Part shown: piece after piece, positions 1 to 64,000 of the stretch
Position numbering within the stretch: the first letter of the stretch is position 1
Layout of the letters: each line of letters begins with the position of its first letter
Assembly (NCBI GenBank): GCA_963805855.1
Contig: CAWDVW010000005.1
Coordinates: 896,001 to 960,000, forward strand
Reading direction: 5' to 3'
Length of the DNA stretch: 64,000 bases
Origin: Candidatus Dadabacteria bacterium
Lineage (GTDB): Bacteria > Desulfobacterota_D > UBA1144 > Nemesobacterales > CSP1-2
Program-made: the position numbers and the translations under genes
Notes under the pieces: generated by a model
The model's input: the letters and a program-made list of their open reading frames with translations, nothing else
Database searches by the model: none
What the model was told of the DNA's origin: nothing

Positions 1-285
1 ACGACTGGGAGTACAGCCCCTTTTATAGGGCTCTTTGGTACCGTATGGGGAATTATGACGGCTTTTATAGGACTTGCCAGCCGTGCAGACGTTCCAACTC
101 TTCAAGCAGTGGCTCCCGGTATCGCAGAGGCATTGATTGCGACGGCAATTGGTCTTGCTGCTGCAATTCCGGCTGTTGTCGCGTATAATTATTTTATAAA
201 TAAGGTTAAGAGAATCGACGTCGAAATGGAGAATTTCTCCTCCGAGTTTCTAAACATCGTTGATAGATATCTTAAGAAGATATAG
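1..285 (+). CDS. tolQ: TolQ (MotA/TolQ/ExbB proton channel), 5'-partial
   Basis: Frame is open from base 1: [19 protein letters not shown]...[27 protein letters not shown]; directly upstream of tolR. Confidence 0.93.
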
Positions 286-296
286 GTTATGAATAT

Positions 297-758
297 ATGG
301 CTATAAGCGGCAATAACAATGGACGTTCTGTTCTTTCTGAAATAAACGTCACTCCTTTTGTGGACGTTATGCTCGTTCTTCTAGTAATTTTCATGGTTAC
401 AGCTCCCATTTTGTACCAGGGGGTCGAGATCAATCTCCCAAAGGTTGAATCGAGACCCATGCCCGCGGCTGAAAGGGAAAAAAAGATAATTGTTACCCTG
501 AACGAGAATAAAGAGATTTACATAGAAAAGAAGAGATACTCGCTCGCTGAATTAAAGCTGGAAATTAGGTCACTTATTAGAAACAAGGGTAAGGAATTGG
601 AGGAAGAAGATGTATTTCTAAGGGCAGATTCTAATGTACCTTATGGTACGGTCATGGAAGTAATGGCTGAGATAAAAAAGGCTGGTATAAATAAAATAGG
701 CCTTATTACTGAGCCACCCTCGTCTAATAACTTCCAATTCAGAACAAAATATAAATGA
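297..758 (+). CDS. tolR: TolR (ExbD/TolR family)
   Basis: [24 protein letters not shown] motif; LRAD..VPYG.V..VM. Confidence 0.92.
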
Positions 759-1823
759 GTTTACCTAACGGCGGTAGCAGTGGGGGTATTAATTGGTTTT
801 GGGGCGTAGTTCTATCCGTAGCATTTCACCTACTAGTCTTTTTATTCGTTATGTTTTGGGGATTTGGCAGTTCTAAATATTCAGCCCAACCGAATTTCAT
901 CGAGGGAACACTGGTATCTCTTTCAGATTTAGCTGACACGGAGGGCAACAACGAAATCAAAGCCTCTCAAGTAAAGGAGGAAGCTCAAAAAGACCCTAAG
1001 AGAGAAGAAAAAAAAGCAAGTGGAGGAGCCAAAGGCTGAGCCAAATAAAGAAAAGCCGAAAAAGGCCGAGGAGCCAAAGGTTGAACCAAAAAAGGCGGAA
1101 AAGGAAATAAAGCCACCTCCGAAAACTGTAAAAAAAGAAGAAAAGAAGGAAGAACCTAAAAAAGAAGACGAACCGAAAAAAAAGGAGCCTGAGGATAAAA
1201 ATGTGGTAGCATTAGAAACCAAGAAAGAGGTGAAAAAGGCTGAGAAAAAGCCAAAACCGACAAAATCCCCTGAGGTAAAGAAAACACAGGCAACCAAAAA
1301 AAAAGAAAAACCTGATTTAGAGAATGCAAAAACAAGGATATTAAAAGACATTCAAGAAGACGTTAGAGCAGAAGAGAGACAAAGCGTATTAGAGGAAATT
1401 CAGAAAAAACAAGGGGTTACTGATGAAAAGGTAGTGGCAAAAGCCAACACCACCGAAAGACCGGAAAGAAAGTCAAATAGTGGGAGAGGACAATTGGGTA
1501 GAAGTTCACTTGGTGGGGGAACCAACGCAGTAGTGACCAATTTGTTCCTCGAGAGAATTCGTAATGAAATAAGGCAACACTATAAAATTCCCCCAAGTAT
1601 ACCGACGGATGGAAAATTAGAAACGTTTATCTTCTTCAAGATCAACGAGAGTGGGAAGGTTTATGACGTGAGAATCAATGAGTCTTCTGGTAATCCAGCA
1701 TTCGATGATTCATGCATTAAGGCAATCTATAAGGCAGCCCCGCTCACTCCTCCGCCTCCTGAGCTGATGGAGCAGGCGAAAACCGTTGGGTTCTTAATAC
1801 CTTTTACAAACGATCCGTCTTAG
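755..1823 (+). CDS. tolA: TolA/TonB family protein, split by a one-base frameshift at the A8 run 1008-1015
   Basis: ORF 755-1039 has the N-terminal TM anchor (SVAFH); ORF 1020-1823 has the K/E/P-rich linker and TonB_C-like end (SSGNPAFD...AI.KAAP); removing one A joins them as EEKKQVEEPK. Confidence 0.8.
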
Positions 1824-1870
1824 ATGTAAAACTCGCCTGTTATCAATTATAATAATCTCGTAATTACCAT

Positions 1871-2512
1871 TTGAAAGGAGGTTTGAAGACAATAAATCTA
1901 ATTCTTATTCGTCACGGCGAGACAAACTGGAATTTAACTCAAAAATGCCAGGGATTTTCGGACATCGAGCTAAACCAGAACGGAAGAAGACAGATTAAGG
2001 AATTGGCACAGTCACTAAAGAGTGAGGAGATATCCGCTGTCTATTCCAGTGATCTACGAAGGGCTAAAGATACAGCCGTCCAAATAGCTAAATTTCATAA
2101 TCTTTCGATAAATGTCGATCCTGATTTAAGAGAAATGAATCAGGGCAAATTTGAAGGACTCTCATTTATTGAAATTAGGGAATTATATTCAGAATTGCTC
2201 ACCGAATGGCGGAAGGATCCTGAATCTGTAAGAATACCCGGGGGTGAAACGCTCATAGAGGTTCAGGAAAGGGCTTGGAAGAGCGTTCAGAGAATAATTA
2301 AGACACATCATAACGAGAATGTCGTGGCTGTAAGCCATAATTTTACGATTATTACTCTCCTCTGTAAATTCAAGGGAATCGGACTAAGGGACTTTTTTAA
2401 TTTCAAGATTAAAGCCGCATCAAAGAATGTCGTAATTATAAATAAAGGGAGTTTCAAGATCGATCGACAAAATGACACAACTCATCTAAGTCCCCAATCT
2501 CTGACCTTTTAG
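1871..2512 (+). CDS. Histidine phosphatase (phosphoglycerate mutase/CobC-like) family protein
   Basis: LIRHGET, SSDLRRA, LREM, PGGE, VVAVSH motifs. Confidence 0.9.
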   Translation: MKGGLKTINLILIRHGETNWNLTQKCQGFSDIELNQNGRRQIKELAQSLKSEEISAVYSSDLRRAKDTAVQIAKFHNLSINVDPDLREMNQGKFEGLSFIEIRELYSELLTEWRKDPESVRIPGGETLIEVQERAWKSVQRIIKTHHNENVVAVSHNFTIITLLCKFKGIGLRDFFNFKIKAASKNVVIINKGSFKIDRQNDTTHLSPQSLTF

Positions 2513-2597
2513 TTACTAAATCTTATTTCCGTAGCATTCATTCTACTTCTACCTAAGAATTGTAACTTGCAAATTAAGGTGTATTTTTAAAGAACTA

Positions 2598-4277
2598 ATG
2601 AAAGAGGAAATAAGAGAAGCAGTCCACAAGGCTTTAGATAATCTAGGTTTAGATATCGAGCAGATGGATTGTAGGATAGAGATAGACATACCTAAGAAAA
2701 GGGAATTTGGTGACTTTTCGACCAATATCGCTCTGATATTAGCAAAAAATTTAGGGAAAAACCCACGCGAAGTCGCAGAGCTGATTATTCAAAATCTCCC
2801 TGAAGACCGGAAAAGCCTTTTCAAGAGGGTGGAAATTGCGGGTGCCGGTTTCATAAACTTCTTCATCAAAGAACTTGCAATTATAAGTAAATTGACTGAA
2901 ATCGAGAGGCTTGGAGGAGGCTATGGCCTTTCAACACTGGGCAATGGGGAAAGGGTGCTCGTAGAATTTGTTAGTGCAAATCCCACTGGATATCTTCACA
3001 TGGGTCATGCCAGGAACGCTTGCGTCGGAGATGCAATATCAAACCTCTTAAATGCCATCGGTTATAATGTTACGAGGGAATTTTTCATTAACGATGCCGG
3101 AAGGCAGATTGAGCTACTTGGCCACTCCGTTTATCGAAGATATGAGGAATTATTTGGTATCAAGATTGAGCGCTTAGAGGACGGATACCATGGAGATTAT
3201 ATTAAAGAAATAGCCCTAAGAATAAAAAACGAGAAGGGTGATGCTCTTCTGGCGGATAAATCAAACAGGGAAGATTCTATCGAGTTTTGTAAGGATTATG
3301 CAAAGAGCATACTACTGGAAGAAATAAGGGAAGACCTGGAACTAATTGGCACATCATTTGACACATGGTATAGCGAGAGGGACAAGCTGTATAGTCCGAC
3401 CCGTAACCAAGATAATGAAAATTTGATAGACATAATTCTAAAAAAACTCGATGAGAGAGGAGTGATAAGTCATAGGGATGGCGCTATTTGGTTCGAGGCA
3501 TGTAAATTTGGTGATTCCCAAGACTGGGTTCTCGTAAAGAAAGACGGAAGTTATACATATTTCATTTCTGATATCGCATATCATTATGACAAGATGAAGA
3601 GGGGATTCGTTAAATTGATTAACGTCTGGGGCGCTGATCACCATGGCCATGTGAATCGTATCAAGGCAGCGATGAGGGCTTTAGGGTTTGATGATTCTTA
3701 TCTTAGGGTAGTATTAATCCAGTTTGTTAGACTGTTGACCGCGGGTAAGGAGGCGTCGATGTCAAAACGTTCTGGTAGCTATGTTACCATGCGCGATGTG
3801 GTAAAAGAGGTAGGTCCCGATGTTACAAGGTTCTTTCTACTTATGAGAAGTTCAGACAGTCACCTTGATTTTGATCTTGATTTAGCGAAGAAACAATCCA
3901 GTGAAAATCCGGTTTATTACATTCAATATGCACATGCTCGAATTGGTAGCGTATTTGAAAATGCATTGGCGAGAAGCGTACGCCCTTCAAACGTTTTTTT
4001 GAAACTACTAGTTCATCCTGACGAGGTCGATATAGCAAATAAGCTACTCCAGTTTCCAGAAGTAATAATGGATAGTGCGTTGTCTCTTTCTCCACACAAA
4101 ATTGCTTTTTACCTGCAAAACATAGCCTCCGATTTTCATGTTTATTACAACAAGTGTAGAATAATTACAGATAGTCCGGAGTTAAGTAGTGCCAGATTGT
4201 TTTTTATCGACTGTATCAAGACGGTCCTGTCAAACGGTCTGAGAATGCTAGGAGTCAGCGCGCCTGAGAGAATGTAA
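2598..4277 (+). CDS. argS: Arginine--tRNA ligase
   Basis: VEFVSANPTGYLHMGH (HIGH-like), MSKRSG, NPVYYIQYAHAR, APERM C-terminus. Confidence 0.98.
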   Translation: MKEEIREAVHKALDNLGLDIEQMDCRIEIDIPKKREFGDFSTNIALILAKNLGKNPREVAELIIQNLPEDRKSLFKRVEIAGAGFINFFIKELAIISKLTEIERLGGGYGLSTLGNGERVLVEFVSANPTGYLHMGHARNACVGDAISNLLNAIGYNVTREFFINDAGRQIELLGHSVYRRYEELFGIKIERLEDGYHGDYIKEIALRIKNEKGDALLADKSNREDSIEFCKDYAKSILLEEIREDLELIGTSFDTWYSERDKLYSPTRNQDNENLIDIILKKLDERGVISHRDGAIWFEACKFGDSQDWVLVKKDGSYTYFISDIAYHYDKMKRGFVKLINVWGADHHGHVNRIKAAMRALGFDDSYLRVVLIQFVRLLTAGKEASMSKRSGSYVTMRDVVKEVGPDVTRFFLLMRSSDSHLDFDLDLAKKQSSENPVYYIQYAHARIGSVFENALARSVRPSNVFLKLLVHPDEVDIANKLLQFPEVIMDSALSLSPHKIAFYLQNIASDFHVYYNKCRIITDSPELSSARLFFIDCIKTVLSNGLRMLGVSAPERM

Positions 4278-4281
4278 TAAT

Positions 4282-5031
4282 ATGAGTAACTTGTCGAAAA
4301 ATCCCGGAAATAAACAGATCATCTTCTTTTTCTTTGGCTTTTTGATCTTTTTTGCCTTTTCCTTCAGTTTAGGTGTAATAGTGGGAAAACAGATAGGTAA
4401 GTCCAGTGATAGCGGTTTCGGTGATGTATCAAAAAATATTGATACAGAATCCGGTCTTGGGGGAATTATAAAAGAGGGTGGTCAAGAAACTTTCCTTTTT
4501 GAGGAAACAGAGACAATTAACGACAATGGAATTGGTACTGAGAACCGCAAGTCACCGAATGAAAAAGAATCTGGAGCCACTAGCAAAGTTGAGGATATAG
4601 AAACGGACCAGCCGACTACGCAGTCAAGCCCCTCTTCAGCAAACGAAATAGATGACAAGGCTGTTGTTGCGGAAGCCGTCGATAATAATCCAACATCGTC
4701 AGACACCCGAGATCAAATAGTGGGTCATACAGCAGAAATTGACAATAGACGTAAGGAATTAACATCGTTACCTCCGATTGATCCGGAAGGGAAATACACC
4801 GTCCAACTAGGTTCATTCCAGGAAGAGAAGACCGCACTGCAAATATTGAACTCCCTAAAATTTAAAAGGTATCCAGCGTTTGTTAAAAAGGTCGAAATAC
4901 CCGGATATGGTGTCAGTTACAGGGTAAGGATAGGCACCTTCGGTACGAGGGAAAAAGCTTATCTCTATGGTGAAAACCTCAAGAGGTTAGAACCCTATAT
5001 TAAATCGGTATATATAACCACGAACGATTAG
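4282..5031 (+). CDS. SPOR-domain membrane protein (FtsN/DedD-like)
   Basis: N-terminal TM helix, low-complexity linker, C-terminal YTVQLGSF...YRVRIG; follows argS. Confidence 0.85.
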   Translation: MSNLSKNPGNKQIIFFFFGFLIFFAFSFSLGVIVGKQIGKSSDSGFGDVSKNIDTESGLGGIIKEGGQETFLFEETETINDNGIGTENRKSPNEKESGATSKVEDIETDQPTTQSSPSSANEIDDKAVVAEAVDNNPTSSDTRDQIVGHTAEIDNRRKELTSLPPIDPEGKYTVQLGSFQEEKTALQILNSLKFKRYPAFVKKVEIPGYGVSYRVRIGTFGTREKAYLYGENLKRLEPYIKSVYITTND

Positions 5032-5098
5032 CGATATCTCGTATGATTGAAAATTTGCAGAGTTAAACTCTGGTAAAAGTAAAGGGGCCTCTTTTATT

Positions 5099-5782
5099 AT
5101 GTCCGTTCCCGAAGAAGTAGTAGATAGATCAAAGGGTGGAAAAGAACCGGCTTCCACGAGCCTCCTGGGAAGTGGAATTAAGAATTGGTGGATAATTTTG
5201 ATACGCCCAATAGAAGATTATCTTATTGAAAAGAAGATTCACCCAAATGTACTGACGATTACAACTTTGCTGGTTTCAATCCTTACTGGGATATGCTTTC
5301 ATTTCGGTTGGGCCTTAATAGCAGGAATTTTGCTGCTAGCTGGCTCTACATTCGATATTTTTGATGGACGCGTGGCAAGGGCTCAGGGTTTATCCAGTAA
5401 ACACGGTGCTTTTTTCGATTCCTGTCTGGACAGATTTGCTGAGGCCTTTATATACCTCGGTTTGTTGAGTTACTTTCAGGGGACCATTTTTTCCTATGTC
5501 GTTTTCTTCATTCTAGTTTCAACAATGATGGTCAGCTATACACGCGCGAGGGCAGAAGGTCTTGGGATTGAATGTGAGGTCGGGGTAATGCAAAGAACAG
5601 AACGTGTTGTATATTTAGGTCTCTTTTCAATATTAAACTTTTTTGTGAATTTATTTTCCTCGGCGATTGGACACAACCCTCGAGATATCTCATTAAAGCT
5701 TGCATTGATATTGCTATTAGTGTTTTCCTTATATACAGCTATTCAGAGAATGGTTCACGTTATGAAGAAATTAAAAACGTGA
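5099..5782 (+). CDS. CDP-alcohol phosphatidyltransferase, phosphatidylinositol-phosphate synthase-like
   Basis: HPNVLT; DIFDGRVAR...GAFFDSCLDRFAE signature; MVSYTRARAEGLG...MQRTER typical of the PIP/AIP synthase clade. Confidence 0.85.
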   Translation: MSVPEEVVDRSKGGKEPASTSLLGSGIKNWWIILIRPIEDYLIEKKIHPNVLTITTLLVSILTGICFHFGWALIAGILLLAGSTFDIFDGRVARAQGLSSKHGAFFDSCLDRFAEAFIYLGLLSYFQGTIFSYVVFFILVSTMMVSYTRARAEGLGIECEVGVMQRTERVVYLGLFSILNFFVNLFSSAIGHNPRDISLKLALILLLVFSLYTAIQRMVHVMKKLKT

Positions 5783-5911
5783 CGAGGGCATTGCTAGCCG
5801 CAGTCTGGCTCAAATCGATACCGCCTTTCGATTCTTATTTGTTATCAAGGGTCATAAGAAACCAGGTATTAACCTAATACACAATAACATTTGTAAGAAA
5901 ACATAGTCCGA

Positions 5912-6295
5912 CTACTCTTCAGATCGATTATTCGAAACTCTTTTTACTTCAAATGTTGTACTTTCTTTTATTCTGCTTGCTTTTTTCGATCTTCCCCTGA
6001 GATAATAAAGCTTTGCCCGTCTAACCTTTCCCTTTCTTTTGATTTTAATTTTCTCGATAAGCGGAGAATGAAGGGGGAAAATTCTCTCCACACCGACCCC
6101 ATAAGAAACCTTCCGGACTGTAAATGTTTCCCTTAAACCACCTCCCTTTTTTGCAATCACCACACCCTCAAAAATCTGAATTCTTTCCCTTTCGCCTTCT
6201 TTGATTTTGTAATGAACTGCTATTGTGTCTCCGGGGCGAAATTTTGCCAAGTCACCCCTTAACAGTGGCTTTTCAAGTTCATCTATAACGTTCAT
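5912..6295 (-). CDS. rplS: 50S ribosomal protein L19
   Basis: [27 protein letters not shown]. Confidence 0.98.
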
Positions 6296-6316
6296 TTCAA
6301 CTCTCCTTATTGATAT

Positions 6317-7618
6317 CTAGATCGATAGTAATCTATCTAAGACAATTGCTGCAGCGCCCCTCACCGGAAGATGATTGTAATTCGTATAACCTACGATTGG
6401 TTTAAGGACATAATCCGCACTCTCTAAAACTTCTTTAACTATACCCCATCCTGTCCCAAATAGTATTAAATATGGCTCGGTTCCCTTTTGAATTTTTTCT
6501 CTGAGTTCCTGATAACCAATCATAAAATTTCTATGCCTAGCATCCGTTACTACCAATTTCGGTTTCAATCCTTCTTGTTTTTCAATCTGGTCGATGGCTT
6601 CCTCAATCGAACTCTTTATCGAAACTAGTCTTAAAGCATCTGTCCTCGTGGGGTTGAATGAAGAACCCGGCCCTTTGATCCAATGGTTTAGAACCGCTTC
6701 AACTAATTTTTGCTGCTCGTAGACAGGTTGTACTAAATAAAAACCCTTCACACCATAGGTTTTGCATACCCGCGACATATCATGAACATCAAGATTCGTG
6801 AATGCCGTAGTTATCTTTTTAAACGTTTTATTGTATACGGGATAATGAACTAATGCAACGTAGACTTTTGTACGCGGAGGATCTTTATCTATGAGCATCT
6901 CTAATTGCTTTATTTCTTCAAAAGTCAGGTTTGACCTGTCAATAAGATAAGGCTTTCGAGAGAGGGTTCTTTTTATGCTTTCCAGCCGTTTCCACTTTTT
7001 TATTGCCTTATGATTTCCACTGAGAAGAACTCGAGGTGCTCTTTTTCCTCTAAAAACATAAGGCCGGGTATACTGAGGATGTTCGAGCAAGCTTTCATTG
7101 AACGAATCGTGATAAGCGGAATACTTATTTCCTAATACTCCTGTGACAAATCTTGAAATAGCGTCTATTACCACTGACGCGGCATACTCACCTCCTGAAA
7201 GGACGTAATCGCCAATTGATATTTCTCTGTCAACGTACTTTTCCCTTATTCTCTCATCGATGCCTTCATATCTTCCGCATATAATGATTATCTGCTCAAA
7301 CTCAGATACCTCCTTAGCTATCCTGTCTGAGAAAACTTCCCCCTGGGGTGTTGTGAGTATTACAACCGATTTCAAATCTTCATTCTTTATTGATTCTATG
7401 GCTCTGGCCAGAGGGGTCGGCCTGAATACCATCCCACCGCCGCCACCATAGGGTCTGTCATCAACTGACTTTCGCTTATCCCTAGTATAGTTCCTTAGGT
7501 CGTGTGTATTAATTCTTATGATCCCCCTCTCCTGGGCCCTTTTAAGGATTCCGAAGGAAAAGAGCGAATCAAAGAATTGGGGAAAGATTGTAATTACGTC
7601 GAACTCCATCTTTCTCAC
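6317..7618 (-). CDS. trmD: tRNA (guanine-37-N1)-methyltransferase TrmD fused to a C-terminal TM1570-like SPOUT methyltransferase
   Basis: VDDRPYGGGGGM, ICGRYEGIDER, SIGDYVLSGGE; then VALVHYPV...TNLDVHD...FGTGWG...YNHLPVRGAAAIVLDRL. Confidence 0.93.
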   Translation of the reverse strand: MRKMEFDVITIFPQFFDSLFSFGILKRAQERGIIRINTHDLRNYTRDKRKSVDDRPYGGGGGMVFRPTPLARAIESIKNEDLKSVVILTTPQGEVFSDRIAKEVSEFEQIIIICGRYEGIDERIREKYVDREISIGDYVLSGGEYAASVVIDAISRFVTGVLGNKYSAYHDSFNESLLEHPQYTRPYVFRGKRAPRVLLSGNHKAIKKWKRLESIKRTLSRKPYLIDRSNLTFEEIKQLEMLIDKDPPRTKVYVALVHYPVYNKTFKKITTAFTNLDVHDMSRVCKTYGVKGFYLVQPVYEQQKLVEAVLNHWIKGPGSSFNPTRTDALRLVSIKSSIEEAIDQIEKQEGLKPKLVVTDARHRNFMIGYQELREKIQKGTEPYLILFGTGWGIVKEVLESADYVLKPIVGYTNYNHLPVRGAAAIVLDRLLSI

Positions 7619-7651
7619 AGTTGGGACGGGAATTTTAAATAGATCACGGTT

Positions 7652-8164
7652 TTAATCAAAAAGGCCTTCTATAGGTGTGATTATCACTTCCGATTCTTCT
7701 AGCTTAACCCCTTGTATAATAGTATCAACCATCGGTATCAGAAATTCCTTCTTATCATTCTCTACTACTAACAAGGCCTGAGGCGCTCTGTCAACTAAGT
7801 CTTTAACGGTGCCTATAAAGTTCCCTTCTATCGTAACAACGTTAAGTCCAATTAGTTGGAACCAGTAGTATTCGTCTTCTTCTGGTTCAGGGAGGTCGCA
7901 TTTGTCAACCATTACAATCGAACCTCGCAGCTCCGAGGCTTCTTCAATTGTATTAATTCCCTCAAGCCTAATTATGGTTGTTTTATTCTGAACTCTTAAA
8001 TCGGAAATCTTTATTTCTACGGGTTTTTCATCTTCTTTCTTGTAAATAAATAGCCTATTTAGCTTAGTAATGCTATCTGCATTCCCGCTGTATAAAAAAA
8101 CCTTCACCTCACCATGTAAACCGTGAGGTTTCGAAATTTCTCCAAGAGGTAATAGTTCATTCAC
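7652..8164 (-). CDS. rimM: Ribosome maturation factor RimM
   Basis: GEISKPHGLHGEVKV, DEYYWFQLIGL, LIPMV; operon position. Confidence 0.95.
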   Translation of the reverse strand: MNELLPLGEISKPHGLHGEVKVFLYSGNADSITKLNRLFIYKKEDEKPVEIKISDLRVQNKTTIIRLEGINTIEEASELRGSIVMVDKCDLPEPEEDEYYWFQLIGLNVVTIEGNFIGTVKDLVDRAPQALLVVENDKKEFLIPMVDTIIQGVKLEESEVIITPIEGLFD

Positions 8165-8180
8165 ATTGAGGCAACTATTT

Positions 8181-8420
8181 TTATTCTAGAATCTCCAACA
8201 CGGCGCGTTTTCTCAACTTTGCTGCTGCTGCACCAAGTATTGTCCGTATGGCCTTAGCTGTCTTTCCCTGTTTACCAATTATCTTCCCGAGATCCTCTTG
8301 TGCTACTTTCAGTTCCAATACTGCCGTCTGCTCACCAGATACTTCCTTTACTTCTACTTGCTCAGGGAAATCTACAAGTGATTGCGCTATGTGAATGACG
8401 AGCTCCTTAAGTTTATCCAT
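8181..8420 (-). CDS. khpA: KH-domain RNA-binding protein KhpA
   Basis: [18 protein letters not shown]; start placed at 8420 after AGGAGG. Confidence 0.92.
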
Positions 8421-8483
8421 TTCAATTACCTCCTGCTTTTTAGCTGAATTCGTCTCCAAGCTTAACCCTAATAATCACGATCA

Positions 8484-8720
8484 TCACTGCATGAGCTTCG
8501 AAAGTAATTTCTCCACCCTGTTTGTAGGTTTAGCCCCATTGGCTAGCCAATTCTTTACCCTCTCTGTGTTTACCTCTAGGAGATGAGGGGTCTTTCTTGG
8601 ATCGTAAGACCCTAAAATTTCAAGGAATTTTCCGTCCCTTGGTGAACGAGCATCTGCGGCTACTATTCTGTAAAATGGCTTCTTATTTGAACCCAACCTC
8701 ATAAGTCTAATTCTAACCAA
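8484..8720 (-). CDS. rpsP: 30S ribosomal protein S16
   Basis: VRIRLMRLG.NKKPFYRIVAADARSPRDGKFLE. Confidence 0.98.
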   Translation of the reverse strand: MVRIRLMRLGSNKKPFYRIVAADARSPRDGKFLEILGSYDPRKTPHLLEVNTERVKNWLANGAKPTNRVEKLLSKLMQ

Positions 8721-8777
8721 ACTTATTAACCTCCTTGAATCATTTAACTTAGGAAAATCTAGGCTAACTGAGTATTT

Positions 8778-10112
8778 TTAAACAACTCTCATTAATCTCT
8801 TAGCAAGACTACCCATCTTACCCATGTTTTTCATCATACTACGCATCTGCATATAATTTTTAATCATCCGGTTTACATCCTCTACACGAGTACCACTACC
8901 CTTTGCAACTCTCTTACGTCTGCTGCCGTTTAGAATTGTATGATTTAGCCTTTCCTTATGTGTCATAGAATTGATAATGGCGATCGTCTTTTTTATTTCC
9001 TTGTCAGCCATTTCCATAGCTCTGGGGTTTCCAGAAATTTTTTTCATTCCAGGAATCATATCAGCCATACTTTCAATCGGTCCCAGCTTACCCATAGCAA
9101 GCATTGCCTCTCTAAAATCCTCAAGTGAGAACTCCTTCTTGAGAATTTTCTTCGCCATCTCTTGAGCCTGCTTCTCCTCAAACGCCGCTTGAGCTTTTTC
9201 AATGAAACTGAGCATATCGCCCATACCCAGGATTCGAGATGCTATTCTTTCAGGATGAAAAACCTCCAGCGCGTCGAGTTTTTCTCCCGTACCAAAATAC
9301 TTTATTGGCTTCCCAGTAACAGATTTGATTGATAATGCGGCCCCGCCCCTTGCGTCACCATCTATCTTTGTAAGAATGGTTCCACTGATATCGAGAGCCT
9401 CATTGAAGCTAGTCGCAACATTTACTGCATCCTGACCCGTCATAGCATCTGCGACGAGCAGAATTTCATGAGGGTTTATCTGAGCCTTGATGTTTTTCAA
9501 CTCCTCCATTAGCTCGGTATCAATATGGAGCCTTCCCGCAGTATCAATTAGTAGTACATCATATCCCCCGTATTGGGCAGCTTTCAGCGCGTCCTTGCAA
9601 ATTTCTACCGGGTTTCCTCCAGGCCGAGTATTGTAAACGCCTGCTCCAACCTGATCAGCGAGGACCTTTAGTTGTTCTATGGCCGCTGGCCTGTACACAT
9701 CTGCAGGAACAAGGTATGGATTTCTTTTTAATTTCTCTTTTAGCGTCTTAGCTAGCTTTGCAATTGAGGTGGTTTTACCCGAGCCTTGCAGCCCCACGAG
9801 CATGACTGTGACAGGCGGTGCTGTTCTAAGGTCTAACTCTGAGCTATGTTCTCCAAGTATTCTTACAAGCTCTTCGTAAACTATTTTTATGAATTGTTGT
9901 CCGGGAGTGAGGCTACCCAGAACCTCCTGCCCCAACGCCCTTGCCTTTACGGACTCGATAAGGTCCCTTACTACTTTGAAATTAACGTCGGCTTCGAGCA
10001 GATTCAGGCGCACTTCGCGTATTGCATCCTGAATATTCTGCTCGCTGAGCTTTCCATAACCTCTGACTTTCTTTAAGGTATGACTTAGCTTTTCTGATAT
10101 ACCCTCGAACAT
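8778..10112 (-). CDS. ffh: Signal recognition particle protein Ffh
   Basis: GLQGSGKTT, DTAGR, TKIDGDARGGAALS, Met-rich M domain. Confidence 0.98.
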   Translation of the reverse strand: MFEGISEKLSHTLKKVRGYGKLSEQNIQDAIREVRLNLLEADVNFKVVRDLIESVKARALGQEVLGSLTPGQQFIKIVYEELVRILGEHSSELDLRTAPPVTVMLVGLQGSGKTTSIAKLAKTLKEKLKRNPYLVPADVYRPAAIEQLKVLADQVGAGVYNTRPGGNPVEICKDALKAAQYGGYDVLLIDTAGRLHIDTELMEELKNIKAQINPHEILLVADAMTGQDAVNVATSFNEALDISGTILTKIDGDARGGAALSIKSVTGKPIKYFGTGEKLDALEVFHPERIASRILGMGDMLSFIEKAQAAFEEKQAQEMAKKILKKEFSLEDFREAMLAMGKLGPIESMADMIPGMKKISGNPRAMEMADKEIKKTIAIINSMTHKERLNHTILNGSRRKRVAKGSGTRVEDVNRMIKNYMQMRSMMKNMGKMGSLAKRLMRVV

Positions 10113-10343
10113 TGACTCTTAGAAAAACCACTTTAATTAAATTAAGCAATAATAGTTAGCATATCATATGGTAAAAGTCAAATACCTAACTATGTTCTAA
10201 CATATTAATAACAATAGAAATATTTTGATTATCGTAATACGAGAACTTAATGTCAGGAATAGATGTTTCCAAAATAGATTAGACTTGAGTAAGATCAAGG
10301 GAAACAGACGATTCCAAGTTCTTTTAAATGGAGGAAGAGTATT

Positions 10344-11258
10344 ATGTTTTCACGCAAGGACACGATATTGGGCATTTCATTATTTCTCACATTATTTTTC
10401 TTCGGTGTACTGGGCAAAGCGCAGGAAATTTATGACTCTAGAGAGTTCAAGGATTATTGGTACGGAGGAGCGGCCGAGATAACAAGTTACGAGTTACAAC
10501 AGGCGCGATATGGCGAATTACACACCGGACATGCTGTGTTGATATTTGTGACCGAGGATTTTTCGTTAAGTAAACAGGTAAAACTCGACAATCCAATACG
10601 TGATAAAAAGGACGCAGTAAAGGTCTTGAAGCTAAACTCAATAAGGAAGTTTAATACCGGAATTTACCAATACTCGATGATGAACTCAATATTCACGCCC
10701 TTGAATATCGCTCCCCACCCTTATTCACTCAAAGAGACTCTATCGGCTCAGGAGTGGTGTGGTAATTGGTTTATGCAATTAAACTTGAGGGACAATAAAT
10801 ATCTGGTTCGTATGAACTCCTATTTTGAAGCGGAAGGTGATACAGAATTTACTTTGGAAAAGGCCTTTCTTGAAGATGAGATCTGGACACGAATAAGGAT
10901 TGAACCCAGCAGTCTTCCACTAGGAGACATAAGAATTATACCTGGCGCTACTGTAGCAAGATTTAAACACGAGAGACTAGAAGTTGAAGACGCAGAGGCT
11001 ACACTTAGCGACTATTCGGATAACATTATGAGTTATCGGCTACACTACAAAAACAAGGGACGGTCGTTGGTTATAAGATTCAACAAGGATTTTCCTTATA
11101 AAATAATTTCTTGGGAAGAATCTTACGGGAGCGGCAAGAGCAACATAGACAGATCTCTGACGACAAAGGCTTCTAGCAAGAAAACGCTTCTGGTGGACTA
11201 TTGGAATAAGAATAAAAATGTTGATCTTGGTATGAGGAAAGAACTAGGTCTGGATTAA
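10344..11258 (+). CDS. Conserved exported hypothetical protein
   Basis: Signal peptide ending GKA-QE; YWY.G.AEITSY.L.QARYGE and QEWCG motifs; function unknown. Confidence 0.75.
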   Translation: MFSRKDTILGISLFLTLFFFGVLGKAQEIYDSREFKDYWYGGAAEITSYELQQARYGELHTGHAVLIFVTEDFSLSKQVKLDNPIRDKKDAVKVLKLNSIRKFNTGIYQYSMMNSIFTPLNIAPHPYSLKETLSAQEWCGNWFMQLNLRDNKYLVRMNSYFEAEGDTEFTLEKAFLEDEIWTRIRIEPSSLPLGDIRIIPGATVARFKHERLEVEDAEATLSDYSDNIMSYRLHYKNKGRSLVIRFNKDFPYKIISWEESYGSGKSNIDRSLTTKASSKKTLLVDYWNKNKNVDLGMRKELGLD

Positions 11259-11434
11259 TAATTCACTAGCGAAGATAAATACTTTTACGGATGAACGGCA
11301 AAGAAATGAACACTGAATTAATTGAATTCAAGTGTTTAATTTAATCACTCCTCTCATTGATTTTATCAGATCGATAACTTCAGTTCCAGGTGCTATCTAG
11401 AAAAAATTTCTTAATTAGATAAAAAGCCAGAGCA

Positions 11435-11980
11435 CTAACGATTAATATGTTGAATCAGATTAACTATTTCATCTTTAACCCGTATGTATTTGCTTCTACC
11501 GAATCCGGGATCCTTTGCTCTCCCGGAGACACTGGCATCAGCAATGATTGAACCTGTACTTTTATTTATAAGTTGAATTCCGACGTACATGACGCCTTTC
11601 CCCTTATCATTAATACCAAAGGAATACCATTCACAGTATTTACAACCCCTATCGTAACCAGTAACTGCTCCTTTAACAACAAGTATACTATCTTCCGGAG
11701 AATCATCAGTTTCGTTACGTAGTATCTTGTGAAAATGATTATTCTTCCTCAATTCTTCTGCTACCATATCAGGTATCTCCGAATAAGAGTCATAAGGAAC
11801 CCATTCCAAAGCAGTCTTGTCAAAATCCGGTATCTCCACTACCTGAAAATTGTACGAATCACGTTCAGGTTTTTTATTCATTATGGTTCGAGAAGCACCA
11901 CAACCCGCAAAGGTCAGCAACAAAAAAATAAAGGGTAGGGGGAAAAAACGCGATATAGCTAGTCTATTGAACCTGGACAT
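11435..11980 (-). CDS. Putative lipoprotein (DUF4410-like)
   Basis: Lipobox-like TFAGC; CKYC motif. Confidence 0.65.
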   Translation of the reverse strand: MSRFNRLAISRFFPLPFIFLLLTFAGCGASRTIMNKKPERDSYNFQVVEIPDFDKTALEWVPYDSYSEIPDMVAEELRKNNHFHKILRNETDDSPEDSILVVKGAVTGYDRGCKYCEWYSFGINDKGKGVMYVGIQLINKSTGSIIADASVSGRAKDPGFGRSKYIRVKDEIVNLIQHINR

Positions 11981-12401
11981 GTTTTTCCTTAATACAGAAT
12001 AGTAGATAATATATTACACTAATACAATAATACAATGATAATATGGGACATGATTTAATCAATCTATTGCATAGAGCTCCCCAATTGTATCACAAGCCCA
12101 TCTAAACAAGAAATAATCTGAGAGTGCTGCATTATAATTCCTGATTATCTTCACTTTAGATAAAATATGCTTGGAGAAAGATTCAACAAAAGATACCTAA
12201 TTTCCCACCATCAGGCTATAATTCATCACTGAAACTACCAATTAACTAACTTGGTTATACGGATTTACTCCATCCTAACAAAGATAGTGAATTATGATCG
12301 AAATCAACATATAATTTAATTTCATGCATAAATTTGACAACTGTTCAGACAAGTACTAATACTACTATCTCGGTTATCGCGATCGGTTCAAAGGACAATT
12401 T

Positions 12402-13154
12402 ATGAAAGTCTGTACACTAGCTAGTGGAAGTTCCGGTAATTCCCTGTATATCCAAACGGAATCTTCAAAGATCCTAATTGACGCGGGAATAAGCCTAAGA
12501 CAGATAAAAGCCAGGCTTAAGAGGCTCGATGTGGATTTGTCTGACTTAGACGCTGTGATCATTTCACACGAACACTTAGATCATGCAATGTCAATTCCAA
12601 AAATTGAGAATCCCACGTATGTCGCTTCCACGACGATACACCTCTGGAAAGATAAGGCTAAAAACCTCTGTGAATTCAACACCGGTTCTTCCTTTTCAAT
12701 TAAAGATGTCTTGATAACCTCTTTTTCTGTTCCACATGATGCACTGGATCCGGTTGGATTTACAATCGAAACAGATCATACGAAATTAGGGATAGTGACT
12801 GACATCGGAACAGCAACGAGCCTGGTTAAAGAAAGATTGAAGGGATCAAATATTCTGATCATTGAATTCAACCACGATGAAAATATTCTCAGGGAAAGCC
12901 ATTATCCATGGGAAATAAAGCAAAGGATAATGGGCAGGCTGGGTCACCTATCAAATGCTCAAGGTGCAAACCTTTTTGCCAGCTTGTTACACAACGAACT
13001 TTCCCATTTGCTACTCGCACACCTGAGTGAGACCAATAATAGATATGACGTAGCATTAAGAGCAGCCTCATCGGTAATCGACAAATCAGGGGCTGATCAC
13101 ATAGGCATATCGATCGCCCCTAGAAAAAACTTAGGGGAGGTTTTAATAATTTGA
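12402..13154 (+). CDS. MBL-fold metallo-hydrolase (YycJ/WalJ-like)
   Basis: LASGSSGN, LIDAG, ISHEHLDH, VPHDA, EFNHD, GHLSN, LAHLSETNN. Confidence 0.92.
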   Translation: MKVCTLASGSSGNSLYIQTESSKILIDAGISLRQIKARLKRLDVDLSDLDAVIISHEHLDHAMSIPKIENPTYVASTTIHLWKDKAKNLCEFNTGSSFSIKDVLITSFSVPHDALDPVGFTIETDHTKLGIVTDIGTATSLVKERLKGSNILIIEFNHDENILRESHYPWEIKQRIMGRLGHLSNAQGANLFASLLHNELSHLLLAHLSETNNRYDVALRAASSVIDKSGADHIGISIAPRKNLGEVLII

Positions 13155-14455
13155 TATCGAGATATTCACGTAAGGAAATGTCGAAGATATGGACTGAAGA
13201 AGCCAAATTTCGGCAATGGCTTCGTGTTGAGATTGCGGTTTGCAAAGCTTGGTCGAAATACGGTCGTATTCCAAAAGAGGCAACTAATACAATCAGTAAA
13301 CGTGCTAAAATTGATGTTGAGCGAATACAAGAACTTGAGAAGACCTTAAAGCACGACGTTTTGGCCTTCTTAACGGGTATATCTGAGAATATTGGCGCTA
13401 ATTCGAGATACCTGCATCTTGGGCTTACCTCGTCCGACGTTCTAGACACGGCATTTGCCCTCCAATTAACGGACGCGGCGGCTCTCCTAATCGATGATAT
13501 AAGAATTTTAAAAGGCGTCCTCAAGAGGCTCGCTTTTAGACATAAGATGACTCCTATGATTGGAAGGACTCATGGAATACACGCCGAGCCGACTACCCTG
13601 GGTCTCATTTTCGCCCTTTGGTATGATGAAATGAGCAGAAACCTGGACAGACTAAAAAGGGCTAGGGATGTAATCGGTGTGGGGAAAATCTCCGGCGCCG
13701 TCGGTACTTTTGCCAATGTTCCTCCAGAGGTAGAAAAATATGTATGCAAACTTCTTAAACTAAAGCCAGCCAGCATCTCTACGCAAATAGTTCAACGTGA
13801 TATCCATGCAGATTACTTCCTAACGCTTTCGATCGTGGCAACATCAGTTGAGAAAATAGCGACAAACATCAGGCATTTTCAAAAAACTGAGCTTCAGGAG
13901 CTGGAAGAGCCATTCACCGAAGGCCAGAAGGGTTCTTCGGCAATGCCCCACAAGAGGAATCCAATTCTATCGGAGAACATCTGTGGACTAGCTAGGCTTG
14001 TCCGCTCCTACGGCCTGACTTCTCTTGAAAACGTTCCACTATGGCACGAACGGGACATAAGCCACTCGTCGGTAGAAAGGGTGATAGGACCAGATGCGAC
14101 GATACTTCTTGATTTTATGCTGAATAGACTTACCTACATATTGGACTCCATAAAGATTCACCCCCAAAATATCAAAAGAAACCTGGAGCTAACACGTGGG
14201 CTAATACATTCGCAAAAAGTCCTGTTAAAGCTAGTGGACAAGGGGCTATCAAGAGAAAAGGCTTACGAAATAATCCAAAAAAACGCGGTTAAAACCTGGA
14301 ACGCCAGGTCGCATTTCCGTGAGATCCTCTTAAAGGATAAAGATGTTAAAAATCATCTGTCCGAAGGTGAGTTAGATGAATGCTTTAAAATCGAAAACGA
14401 CTTGAAATATGTCGACCATATATTTAAAAGGGTATTTTCAAAGGATATCCACTAA
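13151..14455 (+). CDS. purB: Adenylosuccinate lyase
   Basis: GSSAMPHKRNP signature; HLGLTSSD; GRTHGIHAEP. Confidence 0.98.
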   Translation: MISRYSRKEMSKIWTEEAKFRQWLRVEIAVCKAWSKYGRIPKEATNTISKRAKIDVERIQELEKTLKHDVLAFLTGISENIGANSRYLHLGLTSSDVLDTAFALQLTDAAALLIDDIRILKGVLKRLAFRHKMTPMIGRTHGIHAEPTTLGLIFALWYDEMSRNLDRLKRARDVIGVGKISGAVGTFANVPPEVEKYVCKLLKLKPASISTQIVQRDIHADYFLTLSIVATSVEKIATNIRHFQKTELQELEEPFTEGQKGSSAMPHKRNPILSENICGLARLVRSYGLTSLENVPLWHERDISHSSVERVIGPDATILLDFMLNRLTYILDSIKIHPQNIKRNLELTRGLIHSQKVLLKLVDKGLSREKAYEIIQKNAVKTWNARSHFREILLKDKDVKNHLSEGELDECFKIENDLKYVDHIFKRVFSKDIH

Positions 14456-14556
14456 TAATATGGATTAAAAGCTACCGTTCCTTAATGATCGAACTTTGTT
14501 GATTTATCCTTAAATGGTGTTATATTGCTTCGTTGTGAAATCTTTAGGGGGTAAAA

Positions 14557-15138
14557 ATGCGCCATAAATTTATCGTAACTATGATCGTCATAGCAACCTT
14601 CTTTATATTTATATTTCAACCCAAAATAAATGCCGAGACCATATCGACAAAGGAAGCTAATGAACTTAGAACCTTCCTTAAGGAAAAGATGGGGAATGTT
14701 GTACCGGATGACGCCACAATTGAGGTCAGTGGATATGAAAAAACTGCTCTCAGTGGTTTCAAACAAGGTCAGTTCAAGGTAAAAACCTCGAAGGGATCGG
14801 GAGATGTCCCGTTTCTGATAAGCGACGATGGGAAATACCTTATTTTTGGAGAACCTGTTGATACCAGGACATTTCAAGATCTACCATTTGGAATGAGAGA
14901 GAGAAAGATCCAAATTGGCACGATCCCAATCCCCGTTATGATGACTAAAGACGGTAGGTACCTGATTCTGGGAGAACATGTCGATACTTCAACATTCCAA
15001 GAAGTCCCTTTTGGAATGAAGGAAGGAAATATCCAAACTGGCTCGGGTACCCCGATCCCAATCATCATGACCAAAGACGGAAGGTATCTGATTCTAGGTG
15101 GCGAATTAATCGATTTAAAGGCCAAACCGACAAAATGA
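14557..15138 (+). CDS. Exported Cys-free protein with three DsbC-N-terminal-like modules; paralog of the N-terminus of the next gene
   Basis: Signal peptide; three DG(K/R)YLI(F/L)G motifs spaced 41-42 aa apart. Confidence 0.75.
   Translation: MRHKFIVTMIVIATFFIFIFQPKINAETISTKEANELRTFLKEKMGNVVPDDATIEVSGYEKTALSGFKQGQFKVKTSKGSGDVPFLISDDGKYLIFGEPVDTRTFQDLPFGMRERKIQIGTIPIPVMMTKDGRYLILGEHVDTSTFQEVPFGMKEGNIQTGSGTPIPIIMTKDGRYLILGGELIDLKAKPTK
14827..15100 (+). repeat. Intragenic tandem repeat, about 123-126 bp period
   Basis: GAYGG.A.RTA.CT.ATT.T units start at 14827, 14950 and 15076. Confidence 0.8.
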
Positions 15139-15179
15139 TTCATTTACACATACTATAATAAGTGTGAGGAGGCGAAAGA

Positions 15180-16172
15180 ATGCTGTTCAAAAGTCTAATA
15201 TCATCATCATTGTTGCTCTGTTTAGTCATGATTTTCCATCCAGCCGTAAAAGCCGAGCAAATATCGAAGGAGGAAACAGCCAGACTCCAATCTTTCCTCA
15301 AAAAGAGATTGGGATCGCGCATGCCCTTGGATGCAACAATCGAAGTTAAAGGCTACGAAAACAGCCCGATTCAAGGATTTAATCAGGGCAGTTTCTTAAT
15401 CAATTCTTCGAGGGGCTCCGGAGATGTAAATTTCATCATAAGTAATGATGGCCGATACATTATTCTTGGAGAACCAGCGAGTACTAAAGACTTTGAGCAA
15501 TCGCCAATTGAAGGACTCAAGAAAGGAAGCGTACCAATGGGAACTCAAACGTTACCATTACTGATCAGCAAGGATAGTAAATATATTATTCTTGGCGAAA
15601 TAATCGATACTAGTGTAGATCCTTTAAAAGAAACGATGAACAAGATTTCTTTAGAAGATGTTCCAGTAAGAGGTAAAGAGACGGCAAACGTGACGGTGGT
15701 TGAATATTCAGATTTTCAGTGCCCCTTCTGCCAACGAGGCAGCCAAATGCTCCCTCCGATATTACAAGAGTATGACGGGAAAATTAAACTTATGTATAAA
15801 CAGCTTCCCCTTCCAATGCACAATTGGGCTAAGGATGCGGCAATTGCCTCCTTGTGCGCCGGCGAACAGGGAAATGACAAATTCTGGGAATTTCATGACC
15901 TGTTGTTTGAAAATCAAAAAGATATCAAAGTCGAAAACTCGAAAGAAGAGTTCGAGGGATTTGCCAAGAAAATAGGGCTGAACGAAAATGATTTCAACAA
16001 ATGCCTCGGTTCCCCAGATATCGCCAAGCGGCTGCAGGCCGATATAGATGAAGCCCGCTCCATCGGAGTAAGCTCCACTCCTACGTTCGTAGTGAATGGT
16101 ATTATCGTGCCGGGGGCCAATCCAGAAGGGCTAAAATCGGCGATCGAAACAAGCTTATCGGGTGAGCAATAA
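15180..16172 (+). CDS. DsbA/DsbC-family periplasmic thiol-disulfide oxidoreductase
   Basis: VVEYSDFQCPFC, cis-Pro GVSSTPTF; two N-terminal D(G/S)xYIILGE modules. Confidence 0.9.
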   Translation: MLFKSLISSSLLLCLVMIFHPAVKAEQISKEETARLQSFLKKRLGSRMPLDATIEVKGYENSPIQGFNQGSFLINSSRGSGDVNFIISNDGRYIILGEPASTKDFEQSPIEGLKKGSVPMGTQTLPLLISKDSKYIILGEIIDTSVDPLKETMNKISLEDVPVRGKETANVTVVEYSDFQCPFCQRGSQMLPPILQEYDGKIKLMYKQLPLPMHNWAKDAAIASLCAGEQGNDKFWEFHDLLFENQKDIKVENSKEEFEGFAKKIGLNENDFNKCLGSPDIAKRLQADIDEARSIGVSSTPTFVVNGIIVPGANPEGLKSAIETSLSGEQ

Positions 16173-16333
16173 CCAAGATCTTTTATAAAAAGAGAAAGCC
16201 GGCTTTATTTGGTTACCAACACCTCTTCCCGACGGATTTTGGTATTAAGGTTGAGACTAAATGGGGTATATCTTTGCCTAAAGACATACTATTTTTAAGT
16301 TTAATCATCATACTAATCCGACTTTCTTGATAG

Positions 16334-17103
16334 ATGAAGTGTCCTAAATGTGGCTTCAATAGCTTTGATTTTCTTGAAAAATGCAAGAAGTGCGGTAGTT
16401 CCACTGGTGTTAAACCGGAGCATGATGCTTTATATAAATCGTATGAACTTTCGAAGAGATATGCCGAGCCTAAAACAAAAAGATCGGCAGAGGATGAGCT
16501 CAGGGAAATAGAAGAAGTTGCTGTTAAACAATCCGAAGAAGAGGAAACGATCAAAAATGCAGAGGAGGTTTTATCATTAGATTACGACACTGGTCCGTCG
16601 AATCATGCTTTAACGCTTGAAACTGATCCCACTATAGTGTACGAAGAGGAAACGCGAAATACGGACAGAGTGAAATCAGATCTAGCGGGCATTTCAACAC
16701 GATCAATTTCCTTATTAATTGATGTAGTGGTGATTTTTTCGATTACAGCCTTGGTTCTTTCAACAGGGTTCTATATTGCCACCGACAATTTTATATTCGA
16801 CACTCACTATTCACTGAATTTCATAGCCGCTATTTTTTTCTCACTTATTATAATTTGTTCGAGTTATTTTGTGTTCCTTGAGGGCTACGGGGGAAAAACA
16901 ATAGGAAAGATGGTTATGGGTATCAAGGTAATAGGAGACGATGGAGGTTCCATCGATATCGTCAAGGCCTTCACGAGATGGGCTTTTTCTTTTTTTCCGC
17001 ATCCTTTTTCTTCGTTGGATTCCTGTGGGCACTTTTTGATACAAAGTCTCAAACATGGCATGATAAAATTGCAGGCACGCTTGTAGTAAAAGAAAAAACC
17101 TAA
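16334..17103 (+). CDS. RDD-family membrane protein with N-terminal zinc ribbon; one-base frameshift at the T7 run 16990-16996
   Basis: CPKC...CKKC; GKTIGKMVMGIKV; the RDD end GFLWALFD.KSQTWHDKIAGTLVV lies in the -1 frame and stops at 17103. Confidence 0.8.
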
Positions 17104-17106
17104 GAT

Positions 17107-18372
17107 ATGGAATTTCTCGATGAAATTAATGAAAGGATCACTGAACGATCAGCCGAAATACAGAGTTGGACAGAACAGCACTCCAATAAAGTTCTTGTAC
17201 CTCTTTATACATCTGTTGATCTAAGAGTATCCAAGTACAAAATCGCGCCTGTTGACACCAATGTCTTTCCAGCCGGCTTTAATAATCTATCCGCATACTG
17301 TAGAATACGCACCGCCAATCTATTCAAACAGCATTTTTCCACTAAATATCCTAAGGTGAGCAAAATACTCATCGTCCCGGAACTCAACACTAGAAATCCA
17401 TACTATTGGGAAAATATACATGTAATCCAATCAATGCTGGAAAACGTAGGGTTCAGTGTGAAGATCGGAATCGTAAGTGAAGAGTTTCATCTAGATCAAG
17501 CCGAGTTTAAAGCGATAAGCGGTAAGCGTCTCACGGCGTATAAAGTTATAAGTGAAGGCCATAAGGCTATCATACCAAACTATGTTCCAGATCTGATCCT
17601 TATTAATAATGATTTCTCATCTAGGTGCCCAAAGACACTGAGGGACATACTGCAGCCCGTTGAGCCTCCGATAGAGATAGGTTGGCATACCAGAAAAAAG
17701 AACGTTCATTTCGAGTTCTATAATAGACTTGTATCTGAACTGGCACAGATCCTGGGACTAGACCCTTGGGTATTCACGATTGAAACAGTTCTCCAAGAGG
17801 GAATAGACTTTGATGAACCACAAGACCGCGAACGGGTCGCAACAAAAGTAGATACAATGAAGAAAGAACTCACAGCGGAATACAGAGAGAGAAGAATTGA
17901 TCAAGATCCGTTCTTTTTCGTAAAGAGTAATTCTGGAACCTATGGAATGGCCGTAATCAATGTTTCGAACGGAGATGATCTGAGAAAGCTAAACGCTGAA
18001 GGAAGAAAGAGAATGAAAGTTACAAAAGGAGGTAAGCCAGTAAGGGATGTGGTAATCCAGGAGGGAATTCCAACATCTTTTGTAGTCGAATCAAAATTTG
18101 TTGGAGAGACAGTGCTTTATCTTGTAGCCGCGAAAATGGCTGGAGCCTTTATAAGACTGAATAAAACTAAAAATGAATTTGAGAATCTTAATACGAAAGG
18201 AATGGAGTTCATAAGCTTACCGTTGGTGAAAAACGGTGAAAACATTAAACACGAACGTGAGTGTCTGCTACCACCGGTGTACCAGGTAATAGGAAGTACT
18301 GCGAGCATAGCTGCGGCATATGAAATTGAGAAGATCATCAAAGAAGGGGGATGCGAGGAAGAGGTCGCCTGA
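17107..18372 (+). CDS. gshA: Glutamate--cysteine ligase (alternative GshA family)
   Basis: PLYTSVDLR...KIAPVDTNVFPAGFNNL, LINNDFS, GWHTRKK, VKSNSGTYGMAV, IQEG. Confidence 0.85.
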   Translation: MEFLDEINERITERSAEIQSWTEQHSNKVLVPLYTSVDLRVSKYKIAPVDTNVFPAGFNNLSAYCRIRTANLFKQHFSTKYPKVSKILIVPELNTRNPYYWENIHVIQSMLENVGFSVKIGIVSEEFHLDQAEFKAISGKRLTAYKVISEGHKAIIPNYVPDLILINNDFSSRCPKTLRDILQPVEPPIEIGWHTRKKNVHFEFYNRLVSELAQILGLDPWVFTIETVLQEGIDFDEPQDRERVATKVDTMKKELTAEYRERRIDQDPFFFVKSNSGTYGMAVINVSNGDDLRKLNAEGRKRMKVTKGGKPVRDVVIQEGIPTSFVVESKFVGETVLYLVAAKMAGAFIRLNKTKNEFENLNTKGMEFISLPLVKNGENIKHERECLLPPVYQVIGSTASIAAAYEIEKIIKEGGCEEEVA

Positions 18373-18677
18373 CTTATTTCTCATTTGTCTATTCTTAATA
18401 GGCTAGCATCAAGAGCCATTCGAAAAGCAATATTAAAATAATAGCCCGGCGTTCCTCAACCTATTGCAGATGACGAGGGTTTCTGTTCTAATAAAAACAT
18501 TCTGAGTTTGTTTGTACCTGATGTCAAACTATTTTTGATTATGTCTGAGTCAGAGACCACCTGTTATGCGCTCATAAACCCCATCGCTCACCTATCATTT
18601 GGTTTGACAGGTACCTGTTTTCATGTTAGAAGATTAGGCTTTTTAGATTTACTACCCCGAGGTTACATTAATAGCAG

Positions 18678-19964
18678 ATGAGCTTAGATGAAGCAGGTTC
18701 ATTTCCAGTGGAGAAGTTCCTTCTCGCATTCGCAATAGTTCTTGTCACTTCCAAGGTATTTGGAGAAATTGCAGAGAGAATCAAGCAACCTGCGGTACTA
18801 GGCGAGTTAACGGCCGGAATAGTCATTGGAGGGAGCGTCCTAGCACTGATTCCCTCAATTCCTAGCGAGGCAGGATATATAACATTCCACCTTCTTGCAG
18901 AAGTTGGAGTTGCGATACTACTATTTGAAATTGGTCTTGAGACCGACCTCAATGATTTACTCAGATTAGGTGTAACCTCAAGCGTCGTCGCACTCGTGGG
19001 AGTCGTAGTCCCTTTTGTCCTTGGATTTATAAGCGTTCTTGCATTCGAAAGGGCTGGGCTTCTTGGTGAGATCAATCCAATGTTTACTACGGTCATAGCG
19101 ATAACCGCCGGAGCAACCCTTACAGCGACCAGCGTGGGAATCACCGCGAGGGTGCTATCCGATTTAAATCGCTTACAGACTGAAGAGGCACGTATAATAC
19201 TGGGAGCCGCCGTAATCGATGATATTCTCGGCTTGATTATCCTAGGAATCGTAAGTGGACTCATTGAAACTACCAAAGAAGGATTGGATACCGGAATATC
19301 TGTCGCCAGCCTTCTTATTGCTACACTAAAATCATTTGGGTTTCTTTTCGTCGCTATATTAATCGGCAATCTAGCTTCAGGTAAGCTATTTAATCTAATA
19401 GAAAAGATGCAGGTTCGTGGAGTACTCCTGTTAAGTGCGCTTTCCTTCGCCTTTATATTTGCAGTCTTGGCCAGCCTGGTAGGACTTGCGCCGATCGTAG
19501 GGGCATTCGCAGCGGGATTGGTTCTTGCAAAAACAAACCAGTTCAAAACCATTGAAGATCGCCTGAAACCTGTTTCCGATGTATTCACTCCTATTTTCTT
19601 CATTATGGTTGGCGCGGCTGTAGATGTTCGCATTTTTAATCCATTTGTTAAAGCCAATCTACCGATTTTATTGATTGCGCTGGTACTATTCACAGTGGCG
19701 GTATTTGGGAAATTCGTAAGCGGTTGGACGGTGTTCAAGAAAGGCATAAAAAAAAGTGTAATAGGCATTGGCATGATTCCCAGGGGAGAGGTTGGACTCA
19801 TATTTGCTCAGATGGGTCTTGTATCCGGCGTTTTCGATACAAGGCTTTTTTCTGCGGTCACAGTCATGGTCATGCTCACAACTTTTATTGCTCCTCCACT
19901 ACTTAAAATCGCATTCTCTGAGAAGGAAAAACCATCTCAGAAAGCTAATCCAAATACTGTATGA
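18678..19964 (+). CDS. Cation:proton antiporter (CPA2, NapA/KefB-like)
   Basis: QPAVLGEL, LLFEIGLE, TATSVGIT, AAVIDDI, GMIPRGEVG. Confidence 0.92.
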   Translation: MSLDEAGSFPVEKFLLAFAIVLVTSKVFGEIAERIKQPAVLGELTAGIVIGGSVLALIPSIPSEAGYITFHLLAEVGVAILLFEIGLETDLNDLLRLGVTSSVVALVGVVVPFVLGFISVLAFERAGLLGEINPMFTTVIAITAGATLTATSVGITARVLSDLNRLQTEEARIILGAAVIDDILGLIILGIVSGLIETTKEGLDTGISVASLLIATLKSFGFLFVAILIGNLASGKLFNLIEKMQVRGVLLLSALSFAFIFAVLASLVGLAPIVGAFAAGLVLAKTNQFKTIEDRLKPVSDVFTPIFFIMVGAAVDVRIFNPFVKANLPILLIALVLFTVAVFGKFVSGWTVFKKGIKKSVIGIGMIPRGEVGLIFAQMGLVSGVFDTRLFSAVTVMVMLTTFIAPPLLKIAFSEKEKPSQKANPNTV

Positions 19965-19974
19965 GGGTTACAAA

Positions 19975-20481
19975 TTGAAAAAGATTAAATTGATTATATT
20001 CCTAGTTTCTATCGTATTCCAGATTACTTACACAGATGCAATCGCAGCCGAGGATATACTGAAAATTGACAAAATCGTTATATTCCAAATAGTTATTTTT
20101 GTAGCAGCCATCTTCATTTTGAACTCCATTCTATTCAAGCCACTTTTTCAGCTTGTTGATAAACGAGAACAACTAACTACCGGGGCCATCAAAGAGGCAA
20201 ACGAGCTGAGAAAAAGAATAGACCAGATAATAGATGAATATAACGCTAAGCTAGATGAGGCAAGGTCAGAAGCCTCGGAGGAAAGGAATAAAATCAGGAA
20301 TGATGCCAATAAAGCAGCAGATGAAATTATAAAGAAGGCCAGGGATCAAGCTCAAAAGCTGCTAAACGAAGCAAAGAATAAGCTAGAATCGGAAAAGTTA
20401 GAGAAGGAGAGGAGTATTGAGCCTGAGATAAAATCCCTCGGGAGGAACGTGGCCTCACGAATCCTGGAAAAGGAGCTATAA
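19975..20481 (+). CDS. atpF: ATP synthase F0 subunit b'
   Basis: TM followed by ILFKPL...KREQ and a coiled coil; TTG start inferred after GAGGG. Confidence 0.85.
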   Translation: MKKIKLIIFLVSIVFQITYTDAIAAEDILKIDKIVIFQIVIFVAAIFILNSILFKPLFQLVDKREQLTTGAIKEANELRKRIDQIIDEYNAKLDEARSEASEERNKIRNDANKAADEIIKKARDQAQKLLNEAKNKLESEKLEKERSIEPEIKSLGRNVASRILEKEL

Positions 20482-20486
20482 ATTTT

Positions 20487-21041
20487 ATGCACATTGATTT
20501 ACTCAATTTAATAATTACGGTTGCAACTGATGAAGTGCATACTTTTAATTGGAGGGATGTAACTTATCAAGCAGTCAACCTAACCATTTTACTTTTAGTC
20601 CTTGTCTATTACCTTAAACAACCCGTAAAGAATTTCCTGATTGAAAGAAGAGGCATCATAGGAAATGAAATTGATGATGCACAAAAGGCAATCGCTGAGG
20701 CAAAAAAGATTCATGCCGAATACGAAGAGAAATTAAAACGTTTGGATGCAGAAATTAAATCATTAAAAGAATCGATTCAAGAACAAGGGGAGGTTGAGAG
20801 GAAAGAAATATTAAAGCAGGCGGCGTTAGCATCTGAGAAGATCAGGGCAGAAGCCCGAGAATCCATAGAGCTCGAATCTGCCAGAGCACGACGCGCGATT
20901 CAATCCGAAGCAATTAAATTGGCCCTTGATATTGCCAAAGACTTGATAAAACAGCACTTAAGCCCTTCAGACAAGGATAAAATCATCGAAAATTTTGTAA
21001 AGAGGATGGACGAAGAAAAATGGCATCAGTCGCAACATTAA
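20487..21041 (+). CDS. atpF: ATP synthase F0 subunit b
   Basis: QAVNLTILLLVLVYYLKQPVKNFL.ERR and coiled coil. Confidence 0.9.
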   Translation: MHIDLLNLIITVATDEVHTFNWRDVTYQAVNLTILLLVLVYYLKQPVKNFLIERRGIIGNEIDDAQKAIAEAKKIHAEYEEKLKRLDAEIKSLKESIQEQGEVERKEILKQAALASEKIRAEARESIELESARARRAIQSEAIKLALDIAKDLIKQHLSPSDKDKIIENFVKRMDEEKWHQSQH

Positions 21042-21562
21042 GGGATCTAGTCGAAGCATTGATTGAAACAGCAGAGGGAGAGAACAAGACCAAAAAAGTG
21101 ACAAATGATATGGTATCGTTTTATAATATAATAGCTGCTGACGAGACGCTGAAAAAGATCTTGGGAAGTTCAGCTTATGAGACTTCGGAAAGAATCGCAA
21201 TTATAGATGATCTCGGCGAAAAGGCCGGATTCGATAAACTCGTCACGAATTTTGTAAGTCTGGCTATCGAGTTAGATAAATTCAAAACACTTTTGAAATC
21301 AAAACAGTCAATCGAGAGAAGACTTAGGAAGGCCTCCGGGACAAGCCGAGCTGAAATAACATTTGGGGAAAATCCATCAGATTCGGATTTAAAAAAAATC
21401 ACGGAAGGTTTGGAAAAGTTAACCGGCGAAGAGATCGAAATAGAGGTCAAAATCGATCCCACTATAATAGGTGGGATTATTGTGAAGGTTGAAGATAGGG
21501 TGTTTGATGGTAGCATTAAGACCCAGCTAGAGAGAATACGAGAAGTCCTAACATTACCGTGA
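21020..21562 (+). CDS. atpH: ATP synthase F1 subunit delta
   Basis: IDPTIIGGIIVKVEDRVFDGSIKTQL. Confidence 0.93.
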   Translation: MASVATLRDLVEALIETAEGENKTKKVTNDMVSFYNIIAADETLKKILGSSAYETSERIAIIDDLGEKAGFDKLVTNFVSLAIELDKFKTLLKSKQSIERRLRKASGTSRAEITFGENPSDSDLKKITEGLEKLTGEEIEIEVKIDPTIIGGIIVKVEDRVFDGSIKTQLERIREVLTLP

Positions 21563-21591
21563 GGATCGTTAGTAGTTAAGGAGCAAGAGAG

Positions 21592-23109
21592 ATGGAAGAA
21601 TTAAGGATAGAAGACATTGGGGAAATATTAAGAAGCAGGCTGAAGGGGTATGAGAAGAGAATAGAAACCTCCGAAGTGGGAACTATAATTTCCGTAGGTG
21701 ATGGCATAGCCCGAGCCTACGGGCTAGATCAAGCCATGGCCGGGGAACTAGTGGAATTCCAAAGTGGGATGATGGGTCTTGTATTAAACCTCGAAGAAGA
21801 CAATGTCGGTATAGCGATTTTTGGAGAGGATACCGAAGTTAGTGAAGGCCAAATTGTAAGGCGTACTGGTAGGGTTGCCGACGTTCCGGTAGGTGAAGAT
21901 ATGAAGGGCAGAGTTGTAAATGCCCTCGGTCAGCCAATAGATGGAAAAGGAGAGATCCAATCTGAAGAGAATAGACACGTAGAACTAAAAGCCCCGGGTG
22001 TTGTCTATCGCCAGTCTGTCCGAGAGCCATTGCAAACGGGTCTCAAAGCAATTGATTCAATGATCCCAATAGGAAGAGGCCAGAGGGAATTAATACTCGG
22101 AGACCGACAAACCGGGAAAACAGCCATTGCTGTAGATACCATAATTAACCAAAAGGGCGAGGATGTTTATTGCATTTATGTCGCGATTGGACAGAAACAG
22201 TCAACCGTTGCCCAGGTTGTGGACAAATTAAAGGAGCATGGCGCTATGGCGTATACAACCGTAGTTGCGGCGACAGCAAGCGACCCAGCACCATTTCAGT
22301 TCATCGCACCGTATACAGGCTGCGCCCTTGGCGAGCACTTCCGCGACAATGGAAAGCATGCGCTGGTAATATACGACGATCTGACTAAACATGCATGGGC
22401 TTACAGACAGATCTCGCTTCTTCTGAGACGACCACCTGGCAGAGAGGCTTACCCGGGTGATGTTTTTTATCTTCATTCAAGGCTGCTTGAACGGGCCGCA
22501 AAAATGAGAGATGAGAATGGAGGCGGCTCTCTCACCGCCCTTCCAGTAATCGAGACTCAGGCCGGAGATGTTTCCGCCTACATTCCAACAAATGTAATAT
22601 CAATTACCGACGGGCAGATTTACCTTGAGAGTGATCTATTCTATTCAGGTGTCAGACCGGCTATCAATGTGGGGCTCTCGGTCTCGCGTGTAGGGGGTTC
22701 GGCTCAAATTCGTGCCATGAAACGAGTTGCTGGAACCCTAAGATTAGAGCTCGCCCAATTCAGGGAGGTCGAAGCATTCTCTCAGTTCGCTTCCGATCTC
22801 GACAAAATTACACAAGCTCAACTTGCGCGCGGTAGCAGGCTTGTAGAGGCTTTAAAGCAAGGTCAGTATGATCCTTTGCCGGTTGAAAAACAGATACTTA
22901 TTATTTATGCGGTAACTAATGGTTTTGTTGACGATTACCCTGTGGAAAAGGTTAAGGATTATGAAAAAGAGCTGTACATATTCATGGAAACAAAACACAA
23001 GGACATCCTGGAAGCGATAAAGAAAACGAAGGAAATTAACGATGATCTCGCGGATAAGATCAAAAAGGCACTGCAGCAATTAAGAGATCAACTAGGAGAA
23101 TTTAAATAG
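21592..23109 (+). CDS. atpA: ATP synthase F1 subunit alpha
   Basis: [33 protein letters not shown]. Confidence 0.99.
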
Positions 23110-23156
23110 TGTTCTGGGAAGATTTTTCATTCGTTCTCGAAAAAGGATAAATTTCA

Positions 23157-25464
<2,308 letters not shown>

Positions 25465-25609
25465 TTCAAAGGTTATGATTCACAGACACAGTTACTGGGG
25501 ATCCAGATTTTAAAGAAGTAATTGTACCCGACTAATGAATTCGGTAATTGCTATTATGCACACATGTCTATGTTTACTGACTGGATGAGTTTGAAGGGAG
25601 ATATTTAAA

Positions 25610-26014
25610 TTGGCAGACACACTAAATCTCAGGGTGATCACCCCTTCAAAGCTGGTAATAGATGAAGAGGTGGATGAGGTTGTTGCCCCTGGTGATTCAG
25701 GGGAGTTCGGAGTACTCCCAGGACACTGTCCTTTTATAACCACACTGATGCCAGGGGAGCTTACCTACAAAATTAATGGAGCGGGAAAATCTATGATCAT
25801 TGACAGTGGAATAGCAGAGGTATCAGACGATAGGGTCAATGTGTTAACAGATAATGTCTTAAAATCCGAAGAAATCGATCCCGAGGCGGCAAGAAGAGAA
25901 GCCGAATCCATTTTAGAGGAACTCAAAGACTTTGGTGGTGGCAATAAGGAATTCAAGGAGATAGAAAGAAGGCTGAAATTAGCAGAGGTGAAGGCAAACG
26001 TCAAGAGAGCCTAA
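25610..26014 (+). CDS. atpC: ATP synthase F1 subunit epsilon
   Basis: LRVITP, GEFGVLPGH. Confidence 0.95.
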   Translation: MADTLNLRVITPSKLVIDEEVDEVVAPGDSGEFGVLPGHCPFITTLMPGELTYKINGAGKSMIIDSGIAEVSDDRVNVLTDNVLKSEEIDPEAARREAESILEELKDFGGGNKEFKEIERRLKLAEVKANVKRA

Positions 26015-26124
26015 GAATCAACCCCCCTAACGCCCGAGGATATACGCCCTCTTTTAAGAAATGGGAGTTTTGAAAAAATAGTCTATCTGTTGAAATGCCG
26101 CTTCTAGCTATTTCTGATGCTGGG

Positions 26125-26913
26125 CTATCCCAAGGATCCCTTGTCGACCCACACACGGGTAACCTTAATCTGCCGTATTAGTGGTTTAATCATGGATACA
26201 AGGAAAAGTGTAAATTCTTTCTCAGCCCTTATTAAGTTGGCTCTTGGAGGAAAGTGCTCTTTCCTTAGGACTCGGGTTATCTCTCGCAATTTCTTCTCAG
26301 AATAATAGCCATTTTCTCTAAGAACTGATTGTATTTGTTTCTTTGTAGCCTTCTGAGCATCACAGTGTGTGGGAAAAGCCTCTAAGAACTGCAGAGACAC
26401 AATACAAGATATATCATTGAATAGATTGAGGGCCTGTGGAAAATATTGTCGCAGAGAATCTCTGAGCTGATTCGATAGTTTCGTCTTAAGTTCAACGAGT
26501 GATTCTCTATCCCTTAGAACGATTCCGAGCTCTTGGGTGAGTTGATCGTCTGCAGTGACTGCATTCAAAGTACTTATGTCTGTGCGCAAGACATTTGCTA
26601 TAACAAATGCGTCGAAACTATCGCTTTTTACACCTGAAGTCTTATACCTCTTTCTGAACTTATCCATAGAGTTGGAATTTATTAGATAGACCTTGTAGTC
26701 GTAGCTGATTAAAAAGTCTATAACCCTTTGATTAGAGGTCTCAATGGCGAAGATGATCTCGTGCTCTTTACACAGGTGACGAATAGTGGAAAGGGCATAC
26801 ATGAAGCCATCGAGATCATTGTTGATTACAAAATCTTTAATCGGATTACCTTTGTCATCTATGATGAACAAAGTTAATTGCTCCCAAGACCAGTCAATAC
26901 CACAGTAAAGCAT
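26125..26913 (-). pseudogene. IS110-family DEDD recombinase/transposase, C-terminally truncated
   Basis: YCGIDWS, AIET, KSDSFDAFVIA give the DEDD residues; AAGGAGG RBS; ends at 262 aa with no Ser-containing C-terminal Tnp domain. Confidence 0.88.
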
Positions 26914-26950
26914 ATCTATGCCTCCTTATTAATTAGATTTTAAATGACCT

Positions 26951-27090
26951 CGATGCTCTGTTATTCTTATATGGGTTCTCCAGGAACGTAACACTATGGA
27001 ACTTAGAGCATGATTAGCTTGGAGAGGGACATAACTACCCAAAGTGGTCAGGCCACAAGCCCACCAGGGTCCTCTCTCCAAGTTGGTCTT
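26951..27090 (-). ncRNA. Predicted IS110 bridge RNA with target-binding and donor-binding loops
   Basis: Two stem/internal-loop/hairpin units (stems 27082-27069 with 27030-27018, and 27011-27005 with 26959-26953); loop segments match the element's left junction; ends approximate. Confidence 0.75.
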
Positions 27091-27095
27091 TGGGA

Positions 27096-27104
27096 AGCAT
27101 AACA
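27096..27104 (-). promoter_or_regulatory. Extended -10 element (TGnTATGCT) just inside the IS110 left end
   Basis: Minus strand TG-T-TATGCT immediately upstream of the predicted bridge RNA. Confidence 0.5.
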
Positions 27105-27110
27105 TATAAG

Positions 27111-27131
27111 CCCACCAGTCTTGCTGGTGGG
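27111..27131 (+). repeat. REP-like hairpin CCCACCAG-N5-CTGGTGGG, the IS110 target
   Basis: Perfect 8-bp inverted repeat abutting the IS left junction. Confidence 0.75.
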
Positions 27132-27161
27132 TATAAAGGGTATTGAGTACTATCACATAGA

Positions 27162-27215
27162 TGTAGTGGAGAACTCCAGTCCTCCAAAAACGACGACCAA
27201 AAGGTCGCCGATGCA
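27162..27215. repeat. 54-bp GTAG-type REP doublet (REPIN-like), degenerate copy
   Basis: TGTAG + hairpin + spacer + hairpin + ATGCA; aligns with the reverse complement of 41899-41952. Confidence 0.75.
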
Positions 27216-27230
27216 TTTGGACTAGATTTA

Positions 27231-27255
27231 ATCGGGACTGGAAAGTCCCGACTAT
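27231..27255 (-). repeat. REP-like hairpin (ATAG-TCGGGACT...AGTCCCGA)
   Basis: Perfect TCGGGACT/AGTCCCGA stem; related copies at 40611-40634 and 41966-41988. Confidence 0.65.
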
Positions 27256-27507
27256 CCATGATAAATAATATTGTCATCAATTACGATAGGCGGGGTTTTC
27301 CAACCCGGTATCGACAAAACATTTGGAATTGGAAACCTGAATGTTTACACAGCAATTACGGTAAACCATCAGTCCCTGTCCTGGGCCGTTGCACAGGGCT
27401 TACGACAGGCTTAGGCGAAGGGTTGCTGGTGGGATGATCTATGGTCACGAGCAAGCCTGTCCTTGTATATTAATAAGTGGATCGTGACGACCTAACCAGT
27501 CAAAAAT

Positions 27508-28858
27508 TCACATGAGGTTATAATAGTCGAGCCCAAGGTGGGTAATTAACTCCTCGCCCTTGAGATAGCGGAGGGTATTTTTTAACTTCATGAGCTGTAT
27601 AAACAGGTCATGCTCGGGATAGAGGTTTTCCCCGACCATAGGACTCTTGAAATAAAAAGAGAGCCATTCCTGAATGCCGTATAAATACGCTCTTTGAGCA
27701 AGATCCATAAAGAGCACTAAATCAAGGACTATAGGGGCAGCGAGGATACTGTCACGACAAAGAAAATTGACCTTAATCTGCATTGGATACCCAAGCCATC
27801 CAAATATATCTATATTATCCCAAGCCTCTTTCTCGTCGCCTCTCGGCGGATAGTAATTGATTCTTACCTTATGGTAGTAGTCTGAATACAGATCAGGGTA
27901 TAATTCCGGTTGAAGAATGTACTCTAGTACACCCAGTTTGCTGACCTCTTTAGTCTTAAATGAGTAGGGATCATCGAGAACCTCACCGTCTCTATTTCCG
28001 AGTATATTGGTTGAAAACCAACCGTTAACGCCTATCATTCTACTCTTGAGCCCTGGTGCCAAGATCGTCTTCATTAGAGTTTGGCCTGTTTTGAAGTCCT
28101 TGCCAGCTATAGGAACCTTCTTTACTTTTGCAAGCTCAATCAGCGCCGGTATGTCCGCCGAAAGGTTTGGAGCCCCATTTGCATATGGCACGCCACTTTT
28201 TATTGCCGCGTATGCATAAATCATGCTAGGGGCTATATGCGGATGATTATCCTTTAACCCCATTTCAAAACTCCTGATAGATTGATGAACCGCAGAAGAC
28301 TCAATATATGTTTCGGTGCTACCACACCATACCATTACCATCCGATCGAGCTTATTCAGCTTACTAAAATTTGATATATCTTCTATGATTTGTTCGGCAA
28401 GATCCATTTTGGTCTTCCCCTTCTTTAAGTTCTTGCCGTTGAGTCTCTTAACAAACTTCTTATCGAACACTGCCGGCATAGGCTCAATATCCTCTAGAAC
28501 TGCTCGCAAGTCATCTAGAAGGCCCGACCTCAAGCACGCCCGCTTTAATTGCTGCTTCGTATATGTTGTCGTTGAATATGTCCCATCCACCGAATGCTAT
28601 ATTAGATATATCTGCTAAAGGGATGAATTCTTTGATGAGAGGAACCTTCCTTTCAGTCCTCTTACCGAGTCTTATCGTTCCTAATTGAGTGAGTGAACCT
28701 ATTGGCTTTCCAATTCCCCTTTTTATTGCTTCAATCCCGGCAATAAAGGTAGTACTTACAGCACCACCCATACCGGGGAGCAAAACCCCGAGTCTCCCAT
28801 TGGGAGAGCCAATGACCTTTTTCTTCTTAAGTCTGGTATTCCGGCTTTTGGTTGGCAA
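27508..28858 (-). CDS. ino1: myo-inositol-1-phosphate synthase, split by a one-base frameshift near 28520-28530
   Basis: N-terminal ORF has GVLLPGMGGAVSTT and FGGWDI; C-terminal ORF has VWCGSTE, NGAPN, GKDFKTGQT, STNILGNRDG, DEKEAWDNIDI, CRDSILAAP; removing one G gives AGVLE(S/V)GLLDDL. Confidence 0.88.
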
Positions 28859-28866
28859 TGGAGGAA

Positions 28867-29259
28867 CTACCTCTTAGAGAACTGCTGACCTCTCCGTGCC
28901 TTTCGCTTACCATATTTTTTTCTTTCGACCATTCTGGGATCTCTTCGCAGAAGACCTGCAGACTTCAGTGGCTTTTTCAAAGAGTCACCGACCTGGATTA
29001 GAGCCCTGGCAATACCATGTCTCACGGCACCAGCCTGACCGGTGAGTCCGCCACCCTTCACATCCACCAGAACATCATATTTGTCGAGTGTTTGCGTTAA
29101 TTGCAGGGGTTCCAAAACGTTACTTCTCCAGGCATCTCTCGGAAAGTATTCATCAAATGGCTTGTCGTTAACCAAAATTTTCCCCTCTCCGGAACGTAGC
29201 CATACCCTGGCCACCGATGTTTTTCTTCTCCCAGTTCCATGATAGTTAATTTCAGCCAT
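28867..29259 (-). CDS. rpsI: 30S ribosomal protein S9
   Basis: [27 protein letters not shown]. Confidence 0.98.
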
Positions 29260-29266
29260 CTGTTAT

Positions 29267-29695
29267 TTATACCTCCAACACTTCAGGCTCCTGAGCTTTA
29301 TGTGGATGAGCGTTTCCCGTATAGATTTTCAACCTCTTTATTAACCTGTCCTGCCACTTATTTTTCGGAAGCATACCCCATACAGCCTTTCTGATTATTT
29401 CCTCGGGCTTCATTTTTAGTAAATTTTCTGCTGTGATTGATTTAAGACCACCTGGATAACCACTGTGCCTGTAATACGTTTTTTGATTCCATTTTTTTCC
29501 GGTAAAATTCACCTTTTCCGCATTTACCACAATTACGAAATCTCCACTATCAGCGTGGGGTGTGAACTGTGGTTTGTCCTTACCCATCAGGGTCATAGCC
29601 ACCTTTGTTGCGAGCCTGCCGACAGTTTTTCCATCAGCATCAACAATATGCCATTTCTTTTTAATATCCACATCCCTTGCCATATATGTTTTCAT
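29267..29695 (-). CDS. rplM: 50S ribosomal protein L13
   Basis: WHIVDADGKTVGRLA, YRHSGYPGGLK; start set at MKTY, downstream of the promoter. Confidence 0.97.
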   Translation of the reverse strand: MKTYMARDVDIKKKWHIVDADGKTVGRLATKVAMTLMGKDKPQFTPHADSGDFVIVVNAEKVNFTGKKWNQKTYYRHSGYPGGLKSITAENLLKMKPEEIIRKAVWGMLPKNKWQDRLIKRLKIYTGNAHPHKAQEPEVLEV

Positions 29696-29729
29696 TCGCA
29701 ACAATCCCCGGAAAAAATGCAAAGGTGAA

Positions 29730-29757
29730 ATTCTACCAAACACCCCTTGATTGTCAA
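29730..29757 (-). promoter_or_regulatory. Sigma70 promoter for rplM-rpsI
   Basis: TTGACA-16 nt-TAGAAT with TG extension. Confidence 0.7.
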
Positions 29758-29773
29758 GACAAAATCCATATAG

Positions 29774-30355
29774 CTAATTTGAAAACTTAGCTATAATAGA
29801 CCTGTAGGTTACAACGCTCTGGACACCGTGAACCCTAAAGTCATTGAAGACAACTGTGGGTACCCCCAGCACGTCAATCTTTTGAGCATCCCTTCTATAG
29901 GACCCAAGAATTTTTGCCATTTCTCCATTTTTCAGATTAATCTCCAATTCATCCCTGTCAATTCCAACCTTAGTGCCTATTTCGAGTACGGTATCTTTGT
30001 CTCCTATATTTTTTCTTTCAAGGAAATAAGACTCATAACACAGGTTGTGAAACTCGATAAACTTACCCTTTGTTTTTGAAAACTCTGCCGCCTCAAGACA
30101 AAGCCTGGAGTTAGTTATAAACCCAGGAAGTTTAAATTTTATCGCTTCCTCCTCCATCACGCTTTGTAAAGACTCTGCCGTCCTTATGGCCCTTAATGTC
30201 TGTCGTCGTTTTCTCCCCTGAGGAGAGTACTCCGGGTGGATTTCATAACCCTTCCATTCTACTTCTATGCCGTATTCCGCTCCAATTTGTTGCATCCGCT
30301 TCGAGCCAACAAACGAGAAGGGGCAGATATAATCGTAGAAAACCGTTATCTTCAT
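29774..30355 (-). CDS. DsbA/FrnE-family thioredoxin-fold protein
   Basis: VFYDYICPFSFVG (CxxS), GVPT cis-Pro, GVQS. Confidence 0.85.
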   Translation of the reverse strand: MKITVFYDYICPFSFVGSKRMQQIGAEYGIEVEWKGYEIHPEYSPQGRKRRQTLRAIRTAESLQSVMEEEAIKFKLPGFITNSRLCLEAAEFSKTKGKFIEFHNLCYESYFLERKNIGDKDTVLEIGTKVGIDRDELEINLKNGEMAKILGSYRRDAQKIDVLGVPTVVFNDFRVHGVQSVVTYRSIIAKFSN

Positions 30356-30599
30356 CGATTTATTTCACAATAGAAATCTTCTTAGCTGAAAATATAAAAA
30401 GTAAACCCGATAAAATCAACTATAGAAACAACGAAACTCCCTTCAGCAAGCTGCAGGGCATCATAATAGAAACTGAGAATCTCAGCTGCCATTGCTGTAG
30501 ATGTTAGATAATTCGGGGGCAGTATCTGAGATTTTAAATGGGCATTCAAAAAATTGCCAAAATCAATTCCGGAAGCGTTAAAAAAAGTGACAATCATTC

Positions 30600-31050
30600 C
30601 TGTCATCTCGAAGGAATACTTCGACGTAGCTCAGTACAGCCTCCGTGACTGAGAGAACTAATTATAGTACTAGACATCTCGTATTCGCTCGATACGAAAG
30701 CGTTTATTGTCAGCCCTTGATTTTTGTTTCTTTGTATCAAGACAAAGAAAATAAAAAATTAAACAATGGATCCCCGATTAAGCTTGTCCCCGCATGATTA
30801 TGACGGGGGAACATTCGAGGATGACGGATGAGTAAATTTCCAGAAAATCTATTATTTTTTGGATTTTGTCCACGAAATCCAAAACATCTACAATTGCGAG
30901 AGACTTAAAAAGTCTCGAAGCAATCTCCTTCGGCATTGGCAGAGCGTTTGATTATCCATTCCATTATAGGATTAACCCAGCAGATTGCCTCGCTAACGCT
31001 CGCAATGACGGGTAACGGGAAACCCAGTAGCAAGCTACAGGGAATTCACT
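30600..31050. repeat. Cluster of nested palindromic miniature repeats
   Basis: Several inverted repeats, e.g. ATTGCGAG...GCAATCT (30893-30926) facing AGATTGC...CTCGCAATGAC (30982-31009); TGGATCCCCGA...GATGAC with an inner TCCCCG/CGGGGGA hairpin; TTTTGGATTT/AAATCCAAAA. Confidence 0.7.
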
Positions 31051-31143
31051 GATTAAAGTAGACTTCGTCTTTTTTCTATTTAATTGGTTTAGTTATGCGG
31101 TCGGTTAATATAATATTAGGAAGATCAAAGAGGATAAGATTCA

Positions 31144-31503
31144 ATGATAGAATTAATTCCTACCAATGCAGACAATCTCATCGGTTGCAGGATAGATGGC
31201 AAGATAAACACCGAAGATATAGAAAGGATTGCAAACTATATCGAAGATAAGTTTGTAAAAAATAAAAAACTAAGAATCTATGTCGAAGTAATAAAGCTGG
31301 AGGGAATTTCTCTAGAAGCCTTATTTAAAGACCTTAAATTGGGAATCAAACACTTTAGCGATTTTGACAAAAAGGCCGTCGTTACAGACAAGGAATGGAT
31401 GAAAAAGGTTGCCGCTCTTGCGGATAGAATATTTCCGAACATTGAGGTAAGGTGCTTTTCTTTTGAAGATCAGGAAAAGGCGTTAGAATGGGCGAAGTCT
31501 TAA
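31144..31503 (+). CDS. STAS/SEC14 (SpoIIAA-like) domain protein
   Basis: GKINTED, ALFKDLKLG..H...FDKKAVVTDKEW, ALEW. Confidence 0.85.
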   Translation: MIELIPTNADNLIGCRIDGKINTEDIERIANYIEDKFVKNKKLRIYVEVIKLEGISLEALFKDLKLGIKHFSDFDKKAVVTDKEWMKKVAALADRIFPNIEVRCFSFEDQEKALEWAKS

Positions 31504-31514
31504 AATAAAGGCTA

Positions 31515-32504
31515 TTAAAACTCTACAAGCTCTACTCTTCTATTCTTTGCTCTACCCTCTTCCGTCCGGTTTGAAGCAACGGGAGCAAGAAATCCAAGCC
31601 CTTCGGGTGTAAGCCTCGAGGGTTCAATTCCATGATCATTTATTAACCTGCTTACAACCGATTTTGCTCGCTTCTTAGACAGATTTATGTTGTATTCCAA
31701 ACTGCCCTCATTGTCAGTATGCCCAACGATAAATACCTTGAGATCCGGCTCCTTTTTTAAAAATTTTGCAATTTCTGCGATTGTGGGTTCAGACTCGGGT
31801 TTTATGTCAGCTTTATCAAAGTCAAAATAGATACCATAGATTGACACACTGCCAGACGACATAATCTCTTTCGCCATTTCCTCTGCATCAATCTTAACCA
31901 TCTGTTCCTGCATAGGCACTAGCTCGATGACGTCTACCTGAGTATAAATGTAATTTTTAGTTCGGCCTCCACCAGTCGTGTTCTTGATTACATAAACAGA
32001 CGTGTATACATCACGTTCTTCTCTCGAGAGCTTTGCAGCGATATACCTTTGATCGTAGTAATTATCCCCAAACATCGTATCGTATGGAACAACCGTATGA
32101 TTAAAGGCTCTTCCACCGCAATCCTTGTTACTGCATGCGAACAAGATTTCAAATCCGGCACTCTTAAGTTCGTTCTCATAATTTCTAAGAACCTCTAAAC
32201 TTGACCGGTCCTCAGGGATCTCGTATGAAATCTTCGTGACTTTACCCTCCAGTTTCTCACTCTTTGTGACTCTTACATTGTTCGGCTCACCCGGGGCATT
32301 CACAACTTCCCCTAAAATCAGGACGTACTCATCAAACTCGCGTTGATCATATTTCTTGATCTCAGAGCCCTCATACCTCTTTAACATAGGATGATCTGAA
32401 CTTCCTTTTATATCTCCGGCCAACAATTCACGGTTTCCAAATAATGTCAATGCTAGAATGAATATAGAAACAAAAATTACATGGGCTGAAACTCTCAATT
32501 TCAT
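31515..32504 (-). CDS. OmpA-family peptidoglycan-binding protein with DUF4892-like N-terminal domain
   Basis: Signal peptide; GS.DHPML.RYEGS; IYFDFDKA...VGHTD...LSKKRA...NRRVEL. Confidence 0.88.
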   Translation of the reverse strand: MKLRVSAHVIFVSIFILALTLFGNRELLAGDIKGSSDHPMLKRYEGSEIKKYDQREFDEYVLILGEVVNAPGEPNNVRVTKSEKLEGKVTKISYEIPEDRSSLEVLRNYENELKSAGFEILFACSNKDCGGRAFNHTVVPYDTMFGDNYYDQRYIAAKLSREERDVYTSVYVIKNTTGGGRTKNYIYTQVDVIELVPMQEQMVKIDAEEMAKEIMSSGSVSIYGIYFDFDKADIKPESEPTIAEIAKFLKKEPDLKVFIVGHTDNEGSLEYNINLSKKRAKSVVSRLINDHGIEPSRLTPEGLGFLAPVASNRTEEGRAKNRRVELVEF

Positions 32505-32774
32505 AAAACCTCCTAGTATTGTGATTGAGAAATATGATAAAAGAAAATCATATATTCCTTAAATAGACAAATAGTTAATTAGAGTTAGCATCAGCAGATT
32601 ACTATTGAATTGCGATTCGAGCGAATAAATATTAACGTTGAAACTAATTGAAAATTATGCGAGTATGGAAGCGTGATGTATTTTCTATGTTTCAGTAATT
32701 TAAAGAGTGTTTTTAATTGAAAAATATTATAACATGAATTTTTTATTATATAGATTCAGCAAAAAGGAGGAGCA

Positions 32775-33296
32775 ATGGAAACTTTAATTACAAGTGTTAT
32801 AAGCAATTATTTTCTCACTTTTTTAATCATAGGCTTTATTGCGGCATTATTGTCGCTGATAAATAGACCAAGACCGCTTAATACCGATGAGGTTGTCGAG
32901 GCATTTTTCTCTTACTATATGCTCATCACAGTCGGCATAAACAATCTTTATAACTTCGTTATGCATGTCTTCTTTGGCGAGATGGCGGCAAGCTTTATCG
33001 GGTGGCAGCAAAGCCCATTCCAGGCGGAGGTTGGCTTTGCCAGCCTCGGGATTGGAATTGTGGGCGTGATGGCTTTTCGTAGAAGTTTTCCATTTCGAAT
33101 GGCCACGTTGATTCCACCGGCCGTGTTCTCCTTGGGAGCTGCAGGTGGTCACATTTATCAAATGAGAGTTGCCCATAATTTCTCGCCCGGAAACGTGGGA
33201 CTGGTCCTGCCCTCAGATATTATTATTCCTGTTATCGGTTTTATATTATTATGGCTTTCATACCGCTATCCCGTAAGTCGGGAGGCTGTCGTGTAA
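32775..33296 (+). CDS. Conserved membrane protein (DUF6790-like)
   Basis: Four to five TM segments; IGW..SPFQ.EVGFA; GAAGGHI...NF.PGN.G; AAGGAGG RBS. Confidence 0.75.
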   Translation: METLITSVISNYFLTFLIIGFIAALLSLINRPRPLNTDEVVEAFFSYYMLITVGINNLYNFVMHVFFGEMAASFIGWQQSPFQAEVGFASLGIGIVGVMAFRRSFPFRMATLIPPAVFSLGAAGGHIYQMRVAHNFSPGNVGLVLPSDIIIPVIGFILLWLSYRYPVSREAVV

Positions 33297-33648
33297 ACAC
33301 AAAAACCGCGTTTAGGGGTAGCAGCAAAACCGCTCTCAGATTGCCAATCGTTGATCCTGGGACATTCTGAGAGGGCAAATTTAGACCATCCATAATTGCC
33401 GGACAGCCTCCTAAGAATCTGGGATTGTAGAATAGCCTCCCAATTATACAATTCATGCAAGCGTTTTCAATCAAAGTTATTAAATACATATCCACACAGA
33501 GGAAAAAGGAGGACACCCCGTAAATATTGAATCAAATCTCACCTCCACCTGTAAAATTTCTTTTCCTGTCCTATTAATTTTCTGGGTCTATTATTAAACA
33601 TAAGAATTCGATTATAATGGACAGGATCCCGAATCGGAGAAGGATCTC

Positions 33649-33894
33649 TTAATTGAGTTTCGCTTCTATCTCTTTTTTAATTATCTCCCTCTCTTCTTTT
33701 AAATCAATTTCTGTAAATTCCTTATTTGCTCTGGAATACCAGTATCTTGAATTTGATATATCCCCCTCTTCCCTGTGAAGGTTTGCGTGTATCCAGTAAG
33801 CATAGATATTCTCTATAGACTGCACTGTCTTATGAGCTTCATCCCAATCCCCTTCATTCGCATATTTAATAGCCAGTAATAATTTTTCTTTCAT
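33649..33894 (-). CDS. Conserved small hypothetical protein
   Basis: WDEAH..VQ...AYWIHA.LHREEGD..N..YWY pattern. Confidence 0.75.
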   Translation of the reverse strand: MKEKLLLAIKYANEGDWDEAHKTVQSIENIYAYWIHANLHREEGDISNSRYWYSRANKEFTEIDLKEEREIIKKEIEAKLN

Positions 33895-33935
33895 GGTCTA
33901 TAGTTTATTTCAGCATCATGCCATAAATCAATACC

Positions 33936-33962
33936 GTAGGGTGCGAGCGTGGGCACTCTAGG
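33936..33962 (+). repeat. GTAG-type REP-like hairpin
   Basis: GTAGGGTGC...GCACTCTA. Confidence 0.45.
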
Positions 33963-34265
33963 ACAGAATCAAGTGTAGATAATCATCTTCTCAGCCCGAA
34001 AGTTAGATTTCTTTCTCTTATCCCATACGTATTTGCTCAACGACTCATTTAATAGGACCTTGAAGTTAATTCCCGCACCTCAAGCAAATTAGTCTCTAAG
34101 TGCAAAGTAGTCTTGAGTGATTCACTGTAACAATTGGAATAATTTGACAGGATCAAAATCTTATCAAATAATTTGTGTCAACGTTTCAAAAATCATTTCG
34201 TAATTTAATATAGTTTATTCTTGTCCCATTAGCAGAGAAATCATGTCCAAGAGAGGTGTAGATGT

Positions 34266-35522
34266 ATGATAAAGAAAATTGCTATCCTCAGTTGTCTATT
34301 GTTGATTCATATGCTTTTTTCGTTGGTTGCGCGAAGCCAAGATGGTCAAATCGGCGACTTCCCACCCTTCATCCCAAACGATTTGATGACAACCCCTTTC
34401 GGCCCTGCATATGCTGACATAGTCCTGGTTCCACCAAATTTCCTTCCGTGTAAAGGAGGCCCCTTCGCGCTATGTTATTATTCGGGACCGGATTCGGGGG
34501 ACCCTCCCCTTCCCTGCGTGATAACGGAAGACGGGAAGTTTGCTAACTGCAAATGCTTTGAATTTGCCTATGGAAAGTACTTTGTCGATATAAACGCTAT
34601 TTTGGATAAGGAAATCTACCTCGAGACCGTAGCCAAATGTGGTGTAGAAGGAATAATGTGTCAAGAAACCAATCAGGCGCCCGTTTGCGAATCTATAAAC
34701 CGCGGCGAGTTCATTCCAGGCGCCGACAGCATTTCCGCCTTCAGCTTTGAGTGTATACCCGAGCAGTTTATCGGTCAGACAAATTGCCCTCAGGCTCTTT
34801 ATGCGGGCTGTATGACGGCTCCTTGCATCAAGACAGATGAAGAGGGAATAGTCGATTGCCTTTGCCCAACCTTTGACGGACCATATCAGGTGGGGCTAAA
34901 TGATCAAACCTGCGATATAGGACCCGATTTCGTGTGGTCTGCCGCTTTCAATCCCAATCAGGGCGGGATGACATTCCCCTCACCACCCGGCTGCATTCCG
35001 GACGCCCCCGTCGACGCGGGAGGATGTCCCCTTTTGACTCGGGATATTATTCCCCCTCCACCTGCTGATGTGGATTGTGAAGAGGTGTGTCAGGAATACT
35101 CGGATTGTCAGAACGGCATGGGTATTGAATTAGGATTTACATGCGATGCGACCCTTTGTACCTCTACATGCGAAGATAGGGGGTTAGTGGCGGAGGCGTG
35201 CTCAGGGCTCGAGAACTGTGAAGTATCTGAAATCATAAAGTTGGAGGAAGAAGTAGGGTGCAGCTGTTGCGCGAGCCAGATATGTGGTTGTACGGCGAAT
35301 GCCAAGACAGATAACGAAGTATTTAAATTAAACGAAAAACAACGTGAGAGAAAAATTATTCCACAGTGCGATATAAATGGCACGTTGTGTGGAGAGAAGT
35401 CATCAACAAGTGGAGGAGGGTGCTCGCTTGCTCCTGCGGACGCTCCCTTATCAGTCCCTCTGTATTTGGTAATACCTTTATTCATTTTGCTGAGAGTGGT
35501 TAAGAAAACCAACGAGCGCTAA
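34266..35522 (+). CDS. Cysteine-rich exported protein with C-terminal GGGCS-TM-basic sorting signal
   Basis: Signal peptide; about 34 Cys; ends SSTSGGGCSLAPADAPLSVPLYLVIPLFILLRVVKK. Confidence 0.8.
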   Translation: MIKKIAILSCLLLIHMLFSLVARSQDGQIGDFPPFIPNDLMTTPFGPAYADIVLVPPNFLPCKGGPFALCYYSGPDSGDPPLPCVITEDGKFANCKCFEFAYGKYFVDINAILDKEIYLETVAKCGVEGIMCQETNQAPVCESINRGEFIPGADSISAFSFECIPEQFIGQTNCPQALYAGCMTAPCIKTDEEGIVDCLCPTFDGPYQVGLNDQTCDIGPDFVWSAAFNPNQGGMTFPSPPGCIPDAPVDAGGCPLLTRDIIPPPPADVDCEEVCQEYSDCQNGMGIELGFTCDATLCTSTCEDRGLVAEACSGLENCEVSEIIKLEEEVGCSCCASQICGCTANAKTDNEVFKLNEKQRERKIIPQCDINGTLCGEKSSTSGGGCSLAPADAPLSVPLYLVIPLFILLRVVKKTNER

Positions 35523-35802
35523 TAGGACCTATCTCAGAATCAGAAAGAAGAACCTGACTAGCCCGTTTATCTCTCTTAGTTGATTCGGAGAGGCCTGGTT
35601 CGGCGAATTATACCGACGCGCCGGCCATACCTGAGAAACTTTTTTTCTTCACACCCAAAAGCAGCCTATTGCACTATAAATTAACATACTAGACTTTAAT
35701 GAATACAATAATGCTATCGTGAGCCGAGGAAACAGATGAATCCAAAGAAAGGAAAAAGACTGAATTCCTATCAGACATGTTTTTTTGTATAGCTAAGTCA
35801 CC

Positions 35803-36711
35803 TCAACCCCTGACATTAGAAATTTTTTCCAAAGCGAGCATCAGTGCCTGTGTCCCCTTTCTTCCGTGTCCCTGTGCCCGAGCCGCAACGTACAGCTGAT
35901 GTACAAGGGCTAAACCTGGAAGACTCAGATTCATTCGCTCGGCCTCTTTGAGGGCAATTCCCATATCCTTGATAAAATGCTCTACAAAAAACCCGGGCCT
36001 GAAATCACGCTTCAGAATTCTCGGGGCAAGATTATCCAGCATCCAGCAAGCTGCAGCACCTCTGCTAACGGACTCGAGCATAGTTTTAAGATCGAGCCCC
36101 GCCTTATAACCGTAAAGAAGCGTCTCACACATACCAATCATTAACCCCGAAACCATTACCTGGTTACACATCTTTGCATGCTGACCAGAGCCAGCAGCTC
36201 CCTGATAGACAATATTTTTGCCCATAAGCCCAAAAAGAGGCATAACTGCCTCGACGGTATCCTTATCTCCGCCGACCATAATTGAGAGCTTACCTGCCAT
36301 GGCACCTATATCACCTCCCGAAACAGGGGCATCGATTGAAGTCGCCTTCTTGAGTCTAGCCTCCTTGTAAATCTCCTTTGAAAGCGAGGGCTCGGTCGTC
36401 GTCATATCTACCACAATGCTTCCGGGTTTTACACCCTTAATAACTCCCTTACTTCCGAAATAGACTTCTCTAACATCTTGAGGAAATCCTACCATTGTAA
36501 AAATAACATCGGAGTTTTGAGCCACAGCTTCCGGCGAATTTACCCAGGTTGCCCCCGAATCAATCAACTTTTTTGCCTTCTTCTTCGTGCGACTGTACAC
36601 AAAGGCTATATAACCTTTATCAATTATGTGCTGGCACATGGAGCTCCCCATCACGCCTGTCCCTATCCAGCCAATTTTCGTCTTAGACGGCAGAATTTTC
36701 ATTTTGCTCAT
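35803..36711 (-). CDS. NAD(P)-dependent 3-hydroxyisobutyrate/tartronate-semialdehyde dehydrogenase family
   Basis: IGWIGTGVMG, DAPVSGGDIGA, GSGQHAKMCNQ, FIKDM. Confidence 0.92.
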   Translation of the reverse strand: MSKMKILPSKTKIGWIGTGVMGSSMCQHIIDKGYIAFVYSRTKKKAKKLIDSGATWVNSPEAVAQNSDVIFTMVGFPQDVREVYFGSKGVIKGVKPGSIVVDMTTTEPSLSKEIYKEARLKKATSIDAPVSGGDIGAMAGKLSIMVGGDKDTVEAVMPLFGLMGKNIVYQGAAGSGQHAKMCNQVMVSGLMIGMCETLLYGYKAGLDLKTMLESVSRGAAACWMLDNLAPRILKRDFRPGFFVEHFIKDMGIALKEAERMNLSLPGLALVHQLYVAARAQGHGRKGTQALMLALEKISNVRG

Positions 36712-36986
36712 GTAAAGCACCCCTCTGGAATTCGAAATTAGAATTATGTAACTGTTGATATATCAACAAAAGACAATATCTAGGGAAGAAAAAGTCGATG
36801 CCACAGGTTTTGAATCTGAGACCCCAGAACAAACCCCAAATCAATCTGAAGAGGATATTTTCTCAGGACCGAAAATAGGTTATATCTCTCCAAATTGAAA
36901 TGCAAACGTAAAACGAATCTAAAAGACAACAGCCAAAAGTTATTTTATCCGATTCACCAAGTCAGTTGGGACAATATCGTTAGGTA

Positions 36987-37175
36987 TCACTTGCTTCTGG
37001 GAAAACCAAGATCCTTGCAGATCTTACGAGCCAGGTTGTCATTGATCTCACTATGTCGAGGGATTGCCGAACGCTTGTTTTGACGGGGATTGTGCCACCA
37101 CGAATGCCGGCCACCTTCCCTCAACAACTCACAACCGTTTCTTCGAAGATGCCGAAGAAGCTCATCCCGCTTCAT
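36987..37175 (-). CDS. hicA: HicA-family toxin (mRNA interferase)
   Basis: MKRDELLRHLRRNGC.LLREGGRH...IPRHSEI...LARKICKDL. Confidence 0.9.
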   Translation of the reverse strand: MKRDELLRHLRRNGCELLREGGRHSWWHNPRQNKRSAIPRHSEINDNLARKICKDLGFPRSK

Positions 37176-37384
37176 AAGGCAATAGGAGTTTCTTCAAATC
37201 CTTCGCCAGCAGCTTCCAACGCATCGCGACGATTCAACTCTAACGCTTCTCGAAGGGTCACTTTCAGCGTCTCAAGCAATTCTTCCTTCGTACGCTCCTG
37301 GCAATTGACACCAGGAATCTCTTCAACCCATCCAATCCACCAATGATTCTCCTGCTTAATGACTGCCGTGTATGTTTCCTTCAT
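37172..37384 (-). CDS. hicB: HicB-family antitoxin, short form
   Basis: YTAVI....WWIGWVEEIPGVNCQERTKEEL; ATGA overlap with hicA. Confidence 0.88.
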   Translation of the reverse strand: MKETYTAVIKQENHWWIGWVEEIPGVNCQERTKEELLETLKVTLREALELNRRDALEAAGEGFEETPIAL

Positions 37385-37430
37385 TTAATCCACCTATGGT
37401 TATGAATCTTGAATTGTAAAAATAGATTAT

Positions 37431-38054
37431 ATGGAAATATTTTCGGTTATCAACCATAATACTAAAAAGATGGGTAGAAAGAAAACTAGGTTTAAATATC
37501 AACTTAACCCGAAAGGTATAAGGAACTTACCAATAGACGAGATCAAGTCCATTTTGAGAGGGGCAGACGACCTGATAATGACCGGTGGCCGAACACTCTT
37601 AGCAAAAGTTTTAAAGGGTTCACGAGAAAAGAAGGTTACAGAGCTAGGCCTCGATAAGAGTCCTGTTTATGGGCATTACAAGCCACATTCAATCGATGAG
37701 ATCTTGGCACGCATTGATTGGGTCATTCTTAATGGATTTCTTGCCATCCAGTATGACGATCGATTACCCCTCCTCGTATATACTCAGAAGGGATGGGAGA
37801 TCGAGAAAGAAAATTATACCGATGAGTTAATCAGGGAATTTGATGAATTATTGGCCTTGGGAAAGAAACCTTTCGACATGTCCTACCTAAAAGACAAAAA
37901 TAGAGAACTGATCTGGCTTTTGTTGGATAAAGTGGAAGCAACCGGAAGTAAAAAATACATTCCACTGCTAGAGGAATGGAAGAAGATAGACTATAGAAAA
38001 GTAAGACAGAAAATCAAACAAGTCATCGACGCTCTAAACAACGCGGTAACTTGA
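37431..38054 (+). CDS. Stand-alone RQC (RecQ C-terminal winged-helix) domain protein
   Basis: ILRGADDLI..GGRTLLAKVLKGS...L...SPVYG; start may be 37470. Confidence 0.7.
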   Translation: MEIFSVINHNTKKMGRKKTRFKYQLNPKGIRNLPIDEIKSILRGADDLIMTGGRTLLAKVLKGSREKKVTELGLDKSPVYGHYKPHSIDEILARIDWVILNGFLAIQYDDRLPLLVYTQKGWEIEKENYTDELIREFDELLALGKKPFDMSYLKDKNRELIWLLLDKVEATGSKKYIPLLEEWKKIDYRKVRQKIKQVIDALNNAVT

Positions 38055-38367
38055 GTTAAAAGGTTAAATAGCCACTTAATATAGCTTAGACTCATCTGGA
38101 AAAATTCTTTGCTTGCGCCCAATAGTAGCTTAGTTCTCTGTAATTTAACATACAAGTATTTAACAAATTGAATAATACAGGCGCGACGAAATCATTGAAT
38201 GCAAATTGCTTAGATTGGTGCTTTTGCAAAGAAAATTAACTATAATTGATTTAAAGAATGAATAAAAAGGAACTATCACGGCATTTCTGAGTGACAAAAC
38301 TTTTCCGATACAGTAGATGTATCGTCTACTTTAACAAAGAAGTATTCTTAGCAATCCCACATCCTCA

Positions 38368-39711
38368 TTACAACGGGAAGCACTTGCCGAAGTCCTTTAG
38401 AAGTCTGAGAGATCCTTTGATTAGAATCTTACGCGTAAGTAGAGCCCAGATAATGCTCTTTTCCTTCCTGAGAAATCCTAGCCAGGTTTTGCTGTCGGCG
38501 GTTATATGAATATCCGCACTCCCTGCATGGCCCTCGTTAACCTGGAGAGCCCTATCTCTAATGACCACAGTAGCTTTGTAGGGCTCTTCCCCCGTAAACG
38601 TGAAGTGATATGTAGCGTTAATTCCGTCAGATTGGTTACGCTGAAAAACGAGCGGTAATCCCTCAATAAATCCCTTTATCGAAGCGGGCTTTATCCCGCT
38701 CCCAACCACCTTAGTTTTCTTGTGGGGAAATCTTTTATGAACATACGACTCCGCGTCAGAGTCTCTAGTTACATAGACTGTTTCTTTTTTCTCCTGTAAT
38801 GGCCTTACGACATCCTTCAGATATCCCGGTCTATCGGCTAAGAATGGACCGATTACATCTTCACCTGCGGGACAGACTGCCATGCAATAGGCAGCCTTGT
38901 AATTCGCGCCAAAGGAAAGGCTCTGCCACATCGAAGCTGATTCGGAGTCGGTCACCCTTCTTCGATAATCCACTGCGTCATTGCTCGCAGCTATTTTCTC
39001 AACCCAGTCTGTGAATCCTCCCATGAATTCACGATAGTTGTGTGTGTAGCAAGCTGAGAAATTGAAATAACCATCAGATCCTATTGCTCCGACGGGACAA
39101 GCAGAAACACATAACTTGCATTCGAGGCAAGGGTTATAATCAATCGGATGATCATAAGATCTCACCTCTGCGTCCATGAGTATTGTGCCGAGAAGTATAA
39201 AATTACCGAATTTTGGATGAATTACGTTTCTGTGAATCCCCATGTGACCAAGGCCTGCTGCGACTGCTACGGTTTTATGCGATACAATCCAGATCTTTCC
39301 CGGAAATCTATCCATCTCCATCGGAAAACCCATTGATGGGTTTATTGCCCCAACTTCTTTATTCTCAAGCTCGCAAACGATCCTGTGGGCGACCTCGTTT
39401 ACCTTATCGCCTGTATGATGAAACTCCAGGTTTGCCACTGAGCGACCCGGACTACGAATCGGCTCGCGATTCATTCGACAGACAAAGCTAATAAGTGTTT
39501 TTGTATGCGGAAAGTATGAGATGATGTCTTCCCTCTCAAAAGCAATTTCATCTCGGTCAATCTCTACTAAACCCACGTCATCGGCCCCTGCTTCCAGACA
39601 AAGCTCCCGCAACCATTTAGCATCAAGCTGGGACGAAGTCGTTGGCTTATCGTCTATTTTTAGCTTTTGATAGTAGTTTTTTACTGTTGGATGATCTTCG
39701 AGTTTCAGCAT
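38368..39711 (-). CDS. QueG/reductive-dehalogenase-like 4Fe-4S protein with C-terminal SCP2 lipid-binding domain
   Basis: GADDVG, SHKTVAVAAGLG..G, CLECKLCVSACP, CMAVCP; C-terminal YHFTFTG...AD..TW..FL....ALLTRK..IKG. Confidence 0.85.
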   Translation of the reverse strand: MLKLEDHPTVKNYYQKLKIDDKPTTSSQLDAKWLRELCLEAGADDVGLVEIDRDEIAFEREDIISYFPHTKTLISFVCRMNREPIRSPGRSVANLEFHHTGDKVNEVAHRIVCELENKEVGAINPSMGFPMEMDRFPGKIWIVSHKTVAVAAGLGHMGIHRNVIHPKFGNFILLGTILMDAEVRSYDHPIDYNPCLECKLCVSACPVGAIGSDGYFNFSACYTHNYREFMGGFTDWVEKIAASNDAVDYRRRVTDSESASMWQSLSFGANYKAAYCMAVCPAGEDVIGPFLADRPGYLKDVVRPLQEKKETVYVTRDSDAESYVHKRFPHKKTKVVGSGIKPASIKGFIEGLPLVFQRNQSDGINATYHFTFTGEEPYKATVVIRDRALQVNEGHAGSADIHITADSKTWLGFLRKEKSIIWALLTRKILIKGSLRLLKDFGKCFPL

Positions 39712-39766
39712 TTTCCCATTCTCATATGATTTAGCTACATTTAACTTTTACTATCGGAATATTTTA

Positions 39767-39820
39767 TGTAGTGGAGGTCTTTCGACGTCCATAAATGGAA
39801 TCCTAAAGGATTCCGCTACA
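39767..39820. repeat. 54-bp GTAG-type REP doublet
   Basis: TGTAGTGGA...TCCGCTACA with two internal hairpins; same length and layout as the 27162 and 41899 copies. Confidence 0.75.
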
Positions 39821-39873
39821 GCCATATCCTTACGTCGAATCAACGTCAGAAACATTGTCTCAACGCGTGAACA

Positions 39874-39900
39874 GATTCGCGGCTAGAAGCCGCTCCTGCA
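39874..39900 (-). repeat. REP-like hairpin (GCAGGAGCGGCTTCTAGCCGCGAA)
   Basis: GCGGCT/AGCCGC stem preceded by GCAG, a GTAG variant. Confidence 0.6.
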
Positions 39901-39924
39901 AGGTTTATTTAAGCTCGTTTTTTT

Positions 39925-39996
39925 CATGATCTTTCCAATACCGCTTGGAGCCGTTGTTACGATGGCCACTTTGTCCTCATATCTTTTATTCTTCAT
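39925..39996 (-). pseudogene. 5' remnant of a short-chain dehydrogenase/reductase
   Basis: GGAGG RBS then MKNKRYEDKVAIVTTAPSGIGK, a degenerate KVAIVTGAxSGIG Rossmann start; homology ends near the REP. Confidence 0.6.
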
Positions 39997-40015
39997 ATAC
40001 CCGTGCCTCCCGTGT

Positions 40016-40031
40016 GAGTGTATATACACTC
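40016..40031. promoter_or_regulatory. Putative MarR operator (perfect palindrome GAGTGTATATACACTC)
   Basis: 16-bp palindrome upstream of the SDR remnant; second copy at 40546-40561. Confidence 0.7.
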
Positions 40032-40046
40032 TGTTGTGCAAAATTT

Positions 40047-40538
40047 TTACCTGTGGTTACCTTGAACCTGAGATATTAACTCAGAAATATTCGATATCAT
40101 CGAGTTCCATTTATCGTTTCCAAGGTCATTTTTAATCCTTTGTTGCGTTTTCTCCCATAGCGGTAGAGCCTTTGATAGAAGCCTCCTTCCTTTTTCGGTA
40201 ATATCGATGTAACGAGTTCTAAGATCACTTCCCGGGTTAATTTCTATGAAGCCCTTCTTTTCTAAGGGGGATAGATTGCGGGCTAAGGTAGTCCTATCCA
40301 GCAACATGATCTCTGCCAATTTAGTAAGGGTTATTGGACCATAGCTAAAGATGTGACTTAGAACGGTAAACTGTGTACCCTTTAGGCCGATCGTTCTAAA
40401 TGCTCCATCAAAAAGACTTTGCACGACACGAGTTGCCTTTTTCAGATTGAAGCATGTGCATTCGCTGCAGTGAGCAACTTCGTATCTACTTAACTCAGCA
40501 GGGTCACCTTTTACCATGCTGTCCTTTTTCTTCGACAT
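40047..40538 (-). CDS. MarR-family transcriptional regulator
   Basis: CTCFNLKKATR..., QFTVL, LDRTTLARNL..LEKKG, DLRTR; start set at MSKK, downstream of the promoter. Confidence 0.92.
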   Translation of the reverse strand: MSKKKDSMVKGDPAELSRYEVAHCSECTCFNLKKATRVVQSLFDGAFRTIGLKGTQFTVLSHIFSYGPITLTKLAEIMLLDRTTLARNLSPLEKKGFIEINPGSDLRTRYIDITEKGRRLLSKALPLWEKTQQRIKNDLGNDKWNSMISNISELISQVQGNHR

Positions 40539-40545
40539 GATAAGT

Positions 40546-40577
40546 AGGAGTATATACACCTTTTATTTACTTGTCAA
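40546..40577 (-). promoter_or_regulatory. marR promoter overlapped by operator
   Basis: TTGACA-17 nt-TATACT; near-palindrome AGGAGTATATACACCT (40546-40561) covers the -10. Confidence 0.75.
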
Positions 40578-40610
40578 GTGGGGATTTTTATTTTTTTTTA
40601 AATATCAGTC

Positions 40611-40634
40611 CCGGGACTGAAAAGTCTCGGCTAC
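40611..40634 (-). repeat. GTAG-type REP hairpin
   Basis: Minus strand GTAG-CCGAGACT-TTTC-AGTCCCGG. Confidence 0.6.
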
Positions 40635-40786
40635 CATTAACGTTATTATCGCTGTCAATCATGACAGGTAAAGTTTTCGAACCTTGGTTCACATTGAAGT
40701 TGCAATAGAATATGGTTTGTGATAATTTTTTTATCGCTGTTCACAAAGAGTTACCCAGAATAATTTGTTAAAAGGAGAATCTAAGA

Positions 40787-41023
40787 ATGGAAAAGGGACT
40801 AATCGCCATTATGTTTTTAATTCTAGGCTGTGCTGGAGGAAGCTATTCTTCCAAAAAGGGCGATGGGTTTGATATGAGTATCTGCAACAATATCCCACTT
40901 AGTATTGAAGAATTCGAGGCTATGGACCCCGAAATAAAGGCACAAAAGATAAGCTGTGCAGATTTGGAAAGGTGCTCGGCAATTGCTGGACAGGCGGCAC
41001 CTCCAGACGTTCCCTGTGAATAG
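40787..41023 (+). CDS. Small putative lipoprotein
   Basis: AAGGAG RBS; ILGC lipobox; four further Cys. Confidence 0.6.
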   Translation: MEKGLIAIMFLILGCAGGSYSSKKGDGFDMSICNNIPLSIEEFEAMDPEIKAQKISCADLERCSAIAGQAAPPDVPCE

Positions 41024-41070
41024 AATAATTCTCAGGCAAGGGGGCAGAATACCCGCCCGTCTTGGTTCAA

Positions 41071-41889
41071 ATGGAAACAATTAGTATTCTGGGGTGCGGA
41101 TGGTTGGGACTTCCTCTCGGTGTTTATCTTGTCAAAAAGGGCTACAAGGTTAAAGGCTCAACTACCGAACCTTATAAATTAAAGCAAGTTAAAGAGAAGG
41201 GTATTGAGCCATACCTGATAGTTTTAAATCCTGAAATTCACGGAGCAAATTATGACGAATTCCTTAATTGCGACGTGCTAATAATCGATTTTCCTCCCGA
41301 AAGAAGAGACGACATAATTGATTACCATCAAGACCAAATAAAATCCCTAATCTCAGCTATAAGAAGCGGAACAGTCAAACACGTGATTTTTACAAGCTCG
41401 ACTTCTGTCTATCCAGACGTCAATCGCGAAGTTTATGAAGACCATGAATCAAAGCCGACTAAATCATCTGGGAAAGCCTTATTGAAGGTTGAAAATCTAT
41501 TGCGAGAGTCTCACAAGTTTGAAACAACAATCATAAGGTTTGGGGGATTGATAGGTTATGACCGCATGCCGGGAAAATTCCTAGCCGGCAAGAAGGACCT
41601 GGCTAGCGGTGATGCACCCGTTAATTTGATTCATCGGGACGATTGCATTCAGATTATTTATAAGATTATAACAAACAATATTTGGGGAGAGACATTCAAT
41701 GCCTGTGCTGATTTTCACCCTACAAGAAGGCAGTATTACACTCAACAGGCGGAGTTAATCGGGCTAACTCCACCATCATTTAATGAATCTGGGGCATGCA
41801 ATTACAAAATTGTTAGCAATAAGAAATTGAAGAAACTGTTGAATTACAAATTTAAATATCCTGATCCGGCAAAGATTGTTGAAAACTAA
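41071..41889 (+). CDS. Atypical SDR / NAD-dependent epimerase (YeeZ-like)
   Basis: ISILGCGWLG, SSTSVY, VNLIHRDD. Confidence 0.88.
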   Translation: METISILGCGWLGLPLGVYLVKKGYKVKGSTTEPYKLKQVKEKGIEPYLIVLNPEIHGANYDEFLNCDVLIIDFPPERRDDIIDYHQDQIKSLISAIRSGTVKHVIFTSSTSVYPDVNREVYEDHESKPTKSSGKALLKVENLLRESHKFETTIIRFGGLIGYDRMPGKFLAGKKDLASGDAPVNLIHRDDCIQIIYKIITNNIWGETFNACADFHPTRRQYYTQQAELIGLTPPSFNESGACNYKIVSNKKLKKLLNYKFKYPDPAKIVEN

Positions 41890-41898
41890 TGTTCATAG

Positions 41899-41952
41899 TG
41901 TAGCGGCGACCTTTAGGTCGCCAAAAATGGAGGACTGAAGTCCTCCGCTACA
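41899..41952. repeat. 54-bp GTAG-type REP doublet, intact copy
   Basis: TGTAGCGG-CGACCT/AGGTCG-CC-AAAAAT-GGAGGACT/AGTCCTCC-GCTACA. Confidence 0.85.
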
Positions 41953-42193
41953 ACCCATTTATCAGCGGGACATCAATGTTCCGGCTATCTTGATTAAATT
42001 CGCAAATTAGGATTTACGAGGGTTTCGAAGATCCAACCGACAAGACATATGAACCCCGGACAATCAGTGGAAGAAAGTCTCGTTAATCATTTCCGATTGA
42101 ACATTTACTTTCGATAATCTTATTTGGGAGCGCAGGTTGGAGATCTGTCATTCACCAAACTACGCTCCGGAAAGAATGGCTTACATAGAGTGT

Positions 42194-42535
42194 TTATGCA
42201 CTGAGCCTCACGTTCAATGCTCGAGTGATGACTTCAACAAGTTGCTCCTTCGGAACAGCCCCTATCACCTCTTCTACTGGCTTACCCTCTTTGAATAATA
42301 TCATTGTAGGGATACCCCTTATGCCATAAAAAGAAGCAGACCCGGGGTTATCGTCGACATTAAGCTTTGCGACCTTTAATTGCCCCTCGAATTCCTCCGC
42401 TATCTGCTCTATCACGGGACCCATCGTCCTACACGGCCCACACCAGGCAGCCCAAAAATCTACAAGTACGGGGAGCTTAGCGCCGAGTACCTCCTCATCA
42501 AAATTACTATCCGTCAACTGTATTATCCTGCTCAT
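42194..42535 (-). CDS. trxA: Thioredoxin
   Basis: VDFWAAWCGPC, IRGIPT. Confidence 0.96.
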   Translation of the reverse strand: MSRIIQLTDSNFDEEVLGAKLPVLVDFWAAWCGPCRTMGPVIEQIAEEFEGQLKVAKLNVDDNPGSASFYGIRGIPTMILFKEGKPVEEVIGAVPKEQLVEVITRALNVRLSA

Positions 42536-42829
42536 GACAGTAACCTCCTAGTACAAACTTTCCTATTGTCACATATTATGATAAGTTGCCTGATAAAAGG
42601 ATTCAATGTCTAACAAATTTCACTGTATAACATTAATCTTTTAGTTTTTTCATAGAGACACTCAGACAACTGCTCGGAAATTACAACAATTTTAAACACT
42701 CAATGCCGCTAACGGAGAAGACTCAAACACATCTATCGTAATACCGCTTATTCCGGAAGGGTAGCACTAATCCCTTAGAATATTGTTAATCCCTTTAAGT
42801 TTCAATCAAAGGATTGTATATTATTCTAT

Positions 42830-43531
42830 ATGGAATCCCTAAGGTTCGACACGGAAAACCTCCTAAATCTAGATAACTTTTCTGGAATTATTCCGCTATT
42901 TCCACTCCCTAATATAGTCTTTTTCCCAAACTCTCTGCTTCCGCTACACGTATTCGAACCTAGATATAGACAGCTGGTTGAAGACATCATAGATTCGGAG
43001 CGAATAATCGGCATGGTTTTATTAAAACCTGGGTGGCAAAAAAACTACCATGATAACCCTGAGATATTCAGCGTAGGCTGTATGGGAAGAATTATAAATA
43101 TAGAAGTTGAGAAAGACGGGAGATCCAATATTGTCCTGTACGGATTAAAAAGGGTAAGGATAGTCGAAATATTACACGATGCACCATATAGGCTTGCACG
43201 CGTCAACTTAATGGAGGACACCCTCGGGACTAACGAAGAGGGATATCAAAAACGAATAATCGAACTAATATCAAGATGGAATAGTATGTTGGGAAAGGAA
43301 TACAAATCACATAGGATCAATCTCGACTCAAACCTCGCCCTCGGCACCCTCACGGATAGTATTACTCCACAAATCGTCTCAAATGTGTTTCATATGCAAG
43401 AGTTTCTTGAAGAGGCAAATGTCTTAAAAAGAGCGGATATGATTCTCGAGCACCTGGAAGCAAAATTGGAGATAGCTTCGATTACCTCAAAAAAGAGAAA
43501 CTCCATTTTAGAAAAACGACATCTCAATTGA
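42830..43531 (+). CDS. LON peptidase N-terminal substrate-binding domain protein
   Basis: IPLFPLPNIVFFP...LPLHVFEPRYRQLV; no AAA or protease domain. Confidence 0.88.
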   Translation: MESLRFDTENLLNLDNFSGIIPLFPLPNIVFFPNSLLPLHVFEPRYRQLVEDIIDSERIIGMVLLKPGWQKNYHDNPEIFSVGCMGRIINIEVEKDGRSNIVLYGLKRVRIVEILHDAPYRLARVNLMEDTLGTNEEGYQKRIIELISRWNSMLGKEYKSHRINLDSNLALGTLTDSITPQIVSNVFHMQEFLEEANVLKRADMILEHLEAKLEIASITSKKRNSILEKRHLN

Positions 43532-43535
43532 TGAG

Positions 43536-43606
43536 GATGCAAGATGCACGATCCACGATATAAACTTTAGCTTTTTTCACGAATCATTCATCGTGCATCA
43601 TGCATC
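43536..43606. terminator. Inverted heptamer-repeat hairpin between convergent genes
   Basis: GATGCAAGATGCACGAT facing ATCGTGCATCATGCATC. Confidence 0.5.
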
Positions 43607-43648
43607 AATTAGGTATCGAATTCCTATCATATGGCCCCAACAAACAAA

Positions 43649-44440
43649 TTAACGTTCAAGTAGGAAGTCCAAAACCACTTTATCCACCTCTTCCTGCCTC
43701 TCTCGCCAAAATCCGTGTCCTACACCACTAAATTCCCTCAATATTGCACCCGGTATCAGTTCGCCGAGTTCCCTCGATTTCCAAGGCGAGGCGATTTGGT
43801 CTCTTTCTCCCAGCAATACCAGCGTAGGACATTTAATCTTATGAAGTAAATCCCTTGTATTGTGTTTTTCACAAGCAAGACTTTGTCCAATATAACCATT
43901 AATGGCTTCCTCGTCCTCTGTTACCAGAGCCAATGATTCTTTTATTGCAACTAAATTCTTTTCAATATATTCTCTTGTATATCCCAAAAATAGGGCCGTG
44001 AGCCAAACGGTTTTCAAACCCACCTTTGTAGCGATTTCCCTTCCGATTCTTAGAATCTCGTTGCCCACATCATCTCGAGAAGGAGAGGTGCATCCCAAAA
44101 CCAATTTATTAACCCTATCAGGGTATTTTATACCTAACCATTGAGCTATCATCCCTCCCATTGACTTTCCAACAAATGAGGCAGAATGAATTCCAAGGGA
44201 ATCGAGTAGCCCCGCGGTATCATCGGCCATATCTTCGGTTGTGTAAGAATCGTCAGGCTTGTCTGACAAACCGGCTCCACGATTGTCGAAGGCTATCACC
44301 TTAAAGTACTTCGAATACAATGGAGCCTGAGTCGCCCAGCTACTGATCTGACTACCAAGACCCCCTATTAAAACCACAGGGGGCCCTTCTCCACGAACTT
44401 CATAATGTATCCTTAACCCGTTTACATTAGCGTACGGCAT
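43649..44440 (-). CDS. Alpha/beta hydrolase
   Basis: FDNRGAG, GKSMGG nucleophile elbow, GERD, GVGH. Confidence 0.92.
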   Translation of the reverse strand: MPYANVNGLRIHYEVRGEGPPVVLIGGLGSQISSWATQAPLYSKYFKVIAFDNRGAGLSDKPDDSYTTEDMADDTAGLLDSLGIHSASFVGKSMGGMIAQWLGIKYPDRVNKLVLGCTSPSRDDVGNEILRIGREIATKVGLKTVWLTALFLGYTREYIEKNLVAIKESLALVTEDEEAINGYIGQSLACEKHNTRDLLHKIKCPTLVLLGERDQIASPWKSRELGELIPGAILREFSGVGHGFWRERQEEVDKVVLDFLLER

Positions 44441-44450
44441 TACTATCCCT

Positions 44451-44531
44451 AGCCGCAGAGTACACCGAGATCAAAGAGTTATGAGGTATATTTATATTCT
44501 CTTCTCCGTATACTCTGTGTCCTCCGTGGCT
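44451..44531. repeat. Imperfect inverted repeat built from about 9-bp units
   Basis: AGCCGCAGAGTACACCGAG...CTCTGTGTCCTCCGTGGCT. Confidence 0.5.
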
Positions 44532-44534
44532 TAA

Positions 44535-44957
44535 TCAACTGCATTTATTTCTTTTCTGCTCCAAATAGTCCTGAAGTATAACAACCGCAGCCATCTTATC
44601 GATAACCCTTTTCCTCTTCTTCCTACTTAAATTGGCTTCTAAAAGTACCTTCTCCGCATCCGCTGTTGAAAAGCTCTCGTCCCAAAGTTCAACATGTAAT
44701 GAAAATGTCCTCTTCAAAATATTAGCAAACTTTAATATCCCCTTACCTCTCTCGCTTATTTCTCCATCAATGTTATAAGGAATACCAATCAAGATCTCAG
44801 ACGGCTTGTACTCATCTATGATTCTCGACAAGGCATCGAGATCATTTTTCATCTCACTTCTTTTTATGGTTGTTAATCCATTGGCAGTAATCCCATGCTC
44901 GTCGCTGACCGCCACACCAATTGTCTTCGTTCCAACATCAAGCGCCAATGTACGCAT
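44535..44957 (-). CDS. ruvX: YqgF/RuvX pre-16S rRNA maturation nuclease
   Basis: LALDVGTKTIGVAVSD, WDESFST, IDKMAAVVILQDYL. Confidence 0.95.
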   Translation of the reverse strand: MRTLALDVGTKTIGVAVSDEHGITANGLTTIKRSEMKNDLDALSRIIDEYKPSEILIGIPYNIDGEISERGKGILKFANILKRTFSLHVELWDESFSTADAEKVLLEANLSRKKRKRVIDKMAAVVILQDYLEQKRNKCS

Positions 44958-45144
44958 TCTTAAATCAGAATCCTATATTATTATTGATTATAATTTACAG
45001 TACAACCTGTCGCTTACGCTACCTCCAATGACTAACAATAAGTCCAAATAATAAAAAACTATACGAAAAATAAGCATTCAGGTCGACAAGTCGATCTATT
45101 CTCAAATAAATAAGCTCGTCAGAACCCCAACTTCCTGTGTGTTC

Positions 45145-45768
45145 TTAAAAAGAATAGCCCGACTCTTTTAAGAACCTTAATTCTTCAGGAGTGGAACTAC
45201 GACCGATTATGTTATTCCTATGAGGAAATCTGCCGAATTTTTCGATTACAAGATAATGCTTCTCTGCATACATTTTTGATTTTGAGATAATAGAAGCAAT
45301 AGAAGGCGGCGAAGTAAAGAGCTTCTCCAGCATGGTAAAGCACTCAAGCGAAGTCATTTGTATTTCCAGGTCCTCGGAATGCATTAGAGGCATGTAATAA
45401 AACAAACGTTCTATGGGGTGCAGATTAATATCAAATCCCTTCTCAATTCCATCCAAGCATGCTTTAAGGGCTATGGAATCTCCTTCGAATGCCCTTGGTG
45501 TATTACGATATATATTACGTGAAAATTGATCTATCAGGATTATAAATGCCAAAGAACCCCGTGATATATCCAACCAACCGTTAAGCTTCCCCTCCAGGGC
45601 ACGTTTTAAGTCTAATTCAAACCTGAACTTAATATCTGCATCTATCTCTTTACCGTTGGAGAACCACATTTTAACATGAGTATCTGACGGTGGGTTATCA
45701 ATTTCAAGCCTTCCAAACCAGTAATACAGGATCTCATCCTGACGTTCTATTTGAAAGTCCTTATTCAT
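45145..45768 (-). CDS. DUF924 family protein
   Basis: IILIDQFSRNIYR, FYYMPLMHSE, FGRFPHRN.IIGRSST.EE. Confidence 0.9.
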   Translation of the reverse strand: MNKDFQIERQDEILYYWFGRLEIDNPPSDTHVKMWFSNGKEIDADIKFRFELDLKRALEGKLNGWLDISRGSLAFIILIDQFSRNIYRNTPRAFEGDSIALKACLDGIEKGFDINLHPIERLFYYMPLMHSEDLEIQMTSLECFTMLEKLFTSPPSIASIISKSKMYAEKHYLVIEKFGRFPHRNNIIGRSSTPEELRFLKESGYSF

Positions 45769-46145
45769 AAAAATTTATTGAATTGACTGAAATAAATCTT
45801 GGGTTGAAGTAATTTACATAAAATTTTCACATTGTCCATAAAATAAGGACTCTGAGGTAACTATAATTTCCAATCCTGCGAAACTACACTTCTACGAACC
45901 AAGTTGAATTGTGTACCAAACCAAGTGGAAATTTGATCGAAAATTTCCTTCAGAAGTCAATACTTAGAAACAAAGCTCCGGACAACGAATTAATTCATGT
46001 GACTTATAATATATTAAAGTTTTAGTTTAAAATTTGGCTTTTAACCTCTACTACTCTATAATTTTTTCAATTCCGATAGATTTTTTACTCTAATTCACTG
46101 AAGTTATTGAATTTTCTATATGCACCAAAAAAAACTACTTGACAA

Positions 46146-46193
46146 CCACAATATATTGTGTTTGAATCCAATAATCAATACAAGATATATTAG
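46146..46193 (+). promoter_or_regulatory. Tandem NrdR boxes upstream of nrdJ
   Basis: CCACAATATATTGTGT (46146-46161) and a weaker ATACAAGATATATTAG 32 bp downstream, next to TTGACA at 46139. Confidence 0.8.
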
Positions 46194-46218
46194 CAAAACC
46201 TAAAAGGAGGATCAGTTA

Positions 46219-48666
46219 ATGTCTTCGGATAATTTTGAAGGTACCCAAGGGAGCGGCAAGGAACTTACAGATGAAGCTTTAGATCTAGGAGAGGAAGAAC
46301 CTTCAGGGCCATCCGAAGAAGTTGTTGCTTCAACCCAGGGAACAATGGATATACCCAGTGAGACTATTGCGGCATTCTCTGGAGATGAGCTTCGCGCAAG
46401 GGTGTTTTACGAGAAATATGCACTTCGTGATTCAACCGGAAGAATAGTTGAAAAAACACCAGAAGAAATGTGGAAAAGGGTTGCGCACGAGATTTCATCT
46501 CCAGAGAAAACACAAAAACTCAAGAATGAGTGGGAAGAGAATTTCTACTGGCTCCTTTCCGACTTCAGGTTTATTCCAGGTGGCAGGGTTCTTTTTGGTG
46601 CAGGTCAAAATAGAAGGTCCACCCTGCTAAACTGCTATTTCATGCCCATAAAAAATGACTCTATTGAAAGTATATTTGAATGGTGCAAAGAGGCAGCGAG
46701 AACCTACTCATTTGGCGGGGGTGTGGGTACCGACATATCCGTGCTAAGGCCCAAGGGTGCACCCGTAAATAATTCCGCGATATATTCTACCGGAGCTGTC
46801 TCATTCATGGACCTCCTTTCTACCACCACAGGTACGATCGGACAGGCTGGAAGAAGGGGCGCCTTGATGATAACAATAGATGTCAGCCATCCCGACGTTC
46901 TTGATTTCGTCGATATAAAGAATGATCTATCCAGGTCAAAGGTAAAATATGCAAACATTTCCGTCAAGATTTCGGACGAGTTTATGAATGCCGTAGAGGA
47001 GGATAGGGACTTTGAACTTAAATTCGAAAACGAAAAGGTTAAAGTAAGAAAAAAGATTCGAGCAAGAGCCCTATGGGAAAAGCTGATTAAGTCGGCATGG
47101 TCCTCTGCAGAACCTGGGATAATTTTCTGGGAAGCAGTAAAGAGACATTCTCCAACAGAATACAATAATATGGAAATACACGGAGTAAATCCTTGCAGCG
47201 AACAGGCACTCGAGGATTACGGAAACTGCTGTCTCGGTAATATCAACCTTTCGTCCTTTGTTAGTGATGAATTCACAGATGGCGCCTCCATTGATTGGGA
47301 AAACCTAGAGAAGGCATTCAGATACTCCGTTCGTTTTCTTGACAATATACTCGATTACAACATGGATAAGCACCCACTACGGGCTCAGACAAAAGCATCA
47401 ACCCATTCAAGGAGGATCGGCGTTGGTTTCACGGGCTACGGGGACATGCTTGCAAAATTAAACATCAAGTACGATACACCCGAGGCAGTGGAATTTGCGG
47501 ATAAGATGTTTGATCACATAAAGAATATTGTCTATGAGGCCAGCTCCGATCTTGCAGCGGAGAAGGGATGTTTCCCCGCATTTAATATGGATACCCATTT
47601 ATCCAGACCCTTCTTAAAAACGATCAATGAGAGAGTCATTGAAAGGATTAAGAGACAAGGTCTCAGGAACGCATGCATTCTCACAGTGCCACCAGTTGGA
47701 AGCGGATCAGTCCTCGCAGGGACCACTAGTGGAATAGAACCAATCTTTGCACTTTCGTATTACAGACGATCTAAGTCCCTTTCTAAAGAGGAATTTAAGG
47801 TTTACCATCCCCTCGTGGGCGATTATCTCAAGAAGTTTAATCTAAAGGACGAAAGCGACCTTCCAGCAACTTTCGTAACATCTCATGAGATAGAGCCAGA
47901 AATGAGGGTACGCACCCAGGCCGCGATTCAGAAGCACATTGATTCCTGTATCTCCAGCACAGTGAACCTTCCAATAGATATATCACTCGATGAAGTCGAG
48001 AAGATCTATTTTCTCTCATGGAAGCTTGGATGCAAAGGGATTACTGTGTATAGGGAAGGATCAAGAGAAGGAATTCTTTTAACAGAAAAAGGAGCAAAGG
48101 CGCAGGAGGCGGTCGAATTTAACGAGCCGGAGTCCCGGGAAGAAGGGGTGCATACCCCATCATACCCCATCTCATCCCTTCATCCCACCTCCACCACCAA
48201 GGAAATCACTCCGATAAAACGACCCCTCCTGCTAAAAGGATTTACCGAGGTTATAAAAACAGGATACGGTAATTTATACGTAACTGTCAACACCCATGAA
48301 GGTAGACCCTTCGAGGTCTTTGTTCAGATAGGGAAATCCGGTTACACAACAATGGCCGACGCAGAGGCGATAGGACGCCTCGTATCGCTCTCCCTTCGAT
48401 CAGGAGTAAGTGTAGAAGCGGTGGTTGAACAACTGGATGGAATTGGCGGTGCTTCTCCTGTATATTCGGAAGGAAAGTTAATAATGTCTATACCAGATGC
48501 GATCGGTACTGTTCTGAGAAAACACTTTCTCCAAGATAAAGAGTCAGAAACCAAATCCGCCACCGATATAAATCTAGAGCGGTGTCCCGACTGTGGTAGC
48601 CGGGCTCTGGCTTTTGAGACGGGTTGCATCACATGCAGGAGTTGTGGATTTTCAAAGTGTGATTAG
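46219..48666 (+). CDS. nrdJ: Adenosylcobalamin-dependent (class II) ribonucleotide reductase with C-terminal TSCPD/zinc-ribbon domain
   Basis: FIPGGR, LLNC, GRRGA, NPCSEQ, CCLGNINL, SISSTVN-like, GCKGITVYR; C-terminal SIPDAI and CPDC...CRSCGFSKC. Confidence 0.95.
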   Translation: MSSDNFEGTQGSGKELTDEALDLGEEEPSGPSEEVVASTQGTMDIPSETIAAFSGDELRARVFYEKYALRDSTGRIVEKTPEEMWKRVAHEISSPEKTQKLKNEWEENFYWLLSDFRFIPGGRVLFGAGQNRRSTLLNCYFMPIKNDSIESIFEWCKEAARTYSFGGGVGTDISVLRPKGAPVNNSAIYSTGAVSFMDLLSTTTGTIGQAGRRGALMITIDVSHPDVLDFVDIKNDLSRSKVKYANISVKISDEFMNAVEEDRDFELKFENEKVKVRKKIRARALWEKLIKSAWSSAEPGIIFWEAVKRHSPTEYNNMEIHGVNPCSEQALEDYGNCCLGNINLSSFVSDEFTDGASIDWENLEKAFRYSVRFLDNILDYNMDKHPLRAQTKASTHSRRIGVGFTGYGDMLAKLNIKYDTPEAVEFADKMFDHIKNIVYEASSDLAAEKGCFPAFNMDTHLSRPFLKTINERVIERIKRQGLRNACILTVPPVGSGSVLAGTTSGIEPIFALSYYRRSKSLSKEEFKVYHPLVGDYLKKFNLKDESDLPATFVTSHEIEPEMRVRTQAAIQKHIDSCISSTVNLPIDISLDEVEKIYFLSWKLGCKGITVYREGSREGILLTEKGAKAQEAVEFNEPESREEGVHTPSYPISSLHPTSTTKEITPIKRPLLLKGFTEVIKTGYGNLYVTVNTHEGRPFEVFVQIGKSGYTTMADAEAIGRLVSLSLRSGVSVEAVVEQLDGIGGASPVYSEGKLIMSIPDAIGTVLRKHFLQDKESETKSATDINLERCPDCGSRALAFETGCITCRSCGFSKCD

Positions 48667-48701
48667 GGGAAGATTGTAGATCCCATTAAATTGCTGCTTC
48701 C

Positions 48702-49892
48702 TCAAGTAAGAAAGCTCCTTAAGATATCGCCTTCGTCAGCAAGACAGAGCTTTTCAAGGGCCCTCTTTTCAATCTGTCTAATTCGCTCCCGCGTAAGATC
48801 AAACATGTTTCCTATCTCATCTAATGTATATGTAGCCTCTTGATCTATTCCGAACCTCAACCTGATAATCTCCTCTTCTCTATCCGTGAGAAGCGTCAGA
48901 GCCTCTCTTATTCTCTTTATAAGAGCCGCTTTTGCTATCGCCGAATCAGGAGCTGGTAACCCCTCATCAGCAACAAAATCCATAAGGGTACTTTTCTCTC
49001 CATCCATTATTGGTGTGTCGAGCCTGGCTGCGTCGCTTGTCGATTCCAGAATTCGCTTCACTCCTTCCACTGAAATGCCAGCTAATTGAGCTATTTCCTG
49101 TGGCAATGGCTTCCTTCCCATTTGTTTATGAAGCATCGAACTGATCCTGTAAACCTTGCTCGCCTGCTCGAGCACATAGACTGGAACTCTGATTGTTCTA
49201 GTCTGATCCAATAGTGCCCTCGAAATAGCTTGATGTATCCACCAGGAAGCGTAGGTGGAAAACTTAAAACCCTTGGTGTGATCAAACCTCTCGACGGCCC
49301 TCATAAGACCCACATTGCCCTCCTGGATTAAATCTGGCAGGGGCAGCCCCCTGACCATATATCTCTTAGCTATACTTACAACGAGCCTCAAATTTGCTTT
49401 GACAAACCTCTCCTTCATTGTCCTAGCCTTATCGGCATATACCCTCATAAAGGCATAGAGACTATCCAGCCTCCTGGGAATCAAATCCTTTCTGCCATTC
49501 TTGTGTCCGTTTCTTTTACGTCTTGATTTTTCAGTTTTGAGCAATCTTTCGATGTTATTTCTCAGTTCCTTGACCCTAGCTTCACATTTTTTTATCTTCG
49601 CTGAAACCTCTATCTCCTGCTTTGATGAAAGAAGTGGTTCTATTGCCATATCTTTAAAATAAACATATAGTAGTCGAAATTGTTCATCGGGAATCCACTC
49701 TTCCTGTTTGCTTTTCTTTATTTCCGTTGATTCTGGTTCTTCGATGTCAAATTCAAACTCCTTTTCATCGACATCCAACATAAAATTATCGAATTCAAGA
49801 GAAGAAAATGAATCATCCTCATTTTCGATAAAGGCATCCAAATTATCTACAACTGTTGCAGCTTGTTCATACTCGGGAAACTTTGTATTCAT
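48702..49892 (-). CDS. RpoD-like sigma-70 family factor
   Basis: [49 protein letters not shown]. Confidence 0.93.
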
Positions 49893-50079
49893 CTCTTCAC
49901 CCTTTTTTAGCAATATCATAAAATTATAATTTTTACGCCATAGATAATATATTTCGGTTATTACTAAAATCCGTAGGCGCCCATAGAGGAGCTGGATAGA
50001 TAACTTTTAAAACGTTGCCCTCGTTTCCTAACGTCTCCGCTCAATCACATCCTCAAATGAAATAAATAGCGATTTTTAT

Positions 50080-50108
50080 ATTATAGGGATGTAGAAATAA
50101 TTTGTCAA
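50080..50108 (-). promoter_or_regulatory. Perfect-consensus sigma70 promoter upstream of the sigma factor gene
   Basis: TTGACA-17 nt-TATAAT. Confidence 0.8.
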
Positions 50109-50282
50109 GAACTTTTCTTCGCACATGCAAAAATAATATTTTTGTCATTTTGTGCTTCTGGACTGTAGAAATACTGGTATGAGCTGCTCAATGCTACGCA
50201 TTCGCTAACTGATGGTTCCGGAGCAATCCGACAGGTACTCAGGTAAAAAAAGTGAATAAGACATTAAAAACATTTAAAAAAT

Positions 50283-50924
50283 TCACTCTATCCTTTCCAC
50301 AATCGCTTCCATCCCCTCTGTGCTTTCAAAGGAAATTGCATATTCTCTTGCCTCTTCCCTTGTGTTGAATCTACCAATCCTCACTAAATACCAATCTGTC
50401 CCAAGTGAGTTGACATATGGTAAAATGTAGGGCTCATAGCCCTTTATATTCAATTCATTCAGAGCTCTATTAGCCCTCTCGATCTCTTTGAATGCGCCGA
50501 TCTGAACGGTAAAACCCTCTTTCTTGTCAATACCGAACTCTTGCTCACGTTTGGCATATTCTTGGGAATCATTTTCATTCACTTCGCCTTCGCCTACACC
50601 CTCTGAACCTACCTGCTGCGAATATGTATCGGAAACTGATTGTCCTGTGACAGGAGATGAACTCTGGTGAATAGAGACTTTTTCCTCCTCTATCAAATTC
50701 TCCTCTCCTCCTCTTTGTTCAGCAACCCTATCCGTCAACACGGTGGTCTGCACCTTATCAGCTTCTTTTTGAACACCGACAGTCAAATCCATATCACTTA
50801 GCTTAATTCCAACATACACACCTACGCAGAAAGTTAAAAGAATTATTACTAAGTTCCAGGCCGATCCAGCCCACGATCGCTGCTTACGATCCGTAAATAT
50901 CAACCTTGGCTTTATTTCCTTCAC
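50283..50924 (-). CDS. SPOR-domain membrane protein
   Basis: TM helix, acidic linker, FTVQIGAF...WYLVRIGRF.TREEA. Confidence 0.85.
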   Translation of the reverse strand: MKEIKPRLIFTDRKQRSWAGSAWNLVIILLTFCVGVYVGIKLSDMDLTVGVQKEADKVQTTVLTDRVAEQRGGEENLIEEEKVSIHQSSSPVTGQSVSDTYSQQVGSEGVGEGEVNENDSQEYAKREQEFGIDKKEGFTVQIGAFKEIERANRALNELNIKGYEPYILPYVNSLGTDWYLVRIGRFNTREEAREYAISFESTEGMEAIVERIE

Positions 50925-50948
50925 TCTCCACTCACCTGTTTAGTATAA

Positions 50949-51033
50949 TGCCGAAGGGGGGATTTGAACCCCCATGGGCTCTCACCCACTGGATCCTGAA
51001 TCCAGCGCGTCTACCAAATTCCGCCACTTCGGC
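50949..51033 (-). tRNA. tRNA-Leu (anticodon CAG)
   Basis: GCCGAAG/CTTCGGC acceptor stem, CTGGA-TTCAGGA-TCCAG anticodon arm, long variable arm, GGTTCAAATCC T-arm; CCA not encoded. Confidence 0.96.
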
Positions 51034-51073
51034 ATAGGATATATAATACAATAACTGGTTGTCGATGCTAAAA

Positions 51074-51949
51074 CTATTTGAGGTTTTCAGTGGAAATCGC
51101 ACTATTAAAGTACTTAAAGAATTCCGAATCGGAGGGGATAACAAAAAGAGTATCGGGAGTGATGGCAGTCTTATACGCCTCCAGTGTTCTTTGGAAGCTA
51201 TAAAAACCCGGATCCTTTTCAAACGCTTCTGCATAGATACCTGCGGCCTTCGCATCACCTTCTCCCATAAGTTTTTGTGCCTTCTCATACGCCTCTGCAA
51301 GTATTATCTCTCTTTCCTTATCTGCTTGAGCGCGTATCTTGGCAGCTTCCTCCTCTCCCTCAGAACGATATCTCTTTGATATTCTGCCCCTCTCTGCCAC
51401 CATTCTCGCAAAGACACTTTCCTGCACCTCCTTTGGGAGATCGGCTCTCTTTATCCTGACATCGATTAATTCTATTCCAAAATCTCTTAATATTTGTCTG
51501 GCCTTGTCAGCAACTGCGTCCATTATAGCTTCCCTATTCTCCGCTATAATGTCCTCATAGTTAAACGACGCTAACTCGACCCTCATTTCTGAAAATACTA
51601 TATCTTCGATTCTCGACCTAGCTCCGAACTCGGTCATCACACTTTTGAAAAATGCCAATGGATCCACGATCTTCCAATGACTTATGTAATCAACTATCAA
51701 TCTCTTTTTATCAAGCGTAAGGTATTCTCCCGGTGGCGCATCCGTGTAAAGAACTCTCTTATCAAACCTATGGATCTTCTGGACAAAGGGCGTTTTAGCA
51801 TGCAAACCCGCATCCTTTACGGTCGCAACATATCGACCAAACTGAGTAATTATGACTTGATCCGTCTCGTAGACTCTATACAGCCATTGAGGCAAAACAA
51901 TTAACAGTAAAATTATGATTAATATGATTCCAATCGGCCCAAATCTCAT
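51074..51949 (-). CDS. hflC: FtsH modulator HflC
   Basis: SPFH domain; LTLDKKRLIVD, DVRIKRADLP, RMVAER, FYSFQRTLEAY. Confidence 0.95.
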   Translation of the reverse strand: MRFGPIGIILIIILLLIVLPQWLYRVYETDQVIITQFGRYVATVKDAGLHAKTPFVQKIHRFDKRVLYTDAPPGEYLTLDKKRLIVDYISHWKIVDPLAFFKSVMTEFGARSRIEDIVFSEMRVELASFNYEDIIAENREAIMDAVADKARQILRDFGIELIDVRIKRADLPKEVQESVFARMVAERGRISKRYRSEGEEEAAKIRAQADKEREIILAEAYEKAQKLMGEGDAKAAGIYAEAFEKDPGFYSFQRTLEAYKTAITPDTLFVIPSDSEFFKYFNSAISTENLK

Positions 51950-52009
51950 TTTTAACCCGGATGCCCCCTGAATAATCGGAATTAGTCGAAAACCCAGAAC
52001 AATGCCTTC

Positions 52010-53020
52010 TTATTTCTCATTCTGTTTTTTATCCATTTCTCGTAATGGAAGGAACTTAAGAATATTCTCACTCGCCTCAGGACCTATCACAACCTTGTTT
52101 GCATTCGGCAAAATTTGTTCCATAGTCTCAATATAGAGCCTGGTAGCTGTGACTCCCTTTGCTTTCTGATATTCCTCTAGTATCTCAAGGAATCTTTCTG
52201 TATCACCCTGTGCTTTTATCACCCTTTGCTCCCTGTAAGCTTCTGCTCCCCGTATCCTCTTTTCAGCCTCACCTCGCGCCTTCGGTATTATGTCTTCCGC
52301 ATACCCTCTTGCTTCGTTCGTAAGTCGCTCCTGATCTTCTCTCGCCCTTACAACTTCATTAAAAGAATCCTTGACCTGCGCAGGGGGGTCCACTACCTGT
52401 AGCTTGAAATCAGTGACCAAGAGACCAGCCTCATATGTATCGAGCAGTTGCTGGAGAAAATTCCTAGAATCCTCTTGTATCTTGACCTTACCAACCGTGA
52501 GGGCATCATCTATCGTCGTTTTCCCTATAACGCTCCTCAATGCTACTTCGGCCGAATCCAGTAATACCTTGTCTGGATCACTTACCTTGAAAAGATAGTT
52601 CGAAGGGTTTTTGACCTTGTATTGAACAATGGCCTGTGCGTCGACGATATTTTCATCCCCTGTGAGCATCAGAGATTCTTCAGGAATCGGTCTAGGTCTG
52701 GGGCTTGTCCTAAAACCGATCTCTACCCTTCTTATTACCGCCATATTTACCAACTTCACGTTTTCAATCGGCAGGGGCAAATGATAACTTAGACCAGGTT
52801 CAGATCGACCTACTTCTCTCCCAAATCGCAAAACAACACCAATTTCTCCAGGTTCTACCGTGTAGATACCTGTAGCAATCCATATGGCTACTATTATTAT
52901 CACAATGATCGGCCATAGCCGACCTCCCCTATCCCCCCCGTTTCCGGTCTTTCTCAACCAGTACTCACGGATGTCACTCCAAATAGTCCGACCTTCACCA
53001 AAACCGTTTCCTCTAACCAA
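52010..53020 (-). CDS. hflK: FtsH modulator HflK
   Basis: GVVLRFG, MLTGDENIV, IPKARGEA, RLYIETMEQI. Confidence 0.95.
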   Translation of the reverse strand: MVRGNGFGEGRTIWSDIREYWLRKTGNGGDRGGRLWPIIVIIIVAIWIATGIYTVEPGEIGVVLRFGREVGRSEPGLSYHLPLPIENVKLVNMAVIRRVEIGFRTSPRPRPIPEESLMLTGDENIVDAQAIVQYKVKNPSNYLFKVSDPDKVLLDSAEVALRSVIGKTTIDDALTVGKVKIQEDSRNFLQQLLDTYEAGLLVTDFKLQVVDPPAQVKDSFNEVVRAREDQERLTNEARGYAEDIIPKARGEAEKRIRGAEAYREQRVIKAQGDTERFLEILEEYQKAKGVTATRLYIETMEQILPNANKVVIGPEASENILKFLPLREMDKKQNEK

Positions 53021-53046
53021 GAACTTCCTCCAACAGGGTTTCCCTT

Positions 53047-53074
53047 AGTCTAACCTATGTACGCATGTCGTCAA
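53047..53074 (-). promoter_or_regulatory. Putative sigma70 promoter for hflKC
   Basis: TTGACG-16 nt-TAGACT. Confidence 0.5.
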
Positions 53075-53225
53075 ATGTCCCTAAGTCACTAAATTTCTTG
53101 TTTAATCACAAATTCATGCACAAAATAGCTTTGGCTGGAATAAGAAGAAATGCAGTATAAAAGCAAAACAGTTGATTAATAACTACAGAAAGGAAACGTT
53201 TAAAGAAGAATAGAATTCCTTCAAA

Positions 53226-54377
53226 TTAAACCATCTCCTCGTTTGACGATACCAACTTATCCAATGTTTCTCTTTGAATATGTTCGATTTCCGTCCTCGC
53301 CCGGGTAATTTCATCAGTTGATTTTCCACGCTCCCTAAATTCGTCGATCATCGAGTCGAGCTTGGTCAATATGTGCCTCAACTTGGTTTGAGCTTCTATG
53401 TTCGCATTTATTTCCAACTCTTCATTTTCCCAATCCCGTTTTGAATACGAATGTAGTTCCCTGGCTTGTATAAGCAATTCCCTTAAAGCATCCTTATAAC
53501 CGTGAAGTATCTGATAGATGGCAGCTTTAATCTCTCCCACTTCGCCCGGATCGCGCCATAGTACATTTTCTAAAATATTTAAGTCGCTCTCTATGACTTC
53601 GTCCCTGCCTGAGAGGTAAGCCTTTGACCTAAGTAGTGAAATAGACTGTTTGTATCGCCTGTCAGACAGAACAATACCCTTTTTCCTGAGCTCACTCCTC
53701 AGGCGCAAAACCAATTTTACCACATGCGGTGGAACCGAAATCTCATTAACTTGTGATTGACACTTTATAAGCTCATCCAATGTCATTGATGTAACGCCAT
53801 CATCTATCTCTTCTGTATTTAACATTTTTAAGAACCTAAAATCCTCCTTAACATAATCCACTACATACCTAAGCAAAAACCTATCATACAAAGCCTCGAG
53901 CTCATCCTCCTCGGAGGGAAGCTCATTACTTGCCCCGAAAAGTGAAATCAGTGGTACTTGAACCACATCAGTACTGTTATAAAAGACCCTCTCATTCATG
54001 ATGGTGAGAAGCGTATTTAATATAGATGAGCTGGCTTTGAACACCTCGTCAAGAAAAGCTATGTGAGCCTCCGGTATTTTCCCATCAATAACCCTGCGAT
54101 ATTCATCGTTTTCAAGTCCCTTAAGGCTAACTGCTCCGAAAATTTCCTCTGGAGTCGTAAACTTTGTGAGGAGCCATTGAAAATAATGGGCCCCGTCTAT
54201 TCTCTCACACACCTCATGAACAAGCTGAGATTTTGCAGTGCCTGGAGGACCGATAATTAGCATATGATTGCCGGTGAGAAGTGCACATAAAGCGCCTTCT
54301 ATAACCTCGTCTCTTTCAAATAACCGACTTCTCAACTCCTCGATTATCTTTCTTAATGTTACTACCATTCTTTCCAT
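53226..54377 (-). CDS. RavA-like MoxR-family AAA+ ATPase
   Basis: GPPGTAKS, LLTKFTTPEEIFG, FLDEVFKASSSILNTLL, GASNELP, ALYDRF, SDRR. Confidence 0.9.
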   Translation of the reverse strand: MERMVVTLRKIIEELRSRLFERDEVIEGALCALLTGNHMLIIGPPGTAKSQLVHEVCERIDGAHYFQWLLTKFTTPEEIFGAVSLKGLENDEYRRVIDGKIPEAHIAFLDEVFKASSSILNTLLTIMNERVFYNSTDVVQVPLISLFGASNELPSEEDELEALYDRFLLRYVVDYVKEDFRFLKMLNTEEIDDGVTSMTLDELIKCQSQVNEISVPPHVVKLVLRLRSELRKKGIVLSDRRYKQSISLLRSKAYLSGRDEVIESDLNILENVLWRDPGEVGEIKAAIYQILHGYKDALRELLIQARELHSYSKRDWENEELEINANIEAQTKLRHILTKLDSMIDEFRERGKSTDEITRARTEIEHIQRETLDKLVSSNEEMV

Positions 54378-55474
54378 GAGATTATATGTATTCCTGTTGA
54401 TTGCCCGGAAGAACCCTTCCTTATAACCGCTTCTACCGTCCTTAAAGTTGGATTGTCTTCACCAAAGATCCCAGAAGAGACTACAGAAAACACATCACTC
54501 TCTCCGGAACTTAAAACAACACCACCAATTCCGGAGCTAATTTTGAGTGTTGGGTCAACATCCTTAATGATCTCGTTCACCTTCTTTCGGTCAATGATGG
54601 AGTCATCTTTTCTAGCCTCCATGACCCCTTCGGCGATTCTATCCACAATATCATCCTTCAAATCTTCAGGTGATGAGTCCTCTTGTCTTTCTATTGCTGA
54701 AACCGCTGCGCCCTTAAGAGCCGAGATCATGACGGATTTTGAAGCCGTACTGAAGTTTACCTTTTTATCAGCGGGATACACGGTAACATAATTCTTAATC
54801 TTGTCGAAGAACTCTTCATCCATACCCCGTATCATACGAATTTCGTCAACACTATCAAGTGGGCCATTTTTTATATTGTATGGATTTTCAAGGCTGAGAT
54901 AGTAGTCAGCAGCGGCACCCGATGAATCTTGATCATTTTGTCCCCCCTCAATGGGGTGATCGAGCCAATTTATTAGGCTCGCAATAAATAAGTCAGATTT
55001 TCTCGGGTCTACATCCAGGACTCTAAAGAGTTCCTCCAGCTCAGTTTCCACCTGCTTATCAACTCTATTTGACGATTGATTGACAAGTGCATTCAAATTG
55101 ATCTTTGAACGCTCGTCAATAACAGTGAGTGAAACATTGCCGTCACCAACCGGAAGGACCGGCACTCTGATAGACCATATTTCATCGGATTCTTCACTCT
55201 GATTGTTCAACAGACTAGTAGCTTTCTTTAAGTCTTCGAGCGGAGTTTCCTTCATTGCTCCAGCAACAACATTTACGCCCGATTTCGCAATGTATCTAGC
55301 CTTGATATAATCTCTTGTGTTCGCTGAGATCTCAGAATCTATCTGTGTAAAGTAAATAAGATCTACCACAAGGGTGGTAAGAATTGCTGTGACGATGAGT
55401 ACGATAATAAGAACGACCCCGCTATCAGACCTGTTTCCCTTAAAATTTTGCCTCATACGAAAATTACTTTTCAT
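54362..55474 (-). CDS. gspK: Type II secretion minor pseudopilin GspK
   Basis: SGVVLIIVL prepilin-like start, DERSKINLN, EIRMIRGM, KVNFSTA. Confidence 0.9.
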   Translation of the reverse strand: MKSNFRMRQNFKGNRSDSGVVLIIVLIVTAILTTLVVDLIYFTQIDSEISANTRDYIKARYIAKSGVNVVAGAMKETPLEDLKKATSLLNNQSEESDEIWSIRVPVLPVGDGNVSLTVIDERSKINLNALVNQSSNRVDKQVETELEELFRVLDVDPRKSDLFIASLINWLDHPIEGGQNDQDSSGAAADYYLSLENPYNIKNGPLDSVDEIRMIRGMDEEFFDKIKNYVTVYPADKKVNFSTASKSVMISALKGAAVSAIERQEDSSPEDLKDDIVDRIAEGVMEARKDDSIIDRKKVNEIIKDVDPTLKISSGIGGVVLSSGESDVFSVVSSGIFGEDNPTLRTVEAVIRKGSSGQSTGIHIISWKEW

Positions 55475-55510
55475 GCATAATTACCCAAACATAAGAGAGC
55501 ACACCAAGTG

Positions 55511-56185
55511 CTACTCACCTAATGGTATCAAAATCAGTGTGTTAAATTCAACATCTTCTCCTCTAGGACTCCGCATGGTCAACGTAACTTCCACAACCTT
55601 GGGCAGCGAGCCCGTTTGATCTGAGTTAAACTCGTCTACAAAGCTCTCCTCGCTATCATTTTCGGTCATGTACCTTAGATTAAATCTGATCAAGCTTTCG
55701 GAAATCGGATATTTTATGCCGCCTGAGTCGGTACCTATCCGAGGGTTTTCTTCCCTAATAAGGTAGAAGAGATCGGACTGTGGAACAGGTTCCAAATAAT
55801 AACTGATTTCAGCCTGATCTGAATCTATAGCATTAAATGCAGGTCGACGAGAAAGCGAGGTAAGTGTGACCCTGCTGTTATCTCCATCCTTTGTACCAAT
55901 GAAAAATGAAGAAGTTGAGATTAATGACTTATTGAATACCTCACCCCTTGGGTATGCTGATTGAAAGTCTTCCGTCATCTTTGAAAAAACAACCCTAGCT
56001 TCGTGATAGAGATCGAGTTCACTTTCCGCAACATCCTTGGCCTTTATAATCTGGAAAAAAGACGAGTACAGAACTGTTAAGACAATTGAACCAATAAAAA
56101 TAGCCAGGAGCACCTCAATTAAGGTAAACCCCTTTTCAGTAATCAGATAATGCCATTGAAACTTGAAAATCTTTTTTACCCTCAT
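55511..56185 (-). CDS. gspJ: Type II secretion minor pseudopilin GspJ
   Basis: [12 protein letters not shown]-terminal LPKVVEVTL. Confidence 0.85.
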
Positions 56186-56597
56186 CCCATGTAATCCGTA
56201 ATATTACAATTCTTATCTCTGTGTCCAGGTTTGCAATCTGATAGGGCACTACAGACAGAAACCAGTTAAATTCTGGCGCCTCTTCAAATTGTCCCTGCTC
56301 CTGCCTTATCTCAGGATAGCCTTCGAGCTCGACCTCAGCCAACTTCCGTTGGGCAAGTAAACCAGCTATTGAGAGGTTTTTTGACTGTGAAGCCATAATT
56401 AAATTTCTGTTCACAGCACCCAGTAAGACTGTAAGTCCGGCTCCCAGAATCGCTACAGCGACAAGTACCTCCAATAGAGTAAATCCATTATTAGATTTTG
56501 CACGGTTAATTGTTGCTGAATCACCGTTCCTCGGGACTTTACACTTCGCCAAATAATTTAAAAATGACCTATTTATTAAGTAGATCCACATATTCAT
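56136..56597 (-). CDS. gspI: Type II secretion minor pseudopilin GspI
   Basis: [14 protein letters not shown]; start uncertain. Confidence 0.85.
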
Positions 56598-57078
56598 CGA
56601 ATACCATAGTGCCCCCGGTATAGGGTTTTGTTACCAACGTGTAGTATTTCCCGTCGTCAGACTCAAGATGAATCACAGCCGGTTCTACAAATCCAGTCGG
56701 CAAAAATAGTATAAATTGTTCATTCTGCCCAAGTGAATTAACTCGGCTTCGATCGGTCATCACATCTTTGAAGGATAAACCCTCCGGTAGTTTTCTCTTC
56801 TTCAGTGTTGGGTCATCAGGAATTACAAATTCGTTTCCCTCCTGAACCTCAACCCAGTACTCTTCATTGTCTAAATCGAACGATAACTTATAGATCCTTT
56901 TTTTAAAGGCAGCCTCATTGTAAAGATACTTGATAGTACCAGCCATTCTTCGGGAGGTGCTTTTAATGTTCACATCATTAAGGTCCTTGAACTTTGGAAT
57001 TGCAACTAGTAGAAAGAAACCCAATAGAATCATGACTGCAGTAAGTTCGATTAGGGTAAAGCCTTTTTTATCTTTCAT
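56569..57078 (-). CDS. gspH: Type II secretion minor pseudopilin GspH
   Basis: [12 protein letters not shown] near the C-terminus; position after gspG. Confidence 0.82.
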
Positions 57079-57503
57079 TGTAGGTTGCGGTTAGATATAT
57101 CCTCATCGCTTGGATATACACCGTCTGGACCTGGTGATATAATCTCAAATGAACCATCATGTGTCTGGTCTGGCCCAATGTAGATAAACTCGTTTCCCCA
57201 CTGATCTAGGGGAACCTTTCCACCCTCAAGATAACCGTCGGAAGAATAACGCGGAGGAATCCTACCGGCAGTTGGTGGAATTACTAGTGAATCAAGGCCC
57301 TGTTGAGTTTCGGGATAGAATCCATTATCAATCTTAAACAACTTTAACGCAGACTCGATTTGCTTAATCTGTATCTTTGTTTGCTCTTTCCTAGCTTGGT
57401 CCAATCGACCTATCACGTTTGTGCCGACTATATAGGCTAGTCCTGCAATTATGATCAAAACGACCATAATCTCAATAAGAGTAAAACCACCCTGTGATCT
57501 CAT
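57075..57503 (-). CDS. gspG: Type II secretion major pseudopilin GspG
   Basis: GGFTLIEIMVV, LFKIDNGFYP...QGL, P.DQWGN, SPGPDG. Confidence 0.95.
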   Translation of the reverse strand: MRSQGGFTLIEIMVVLIIIAGLAYIVGTNVIGRLDQARKEQTKIQIKQIESALKLFKIDNGFYPETQQGLDSLVIPPTAGRIPPRYSSDGYLEGGKVPLDQWGNEFIYIGPDQTHDGSFEIISPGPDGVYPSDEDISNRNLQ

Positions 57504-57513
57504 GTATTACCTC

Positions 57514-58722
57514 CTATTTTCCAATCGTAGATGTTAAATCAAATATCGGCAGAAGAATGGCAAAAACTATAAATCCGATTATTACACCTATTATCAATAT
57601 CATAACAGGTTCAAGTAATGATGTAAGCGTTGAAACATAAGTCTCAACCTGCAGATCATATATATCCGCAATCTTAACCAGCATTTCTTCCATCTCTCCT
57701 GTTTGTTCCCCGACCGCAATCATCCTAGTCACGAGTGGAGGGAAGACCCCGCTTTCTCTAAGAGGAGTTGCAAGACTCGTACCCTCTCTCACATTCTCCC
57801 GAACATTTTTCAGGGCTTGAACATAGACTGAGTTTCCCAGCACAGCTTCTCCGATCTCCAGTGCCTCGAGCAGTGGAATACCGCTTCCTATAAGTGTTCC
57901 AAGAGTGCGAGTGAACCTGGATATCGCAACCAGCTTCGCTATTTTACCAAAGATAGGAACCTTAAATACTAAACGATCATAAAACTGCTTACCCCTATCC
58001 GTATTTTTAAAGCGAAAAACAAAGATAATCACAGCCCCCAAGACAACTAAAAGGGCAATCAGATTATTGGAGATGAAGTTGCTAAGACCTATCAAGGCAA
58101 CTGTAATTAGTGGCAGTGACGTACTGCTTTCTTCAAAAATTTTTGCGATCCTGGGAATCACGTACGACATCATGAAGAAAAGCACGCCACTGCCAATTAG
58201 GAACATAAAAATTGGGTACACCATGGCACTTCTCACGCGGGCACGGAGCGCTGATTGCTTCTCAAGAAAATCCGCAAGCCTCAGGAGAACAATGTCCAAC
58301 GTCCCACTCGATTCCCCTGCTTTTACGATATTTATGTAAAGGTCCGAAAAGACCCTCGAGTGCTCAGTCAAAGCATTTGCCAATGAGCTACCCTCGCTGA
58401 TCCTGTCTTTCACTTCGGTTAGCACCTGACTTAGCCTTGGGTCTTCAGTCTGCTCACCAAGCGCCTGCAGCGAGGCTTCAAGCGGAAGCCCGGCCGAAAT
58501 TAGTGTAGAAAACTGTCTCGTTGTAACCGCTAGCTCTGAGGTGCTAATCCCCCTTAAGCGAAACATTCCTCTTCCCTTATCCTTCTTCACTTCCTTAAGC
58601 GAAGAGAGAAAAACCCCTTCCCGTTTTAACTTATCTGTCGCCGCTTTTGGTGATTCTGCGTCAAGAATGCCCTGCAGAGACTTTCCATTCTCATTAATCG
58701 CTTTGTATTTATATACAGGCAT
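57514..58722 (-). CDS. gspF: Type II secretion inner-membrane protein GspF
   Basis: TRQFSTLISAGLPL, AGESSGTL, GEQTG, LLEP. Confidence 0.95.
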   Translation of the reverse strand: MPVYKYKAINENGKSLQGILDAESPKAATDKLKREGVFLSSLKEVKKDKGRGMFRLRGISTSELAVTTRQFSTLISAGLPLEASLQALGEQTEDPRLSQVLTEVKDRISEGSSLANALTEHSRVFSDLYINIVKAGESSGTLDIVLLRLADFLEKQSALRARVRSAMVYPIFMFLIGSGVLFFMMSYVIPRIAKIFEESSTSLPLITVALIGLSNFISNNLIALLVVLGAVIIFVFRFKNTDRGKQFYDRLVFKVPIFGKIAKLVAISRFTRTLGTLIGSGIPLLEALEIGEAVLGNSVYVQALKNVRENVREGTSLATPLRESGVFPPLVTRMIAVGEQTGEMEEMLVKIADIYDLQVETYVSTLTSLLEPVMILIIGVIIGFIVFAILLPIFDLTSTIGK

Positions 58723-58788
58723 TTTAATTTAGTTGAGATCTCTACACGAATAAGGTTAGAAACTTATTTAAGGATATCCTATGGTGTC

Positions 58789-60501
58789 TTATAGATGATC
58801 ATCACTTTCCTCTGCAACACGCATAACTTCATCTATCGAAGTTTGCCCTTTAAGAACCTTCTCTGCACCATCCACCCTCAATGTGTTCATGCCATGCTCG
58901 TTAGCTTTCCTCTTTATGCTGGTAGAATCCGCACTGCTTAAGGTAAGGTTCCTGATATCATCGTTAATCACAAGAATTTCAAATATACCACTCCTGCCAG
59001 CATATCCAGTTCCCAGACAGTCGCTGCATCCCGTCGCCCTGTATAGACCTGATTCGGGTACCTCACTTGCATCGATGCCAATTCGAACAAGCTCGTCATT
59101 TACTGGTTTATATGGCTCCTTGCATTTCATACATAGTATCCGCACCAGCCTCTGGGCTATAACTGCAACCAGAGACGATGCAACCAGGAATGGTTCGATA
59201 CCCATATCAACCAGCCTCGTAATTGCACTGGCCGAATCATTTGTGTGCAAAGTGGAAAAAACCAGGTGCCCCGTTAGCGAAGCGTGTATTGCTATGTCGG
59301 CGGTATCCCTGTCTCGAATCTCTCCCACCAAAACTATGTCCGGGTCCTGACGAAGAATGGACCTTAGTCCATTAGCAAAGGTCAAGTTTACTTTCGTATT
59401 CACTTGTATCTGATTAATTCCCAATATCTGATACTCAACCGGATCTTCGATAGTGATAATTTTTTTATCAGGAGAATTTATTCTCTCCAGAGCAGCATAG
59501 AGGGTAGTAGTTTTCCCTCCACCGGTTGGGCCAGTCACAAGAAGTATTCCATGTGGACGATGGATAAGTGAATTAATAGTCTCAAGCTTTTTCCCAAATA
59601 AACCAAGATCCTCTAGACTGAGTAGAACGGACGACCGATCGAGTAGCCTCATCACAATACTTTCGCCGTGAGAAGTAGGCACAGTAGAAATCCTGACATC
59701 TACATCTCGGCCCGCAACTTTAACGCGGATCCTGCCATCTTGGGGCTTCCTCTTCTCAGCAATATCCAGCTCTGCCATAATCTTTACCCTGGATATAACG
59801 GAAGATTGAAGCTTCTTGGCGACCCTTGTGACCTTATGGAGCATCCCATCTTTTCTGAACCTGACAACCACTTCTTTTTCAAAACACTCTATATGAATAT
59901 CGCTTGCCTTCTCCTTTACTGCCTGAAATAGTAGTGAGTTTACAAACCTAATTATTGGCGCCTCATCATCTGCTTCGAGTAGATCCCTCGGTTCTTGTAG
60001 TTCGGATTCCGGAATCCCCATGGACTCGTGGTGTACCATCTCGCCGGTCATTTCCTTATCGCGCTCATAGACCTTGTTTATGTTATCCATAACGACATGG
60101 CTCAAGGCAAGATGAGGTTCTATTTCACAACCGAATAGAGACCTTACTTCATCGAGAACATACAGATCCAACGGTGGCGCGACGACTACAACAACCCTTT
60201 CACCTTCTCTCTTCAGTGGAATAAGCTTATACCTCTTCGCGAAGCTTATAGGCAGGAGCCTCACAAGCTCCGGGTCAATATCCCGTTCAGACATTTTTGT
60301 GATATGTGGTATTTCATAGAATTCTGAGAAGACCTCCAGCATGTCCTCGTCCTTCAGAAGATTCGATTTTACCACTGCGTCCTCAAACCGTTCTCCATTA
60401 CTCGACGTTAGCTCTGCTATCCTGCCCCTTGCTTCAGGGTTTTTCTCTACAATAATCTCTTCAAGACTCCTCACTTCTTCAATACACCTCCTGTTTCTCA
60501 A
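58789..60501 (-). CDS. gspE: Type II secretion ATPase GspE
   Basis: ASDIHIE, GPTGGGKTT, TIEDPVE, LRQDPD, GHLVFSTLHTN, CxxC...CxxC. Confidence 0.96.
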   Translation of the reverse strand: MRNRRCIEEVRSLEEIIVEKNPEARGRIAELTSSNGERFEDAVVKSNLLKDEDMLEVFSEFYEIPHITKMSERDIDPELVRLLPISFAKRYKLIPLKREGERVVVVVAPPLDLYVLDEVRSLFGCEIEPHLALSHVVMDNINKVYERDKEMTGEMVHHESMGIPESELQEPRDLLEADDEAPIIRFVNSLLFQAVKEKASDIHIECFEKEVVVRFRKDGMLHKVTRVAKKLQSSVISRVKIMAELDIAEKRKPQDGRIRVKVAGRDVDVRISTVPTSHGESIVMRLLDRSSVLLSLEDLGLFGKKLETINSLIHRPHGILLVTGPTGGGKTTTLYAALERINSPDKKIITIEDPVEYQILGINQIQVNTKVNLTFANGLRSILRQDPDIVLVGEIRDRDTADIAIHASLTGHLVFSTLHTNDSASAITRLVDMGIEPFLVASSLVAVIAQRLVRILCMKCKEPYKPVNDELVRIGIDASEVPESGLYRATGCSDCLGTGYAGRSGIFEILVINDDIRNLTLSSADSTSIKRKANEHGMNTLRVDGAEKVLKGQTSIDEVMRVAEESDDHL

Positions 60502-63181
60502 ATCCCCTCTGCTGAATCAGCATATTCCTCCGCTGTCTCTGTTCAAGGATCTCCTGCATGTCCTTTTCATTCTCTACAATTCTAGGAGTAAGTAGTATCA
60601 TAAGATTTATCTTGTTTCTTTCATATCTCTTAAACTTAAATAAATTCCCAAGTATGGGTATATTTCCTAGAAGAGGAACCTTATTTTCAATTGAGCTTTC
60701 TCTGTCCTGTACCAATCCTCCGATTACGATTGTCTGACCGTTTTTTACAACGACTGATGAATCGGCCGTCCTTGTATTTGTAGCAATACCGAATTCCGCG
60801 GTATTAAGGTCTGCTGGTGACGGAGATATAGCCGATACCTCTGTATAAATGTTTAAATTTAGATAATCGCCTTCACTGATTTGAGGAGTAATGGCCAGCC
60901 TTATTCCTACAGGCTGCCTGTCAATGGTCTGAACAGTTACACCGGCATCGCCAATTACGCTGCCGGTGGGAAAGGGAATCACATCGGCCACAACTATCTC
61001 CGCCTCTTCATTATCCGTTGTAATAATGCTAGGAGTAGATAAAACATTAACGTCAGTCAAAGATGTGAGCGCCTGGAACAGGGCAGTAAAGGATGGTATT
61101 GGGGGTATAGGTCCCGAACCATCCGGATCGACCTCCTCACCAATAACACCCAAAAAAAGCCCGGATAGGCTGTTGGCCAGATTCAGAGATGCCGCCGGGT
61201 CCGCAGCCAAACCAAGTAGGCTTGGAACCCCAGGTAGTATGGTCCCGCCAAACCCTAGATCATTACCGTTATTGAATGTAAAACCTATACTCAAATTTGT
61301 ACCCAAAGACGTGATGTTACTTAGACTCACCTCAAGAATTGCAGCTTCTACAAACACCTGCTTTCTTCTGACATCCAGTTCCTCAATGACCCTCCTTAGG
61401 GTTTCAAATTCCCTACGTGTACTTACGATAACCACAGAATTGGTAGCAGAATCAGAGGTTATTCTCACACCCTCCTCGGTTATTACACTCACGGCGGAAG
61501 TAGGTGTTCCTGCGGTTCCCCGTCTTGTGGTTTGTTGTCCTGCAAGTTGCCCGGCGAAGGTTTGTCCGACAGCTCCCCTTCCGGTTACTGACTGCCCAAA
61601 AGTGCCACCACCAAAAGTGCCACCGCCAAGCGTACCAGCGCCAGTCCTACCAGGTCTGACGACACCCTGAGAACCTGTACTCACGCCACCACCACCTATT
61701 AAACTAGATAGAACTGCGACCACCTGCTCCGCATCCGCATTTAGGAGGCGAACAACATAAATTCCCTCTTCAGGTTCTTCGGATTCAACATCTAGCTTTT
61801 TAATTATCGAGTTTATCTTTGGCAAGTCCTCGGGATATGCGATAACGATCAGGGTGTTCGTCCTTTCATCCACGATAACCCTGAATCCAGCCGTATTGGA
61901 CTGACCTGAAGCCGGAGCTGCCCTAGGCTGGCTTTGCGCCCTCTGCTGTGCTCTTGACCGAGCGGTCCCTCTTTCCCTTGCAGAGGTCTGAGCAGCCGGC
62001 GGGGTGGTCGAGACAGAGCCAGTACCGCCGAGAATCTCCAAGAGCTTTGCAGCTACATCGGCCGCATCAGTATTAACTATTTTTACAAATTCAATCTCCT
62101 TCTTAAGATCAAGATTTTCAATAATATCGAGTAGCCTATTAATGTTGGCTCTAGTCTCAACTATAATCAGCGTGTTCAATTCAGGATATACAGCAATGTC
62201 GCCCTCTCGAGAAATAAGTGGCTTGAGAATGTTTGCTACATCGGTGGCCTGGATATTTTGCAAAGGAACAAGCCTCGTTATAAAACTCTCAGAAGATTCG
62301 CCGGCAGAAACTCCAACTTCAGTAGGAATGCTTTCAGTTTTAATGTCTCTTTTCTGAACTACCTCGTTTATCCCGTCCTTCTTAACAATTGAAAACCCGT
62401 TTAGATCTAAAATTGTTTCAAATAGTTTTAGTGAGTTCTGTTTTTTGAAGCCTCCCTGAGGTGTTATGATTGTTACTCGCTTCCCTTTTACCGAATCATC
62501 CAGGATAAACGTCTCCCCTGTAATCTCGCTCATCGTCTGAATCAAATCTCTTATATCCATTTCAGTTTGCAGGTTTACAATTTCTTCCCCCGGACTAACT
62601 GGTGACTCTGCAGGTTCTACTCGTGTTACACCTCGCCCCTCTTTCCTCTCAGTAATAGGTTCTCCTCCTCTTCCTTGAGTTTTTGGCCCACCTTCATCCG
62701 TCTCAGAAACTAGGCCTTCACTAACCGCTTCTTTACGTTGAGACTCGTCTACACCTTCTTCACCCTCACGCACGACCTCTACCTTCGGGCCCTTGACCCT
62801 TAGCGGGATGACTAAGAACTGGCCTGGAATTACGTTAGCGTTCTCTACCAAACCGTTTATATCCAAAATTTCCTGGACGGATAGCTGAAATCTTTTAGCT
62901 ATCCCCTCTAAGGTGTCCCCTTCTCTAATCAGGTACCTTATCTTCCTTGCAGTTGATTCAGCTTTATATGCCTCTTTTCCCTCCGGGCCTTGTTCCCGTG
63001 TTTCCGGAGAGGCGTCAACCTGAGCCAGCGTTGCCCTTGCGGGCTTACCATTTCCAATTAAACCAGAAAAAATTACTTTGCCCACATCACTATCTACCAC
63101 CAACTCCTCCGAATGCGCCACGTAGACAACAGAGATGGCGGCTATGAAAATCAATAATACTATTTGGAGGCTTTTAATCAT
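60479..63181 (-). CDS. gspD: Type II secretion secretin GspD with N-terminal LysM domain
   Basis: LysM YLIREGDTL..IAKRF...I..INGL....IPGQ.L.IP; N0-N3 domains; QVFVEAAILEV, VLSTPSI, KVPLLGNIPILG.LFK. Confidence 0.93.
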   Translation of the reverse strand: MIKSLQIVLLIFIAAISVVYVAHSEELVVDSDVGKVIFSGLIGNGKPARATLAQVDASPETREQGPEGKEAYKAESTARKIRYLIREGDTLEGIAKRFQLSVQEILDINGLVENANVIPGQFLVIPLRVKGPKVEVVREGEEGVDESQRKEAVSEGLVSETDEGGPKTQGRGGEPITERKEGRGVTRVEPAESPVSPGEEIVNLQTEMDIRDLIQTMSEITGETFILDDSVKGKRVTIITPQGGFKKQNSLKLFETILDLNGFSIVKKDGINEVVQKRDIKTESIPTEVGVSAGESSESFITRLVPLQNIQATDVANILKPLISREGDIAVYPELNTLIIVETRANINRLLDIIENLDLKKEIEFVKIVNTDAADVAAKLLEILGGTGSVSTTPPAAQTSARERGTARSRAQQRAQSQPRAAPASGQSNTAGFRVIVDERTNTLIVIAYPEDLPKINSIIKKLDVESEEPEEGIYVVRLLNADAEQVVAVLSSLIGGGGVSTGSQGVVRPGRTGAGTLGGGTFGGGTFGQSVTGRGAVGQTFAGQLAGQQTTRRGTAGTPTSAVSVITEEGVRITSDSATNSVVIVSTRREFETLRRVIEELDVRRKQVFVEAAILEVSLSNITSLGTNLSIGFTFNNGNDLGFGGTILPGVPSLLGLAADPAASLNLANSLSGLFLGVIGEEVDPDGSGPIPPIPSFTALFQALTSLTDVNVLSTPSIITTDNEEAEIVVADVIPFPTGSVIGDAGVTVQTIDRQPVGIRLAITPQISEGDYLNLNIYTEVSAISPSPADLNTAEFGIATNTRTADSSVVVKNGQTIVIGGLVQDRESSIENKVPLLGNIPILGNLFKFKRYERNKINLMILLTPRIVENEKDMQEILEQRQRRNMLIQQRGFEKQEVY

Positions 63182-63303
63182 GGAATGGCACCTTTACATT
63201 AAATCTACTCTGACCACTTACATTTGAATTCTTGATCATTTGTACACCATAACAGAAAAAATAGGGCATAGATTTCATCAACTTGCTATGCTATGAAATT
63301 TCA

Positions 63304-64000
63304 TTACTTTACTGTGTACTCATATGTGATCCTTTTACCGCGCCTTGTTAAATCAATGCTAAATTTGTCCTGCCCCTTTAGTTCCTCAAACAGGCTAAAT
63401 GCGTTTTCAACATTGTCCAGCCCCACGTCATTTATCCTATGAACTGTATCGCCGTTCCTGATCCCGATCTTAGAAAAAATGCTATTCGGCCTTATCGCAA
63501 AAAACCTGAGCCCATCATCATGAGGAACAACCCGGGCTTTTGTCAAAATATCATTTGGATTGCTTAAAAGCTCGTCCATCATCTTTCTGTCAATCTCATA
63601 AACTCCCTCGTCAATCTGGTTTATCCCATCAGCGTTTCCGCTGAGGCCTTTACCCTCACCTTTGCTTGTTCGAGCTTCGTTGGATCCGCTATTAAGCGTG
63701 GTCCTTGAAGCTACTTGATTAGAGGACGACTCGGCGCTTAATTCCTTTTTACATTTTATAGTTTCGGGTCCTTCGCCGATGCGCTCCAATACTGCAACGC
63801 AATTTTCAATCCGAATTACCTTTACCTTTTCCGATTGTATTATATCGATTAATTCATCCAACTTGTAACCATTTATCCTGCCTGAATCAACGTCTTTAAT
63901 TACAGCAACCGAACTCTTACTCGGGTTGATAACCGTTCCTAGAAGCTGAAGGTTTAGGGTAGTTTGTGGAACGTTCTCGATCCCTGATGAATTAGCTGAT
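63304..64000 (-). CDS. gspC: Type II secretion protein GspC with PDZ domain, 5'-partial
   Basis: Frame open to the window end (TTLNLQLLGTV, HR domain); PDZ ARVVP...IRPNSIF.KIG.RNGD...RRG. Confidence 0.88.
   Translation of the reverse strand, partial: SANSSGIENVPQTTLNLQLLGTVINPSKSSVAVIKDVDSGRINGYKLDELIDIIQSEKVKVIRIENCVAVLERIGEGPETIKCKKELSAESSSNQVASRTTLNSGSNEARTSKGEGKGLSGNADGINQIDEGVYEIDRKMMDELLSNPNDILTKARVVPHDDGLRFFAIRPNSIFSKIGIRNGDTVHRINDVGLDNVENAFSLFEELKGQDKFSIDLTRRGKRITYEYTVK

Follow-up and report, generated by a model that had tools for sequence, protein, structure and literature searches.

A probable IS110-type bridge RNA gene in a broken element of a Candidatus Dadabacteria bacterium, its guides read against a REP-like target and an intact second copy

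The window analyzed here is a stretch of 64,000 nucleotides from a Candidatus Dadabacteria bacterium (assembly GCA_963805855.1, contig CAWDVW010000005.1, positions 896,001 to 960,000 of the forward strand). Its minus strand carries a gene that very probably encodes a genuine bridge RNA, of the IS110/IS621 type already known, the guides of which spell both the insertion site and the ends of the element itself. Judged from sequence, the element copy in the window is a broken and immobile relic; its RNA gene does not differ from the one in the intact copy, which lies on contig C7 of the same genome. The RNA gene and its left junction comprise the following features.

26947..27086, minus strand: bridge RNA, matched by the covariance model over 140 positions (126.3 bits, E 4e-26)
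27018..27082, minus strand: target-binding loop, closed by the stem 27082-27069 / 27030-27018
27067-27058, minus strand: left target guide (LTG), CTGGTGGG-CT
27056-27044, minus strand: hairpin GTGG/CCAC of the target-binding loop
27043-27035, minus strand: right target guide (RTG), TTTGGGTAG
27034, minus strand: handshake position of the target-binding loop
26953..27011, minus strand: donor-binding loop, closed by the stem 27011-27005 / 26959-26953
26998-26988, minus strand: left donor guide (LDG), CATAGTGTTAC
26987-26975, minus strand: hairpin GTTC/GAAC of the donor-binding loop
26974-26966, minus strand: right donor guide (RDG), CCATATAAG
27111..27131, minus strand: REP-like hairpin CCCACCAG-CAAGA-CTGGTGGG, present in 16 genome copies at up to 3 mismatches
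27118-27111, minus strand: left target (LT), which is the 3' arm of this hairpin
27109..27110, minus strand: left copy of the CT core; empty sites read ...GGG-CT-ACCC and occupied ones ...GGG-CT-TATATG
27103..27108, minus strand: right donor (RD) TATATG, with which the left end begins and to which the RDG pairs
27096..27101, minus strand: TATGCT, a -10-like half-promoter that would be completed by the TTGACA of the right end in the excised circle only

The RNA is non-coding, lies in the left end of the element and contains two loops, each closed by a stem and each holding a small hairpin, as is characteristic of bridge RNAs. In the target-binding loop (loop 1) the stem has a single bulged A at 27073, and the left segment reads CTGGTGGGCTT (27067-27057, minus strand). 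Folding with ViennaRNA recovered both outer stems and the hairpin of the donor-binding loop, whereas the segments of loop 1 were paired otherwise and the first hairpin did not appear in this single-sequence fold. The fold energy is ordinary (z = -0.91; 40 of 200 shuffles were as stable) and therefore thermodynamics alone would not pick out the region. A search of Rfam returned zero matches at E <= 1 between 25500 and 28000 of the window, i.e. no curated family covers the RNA there.

The same genome (G000; 9 contigs, 3.11 Mb) carries a second copy of the element on contig C7. This copy is identical to window positions 27131-26163 and then runs on, giving an element of 1432 bp when one CT is counted. 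Its right junction reads TTGACATAGTGTTA-CT-ACCCATTT; the TAG stop codon of the transposase gene lies inside the left donor, and the right end follows about 7 nt past the stop codon. The encoded full-length transposase (P0001) has 409 aa and the domains PF01548 and PF02371. In a profile alignment to the IS621 recombinase (8wt6; E 9e-19), its residues D7, E58, D98, D101 and S313 correspond to D11, E60, D102, D105 and S241, which are the residues named as catalytic in the structure paper of IS621 (PMC11208158). Thus, P0001 has the domains and catalytic residues expected of the IS110 family, whereas the open reading frame in the window lacks part of them. The genome also contains another IS110-family element with a 363-aa transposase, present in three near-identical copies (L024, L025 and L026, at C2:116675, C7:152424 and C7:641182, respectively) with unrelated ends. 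The RNA model described below (R2) does not match this element; in G000 it matched just both copies of the 1432-bp element, so that the genome offers no internal test of guide reprogramming.

To read the guides, we used the strand rules of IS621, according to which LTG and LDG pair with the bottom strand and RTG and RDG with the top strand, the core included (PMC11208160), while handshake guides follow RTG and RDG and pair with non-cognate DNA after strand exchange (PMC11208158). The window junction (27118-27103, minus strand) reads CTGGTGGG-CT-TATATG and, when extended to 27131, CCCACCAG-CAAGA-CTGGTGGG-CT-TATATG. The LTG equals CTGGTGGG-CT (10/10), and the RTG is complementary to CT-ACCCA at 7 of 9 positions for the C7 copy and at 6 of 9 for the window locus. 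On the donor side, the LDG equals CATAGTGTTA-C (11/11) and the RDG is complementary to CT-TATATG at 8 of 9 positions. The left donor guide pairs with the first core base only (C, followed by G where U would be expected). The pairings thus span 8+2+5 nt on the target and 10+2+6 nt on the donor. As to the handshake, U 27034, which follows the RTG, could pair with the final A of the left donor, and one of two positions pairs in the target loop; the A following the RDG has no complement in the final G of the left target. The 16-nt junction word is present in the genome solely at the two copies of the element.

These results largely bear out a preliminary description of the region, which had been made from the sequence of the window alone. 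The strings and stems it assigned to both loops were all located on the minus strand and by repeat search, and the part of its fold that ViennaRNA left without support is hairpin 1. Its loop-1 left segment is identical to the junction DNA 27118-27108 (11/11), a direct repeat (27057-27067 and 27108-27118) that was recovered independently by the repeat search as family D7; however, the 11th base of this match belongs to the donor side and not to the target. The reverse complement of CCATATAAG matches CTTATATG at 8 of 8 positions, and both right segments end in AG at nucleotide 9 past their respective hairpins. The proposed logic of left target, core and right donor proved correct when confronted with the full-length copy, the empty sites and the relatives. 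The boundary that had been placed at 27110/27108 agrees with the empty REP sites CTGGTGGG-CT-ACCC, which diverge from the occupied ones right after CT, and is also backed by a metagenome contig joining 27109 to 26160. The full-length copy ends with ...CATAGTGTTA-CT-ACCCA, exactly as foreseen for the right target ACCC. Of the proposed donor, the right part TATATG stood, but the left donor is CATAGTGTTA and not CCATAGTG-CT, the proposal having been off by the three bases TTA.

We propose the following mechanism, modeled on that of IS621. In the first loop, the left target guide CUGGUGGG-CU, being of top-strand sense, pairs with the bottom strand, and the right target guide UUUGGGUAG is complementary to CT-ACCCA. 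Jointly, the target guides specify CTGGTGGG-CT-ACCC(A), the 3' arm plus tail of the REP-like hairpin repeated in the genome. In the second loop, the left donor guide CAUAGUGUUA-C and the right donor guide CCAUAUAAG specify the right and left ends of the element. The recombinase, with its DEDD RuvC-like domain and its Tnp domain carrying the catalytic serine, would use the RNA to place the joined ends of the excised circle at the REP target, where strands would be exchanged at the CT core.

Both copies of the element sit at the same REP-like hairpin, and empty sites read LT-CT-RT (RT, right target). IS110 elements lack terminal inverted repeats and insert site-specifically, often into REP sequences, with a short core dinucleotide at both junctions; in line with this, CT is found at both junctions of the full-length copy. 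The target predicted in the preliminary description, CTGGTGGG-CT-ACCC (the 14-mer CTGGTGGGCTACCC), occurs in the genome five times exactly and 15 times at up to one mismatch, against 0.009 occurrences expected. Among the 14 unoccupied copies of the hairpin, CTACCC comes next in nine. One REP copy (C2:679303-679340) reads CTGGTGGG-CT-TACCC, with an extra T past the core, and resembles the internal GG-CT-TAC of the element. The hairpin together with the T-rich run following it scores as terminator-like. The insertion locus in the window is flanked by atpC and the gene for myo-inositol-1-phosphate synthase, the ends of which converge on it. In metagenome run X1, a 164-nt contig joins 26160 to 27109, skipping exactly 948 bases, and reads CTGGTGGG-CT-ACCCG. 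This contig provides moderate evidence that the locus of the remnant also exists empty in X1, its REP side being 26 letters long and the REP being repeated.

Further repeats surround these sites. The target hairpin often adjoins an inverted second hairpin class, GGGTAG-GTCACGAG-TCTTG-CTCGTGAC, e.g. at C2:690450-690560 and C5:428290-428360, so that two REP classes, each with its own stem, are arranged in a BIME-like manner. Another repeat, about 70 nt long (window 27231-27300, minus strand; hairpin at 27229-27254), has about 30 genome copies with 78-88% identity and may represent a second REP/MITE-like family; a variant occurs in contigs of runs X1 and X19, where 14 other letters separate 27306 from 27233. 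Between this repeat and the REP target lies a terminator-like hairpin, CGGCGACC-TTTT-GGTCGTCG plus a T run (27191-27210, minus strand).

Relatives of the element provide a test that is independent of the window. A protein search detected metagenomic homologues with identities from 93% down to about 25%; in related genomes, relatives were found at about 23-28% identity only, and the RNA is still present in them. A search of genome contigs for related loci, made with the single protein, yielded one locus, at 26% identity. A covariance model was seeded with two sequences and rebuilt from 13 (R2). In 97 sources it gave 75 matches, 73 of which lie directly 5' of a transposase match. The exceptions are an incomplete second match in L030 and a match in L118, where residue 151 is the first one covered by the transposase match. 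In an alignment of 72 distinct sequences that was fitted to the model, compensatory change is seen at each of the 27 base pairs, and 88.6% of the cells of this model-fitted alignment are paired, compared with 59.4% when shuffled and 30-50% when slid. The requirement for distinct and complete matches (70 of the 75) with at least 100 nt of flank left 60 left and 69 right junctions. Guides matched exactly over at least 8 nt at their own flank far more often than at other loci, i.e. 20/60 vs 12/600 for the LTG, 37/69 vs 20/690 for the RTG, 45/69 vs 65/690 for the LDG and 33/60 vs 55/600 for the RDG, whereby the other-locus controls are inflated by close relatives and the own-locus counts are lowered by disallowing wobbles and mismatches. 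Under the same constraints, a contiguous left junction word of at least 12 nt was explained by both guides at 26/60 own and 13/900 other loci, and a contiguous right junction word of at least 14 nt at 42/69 own and 9/1035 other loci.

Guides also vary with flanks in individual relatives, as the preliminary description had anticipated. The homologue L056 shares 67% aa identity and has a near-identical RNA scaffold, but other target guides. Its flanks, GGAGCGG-CT-TATATA and CATAGTGATA-CT-TAGCCA, agree with the LTG, RDG and LDG of L056, and with its RTG if two G-T wobbles are allowed. A single change in each of its LDG and RDG is mirrored in its own ends, and the C at the position after its RDG pairs with G in the handshake.

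These data bear on two other ways of explaining the left end. Taken by itself, the repeated 11-mer could be a coincidence, since exact repeats of 11 nt are no great rarity in 1.5 kb (about 0.3 expected by a rough estimate). However, there are four independent matches, all in the right places and orientations, and the 14-mer target inferred from the guides exceeds its expected number in the genome more than 500-fold. With the 16-nt junction word confined to the two copies, this excess of the target and the same logic recurring in relatives with other sequences, the agreement goes beyond chance, and a chance origin is refuted for practical purposes. The structured left end could also be a mere leader or regulatory region of the transposase mRNA, with the repeats being subterminal DNA repeats bound by protein. 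The loop-1 left segment is after all a plain direct repeat of the junction DNA, the fold energy is unexceptional, and a promoter-like ATAACA-16-TAAAAT overlaps the 3' end of the structure, although one such site compares with 1.4 expected in shuffles. We nevertheless consider this very unlikely: compensatory change at all 27 pairs argues for an RNA; the sense matches of the left segments and the antisense matches of the right segments overlap on the core in exactly the manner of IS621; and the loop-1 segments match a target outside the element that differs among relatives, which protein-bound repeats would not track.

Transcription of this bridge RNA would depend on the form of the element. 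The integrated copy shows no sigma-70-like site ahead of the RNA. In IS110 circles, a promoter is reconstituted across the joined right and left ends (RE-LE; PMC11208160), and joining the ends in silico gives TTGACA-17-TATGCT (10/12), the -10 of which ends 14 nt ahead of stem 1. Of 69 family loci, 35 carry TTGAC(A) at their right end. By its sequence, this split promoter would be active in the circle. The window copy is without the -35 box of the circle junction and would therefore show weak expression at most; weak RNA expression has been described for integrated IS621 (PMC13626964). In metatranscriptome X19, two 151-nt contigs fall on the transposase part (26266-26410 and 26500-26650) and no listed piece on the RNA gene, contigs being unable to show absence, strand or level.

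The remainder of the window copy is truncated and has the following parts.

26161..27108, minus strand: IS110-family remnant of 948 nt, of which 946 are identical to the full-length copy, followed by TT
26125..26913, minus strand: truncated transposase open reading frame of 262 aa, with residues 1-250 native (26913-26164) and then 12 foreign codons
26161..26162, minus strand: TT at the right junction, where the CT core is expected (a one-base discrepancy)
26100..26160, minus strand: right target flank ACCCGTGTGTGGG..., with RT at 26160-26157, similar to the right flanks of empty REP sites

Past the 946 identical bases, the window reads TT-ACCCGTGTGTGGG and the full element CT-TACGATG. The break falls at the only internal GGCTTA of the element, the other GGCTTA being that of the left junction, and abuts the right target flank. 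The window reading frame retains only DEDD_Tnp_IS110 (PF01548) with the DEDD residues, and is devoid of the Tnp domain and S313. As the serine domain and the right end are lost, the window copy could neither provide active enzyme nor be excised. The preliminary description was thus right about the bridge RNA gene, but the copy it had decoded is a relic without right end or catalytic serine.

The truncated copy might itself be an assembly artefact, a chimera of the empty locus and a full-length copy. The locus does appear empty in run X1 (in one contig, with the 26 letters on the REP side), and contigs of all three DNA runs leave the window sequence at 26163 and continue into full-length sequence. 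However, the join coincides exactly with the point where the right target flank begins and with the single GGCTTA inside the element; with about 5 shared bases there, it is one that no assembler would make. Moreover, the 9-contig genome resolves other identical IS copies, and the DNA runs compared may not stem from the source sample. We therefore regard an artefact as improbable and treat the copy as a real remnant. Among the contigs listed for X1, X2 and X5, none bridges the right junction of the remnant, which proves nothing either way.

How the remnant arose can be approached from its break. It is quite possible, if on balance slightly doubtful, that the recombinase made the relic itself by exchanging the internal pseudo-site AAGG-CT-TACG with the right junction; within such off-target bridge recombination, the relic may alternatively derive from the insertion of an aberrant mini-circle formed at the pseudo-site. 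To explain the TT at the right junction, shifted cores, TTAC microhomology and loss of one TAC repeat were considered, each of which needs an extra one-base change. If the recombinase did make it, the event would have left a solo module of left end and bridge RNA in an otherwise intact REP target, and such relics could persist as spare guide-RNA genes, usable in trans by the enzyme of the intact copy. Broken copies seem to be common in this clade. Metagenome fragments that comprise the C-terminal part only and have an upstream flank (L118, L110, L120, L121, L129 and L131) start variously at residues 151 to 263, so that no shared break hot spot emerges from them. The metagenomic protein P0007 (62% identity) lacks residues ~252-302 of P0001, a gap beginning at A251, the residue of the remnant break.

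The element resembles IS621 of E. coli (PMC11208160, PMC11208158, 8wt6) in several respects: the RNA is encoded within the left end, ahead of the recombinase gene; each of its two internal loops has a sense left guide and an antisense right guide that overlap on a CT core; targets are REP sequences; a promoter spans the circle junction (here in silico); and DEDD and serine residues are shared. Nevertheless, the recombinases are distant, with 409 aa here compared to 326-328 aa. The pairings are longer, with 8 nt on LT and 10 nt on LD, while IS621 has a 7-bp LD and an 11-bp target (PMC11208160). One core base is paired by the left donor guide here, and the donor-loop handshake pair described for IS621 (PMC11208158) is absent. 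The RNA is shorter, about 140 nt compared to 177 nt in IS621, and the space from the predicted -10 to stem 1 is apparently too small for a 5' stem-loop. A right end about 7 nt past the stop codon, with TAG inside the left donor, also sets the element apart from IS621. ISCro4 transposase (9t56) is the best single-sequence structure match over the C-terminal domain (E 1e-08) and with the A2 profile ranks next to IS621, in second place (E 2.8e-17); the relationship is distant.

A further parallel is ISPpu10 of P. putida, an IS110 element that inserts at copies of one conserved intergenic sequence with a stem-loop 5' of the target, and whose minicircle forms a strong hybrid promoter (bioRxiv 10.64898/2026.03.19.712850; PMC12288879). 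Here, by contrast, the left target is the 3' arm of the hairpin itself. Modular circles have been described for ISPpu9 (PMC12288879) and half-match recombination for IS621 (bioRxiv 10.64898/2026.08.31.748434). Both are precedents for alternative products from partly matching sites, as suggested by the break of the remnant; in the present case, however, the end product alone is seen, and the break shares GG-CT-TA with the left junction while its core is TT.

The class of bridge RNAs, REP or stem-loop targets, handshake guides and alternative circles are already in print. The literature searched contained no description of this clade, which may be listed in the supplementary tables of the bridge-RNA papers that lay outside the search. 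What the present case illustrates is that a bridge RNA can be read from raw sequence, with target, core and, but for three bases, donor predicted and then checked by means of relatives, empty sites and the second copy of the element. The case also contributes a divergent and compact pair of recombinase and RNA, with long guide pairings and a hairpin target, from a salt-marsh sediment bacterium; the pair could interest collectors of orthologues for genome engineering. The known mechanism stands unchanged, and the break points of the relic hint at natural errors of these enzymes.

Follow-up and report, generated by a model that had tools for sequence, protein, structure and literature searches.

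The window, a 64,000-nt stretch of DNA (positions 896001-960000 of contig C5 in genome G000, an assembly of 3.11 Mb in 9 contigs that is 93.8% complete), carries on its minus strand a remnant of an IS110-family insertion sequence (IS) whose left end abuts a short, perfect hairpin. The features of this locus are given below, together with the one full copy of the element; the guides are also placed by their positions in the left end (LE).

26125..26913, minus strand: truncated recombinase ORF, 262 aa, with a read-through tail into the flank.
26157..26162, plus strand: right half of the target, GGGTAA (GGGTAG in the empty allele), directly against the truncated end of the element.
26163..27108, minus strand: IS110-family remnant, 946 nt, consisting of the left end with the putative bridge RNA and recombinase codons 1-250.
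26914..27108, minus strand: non-coding left end, putative bridge RNA, 195 nt.
About 26953-27011: stem-loop 2 (donor-binding), predicted fold.
26966..26973, minus strand: right donor guide CAUAUAAG, LE 136-143, antisense to CT-TATATG, 8 nt; 45 of 2000 shuffles.
26988..26998, minus strand: left donor guide CAUAGUGUUAC, LE 111-121, 11 nt; 0 of 2000 shuffles.
About 27017-27083: stem-loop 1 (target-binding), predicted fold.
27035..27041, minus strand: right target guide UGGGUAG, LE 68-74, antisense to CT-ACCCA, 7 nt; 154 of 2000 shuffles.
27058..27067, minus strand: left target guide CUGGUGGGCU, LE 42-51, copying CTGGTGGG-CT, 10 nt; 1 of 2000 shuffles.
27109..27110, minus strand: core dinucleotide CT, which reads AG on the plus strand and marks the element's left junction.
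27111..27131, plus strand: REP hairpin of the 'B' type with a perfect 8-bp stem and a 5-nt loop (stem CCCACCAG at 27111-27118, loop TCTTG at 27119-27123, stem CTGGTGGG at 27124-27131).
L001:1595-3026, on contig C7 of the same genome: full copy of the element, 1432 bp with one CT.

When positions 26000-27300 were compared with the genome by BLAST, one other copy was found, on contig C7. The two copies are identical and ungapped over 969 nt (100%), from window position 27131 down to 26163, a stretch that takes in the hairpin (21 nt), the CT and 946 nt of element sequence. Their flanks diverge immediately beyond the hairpin, the common flank being exactly the 21-nt REP. The full copy has the layout ...CCCACCAG-CAAGA-CTGGTGGG-CT-(1430 nt)-CT-ACCC, and its ends, ...CTGGTGGG-CT-TATATG... 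on the left and ...GTGTTA-CT-ACCCATTT on the right, give the element its length of 1432 bp with one CT. The remnant is without the 3' 484 nt of the 1430-nt body. Residues 1-251 of the window ORF are those of the full 409-aa protein (100% identity), and the remnant ends at residue 251; the ORF matches PF01548, the DEDD RuvC-like domain, with 110 bits and does not match PF02371. The full 409-aa recombinase matches PF01548 over profile positions 1-155 of 155 (108.6 bits), PF02371, the C-terminal domain with the conserved serine (62.6 bits), and NF033542, 'IS110 family RNA-guided transposase' (171.8 bits, cut-off 140), and it has weak sequence matches to the solved recombinases of ISCro4 and IS621, including the S-G motif in the C-terminal domain. 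As the remnant has neither the right end nor the serine domain, it should be immobile by itself.

When close relatives of the recombinase were sought in species genomes, a single match, with 26% identity, was obtained. In a survey of the phylum, 21 of 120 genomes (G000 included) matched at E <=1e-20, and no match other than the genome's own two copies exceeded 28% identity; the two genomes of the same genus gave no match. Among public sequences, the nearest relatives carry the label of Thermodesulfobacteriota MAGs.

On the plus strand, positions 27100-27140 read taacatata-AG-CCCACCAG-TCTTG-CTGGTGGG-tataaagg, with the hairpin adjoining the core dinucleotide, CT on the element's strand, and the core adjoining the left end of the minus-strand element. 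On that strand, the left target is the 3' arm of the hairpin. The repeat is interrupted by the element within its GTAG tag, and TAAG precedes the hairpin in the integrated state, replacing GTAG. The same CT borders both ends of the four full elements (G000:C7, L050, L051 and L052) and is found in all five exact empty sites of the genome.

The non-coding left end folds, by prediction, like a bridge RNA. The consensus structure (5 elements) has two stems, each around one internal loop, with conserved closing stems; the target-guide pair corresponds to the two sides of the internal loop closed by a 14-bp stem, and the donor-guide pair sits in the second stem-loop. All four guides lie in the expected order, each pair on the 5' and 3' sides of its internal loop. 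The left target guide has the sequence of the top strand of the left target plus the core and would therefore pair with the bottom strand, and the left donor guide repeats the final 11 nt of the full copy's right end. The 7-nt match of the right target guide is weak alone, at 154 of 2000 shuffles; the guide itself is invariant in 6 of 6 aligned left ends. A scan of positions 25500-28000 against Rfam 15 gave no family at E <=1. The RNA run X19 has contigs only on 26266-26410 and 26500-26650, inside the recombinase gene, with none on 26914-27108, and is uninformative on bridge RNA expression.

A promoter scan of the integrated left end gave no sigma-70-like site upstream of the bridge RNA; the region as a whole has 3 such sites, equal to the shuffle mean of 3.1, and the promoter match in this state is 6/12. 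When the two ends are joined by computation, TTGACA from the right end and TATGCT from the left end come to lie 17 nt apart and match the consensus at 10/12 positions; the joined ends of the clade of relatives with about 70% protein identity give TTGGCA-17-TACGCT. Junction promoters are known for the IS110 family, and the promoter-like TTGACA-17-TATGCT, as a match to the consensus, would fit such a promoter.

These features suggest that: the 195-nt left end may encode an RNA with two internal loops; the 3' side of the target loop, UGGGUAG, would pair with CT-ACCC on the top strand; the donor loop would likewise recognise the element's own joined ends; and recombination at the CT, the complement of the AG in GTAG, would put the element between the hairpin and the remaining tag. 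By analogy with other members of the family, the RNA would be produced and bound by the recombinase, and the element would probably pass through a circular intermediate.

Uninterrupted targets are present in the same genome. GGGTAG-CCCACCAG-TCTTG-CTGGTGGG is intact at G000:C2:690494-690520 and C6:87976-88002, and the same target with the loop GCTTG occurs at C2:622618-622644. The 21-nt hairpin with exact 8-bp stems is found at 7 genome loci, of which 2 adjoin the IS, 3 are followed by CT-ACCC and 2 by near variants. The 14-mer CTGGTGGGCTACCC, that is CTGGTGGG-CT-ACCC, has 5 exact sites in the genome, where about 0.02 would be expected by chance (2 x 3.1 Mb), and 24 more sites carry one or two changes. 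An earlier note on this DNA had joined the right target predicted from the guide, ACCC, to the observed left flank and thereby reconstructed a GTAG directly 5' of a perfect hairpin. Both parts of this reconstruction are borne out, the second by the C2 and C6 loci and the first by the full C7 copy, the only other copy in the genome, which has the same left flank as the remnant, sits at the same CT and is followed by CT-ACCC; the remnant is also followed by ACCC. The note was inexact on one point, namely that the GTAG was known solely from the RNA guide: the GGGTA half-site is still physically present in the window, at 26157-26161.

Empty sites extend to related genomes. Among 120 genomes of the phylum, the uninterrupted pattern GTAGCCCACCAG-N4-5-CTGGTGGG was found in 6, all of them from the window's own family, with 3, 6, 11, 9, 2 and 1 copies, and the reversed control gave 0 everywhere. 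The empty GTAGCCCACCAG sites that the earlier note had proposed to look for are therefore present in this genome and in five related ones. IS DNA is absent from 4 of the 5 other genomes carrying the pattern, and the remaining one, G006, has just the first 122 nt of the IS, where a contig ends. In this same-genus genome, contig C114 runs from atpC through ...cacacaaGGGTAG-CCCACCAG-TCTTG-CTGGTGGG-tataaac..., reaching 98 nt past the AG, and its sequence identifies it as the empty site at the orthologous place. In contig C7 of G006, these 98 nt recur, running toward the inositol-phosphate synthase gene, and here the left end of the IS stands before them, at the same AG. With C114 empty and C7 filled, the G006 assembly has both forms, an intact GGGTAG hairpin on one contig and the inserted left end on another. 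The spacer at this locus in genome G005 is 212 nt long and has neither the hairpin nor the IS. Three DNA metagenome runs (X1-X3) were also compared with the window. In the public salt-marsh runs X1 and X2, one contig each joins 26160 to 27109, reading GGGT up to the joint and AG-CCCACCAG after it; their flanks agree with the window at every one of 138 and 261 letters. Since the short sides of these joints measure 26 and 23 letters, below the 31-letter bridge threshold, they are supporting evidence and not proof.

It is from the orthologous locus in G006 and from the X1 and X2 joints that the right half-site can be recognised as retained in the window. The junction of the remnant reads ...ATTAAGG-TT-ACCC, with TT at the core position, where CT is expected; the full copy has ...ATTAAGG-CT-TACG... 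at the same internal place and ...GTGTTA-CT-ACCC at its end. Recombination or deletion between the two CTs was considered as the cause of truncation but would leave CT, and TT is observed. A deletion via the short repeats TAC or TTAC would need one further change to give the observed letters. When the sequence past the ACCC at the truncated end was compared to the extended right flanks of three intact sites of this genome, the resemblance was no greater than in shuffles, of which 1189, 871 and 1043 of 2000 reached the score. The relation of this flank to that of G006 was judged by eye.

Five relatives of the element were obtained from one scan of contigs from metagenomes. L050, with 95% protein identity, lies in a variant B arm, CTGGTGGA-CT ... 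CT-ACCT, and its guide agrees with its own flank at 8/10 positions, both differences being compatible with G:T or U:G pairs. L051, L052 and L054, with 70-72% protein identity, are inserted at the CT after CTCGTGAC, the A arm, followed by CT-ACCCAT; their homologous guide column is ATCGTGGCCT, which matches the observed left target at 8/10 positions. The A and B arms differ at three target positions, of which two are matched by guide changes and the third places a G opposite T. On the donor side, the right end GTGAAA goes with GUGAAC in the 70-72% clade and GTGTTA with GUGUUAC here, and among the aligned elements the RNA stems are invariant and the guide columns variable. When guides and left targets were compared as exact substrings, the match was 6 nt in L050 and 5 nt in L051, L052 and L054, not above shuffles; for these four the match emerges only via the homologous loop column. 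Orientation is identical in 7 of 7 insertions (the window, G000:C7, G006:C7, L050, L051, L052 and L054), with the hairpin arm at the left-end side. As L052 is inserted in a long-loop variant, whose arms are 29 nt apart, a tight hairpin beside the core is not strictly needed.

The repeat itself was characterized using a profile of five doublets. This gave 42 matches at E <=1, corresponding to 25 non-overlapping loci at E <=1e-3, and 0 of the 25 lie in an open frame of >=150 codons, as opposed to 79% of the genome; the repeat is extragenic. Its full unit is an inverted doublet in which arm A, GGGTAG-GTCACGAG-TCTTG-CTCGTGAC, is followed after about 10 nt by arm B in inverted orientation, and the 64-position model of the doublet is matched over its full length at 8 or more loci. 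The GTAG tags lie on the outside of the doublet, tag and loop are common to the two arms, the stems are different, and in some members the loop is longer by about 27 nt. Where the genome has a perfect 8-bp hairpin, the tetranucleotide on its 5' side is most often GTAG (65 of 606; ATAG comes next, with 47), so several GTAG hairpin families exist in the genome, some of them within the window, in agreement with the earlier note, which had described this layout elsewhere in the window. With 25 loci, the family is small for a REP; classical REPs often have more than 100 copies (PMC2817692).

As to genes for REP-associated tyrosine transposases (RAYT, TnpA-REP), 10 places in this genome match PF01797 and 17 match the NCBIfam RAYT model, 4 of them over the cut-off. 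None of these genes is flanked by the present REP family, whose only member near a RAYT gene (C2:679277) is separated from it by REPs of another family. In two related genomes (G003:C46 and G005:C88), A and B arms lie within 100 nt on either side of a gene about 151 codons long. These two orthologous genes, with 76% mutual identity, match NF047646, 'REP-associated tyrosine transposase', with 126.6 and 117.6 bits (cut-off 80), and RAYT-flanking by this REP family was seen in 2 of the 5 related genomes examined. The best tblastn match to the sister-genome RAYT in the present genome has 35% identity, and the cognate RAYT is therefore either missing from the 93.8%-complete assembly or lost; the RAYT of this REP/RAYT system appears to have been lost here. 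Judged by these sequence features, the repeat qualifies as a GTAG-type REP.

Altogether, the anatomy of the element, the guide matches, the sites found both empty and filled and the way guides and targets covary among relatives make us confident that 26163-27108 is a 3'-truncated IS of the IS110 group of the IS110 family, which was inserted under the guidance of a bridge RNA into one arm of a GTAG-tagged REP. A different view of the hairpin would make it a structured terminus of the element and not a host target, as the 21-nt hairpin is identical beside both genome copies and the identity continues through it. We consider this extremely improbable, because hairpin-CT-ACCC occurs without the IS at the five exact sites here and in five related genomes, four of which have no trace of the IS and one (G006) only the 122 nt of left end. 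Moreover, the flanks of the copies diverge right outside the hairpin, G006 and contigs from metagenomes have this locus in the empty form, and the IS relatives adjoin a different hairpin arm. Equally little weight can be given to the view that the two copies derive from the duplication of a segment including the flank, which would make the common flank uninformative on target choice. It is true that the genome has only two copies and that these are 100% identical over 946 nt, but their common flank is the 21-nt REP alone, the guides match the flanks, and five further insertions, one in another genome and four in metagenome contigs, occurred at the same CT in the same orientation.

Somewhat more room must be left for the truncation being an assembly artefact, with the real locus either empty or occupied by a full element. 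Among the listed contigs of the DNA runs X1-X3, none bridges the truncated junction (26160-26163), those reaching 26163 continue into the sequence of a full-length IS, and the empty allele is seen in two runs. However, as the comparison covers listed contigs, it cannot demonstrate the absence of the truncated form; the runs need not be the source sample, the best of them having 0.80 of the sampled words; and the assembly consists of only 9 contigs, with the junction deep inside one of 1.09 Mb. Since no listed contig bridges the junction, we allow an assembly error at the truncation a small but real probability. Considerably less likely is another alternative, that the repeat is not a RAYT-dependent REP but a gene-less IS200/IS605 derivative (PATE) or a terminator motif carrying GTAG. 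The missing cognate RAYT, the low copy number of the repeat and the terminator-like score of the hairpin together with T-rich IS sequence are in keeping with it, but the RAYT genes of G003 and G005 score well over the model cut-off and are bracketed, at 100 nt or less, by members of the family, the classical arrangement, and doublets with GTAG outside match the REP dimers described in PMC3733652.

Insertion of the remnant into a REP under the guidance of its own bridge RNA can be compared with what has been reported for other systems. The earlier note had cited IS621 as targeting REPs in E. coli, and this is correct: 144 of 173 IS621 insertion sites are in REP elements, and its natural target is ATCAGGCCTAC (PMC11208160). 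[quoted passage not shown] The two differ in their recombinases, which are distant (409 residues here vs. 328; phmmer aligns only the C-terminal half, E 3e-07), as well as in REP family, guides and host lineage. The guide matches are also longer here, 10 and 7 nt, than those of IS621, in which 8-9 nt match the bottom strand and 4-7 nt the top strand (PMC11208160).

The elements ISPpu10 and ISPpu9 of Pseudomonas putida resemble the present one in that all of their copies are in REPs at one position. The target consensus of ISPpu10 ends in ...CCCGCTCCTAC, with a stem-loop 5' of the core and the left target as its 3' arm (preprint 10.64898/2026.03.19.712850), and ISPpu9 enters at an AG that has a conserved inverted repeat downstream of it, for the most part within BIMEs (PMC12288879). 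The stem has 8 bp here and about 5 bp in those elements, and the element described here is known from its sequence alone. IS621, ISPa11, ISPpu9, ISPpu10 and ISRm19 have been listed among REP-targeting IS110 elements (PMC1525189). REP targeting by IS110 elements being long established, ours is a fresh example of a known behaviour, and is a further REP-targeting IS110 bridge-RNA element beside IS621, ISPpu9 and ISPpu10.

The repeat is also like the GTAG REPs that go with RAYT, and like BIMEs and REPINs, as described in PMC2817692, PMC3733652 and PMC3479197. The GTAG lies 5' of a short G+C-rich hairpin, the copies are extragenic, the doublets are inverted with the tags outside and with differing partner stems, and a RAYT gene is flanked in sister genomes. 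Unlike those systems, the present family has about 25 loci, no cognate RAYT was found in this genome, and the host falls outside Proteobacteria, where most GTAG families were described (PMC3733652).

In three of these elements, which are only distantly related, the core falls on the CT of CTAC: ATCAGGC-CT-AC in IS621, ...GCTC-CT-AC in ISPpu10 and ...GGG-CT-ACCC here. For E. coli TnpA-REP, A3 and G4 of GTAG have been reported to specify cleavage at CT (PMC3479197), and the core CT is the complement of the AG that the E. coli RAYT uses as a guide. In a limited literature search, this link between the core CT and the RAYT AG was not found stated in print; a term search of PMC13604230 did not show it. 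With TAAG before the hairpin after insertion, the copy would no longer be a RAYT substrate. These points raise a broader possibility, which we put forward tentatively and regard as rather less than even: that, in a small bridge-RNA clade, separate lineages have become tuned to arm A and to arm B of a single heterodimeric REP doublet, each cutting at the CT complementary to A3-G4; that REP-targeting IS110 elements would, as a general rule, home on the one feature kept invariant by the RAYT; and that TAAG in place of GTAG might disarm the entered REP.

The present results leave the known bridge-RNA mechanism unchanged. They provide a case in which the guide loops of an IS110 element were enough to predict its target, which was then confirmed to the base, using a second copy, empty sites, an orthologous locus and population contigs. 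They also extend REP-targeting by bridge-RNA elements beyond Proteobacteria, to an uncultured sediment lineage, and offer an instance of natural retargeting, in which relatives have switched from one arm of a REP doublet to the other and their guides have changed to compensate. If the broader possibility is true, the element would parasitise what is itself a parasite, possibly at a cost to the REP/RAYT system, and if the coincidence at CT proves general, it would bear on how two kinds of selfish DNA interact.

The spacer at window positions 27109-27507, beside the truncated IS110-family remnant, is, throughout, a stack of four kinds of hairpin repeat. Apart from the GGGTAG-tagged A/B REP hairpin that serves as the target of the element, the following repeats were found in the window:

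27163-27210, 39768-39819 and 41900-41951 of the window: members of a second GTAG-tagged REP family, of the type GTAG-(C/T)GGAG(A/G)(A/T)C-TTTA
27232-27310 of the window: an ATAG-tagged inverted doublet of about 70 nt, ATAG-TCGGGAC... plus ATAG-GCGGGGTT...
27340-27460 of the window: a decayed, long-loop member of the A/B REP family, adjoining the stop codon of the gene for inositol-phosphate synthase

Members of the second, GGAG-type family are inverted doublets in most cases, and they flank two RAYT-like genes (C2:679691 and C2:684678) of the genome that holds the window, G000. The ATAG-tagged doublet is present in about 30 copies in G000, and each same-genus genome gave 45-51 matches. The top RAYT-like gene of G000 (C2:386492-386899; 118 bits against NF047646) has an in-frame TAG inside it, and stops are also present in several further RAYT-like places. 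G000 has no ortholog of the RAYT that accompanies GGGTAG/TCTTG REPs in sister genomes.

At the truncated junction of the remnant, the plus strand (26157-26166) reads GGGTAA-CCTT, that is, AAGG-TT-ACCC on the strand of the element, whereas the empty allele has GGGTAG. Loss of the segment between an internal CT and the terminal CT of the element was considered and rejected, as it predicts CT at the junction, where TT is seen (a C-to-T difference).

In the same-genus assembly G006, the end of contig C7 and the start of contig C114 share 98 identical nucleotides starting at the AG of the REP and then fork, C114 continuing into the empty site and C7 into the left end of the IS. The fork appears to be an insertion polymorphism of that population. 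The G006 left end is changed at 2 of 122 nt, both outside the four guide matches, one of them immediately 5' of the right target guide.

The full copy of the element lies on contig C7 of G000 (locus L001), and its ends are as follows:

L001:3007-3026: right end, which is not in the window remnant
L001:1595-1607: left end

Two paralogous genes (L001:291-1418 and 3144-4508) bracket this copy; their products appear to be secreted proteins that carry long Pro-Thr linkers as well as CxxCH motifs.

The right end finishes TTGACA-N8-CT, and TATGCT lies 7 nt past the core in the left end. Joining of the ends in a circle junction would create a promoter-like TTGACA-17-TATGCT matching the consensus at 10 of 12 positions; this is missing from the integrated element, which matches at 6 of 12. 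The position of this motif is kept in relatives on metagenome contigs (L050, L051 and L052).
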